Source of the DNA: Planctomycetota bacterium
GTDB lineage: Bacteria; Planctomycetota; GCA-002687715; DRQF01
DNA length: 10,261 bases
Assembly (NCBI GenBank): GCA_036479435.1
Contig: JAZGFI010000207.1
Span: 1 to 10,261 of the forward strand
Direction of reading: 5' to 3'
Position numbers and translations under genes: made by a program. The notes beneath the pieces were generated by a model. It saw only the letters and a list, made by a program, of their open reading frames with translations. It was not told where the DNA came from and searched no databases. Each line of letters opens with the position of its first letter. Position 1 is the first letter of the stretch. Of the stretch, positions 1 through 10,261 are shown piece after piece.

Positions 1-111
1 AGCTGGTGGTCGACCTTGGCCGGATGGGATTGGGTACCCATAGGGTTTCGAACAAAGTTTCAGATCTGACTAAGTCATTTCGTACTCCTTGACTGAGCTT
101 TCCCAGCGCAC
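1..111 (-). mobile_element. Group II intron 5' end (start of domain I), truncated by the window edge
   Basis: The minus strand from 111 reads GTGCGCTGGGAAAGCTCAGTCAAGG, matching the canonical GUGYG 5' terminus. It begins exactly where the 15-nt match to the empty target site (10069-10083) ends. Short hairpins follow (CTGGG-AAAG-CTCAG; AGTCA...TGACT). Confidence 0.85.
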
Positions 112-126
112 TGACGCCGTATAGCC
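112..126 (-). repeat. Outer arm of a palindromic repeat, serving as 5' exon (predicted IBS1/IBS2) of the left intron copy
   Basis: TGACGCCGTATAGCC (112-126) is the exact reverse complement of GGCTATACGGCGTCA (10069-10083). It lies 2 bp after the stop codon of the 129-350 gene. Confidence 0.85.
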
Positions 127-128
127 AG

Positions 129-350
129 TTAGCGGCGGTCTCGACTTGGTTTGAGGTTGACGTAGAGGGCGAAAGCGGCGAAGAGGATGAGTTGGTTTCC
201 GAACAGGCCAAAGAAACCGTAGCCAAACATCGAAAGAGCCGACGCAGCGCAACTCAGTGCGCCCCAGAGCAGGCCGGATTTCCCCTCGAATTGCGCCATG
301 CGGACGAAGAGAATCCCCAGGGCGATCATGACGACAGCCATCATTTGCAT
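129..350 (-). CDS. Small hypothetical membrane protein (about 73 aa, 2-3 TM helices)
   Basis: ATG at 350 is preceded by SD-like AAGAGGG. The product has hydrophobic segments (MAVVMIALGILFV; GLLWGALSCAASALSMFGYGFFGLFG; LILFAAFALYV) and a basic C-tail. The ORF-track start at 416 adds a less protein-like N-terminus. Confidence 0.7.
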   Translation of the reverse strand: MQMMAVVMIALGILFVRMAQFEGKSGLLWGALSCAASALSMFGYGFFGLFGNQLILFAAFALYVNLKPSRDRR

Positions 351-546
351 GGACCCTCTTGACTGACGACAGCTAACACTCAAGACCAGCGACCGGCCAC
401 CAGGGTGTTCTCGCACCTAAGCCCTAGCCTTGACGATAGGAATGCGACCCTATTGCATCATTCTCGCGGCTAAGAGGCCTTTTCGAAACTTCTGGCGAAA
501 GGCAGGGTTGGAGATGGACGACTAGCCTACGAGGAGTACTTCACTG

Positions 547-2328
547 ATGTTCGCTCAATCATCCCGATTTTCATCCCATCATGGGCTAAGAACGGTCGCG
601 GTCAAGTGGGTCCTCGTGCTCACGATGACGCTGGGAGCAAGTTGCGCTGCGATGGCCCAAGACCGCAGCCCCTTGGCCGCTCTTCCCAAAGCAGAATGGG
701 ATTGGAACAAGGCGCGACACCTTCTCTTCCGCGCCGGATTCGGCGGAACCAAGCTCGAGATCGATGCCTTGCATGCTCTCGGCCTCGAGGGTGCCGTCGA
801 CTTGTTGGTGGACTACGAAAGCACCCCGAGCGGCCCCGACTTCGCGGGTGAATTCCCAGAAGCGCTGCGCCGGGTCGCCATGGTCGGTTTGTCCCGAGAA
901 GAGATTCAGAAGAAGCGACAGACCCTCCGACGCAAAAACGGGCGGCTTTTGGGACAGCTTCGCCAGTGGTGGATCACACGCATGGCTAGGACCAAGCGGC
1001 CGCTAGAAGAAAAACTCACCTTGTTTTGGCACGGGCACTTCACCAGCGGGTTTCGCGACGTTCGCAACACCTTGCACATGTGTCAGCAAAACGACCTTTT
1101 GCGCGAGTACGCCTCGGGCAACTTCGCCGAGTTCGTTCACAACGTCGCCAAAGACGCCGCGATGCTGGAATACCTCGACAACAACCGCAACCGCCGGGGC
1201 CAGGCGAACGAAAACTTCGCCCGCGAAGTGATGGAGCTATTTACGCTCGGCATCGGCAACTACAGCGAAGAAGACATCAAAGAAGCCGCCCGCGCCTTTA
1301 CGGGTTGGACTTTTGACCAGAGTGGCGGTTTTGTGTTCAACCAACGGCAACACGACTTCGGCCTCAAAAACTTCATGGGCAAGAAGGGTCGACTAACTGG
1401 CGAAGACGTCATCGATACCCTGCTCGCCAATGACCGCACTGCGGTCTACATCTGCGGCAAGCTCTTTTCTTACTTTGGCCACCGCAAGCCCTATCCGGTC
1501 TTGGTGCAAGCCCTCGCCGCCGAGCTCAGAACACCCCGTGGCGACAAAAAGCAGGGCTACGAACTAAAGCCCGTCCTCAAGACCATCTTCAAAAGTCGCG
1601 CCTTCTACGATGAAAAGAGCATGGGTTGCCGCATCAAAAGCCCCATCGAACTCGTGGTCGGCGCGATTAGGCAATTAGAGCTGCCGGCGGACAAAGCCGC
1701 CCGACTCGGCGGAGCCATGGCGGCCCAGATGGGCCAGACCCTGTTCGATCCGCCGAACGTCAAAGGTTGGGCCGGGGGCCGCGAGTGGATTTCGACCTCT
1801 GCCCTTTACGATCGCTACAACTTCGCCGGCTTGGTGACACGAGATCTTTCGGCCGACACTTTTCGGATGCAAACGCCCGCGCCTAACGAGATGTCGGCGG
1901 AAGCCTCCATGTCGTCCGGTGCCGTCGGCGGTCGAGTACGCGGTGAAGAATTCGTGCCGACTTCCCCGCGAGAAGATTCCATGGAAGGCATGGAGGCGGC
2001 TCGTGCCGACGGTAAGCCAGATGACCGCAAGGCTCGTCGCGACCGAAGCCAGACTTTCCGAGCGCTGCAAATGCGCTTCCCCTTCCCCGCCGCCAAGATG
2101 GTGAAAGCTAAGGATCTCAGTCAACCCGACGAGATCGTCGATGTGCTGTCTCGGACTTTTCTCGCGGTGAACCTGCCCAGCACCTCCCGAGCGGAGCTCA
2201 TCAGCTATCTCAACACCGACACCTTCGGCAAGTCCTCAGCATTCGATATTGAACGTTGGGATGCTTCGCGCCGCCTAAAGGGCATGTTGCACTTGCTCTT
2301 CAGCACGCCCGAATACCAGATCAACTGA
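547..2328 (+). CDS. DUF1800 family protein with probable Sec signal peptide
   Basis: Family motifs: ARHLLFRAGFGG, LEEKLTLFWHGHF, MLEYLDN, NENFAREVMELFTLG, YSEEDIKEAARAFTGW, RIKSPIE, MGQTLFDPPNVKGW, PEYQ. SD GAGGAG at 531-536. Hydrophobic N-terminus ends in AMA-QD. Confidence 0.92.
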   Translation: MFAQSSRFSSHHGLRTVAVKWVLVLTMTLGASCAAMAQDRSPLAALPKAEWDWNKARHLLFRAGFGGTKLEIDALHALGLEGAVDLLVDYESTPSGPDFAGEFPEALRRVAMVGLSREEIQKKRQTLRRKNGRLLGQLRQWWITRMARTKRPLEEKLTLFWHGHFTSGFRDVRNTLHMCQQNDLLREYASGNFAEFVHNVAKDAAMLEYLDNNRNRRGQANENFAREVMELFTLGIGNYSEEDIKEAARAFTGWTFDQSGGFVFNQRQHDFGLKNFMGKKGRLTGEDVIDTLLANDRTAVYICGKLFSYFGHRKPYPVLVQALAAELRTPRGDKKQGYELKPVLKTIFKSRAFYDEKSMGCRIKSPIELVVGAIRQLELPADKAARLGGAMAAQMGQTLFDPPNVKGWAGGREWISTSALYDRYNFAGLVTRDLSADTFRMQTPAPNEMSAEASMSSGAVGGRVRGEEFVPTSPREDSMEGMEAARADGKPDDRKARRDRSQTFRALQMRFPFPAAKMVKAKDLSQPDEIVDVLSRTFLAVNLPSTSRAELISYLNTDTFGKSSAFDIERWDASRRLKGMLHLLFSTPEYQIN

Positions 2329-2344
2329 GATTGGAACCGACACC

Positions 2345-3586
2345 ATGACGACAACAAACTCTTCACGACGCAATTTTCTGAGGTCTTCCATCATCGCGGG
2401 CAGCAGCGCGGCCTTGCTGGGTTTTGGGTCACTTGATGAGCTCATTGCCGCGGGCAACTCGGGCCTCCGTGGATTGGGCGACGACCGCGTCCTTGTGGTC
2501 GTTCAGTTGTCGGGAGGCAACGATGGCCTGTCGATGGTCGTGCCTCACGGCGACGATGCCTACCACAAGGCGCGACGGGGAACGCGACACCGCGCCGAGG
2601 ATGTGCTGCAACTCGACAAGTACATCGGCCTTAACCCGGGCATGAAGTCGCTCCGGGCGCTTTACGATGGCGGCGAACTCGCCATCGTCCAAGGTTGTTC
2701 CTACCCGACTCCCAACCGCTCTCACTTCAAGTCGATGGACATTTGGCAAACTGGGGACCTCCGCGGCAACGCCCAACCCTATGGTTGGCTGGGTCGTTTC
2801 GCCGACCAAGGCCTCGGTGCTGCCAAAACTGCCGACGCCAACACTTTGGTCGGAATCGGCAAGAAAGCCGAACGCGCCATCATCGGACAGCGAGTGAAGC
2901 CGGTTGCGTTCACCACACCGCAGTCCTATCGCTACGTCGCGAACCCCGCCCAGTTCGACACTTTTGACAAGCTCAACGAAGTCGAATCCACAACCGAGGA
3001 AAGCAACCTCGACTTTGTGCGACGTGTCTCCAAGAGCGCCAAGTCATCGTCTTACAGCATTCGGCGTGCAACCAGCGGTTACCAAAGCAAAATTGACTAC
3101 GGCCCGGGCCGCGGCCTTGGTGGTGACCTGCGGACGGCGGCGGCGATCATCGCGGCGAGGCTCCCAACTCGTGTCATCTACTGCACCATGGGCGGCTACG
3201 ATTCCCATGTGAATCAAAAAGGTCGCCACGACAACAACATGCGCCAGCTCAACGCCGCCCTCGGCGCTTTCCAAAAAGACCTCGTGCGCATGGGCCAAGC
3301 CGACCGCGTCGTCACCATGGTCTTCTCAGAGTTCGGTCGCCGCGTGGCGGAGAACGGCTCTGGCGGCACCGATCACGGCGTCGCCGGTCCCATGATGCTG
3401 CTTGGCAATCACATCAAGGGTGGCACCTACGGCAAGCACCCCAGCCTCACCAACCTCGATAAGGGCGACCTCAAGATGACCACGGACTTCCGTTCGGTCT
3501 ATGCCGCCCTGCTCGAAGATTGGCTAAGCACCAAGTCCGCGCCGCTCCTGGGAAAAACGCGAAAACTCCGAAAGCTGATTTCTTAG
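2345..3586 (+). CDS. DUF1501 family protein (alkaline phosphatase/sulfatase-like), Tat-exported
   Basis: Twin-arginine SRRNFL. Motifs LVVVQLSGGNDGL, PNRSHF, GWLGR, GGYDSH, SEFGRRVAENGSGGTDHG, DFRSVYA. It lies 16 bp downstream of DUF1800, the usual pairing. Confidence 0.93.
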   Translation: MTTTNSSRRNFLRSSIIAGSSAALLGFGSLDELIAAGNSGLRGLGDDRVLVVVQLSGGNDGLSMVVPHGDDAYHKARRGTRHRAEDVLQLDKYIGLNPGMKSLRALYDGGELAIVQGCSYPTPNRSHFKSMDIWQTGDLRGNAQPYGWLGRFADQGLGAAKTADANTLVGIGKKAERAIIGQRVKPVAFTTPQSYRYVANPAQFDTFDKLNEVESTTEESNLDFVRRVSKSAKSSSYSIRRATSGYQSKIDYGPGRGLGGDLRTAAAIIAARLPTRVIYCTMGGYDSHVNQKGRHDNNMRQLNAALGAFQKDLVRMGQADRVVTMVFSEFGRRVAENGSGGTDHGVAGPMMLLGNHIKGGTYGKHPSLTNLDKGDLKMTTDFRSVYAALLEDWLSTKSAPLLGKTRKLRKLIS

Positions 3587-3782
3587 ACCGCGGCGTCTTC
3601 TTGCAGGAAGGCTGTGAATTCACCGGTCAAACGAAAAAGGAATTGATAAAACCCCGTCGTCGGGCGCGCGCATGCGATCGCGCCATGGCTCTTCTGGCTG
3701 AAATTCTACGCGGCCCTCTTCTTGGGGCGGCTGGCTCGTCGCTCCGAGCCCAAAGTAATATCGCCCAAAAACAACTGTCGTA

Positions 3783-4871
3783 TCAGTCGCAAAAGTCGGG
3801 CCTCATCGGCCTCCAGCCGCCACTCTCAAGGCCGGTCGCAATGCTCTTAACGAGACCGGGGCCTTCGTAGACAAACGCGGTAAGGACCTCGACCAAGGAC
3901 GCTCCCGCGTCGAGCATGGCCCGAGCCTGGCCGGCATTTGAGATGCCGCCGACGGCGATGATGGGAATCTGACCTTCCGTGGCCGCGGCAAAATGCCTCA
4001 CCCGGCTCAGGGCGATTGCGAACAAGGGTTGGCCAGAAAGACCTCCTTTTTGCGAAGTCACCGAGCTGGGAGCCGCGAGGCTCGACGGTCGCGTGGTCGT
4101 CGAGTTGGTCAAGACGAGGCCATCCAAAAGCCCCTCTTTGCTAGCGGCGACAATCGCGGCGGCCTCGGCGTCGTCAACATCGGGCGAGACCTTCAAGATC
4201 AAAGGTCGCCGTGCACCGCCGCAATCGCGGACGCCGCGGTCTCGTGCTTCGCCCAGGGTCTTCAGCAGCTCAAACATCGCGTCTTGCTGACCGAGAGTCC
4301 TCAGATTAGGGGTGGCCGGACAGCTGATATTGACGGTGAAGCCATCGACCCAGGGCAAGACGGCCTCCAGAGTCTCAACGTAGTCTGCGGCCATCGTGGC
4401 CGCATCTCCCTCCAAGTCTGCGGTTTTCACGATGTTCGCAAAAATCGGCACGCTCGGGCGCGAAAGCTGCTCCAACCGCGACGCAATGACGCGCGCGCCG
4501 TCGTTGGGAAGGCCCATGCGGTTGATGAGGGCGCGATCGGCGGGAAGTCTAAAAATCCGCGGCCGCGGATTGCCGGGGCGAGCTTGCGAGCTGATGGCTC
4601 CGACTTCAACGAAGGCAAAACCCAAACTCTGGAGGGCCGGGACGACCCGCGCGTCCTTGTCAAACCCGGCGGCAAGGCCTACGGGATGCTCAAAATGCAG
4701 CCCCCAGATCTCTTGCGACATCCCAGCGACTTTCGGGCGGTAAAGAGCCGCCAAAAATGACCGCAAGGGGGCCAGTGCCGAAGCAAACCTTAGGGCCCCC
4801 AAAGCCAAGTGATGGGCTCGTTCGGGGTCCATGCGAAACAAGATGGGGCGAATCAGGGAGCGGTAGGCCAT
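3783..4871 (-). CDS. pyrD: Quinone-dependent (class 2) dihydroorotate dehydrogenase
   Basis: Class 2 N-terminus YRSLIRPILFRMDPERAH. Motifs PVGLAAGFDKD, GNPRPRIFRL, INRMG, LKVSPD, GGLSGQPL, IIAVGGI, GASLV, YEGP. Start is ATG 4871, with GTG 4889 as an alternative. Confidence 0.93.
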   Translation of the reverse strand: MAYRSLIRPILFRMDPERAHHLALGALRFASALAPLRSFLAALYRPKVAGMSQEIWGLHFEHPVGLAAGFDKDARVVPALQSLGFAFVEVGAISSQARPGNPRPRIFRLPADRALINRMGLPNDGARVIASRLEQLSRPSVPIFANIVKTADLEGDAATMAADYVETLEAVLPWVDGFTVNISCPATPNLRTLGQQDAMFELLKTLGEARDRGVRDCGGARRPLILKVSPDVDDAEAAAIVAASKEGLLDGLVLTNSTTTRPSSLAAPSSVTSQKGGLSGQPLFAIALSRVRHFAAATEGQIPIIAVGGISNAGQARAMLDAGASLVEVLTAFVYEGPGLVKSIATGLESGGWRPMRPDFCD

Positions 4872-4957
4872 GGTCTTGGAGTTTGCCACGCCCCCGGGAC
4901 CAGTCCAAGCGCTTGGGTTTTCACCCGAAGCTGGTCGATATGGATTCGGAGGGATTT

Positions 4958-6742
4958 ATGTCCACGACCCTGGCGGAACCGACAAGTTGGCGCGATCTCG
5001 GCTTTGCGACAGAGACCTTCAACCGCAACCTTGAGGCGCTCAGAACCGCCCAGCCCACGTTGGCGGACCGAATTCCAGAGGCCTTGGTGCACGACGGACT
5101 AAGTTTTGGCCGCAACCCAGACGGGCGCGTCTCGGTCTATAGGATTTTCCGCCGGCGTTGGTTGCCCATCGAGGAACTCGATGAGGATCTTTGCGGCGGC
5201 ATTGAGGTCGCCGAGGGAGATGCCACGGCCAGGGATCAGCTCTTGGTCGGTTGCGGCACCGGGGAACGCGCTCAGCTACTTTTGGAGCAGCAAGATCCCA
5301 AGGCATGTCTTTGGCTGAGCGAAAGTGATCCAGGGTTACTCGTCCTGGCCCTCTCCAAGTACGATTTTAGTTCGGCCCTCTTAGAAGGTCGATTGCGCTT
5401 GCTGTTGGGTGCCGACATCCGCGAAACCAACTTGCCGCCGCTGCGCCGCGCCTTGTTGCATTCGAAGCTCGAGCTGTGGACAACAGGGGATTGGGCCTTC
5501 GTCACCAACCGACTATTACCCGCGTCGCCGAAACCTGGAAGCCGCGGGCGTTTCGGGGTCCTCCGCGGGGAGCTTTTGCAACGTGAGGTCACAGCAGCCT
5601 TGCTGGATTTCGGATACGACGTCAATGAGATTGACCCTGCGGCTTGGACGCCAGACGCCATGCGCCGGGAGCTGCCATCGCTGGCCCCTTACGGCTTGTT
5701 CGGCATCAACTTTGATGCGCGCATTGCGCGCATCGCCGCCGATGCCAAAGTCCCCTACATCGCCTGGGAGATCGACCCTTCCGCGGACGCCATAACTCAG
5801 CTCGACACGAACGATACTGCTGCGGACTACACGCTGATCTTTTGTTGGCGCAAAGCCCGCTGCGATGAATTGCGTGCGGCGGGCTGGCGCGAGACTCGGC
5901 ACTTGGCCATCGGAGTGGACCCGCGATTGAGACGCCCTTGGCCGCGGCGAAAACAAAACCAAGCGCGCATTCCCTTGTTGTTCATTGGCTCTTGCATGCT
6001 GGATCGGGCGAGAGAACTTGAGAACAAGCTCTCCTCTGCGATAACCGTCCTTCCCAGTGCTGCGGAACGCGCCAGCTGGAGCGGTTTTCTGGAACGGCTA
6101 AAGGGAGTCGAGCAAGAGATCATCGCGGAGCCTTGCGGCTGGGACTTGCGAGCCTCGATCAAAGAGGCTCTGACTGCGGCGAACCTCCCCGCAACGATCA
6201 TGGTGAAGGATGCGCCAGCCGATGTCTTAGCCTTGGCCGGTGAACGCATGGCCTCGACCAAGCGCATCACGGTTCTTCGCAATCTCGTCGAGGAGGGACT
6301 TTTCGTCTTTGGCGAAGAAGGTTGGCGTGATCTTATACCACCTCGCTGCTACGCCGGTGCCGCCGGCTATGGTGATACGGTTTCAAGATTGATGAGTCGC
6401 GCCGACATCAACCTTGACATCAACCGGGCCTACCAGCCCGACATCATTACGCTCAGAACTTTCGAGGCCTTGGCCTGCGGCGGATTCCTGATTGCCGAAC
6501 GCCACGATGACCTCCTCGAACTGTTCGCGGATGGCAAAGAGCTCGTGAGTTACGGCAGCATGAATGAACTCAAAGAGAAGATTGCTTTTTACCGCGCCCA
6601 TCCCGAAGCAAGGCTAATGATCGCCGAAGCAGGGCGAAAAAAAGTCTTAGAGTCACACACAATCTGGGACCGTGTGGGCACGATGCTCGGGAGGTTAGGG
6701 GCTTGGCGCGCTCGCCAAGCCGGTGAGCTTGCAGGGGGCTAG
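4958..6742 (+). CDS. Glycosyltransferase with CgeB/Glyco_trans_1_2-type C-terminal domain and Maf-like N-terminal domain
   Basis: C-terminal INLDINR...LRTFEALACGGFLI...LLELFADGKELVSY...IAEAGRKKVLESHT is typical of CgeB-type GT-B enzymes. N-terminal FNRNLEAL...LVGCGTG...ESDP...DFS resembles Maf N-domains. ATG 4958 has SD GGAGGG. The ORF-track start at 4757 would overlap pyrD. Confidence 0.8.
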   Translation: MSTTLAEPTSWRDLGFATETFNRNLEALRTAQPTLADRIPEALVHDGLSFGRNPDGRVSVYRIFRRRWLPIEELDEDLCGGIEVAEGDATARDQLLVGCGTGERAQLLLEQQDPKACLWLSESDPGLLVLALSKYDFSSALLEGRLRLLLGADIRETNLPPLRRALLHSKLELWTTGDWAFVTNRLLPASPKPGSRGRFGVLRGELLQREVTAALLDFGYDVNEIDPAAWTPDAMRRELPSLAPYGLFGINFDARIARIAADAKVPYIAWEIDPSADAITQLDTNDTAADYTLIFCWRKARCDELRAAGWRETRHLAIGVDPRLRRPWPRRKQNQARIPLLFIGSCMLDRARELENKLSSAITVLPSAAERASWSGFLERLKGVEQEIIAEPCGWDLRASIKEALTAANLPATIMVKDAPADVLALAGERMASTKRITVLRNLVEEGLFVFGEEGWRDLIPPRCYAGAAGYGDTVSRLMSRADINLDINRAYQPDIITLRTFEALACGGFLIAERHDDLLELFADGKELVSYGSMNELKEKIAFYRAHPEARLMIAEAGRKKVLESHTIWDRVGTMLGRLGAWRARQAGELAGG

Positions 6743-6744
6743 GC

Positions 6745-7134
6745 CTAGCTCTCTTGCGGACTGGGGACGACGCGAGCCAGCTCGATAAGGTCGGGGTGCT
6801 GATAGGTCGAGCGGATAAGTTCTTCGCCGTATTGCTCCAAGAGCAAGTCGCGTTTTGCAGAAAGCACATCGAGTTGCTTCTGGCGGCGGGTGAATTCACG
6901 GTCGTAGATGCGTCGATCGCGTGAGCTGAGGTCTTCGTCGCGAGTCGCCGCGTAACTTTCGCGGAGCAGGTCGAGAGCATCTTGTCTCAAAATGATCTCG
7001 TCTTCTAGCTCAAAGAGCTTCCGACAAATCGTCGTTCCATGGTCAAGAATTGGTCTGACACGGCGTTTGAGCCCCTTGGACGCAAGCGCGCGGAGGACTT
7101 CAAGCCGGCCCTCTTGCGGTTCAACTGTAGTCAT
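6745..7134 (-). CDS. Hypothetical charged, helical/coiled-coil protein (129 aa)
   Basis: Strong SD GGAGG upstream of ATG 7134. L/E/R-rich heptad-like composition. The ORF fills the gap and ends 2 bp from the convergent glycosyltransferase stop. Confidence 0.75.
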   Translation of the reverse strand: MTTVEPQEGRLEVLRALASKGLKRRVRPILDHGTTICRKLFELEDEIILRQDALDLLRESYAATRDEDLSSRDRRIYDREFTRRQKQLDVLSAKRDLLLEQYGEELIRSTYQHPDLIELARVVPSPQES

Positions 7135-7319
7135 GACGTCCTCCCGACGGCCTGCGGGATGCCCTTCCCGGCATCGTGATTTATCGGCATGATGACCTCG
7201 CGAGGTAAAGCCGCCGTTTACGAGCTGTGGTTTCTTCGTACGATCACGGCCCGAATAGCATCCTTGGTTCGCAGAAGGCGACAGAGATGTAGGGCTAAAC
7301 TTGCAGGGGTGAACGGCAG

Positions 7320-8369
7320 ATGAGTGAGCAAGCGGCTCAAGACCTTCGTTCGGGCTACGAGGAAATTCGGCGCCTTCTGCGGCGCGACATCGTGGGACTC
7401 GATGAGGTCATCCGCCTGTTATTGACCGGCATCTTCAGCAACGGCCATTGCCTGTTGATCGGAGTGCCGGGCTTGGCAAAGACCCGCCTCATCGCGACTC
7501 TCGCGCGACTCTTAGAGTTGGATTTCTCCCGCATTCAGTTCACGCCGGACCTCATGCCCAACGACATCACGGGAGCTGAGGTCATTGTAGAAGACAAGGT
7601 CAGCGGCGAGCGCAGGTTCGAGTTCATGAAGGGCCCGATCTTTGCCAACATTATCCTTGCCGACGAAATCAACCGGACGCCGCCAAAAACTCAAGCGTCG
7701 TTGATGGAGGCGATGGAAGAGCGCCAAGTCAGCTCACTCGGAAAGCGCTTCGATTTAGACCCGCCCTTTTTTGTGCTCGCGACCCAAAACCCCATCGAGC
7801 AAGCGGGGACCTATCCCCTCCCCGCCGCCCAGCTCGACCGGTTTTTCTTCAGCATCAACGTCGACTACCCGAACTTTGCGGACGAAGCGGCCATCGTGCG
7901 CATGACGACGCGCCCCGACTTACCCGCCTCTGAACCGGTGCTGAAAAAAGACGCCGTCCTCAACATCATGAAGGCAGTGAGGCAGGCCTCGGTGCCGGAT
8001 GAAGTCGCGCGTTACGCCACCACCTTGTGCCGACGCAGCCGACCCGATGATGAAGCCGCACCCGAGATCGTCAAGAAGTACGTCTCCTATGGCGCCGGTC
8101 CGCGAGCATCTCAGGCTTTGGTCCTCGGGGCAAAGGTCCTCGCCATGATGCGGGGAGAATCGCAGCCCAGCTGCGCCGACGTCCGCGACCTCGTCGCGCC
8201 GGTGTTGCGCCACCGTGTCGTCATGAACTTCTTGGGCGCCGCCGACAACCGCACCGTCGAGGACATTCTTCAATGCCTCATCGACGAAGTCCCAGCCCCC
8301 GACCGCCCCGCCGGATTCGAAGAAGAACAGCGCGGCGGGTTCTTCAGCTTCTTCAGACGCCGCGCATAG
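7320..8369 (+). CDS. moxR: MoxR family AAA+ ATPase
   Basis: Walker A GVPGLAKT, RIQFTPDLMPNDITG, Walker B ILADEINRTPPKTQ, ATQNPIEQAGTYPLPAAQLDRF, GAGPRA, VLRHR. Confidence 0.95.
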   Translation: MSEQAAQDLRSGYEEIRRLLRRDIVGLDEVIRLLLTGIFSNGHCLLIGVPGLAKTRLIATLARLLELDFSRIQFTPDLMPNDITGAEVIVEDKVSGERRFEFMKGPIFANIILADEINRTPPKTQASLMEAMEERQVSSLGKRFDLDPPFFVLATQNPIEQAGTYPLPAAQLDRFFFSINVDYPNFADEAAIVRMTTRPDLPASEPVLKKDAVLNIMKAVRQASVPDEVARYATTLCRRSRPDDEAAPEIVKKYVSYGAGPRASQALVLGAKVLAMMRGESQPSCADVRDLVAPVLRHRVVMNFLGAADNRTVEDILQCLIDEVPAPDRPAGFEEEQRGGFFSFFRRRA

Positions 8370-8429
8370 TGTTCACTCCCAGGAAACTCTGGGACCGGCA
8401 GATCAGGCCGCGCCACCCTGAAGGTTCCA

Positions 8430-9776
8430 TTGTCTAGATCGAAGGCGCAGCCGCCGAGGCTGAATCGCGCTCTGCTCCGTCTCGCCGTTCCCCTGTTGTT
8501 CGCCAACCTCGCCCAGACCATGTTGTCTTGGGTAGACACGGCCATGGTCGGCCGACTGGGCAAGAACGCACTCGCGGCCATGGGCCCGGCCAGCGTGTTT
8601 TTCTTGGTGCTCTTCCTCATTTTCTCCGCCGGATTCATGGGCATCCAAACGCTTTGCGCGCGGCGGTTCGGTGAGCAGAAGCTCGACGTCGTGGGCCAAG
8701 TCTTCACCAACGGGCTCGGGGTTTCGATTCTTGTCGGTCTGTTTGCGGGAGCCCTGGGCATCGTGGCCGCCGAACCAGTCGCGAATTTCCTGGTCGGCGA
8801 CGCCTCGATCGCGAGCATGACGGCAGAGTATCTCTCTTGGCGCTGGGGAGCGGTCATTACGCTGACCACGCTCTGGGCCTACAAGGGGTTCTTTTTCGGC
8901 ATCGGCGTCACCTGGTTCGACATGTACCTGGCCTTCGCGATGAACCTGCTCAACATCTTGCTGAATTGGATCTTCATCTTCGGGCACTGGGGCGCGCCCG
9001 AGATGGGTTTGGCCGGCGCCGCTCTTGCCAGTGTTCTCGCGACGGCTTTCGCGGCGAGCAGCTACATGATCTTTAGCCTACAGAAAAAGTACCGTCTGCG
9101 ATTTTCGCTCTACCGCGGCGGCATCAATCGCGACTTGCTCGGCCGCATCTTCAAGTTGTCCCTTCCCCGGGCTCTCAGTGGCTTCGCTTTCGGCGCTGCG
9201 ATCTTGTACTTCAAACTCATCGGCGACCACGCGGGCACGACCGCCTTGGCCGCCTCCACCGTCATCTGGAGATTCTTCGGCACCACGGTGCTCGTCTCGC
9301 TCGCGATCGGAACGGCCACCGCGACTTTGGTAGGTCAACGTTTGGGTGCCAATGACCCCGAAGGTGCCGACGCCACCGCGCGCGCCGCCGTCAAGCTCGG
9401 CGTTTTGTTGACGGGCAGCGTGTCACTGATCGTTATCTTTTTCCCGCAACTCATCCTAGGTTGGTTCAGCCAAGACACCGCCGTGGTTTCCGTTGGTACG
9501 CCCGCCCTTCGGCTCGTGGGAATCTTCATCGTCATTGACAGCGCCGGAATCATCATGTCGCGCACTCTCTCAGCGGCTGGTTGCGTGGTCTACGTCATGT
9601 CGATGGAGTTCGTGGTGTCCTTGGGCTGCATGCTGACGACCGCCTTTTTCCTCACCAAGTATTTCCCCGACAATCTCACCGTCATCTGGTGTTCTTGGGT
9701 CGTCTACATCCTCTGCTGGTACACCGCGATGGCCACTAAGTTCCTCGCTGGCGGTTGGAAGACGGTCAAGATATAG
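8430..9776 (+). CDS. MATE family transporter (probably DinF-like)
   Basis: About 12 hydrophobic segments. Motifs LRLAVP, VDTAMVGRLGKNALAA, NILLNWIFIFG..G.PEMGLAGAALAS, ATLVGQRLGA. The TTG start at 8430 is uncertain. Confidence 0.93.
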   Translation: MSRSKAQPPRLNRALLRLAVPLLFANLAQTMLSWVDTAMVGRLGKNALAAMGPASVFFLVLFLIFSAGFMGIQTLCARRFGEQKLDVVGQVFTNGLGVSILVGLFAGALGIVAAEPVANFLVGDASIASMTAEYLSWRWGAVITLTTLWAYKGFFFGIGVTWFDMYLAFAMNLLNILLNWIFIFGHWGAPEMGLAGAALASVLATAFAASSYMIFSLQKKYRLRFSLYRGGINRDLLGRIFKLSLPRALSGFAFGAAILYFKLIGDHAGTTALAASTVIWRFFGTTVLVSLAIGTATATLVGQRLGANDPEGADATARAAVKLGVLLTGSVSLIVIFFPQLILGWFSQDTAVVSVGTPALRLVGIFIVIDSAGIIMSRTLSAAGCVVYVMSMEFVVSLGCMLTTAFFLTKYFPDNLTVIWCSWVVYILCWYTAMATKFLAGGWKTVKI

Positions 9777-9837
9777 CTCCAGCCTAGCGCGCACCAAAGC
9801 CCTCTATCTCACGGTGAGAGGCCTTCCACGGCATCCC

Positions 9838-9865
9838 TTGACCTCATTTCGCCCCGTGCTAACCT
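9838..9865 (+). promoter_or_regulatory. Sigma70-type promoter for tRNA-Pro
   Basis: -35 TTGACC (9838-9843), 16-bp spacer, TGn extension and -10 TAACCT (9860-9865), followed by a GC-rich discriminator (GCGTCCG) as in stable-RNA promoters. Confidence 0.65.
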
Positions 9866-9921
9866 GCGTCCGTTCGCGGGTAGGCCGATTTTACCCCACT
9901 CTCCGCGAACCCGAACGCATT

Positions 9922-9996
<75 letters not shown>

Positions 9997-10002
9997 CTGA
10001 TG

Positions 10003-10038
10003 ACGAAAAAACCCGCTGTCGCCAGCGGGTTTTTTCGT
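10003..10038. terminator. Bidirectional intrinsic terminator
   Basis: ACGAAAAAACCCGCTG-TCGC-CAGCGGGTTTTTTCGT is a GC stem with T6 tracts on both strands, immediately after the tRNA. Confidence 0.9.
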
Positions 10039-10068
10039 GCCTGCGTTTAGTCCTGGCTAAGGAAAATC

Positions 10069-10138
10069 GGCTATACGGCGTCAGACTTAATTCTCCCGCT
10101 TTTTTAGGTTTGACCTAAAAAAGCGGGAGAATTAAGTC
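10069..10138. repeat. Long palindromic REP-like element interrupted by a group II intron in its right arm
   Basis: Perfect 26-bp inverted repeat GACTTAATTCTCCCGCTTTTTTAGGT (10084-10109), loop TTG, mirror arm 10113-10138. The left arm extends with GGCTATACGGCGTCA (10069-10083), whose mirror is missing at 10139 where the intron begins but is seen at 112-126. Confidence 0.85.
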
Positions 10139-10261
10139 GTCGGGTAGACCAGGGAGATTTTTCTCCCCAGCCCCCCACAGATCCGGACGTGCGCGATTGA
10201 CGCATCCGGCTCCTCGTTAGACGGGTTCGCTAAGTGATGAGGACCGAGTGGACTGCCCGCA
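10139..10261 (-). mobile_element. Group II intron 3' end (end of DIV, DV, DVI), truncated by the window edge
   Basis: Minus strand DV GAGCCGGATGCG-TCAATCG-CGCA-CG-TCCGGATC (10212-10180) has the AGC triad and a 2-nt bulge. DVI GGGGGGCTGGGGAGA-AAAA-TCTCCCTGGTCT-A-CCC has the bulged branch A (10145) 7 nt from the terminal AC (10140-10139). The AGC triad argues against class IIC; from memory the style resembles class E/F. Confidence 0.93.
10230..10261 (-). CDS. Probable C-terminal tip of the intron-encoded reverse transcriptase/maturase (partial)
   Basis: The frame reads RAVHSVLIT-stop, ending 17 nt before DV, where IEPs usually stop. It resembles the xxVHS endings I recall for endonuclease-less IEPs. 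Only 9 residues are visible. Confidence 0.5.
   Translation of the reverse strand, partial: RAVHSVLIT

What the first reader, a model, noticed from the sequence alone, without database searches (positions are those of the whole stretch)
10069..10261. Group II intron that appears to home into a long palindromic REP-like repeat
Seen: the intron 3' end (CTACCCGAC) abuts exactly the base of a perfect 26-bp hairpin, giving 3' exon GACTTAATTCTCCCG. The left intron 5' end is preceded by 5' exon GGCTATACGGCGTCA. Ligating the two exons reproduces the + strand at 10069-10109. Inference: the pre-insertion element is a palindrome of about 85 bp (41-bp arms plus a 3-nt loop), and the intron targets GGCGTCA|GACTT, with predicted IBS1 GCGTCA. 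Known: class IIC introns insert after terminators or into attC sites, RmInt1 targets an IS, and IS621, IS1397 and ISPpu10 target REPs. An AGC-triad intron using a dispersed intergenic palindrome family as a multicopy safe harbour is not a system I recognise as well described. A 15-bp match alone could arise by chance in 10 kb; its exact alignment with both splice junctions is the strong evidence.
Basis: partly seen in the sequence, partly recalled or inferred. Interest (0 to 1): 0.9.

Follow-up and report, generated by a model that had tools for sequence, protein, structure and literature searches.

The report
Group II introns homing into REPs
A mobile self-splicing intron in this planctomycete has spread to about 15 copies by inserting at one fixed spot inside small palindromic repeats that lie just after genes, and a second, distantly related intron uses another spot in the same repeats.

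Summary
The window is a whole contig. It is bounded on the minus strand by the first 111 nt of one group II intron copy and the last 123 nt of another. The full intron is 2031 nt and its protein has no endonuclease domain. The genome shows 15 5' junctions and 14 3' junctions.

- **Target.** 13 of 15 5' exons end in CGGNGTCA. 12 of 14 3' exons start with GAC, and 8 of those run into the hairpin and its far arm.
- **The palindrome is a REP doublet family.** There are 54 empty sites, and a RAYT-like transposase gene is flanked by inverted copies of the repeat, here and in another genus.
- **RNA recognition.** EBS1 (UGACGC) and EBS3 (C288) match the site and covary across relatives. The predicted EBS2 match to CTATAC is absent.
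- **Second intron.** A 1946-nt intron whose protein is 40% identical occupies another fixed site in the same palindromes.

Seven literature searches found one precedent, a table entry listing 2 of 9 REP-associated intron copies in Pseudomonas putida. I rate this a new variant of a known kind, interest about 0.6. No RNA or mobility data exist.

The parts
1..111 (-). First 111 nt of one copy of group II intron 1. The 5' end GTGCG starts at 111. The contig breaks inside the repeat.
   Evidence: Identical or 98-99% identical to 14 other 5' ends, including the full copy C135:664-2694. A Logan unitig of 2035 nt joins this end to 10139-10261.
112..126 (-). 5' exon of that copy. It is the outer 15 nt of a REP arm (GGCTATACGGCGTCA on the minus strand). 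IBS1 is GCGTCA at 117..112.
   Evidence: 100% complementary to 10069-10084 (I15).
129..416 (-). Upstream co-oriented ORF (95 aa, no Pfam family). Its TAA stop lies 17 nt before the intron insertion site.
9922..9997 (+). tRNA-Pro (GGG). It is followed at 10003-10038 by a 16-bp perfect terminator-like hairpin. This is the neighbour of the REP doublet and not part of it.
   Evidence: I23.
10069..10109 (+). Intact left arm of the REP doublet. It holds an empty intron-1 site on the + strand between 10083 and 10084 (GGCGTCA|GAC). It also holds an empty intron-2 site on the minus strand between 10075 and 10074 (CCGT|ATAGCC).
10110..10112 (.). 3-nt loop of the palindrome.
   Evidence: I1.
10113..10138 (-). 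Inner 26 nt of the right arm. On the minus strand this is the start of the 3' exon of the right-hand intron copy (GACTTAATTCTCCCG...). IBS3 is the G at 10138.
10139..10261 (-). Last 123 nt of a second copy of group II intron 1, covering domain V with the AGC triad and domain VI with the bulged A. The intron ends ...CTACCCGAC at 10139.
   Evidence: Rfam RF00029, 42.9 bits. 100% identical to 13 other 3' ends.

Best explanation
**What it is.** Intron 1 is a complete, recently amplified group II intron of 2031 nt with IIB-type architecture. Its protein is a reverse transcriptase/maturase with no endonuclease domain. It retrohomes into one fixed position of a REP/REPIN family, a set of palindromic doublets of a REP module that belong to a RAYT (Y1 transposase) system.

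**Shown.**
- The site is ...ACGGCGTCA|GAC...
- EBS1 UGACGC (nt 223-228) pairs with GCGUCA.
- EBS3 C288 pairs with the first 3'-exon base, G.
- EBS2 does not pair.
- The doublets sit 17-79 nt after the stop codon of a co-oriented ORF at 12 of 15 insertions.

**Inferred.**
- The intron is transcribed with the upstream gene and spliced out with its maturase. Exon ligation then restores the hairpin.
- The intron RNP reverse-splices into other REP copies.
- With no endonuclease, cDNA synthesis is primed by nascent strands at replication forks.
- The REP core GCGTCAGAC is held constant by the RAYT system. This would give the intron a multicopy, harmless and durable target.

**Second intron.** Intron 2 (1946 nt) is only distantly related. 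It has an EBS1 (ACGGUG) and EBS3 (U) fitted to ...CGCCGT|A, which lies 9 bp away on the other strand of the same arm.
For: **Copies and junctions**
- There are 15 5' ends and 14 3' ends of intron 1.
- All 15 of 15 5' exons end in GTCA with G at -6. 13 of 15 end in CGGNGTCA.
- 13 of 14 3' exons start with G and 12 of 14 with GAC. 8 of 14 run on into the hairpin and far arm.
- The Logan unitig of the intron has 13-17 times the depth of the flanking unitig in three runs.

**The intron itself**
- RF00029 scores 42.9 bits and RF02005 144.7 bits.
- The protein scores 341 bits on TIGR04416 (cut-off 300). Pfam finds RVT_1 only.

**RNA-target pairing**
- The EBS1 column pairs with each intron's own exon at -1..-5 in 27 of 37 relatives.
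- G006 and G008 relatives carry different EBS1 loops that match their different 5' exons.
- The EBS3 column pairs with +1 in 16 of 20 relatives.

**Preference for the repeat**
- 11 of 13 occupied family sites have C at -5, against 28 of 54 empty sites (Fisher one-sided p = 0.03).
- Only 28 of 833 GCGTCAG sites in the genome lie in the family. Yet 11 of the 12 insertions whose 5' exon ends in GCGTCA lie in it (binomial 2e-14; +1 G could not be paired to individual 5' junctions).

**REP identity**
- A Y1_Tnp gene on C289 has two REP modules on each side in inverted orientation.
- Its 46%-identical homolog in G002 lies between inverted modules.
- G002 has 18 pattern hits against 0 for the control. 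Its 74%-identical intron sits at GTACGGCGTCA|GTCAATTTCTC.

**Independent insertions.** Occupied repeats differ in outer arm, inner arm and loop.

**Intron 2.** 3 of 3 5' junctions and 4 of 4 readable 3' junctions lie in the same palindromes. RF02005 scores 166.6 bits. The two intron proteins are 40% identical.
Against: - **Pairing is too short to explain the preference.** Seven RNA-DNA pairs (EBS1 plus EBS3) cannot alone account for the strong preference for the repeat family. The extra determinant is unknown. It could be protein contacts, DNA structure or selection after insertion.
- **EBS2 does not pair**.
- **The site may be less accessible.** It lies inside a very stable stem, which should hinder pairing in single-stranded DNA.
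- **No expression data.** No RNA run was listed, so splicing is untested.
- **No mobility caught in the act.** No empty allele of the two window loci was seen in four runs. Recent mobility rests only on the near-identity of the copies.
- **Junctions cannot be paired.** Short-read contigs break at every copy. Doublets with both arms occupied would be invisible.
- **The transposase match is weak.** It scores 59.8 bits, below NCBIfam's cut-off of 80, and has no PDB relative by sequence.
- **RF00029 did not report domain V of intron 2** at E <= 0.1.
- **Strand bias is only suggestive.** GC skew is positive on the intron's strand in 21 of 28 junction contigs, which are not independent.
Confidence: 0.85

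Rival explanations
1. **Selection, not targeting.** The intron inserts at any GCGTCA|G. Copies are seen in REPs only because insertions elsewhere, mostly in genes, are removed by selection.
For: - RNA pairing covers only 7 positions and EBS2 is unpaired.
- Two insertions lie outside family A: C135 (non-REP) and C18/C144 (REP family B).
- Most of a bacterial genome is coding (established knowledge).
Against: - Family B offers 12 empty GCGTCA|GAC sites in similar intergenic places. Only 1 is occupied, against 11 of 39 perfect family-A sites. The numbers are small.
- 833 GCGTCAG sites exist and no other intergenic insertion is seen apart from C135.
- The copies are near-identical, so there has been little time for purging.
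Confidence: 0.2
2. **Hairpin-guided targeting.** As in class IIC introns, the DNA hairpin rather than the sequence is the main thing recognised. The short pairings only fix the exact position.
For: - Both introns lack EBS2 pairing and use only short pairings, as IIC introns do (IIC description in the Introduction of PMC12584367).
- Most targets are long perfect palindromes.
- The ectopic C135 copy has a terminator-like hairpin about 20 nt upstream.
Against: - **Not a IIC ribozyme.** The RNA outside the ORF is about 660 nt, and it has an EBS3 column and the RF02005 architecture.
- **The hairpin's position is not fixed.** The site is inside the stem. In family A the loop lies downstream of intron 1. 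In the family-B insertion (C18/C144) the loop lies upstream.
- **Relatives do not use palindromes.** Those with 55-66% identical proteins sit in unrelated sequences that match their own EBS1.
Confidence: 0.12
3. **Co-mobilisation.** The intron entered one REP doublet once. The composite was then copied around the genome by the RAYT transposase.
For: REPINs are thought to be mobilised by RAYTs (abstracts of PMC3337134 and PMC3116915, search listing). Nested and tandem repeat forms suggest that the repeat itself moves or recombines.
Against: - **Occupied repeats differ.** Outer arms read CTATACGG, TCATACGG, TTGTACGG and others. Inner arms read TTAATT or TAAATT. Loops also differ. This mirrors the variety among empty copies.
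- **The other arm stays empty.** In at least 8 occupied doublets it keeps an empty site.
- **Non-family insertions.** Insertions at a non-REP site and in family B still match EBS1.
Confidence: 0.03
4. **attC sites.** The palindromes are attC sites of a chromosomal integron or CALIN. The introns would then be attC-associated introns like those already described.
For: - attC sites are palindromic and lie after cassette genes.
- Group IIC introns, and class E and CL1 IIB introns, occur at or near attC sites (PMC7923331: abstract and sections 12-13).
Against: - The repeats lie on more than 25 contigs next to ordinary genes in both orientations, not in a cassette array.
- Their arms are perfectly paired.
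- They flank a Y1 transposase gene.
- I did not search for an integron integrase.
Confidence: 0.01

Closest known systems
Class IIC group II introns, which insert after rho-independent terminators or into attC sites
   Same: - No endonuclease domain.
- Intergenic hairpin-containing targets just after genes.
- Short EBS-IBS pairing without EBS2.
(IIC description from the Introduction of PMC12584367.)
   Different: - The ribozyme here is larger and IIB-like (RF02005, EBS3 column).
- The insertion is inside the stem of one specific repeat family, at a 6-bp EBS1 match.
- The hairpin can lie on either side of the site.
Group II introns that home into insertion sequences, such as RmInt1 and RmInt2 of Sinorhizobium meliloti
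   Same: An intron without an endonuclease domain, IIB-type, using a multicopy mobile element as its homing site. It is a parasite of a parasite.
   Different: The host element here is a non-coding REP doublet of a RAYT system that sits in 3' untranslated positions. It is not a transposase-bearing IS. Two intron lineages share it.
REP-targeting insertion sequences: ISPpu9, ISPpu10, ISPa11, ISPsy8, IS1397 (table in PMC1525189) and IS481 in Pseudomonas fluorescens SBW25 (figure-legend passage in PMC11708052)
   Same: A mobile element inserts at one fixed position of a REP sequence and so gains many harmless targets.
   Different: Those are DNA transposons that recognise the target through a protein. 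Here the element is a retroelement that reads the REP core by RNA base pairing.
Group II intron of Pseudomonas putida KT2440, listed with 2 of 9 copies associated with REPs (table in PMC1525189)
   Same: A group II intron found next to REP sequences.
   Different: That association is a minority, 22%, and is only listed in a table. Here 13 of 15 5' junctions lie in the REP family at one nucleotide position, with matching EBS1 and EBS3.
Class E and CL1 group IIB introns next to attC or attC-like hairpins in integrons and CALINs of halophiles (PMC7923331: abstract and sections 12-13)
   Same: IIB introns without an endonuclease domain beside palindromic single-strand-active elements. The authors note that such elements cluster with IS200/605-type HUH transposases.
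   Different: Those are single, mostly truncated copies in cassette arrays. Here full-length copies are spread over a dispersed REP/RAYT family.
IIB1 introns at the groEL stop codon (Avi.groEL, EcKTE56.groEL; PMC12584367: abstract and Introduction)
   Same: A specialised IIB lineage that places itself at the very end of a gene, so that it is co-transcribed without harming the gene.
   Different: That target is a unique housekeeping-gene stop codon. Here the target is a repeat 17-79 nt after many different stop codons.

Membership tests
Mobile group II intron | Domains V and VI at the 3' end, with the catalytic AGC triad and a bulged branch A | tested here: met
   RF00029 scores 42.9 bits (gathering score 40) at 10214..10139. 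The AGC lies in GAGCCGG. The sequence ends CUACCCGAC.
Mobile group II intron | 5' end GUGYG and a domain I-IV fold | tested here: met
   GTGCG begins at window 111 on the minus strand. RF02005 group-II-D1D4-6 scores 144.7 bits on the full copy.
Mobile group II intron | Intron-encoded reverse transcriptase/maturase in domain IV | tested here: met
   A 455-aa ORF at intron nt 573-1937. TIGR04416 scores 341.1 bits (cut-off 300). RVT_1 has E = 6.4e-35. A YADD motif is present.
Mobile group II intron | EBS1-IBS1 pairing with the 5' exon | tested here: met
   UGACGC (nt 223-228) pairs with GCGUCA. The column pairs in 27 of 37 relatives.
Subgroup IIB-type ribozyme | A single-base EBS3 away from EBS1 that pairs with the first 3'-exon base | tested here: met
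   The column at nt 288 (GGGGUC-C-AAGAG) pairs with +1 in 16 of 20 relatives. Here C pairs with G in 13 of 14 junctions. The base just 5' of EBS1 is U here and in the three relatives I read by eye, where it does not pair with their +1.
Subgroup IIB-type ribozyme | EBS2-IBS2 pairing with exon positions about -8 to -12 | tested here: not met
   The class EBS2 loop lies just after CGAAA and pairs in many relatives. Here UUACC faces UAUAC and gives 2-3 pairs at most.
Named bacterial intron-protein class (Zimmerly/Toro classes A-F, CL, ML) | Placement in an RT phylogeny with reference introns | not tested
   No reference set was at hand. PDB relatives of classes C, ML and CL score alike, with E from 1e-44 to 2e-33, so they do not decide.
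Class IIC intron | Small ribozyme, and insertion a few bases after a hairpin that lies in the 5' exon | tested here: not met
   About 660 nt of non-ORF RNA. The site is inside the stem, with the loop downstream in family A.
REP/REPIN-RAYT system | A Y1 (HUH) transposase gene of RAYT type flanked by inverted REP copies | tested here: met
   C289 ORF of 330 aa. Y1_Tnp scores 31.5 bits (cut-off 23). It has two modules on each side in inverted orientation. The same layout is found in G002:C208.
REP/REPIN-RAYT system | The protein reaches the curated RAYT model threshold | tested here: inconclusive
   NF047646 REP_Tyr_transpos scores 59.8 and 74 bits with E = 2.7e-16 and 1.1e-20. The match covers 4-145 of 146 profile positions but is below the 80-bit cut-off. 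No PDB hit at E <= 0.01.
REP/REPIN-RAYT system | Dispersed extragenic repeats that occur as inverted doublets able to form a hairpin | tested here: met
   54 empty sites plus 13 occupied ones, and 12 empty doublet loci. A 45-bp stem folds at -86.1 kcal/mol with z = -14.8. The repeats lie after stop codons.
Integron attC site | An array of cassettes, each ending in an imperfect palindrome, near an integrase | tested here: not met
   The repeats are scattered over more than 25 contigs. The window has two, 10 kb apart, among housekeeping genes. I did not search for an integrase.
Rho-independent terminator | GC-rich stem followed by a run of T | tested here: inconclusive
   Intact copies are followed by T-rich tails such as GGTTTATTTT. 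The simple scan of 9700-10261 reported 0 sites, but it counts at most 20 pairs and the window copy is interrupted.

The most novel reading that the evidence does not exclude
The link between the introns and the REP/RAYT system may be mechanistic and not only a matter of copy number.

- **Shared substrate.** REP doublets and RAYT act on single-stranded hairpin DNA at replication forks. That is the substrate an intron without an endonuclease needs.
- **Possible help from the palindrome.** The palindrome, or RAYT binding or nicking of it, could expose the site or supply the primer. This would replace the lost EBS2 contact and would be a IIB counterpart of IIC hairpin targeting.
- **Possible arms race.** One polymorphic REP base pair (C/A at -5) lies in the IBS1 of both introns. 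The variant A is enriched among empty sites. This could mark an arms race between repeat and introns.
Probability: 0.15. Interest if true: 0.8.

Novelty: new variant of a known kind. Interest (0 to 1): 0.6.

Why it matters
- **A new kind of target.** It adds REP/REPIN elements to the known safe harbours of group II introns, alongside terminators, attC sites and insertion sequences. REPINs are described as long-lived, vertically inherited repeats (abstracts).
- **Two independent arrivals.** Two intron lineages reached the same repeat with differently tuned EBS1 and EBS3. That is a natural experiment in retargeting.
- **A way to persist.** The target core is conserved in another genus together with the transposase and a related intron. 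This suggests a route by which an intron can persist vertically rather than depend on horizontal transfer.
- **A natural multicopy insertion site.** About 30 perfect empty sites remain, so targetron-style tools could use it in planctomycetes.
- **A practical note on assembly.** At least 33 contig ends of this 299-contig assembly are caused by these two introns.

Tried and rejected
- **EBS2.** Complement scans of four related introns and a family-wide column scan placed the class EBS2 just after CGAAA. They found no match to the repeat for either intron.
- **Delta-delta' pairing.** The U before EBS1 is also U in the three relatives I read by eye (L033, L040, L064) and does not pair with their +1, so I dropped this idea.
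- **Whole palindrome in relatives.** A search of 40 relatives with a 141-nt palindrome-containing stretch found nothing outside G000. Only a core pattern found the family in G002.
- **Targets of distant relatives.** The intron lineage with 55-66% identical proteins sits in unrelated sites.
- **Expression.** No RNA holder was listed.
- **Empty alleles.** Logan contigs of four runs were laid on the window. No empty allele and no bridging contig appeared at either junction.
- **Transposase structure.** The PDB sequence search found no hit.
- **Intron class.** PDB relatives of the intron protein do not decide the class.
- **Terminator scan.** It reported 0 sites.
- **Strand bias.** By GC skew, 21 of 28 junction contigs are positive, but they are not independent. 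By ORF strand, 123279 against 109874 codons. Both are too weak to use.
- **Gene orientation.** Many doublets lie between convergent ORFs, so orientation relative to genes cannot be tested.
- **attC reading.** Rejected, as set out under the rivals.
- **Earlier notes of this scan.** None on this genome bears on the finding, and no note holds the words REP, RAYT and intron together.
Full report
**What the window is.** The 10261-nt window is a whole contig, C207, of a 299-contig, 5.47-Mb genome. The nearest intron relative lies in a record titled Planctomycetota. The genes between the contig ends are ordinary: DUF1800, DUF1501, dihydroorotate dehydrogenase, a glycosyltransferase-like protein, a MoxR-type AAA ATPase, a MatE transporter and tRNA-Pro(GGG).

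Both ends of the contig are pieces of one repeat on the minus strand. Positions 111..1 are the first 111 nt of a group II intron and start with GTGCG. Positions 10261..10139 are the last 123 nt. Rfam RF00029 matches them at 42.9 bits against a gathering score of 40, and they end in CTACCCGAC. These are two different copies, and the assembly broke at each.

**Check of the observation.**
- The 26-nt arms 10084-10109 and 10113-10138 are 100% complementary, with a 3-nt loop (I1).
- The 5' exon of the left copy, GGCTATACGGCGTCA, is the exact complement of 10069-10084 over 16 nt (I15).
- 5' exon plus 3' exon reproduces + strand 10069-10109.

So the right arm of a palindrome is interrupted by the intron exactly where the intact left arm reads GGCGTCA|GAC.

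**Genome-wide picture for intron 1.**
- **Copy number.** BLAST of the two ends finds 15 5' ends and 14 3' ends, nearly all at contig ends. One full copy is assembled, C135:664-2694, 2031 nt.
- **Independent support from public runs.** In Logan contigs of three runs the intron is one 2035-nt or split unitig. It bridges the window's two ends with 1797 nt between them. Its depth is 13 to 17 times that of the 9.9-kb unique unitig. This agrees with about 15 near-identical copies.
- **5' junctions.** All 15 of 15 5' exons end in GTCA with G at -6. 13 of 15 end in CGGNGTCA.
- **3' junctions.** 13 of 14 3' exons begin with G and 12 of 14 with GAC. Of the 14:
  - 8 continue through the hairpin into the far arm GTCTGAC(G/T)CCGT...
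  - 4 are variant or truncated modules (C62, C249, C27, C55)
  - 1 is a second repeat family (C144)
  - 1 is not a repeat (C135)
- **Position after genes.** 12 of 15 5' junctions have a co-oriented ORF of 95 to 792 codons ending 17-79 nt upstream. The other three (C135, C18, C214) do not.

**The intron.**
- **Protein.** It encodes a 455-aa protein at nt 573-1937. TIGR04416 scores 341 bits against a cut-off of 300. Pfam finds RVT_1 only. A YADD motif is present and there is no endonuclease domain.
- **RNA family.** Domain I-IV matches Rfam group-II-D1D4-6 at 144.7 bits.
- **EBS1.** It is UGACGC at nt 223-228. In an alignment of 37 related introns with their own 5' exons, that column pairs with exon -1..-5 in 27 of 37. 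Close relatives with other 5' exons have matching loops: GUGCAC with ...GGTGCAC, and GUGCGU with ...TTGCAC.
- **EBS3.** A column at nt 288 (GGGGUC-C-AAGAG) forms a Watson-Crick pair with the first 3'-exon base in 16 of the 20 introns whose 3' end I could place. Here C288 faces G. This is the IIB-type EBS3.
- **EBS2.** The class EBS2 lies just after CGAAA and pairs with exon -8..-12 in many relatives.
- **Class.** I could not name the protein class. PDB relatives of several classes score alike.

**What the palindrome is.**
- **Census.** A half-arm search and a pattern census find 54 empty sites of this family: 28 GCGTCA, 19 GAGTCA, 6 GTGTCA and 1 GGGTCA. There are 12 loci where both arms are empty.
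- **Structure.** One intact copy folds as a 45-bp perfect stem at -86.1 kcal/mol. The z-score is -14.8 against shuffles. It is followed by a T-rich tail.
- **Location.** Copies sit a few bases after stop codons and are bracketed by A-rich and T-rich runs.
- **Link to a transposase.** A search for Y1 transposases found two genes.
  - The one on C289 (330 aa) scores 31.5 bits on Y1_Tnp (cut-off 23). It scores 59.8 bits on NCBIfam REP-associated tyrosine transposase, below the cut-off of 80, at E = 2.7e-16 over the whole profile.
  - It has two repeat modules on each side in inverted orientation. This is the layout described for RAYT genes and their REPs. That description is recalled, and the abstracts listed agree.
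- **Conservation in another genus.**
  - In G002 the core pattern occurs 18 times against 0 for the control.
  - A 46%-identical homolog of the transposase lies between two inverted modules.
  - A 74%-identical intron with the same EBS1 sits at GTACGGCGTCA|GTCAATTTCTC.
- **Scope.** The long palindrome form itself was found only in G000 among the 41 genomes searched.

These are REP doublets, REPIN-like.

**Is the association more than chance or hitch-hiking?**
- Only 28 of 833 GCGTCAG sites in the genome lie in the family. Yet 11 of the 12 insertions whose 5' exon ends in GCGTCA lie in it (binomial 2e-14). The +1 G could not be paired to individual 5' junctions.
- Occupied family sites carry the perfect IBS1 more often than empty ones, 11 of 13 against 28 of 54 (Fisher one-sided p = 0.03).
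- Occupied repeats differ in outer arm, inner arm and loop, as empty ones do. The insertions were therefore independent events and not copies of one repeat-plus-intron unit.
- A related repeat family...TTCGCGTCAGACGATTTTCACTACCC, has 12 empty sites and holds one insertion, C18/C144. There the site is in the other arm, so the loop lies upstream of the intron. This argues that the sequence core is read and not the position of the hairpin.
- Seven RNA-DNA pairs cannot explain the family preference. Protein contacts, DNA structure or selection after insertion remain open.

**A second intron in the same repeats.** Three contigs share a 91-nt flank next to a palindrome. This is the 5' end of another group II intron, fully assembled on C24 (1947..2, minus strand, 1946 nt).
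- **Identity.** RF02005 scores 166.6 bits. The protein is 526 aa with RVT_1 and is only 40% identical to the first.
- **Junctions.** 3 of 3 5' junctions have the whole hairpin as 5' exon, ending ...GTCTGAC(G/T)CCGT. 4 of 4 readable 3' junctions begin A(T/C)A(G/A)C(A/C)GGTT, which is the outer end of the arm.
- **Recognition.** Its EBS1 loop reads ACGGUG and fits CGCCGU. Its EBS3 position is U and fits +1 A. Its EBS2 does not fit either.
- **Oddities.** Its 5' end reads GAUGCG, which is unusual. RF00029 did not report its domain V at E <= 0.1.
- **Shared polymorphism.** The C/A polymorphism at -5 of intron 1's IBS1 is the same base pair as -5 of intron 2's IBS1.

**How it most likely works.**

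Shown:
- the fixed insertion points
- the EBS1 and EBS3 matches and their covariation
- the lack of an endonuclease domain
- the position after co-oriented ORFs
- the repeat's tie to a RAYT-like gene

Inferred:
- The intron is transcribed with the upstream gene.
- Maturase-assisted splicing restores the hairpin.
- The intron reverse-splices into other REP copies.
- cDNA synthesis is primed from replication-fork strands, as is established for introns without an endonuclease domain such as RmInt1 (recalled) and stated in section 12 of PMC7923331.
- The REP core stays constant because the transposase needs it.

A weak hint of strand bias exists: GC skew is positive on the intron strand in 21 of 28 junction contigs, which are not independent.

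One consequence follows from the sequence alone. The far arm of the doublet carries UGACGC, the same letters as EBS1. In the precursor RNA it could compete for IBS1.

**Comparison with what is known.**
- **IIC introns** use terminator or attC hairpins with short pairings (Introduction of PMC12584367).
- **Several insertion sequences** insert at fixed positions of REPs (table of PMC1525189; passage of PMC11708052).
- **IIB introns of class E and CL1** lie next to attC hairpins (PMC7923331: abstract and sections 12-13).
- **The only link of a group II intron to REPs** that seven full-text searches found is one table row, 2 of 9 copies in P. putida KT2440 (PMC1525189).

The library lacks most subscription journals, so a fuller description may exist elsewhere.

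**Verdict.** This is a new variant of a known kind. It is made more interesting by the RAYT link, the conservation across genera and the second intron lineage. It is limited by the lack of any RNA or mobility data.

Noticed in passing
G000:C24:2-1947 (minus strand); junctions on C172:1-91, C194:18161-18251, C185, C211, C247 and C237 starts: A second group II intron of 1946 nt. Its protein is 526 aa and 40% identical to the first. It is inserted at ...GAC(G/T)CCGT|A(T/C)A(G/A)C in the same palindromes. Its 5' end reads GAUGCG and not GUGYG.
   Followed up: yes
G000:C144:44255-45307: A second RAYT-like gene of 351 aa (NF047646, 74 bits). It is flanked by inverted copies of a different repeat, ...CCGTCGCTTT(T/C)C(G/A)GTACCACCC.
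   Followed up: partly
G000: C1, C18, C63, C66, C151, C264, C274, C277, C279: A related repeat family B, ...AAACCC..TTCGCGTCAGACGATTTTCACTACCC. It shares the core GCGTCAGAC. It has 12 empty sites, and one is occupied by intron 1 (C18/C144).
   Followed up: partly
G000: C130:4426-4558, C58:17328-17434 with C93:123-184, C75:4563-4671, C82:8131-8170: Nested and tandem forms of the repeat, with half arms repeated head to tail and one doublet inside another. The repeat itself seems to move or recombine.
   Followed up: no
Repeat position -5 of the intron-1 site (for example window 10079): A C/A polymorphism of the repeat lies in the IBS1 of both introns. The A form is found at 19 of 54 empty sites but only 1 of 13 occupied ones. 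Three doublets with A in both arms are empty of intron 1.
   Followed up: partly
G000: C159:759-2655, C191:41-1923, C15:2151-2515, C27:39607-39695, C121, C26: Further, more diverged group II introns or fragments, 66-89% identical to intron 2. They lie at other sites that are not in the repeat.
   Followed up: no
L083, L085, L087, L090, L093, L094 (a Phycisphaerae record): Six copies of a related intron (56% identical protein). All sit after ...TG(C/T)CC(N)GA(A/T)TG(C/T)GG, with unrelated 3' exons. This looks like homing into a conserved coding motif of a gene family.
   Followed up: no
L013 (G006:C95), near locus position 1672: A related intron begins 8 nt after what looks like the 5' end of another copy (...GGTGCAC|GTGCGCGT|GTGCTGCC...). 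This may be an intron inserted within an intron.
   Followed up: no
window 10003-10038: A 16-bp perfect hairpin with A and T runs on either side, right after tRNA-Pro. It is an ordinary bidirectional terminator-like site, separate from the repeat.
   Followed up: no
window 547-3586: An adjacent DUF1800 and DUF1501 gene pair. This is ordinary.
   Followed up: no
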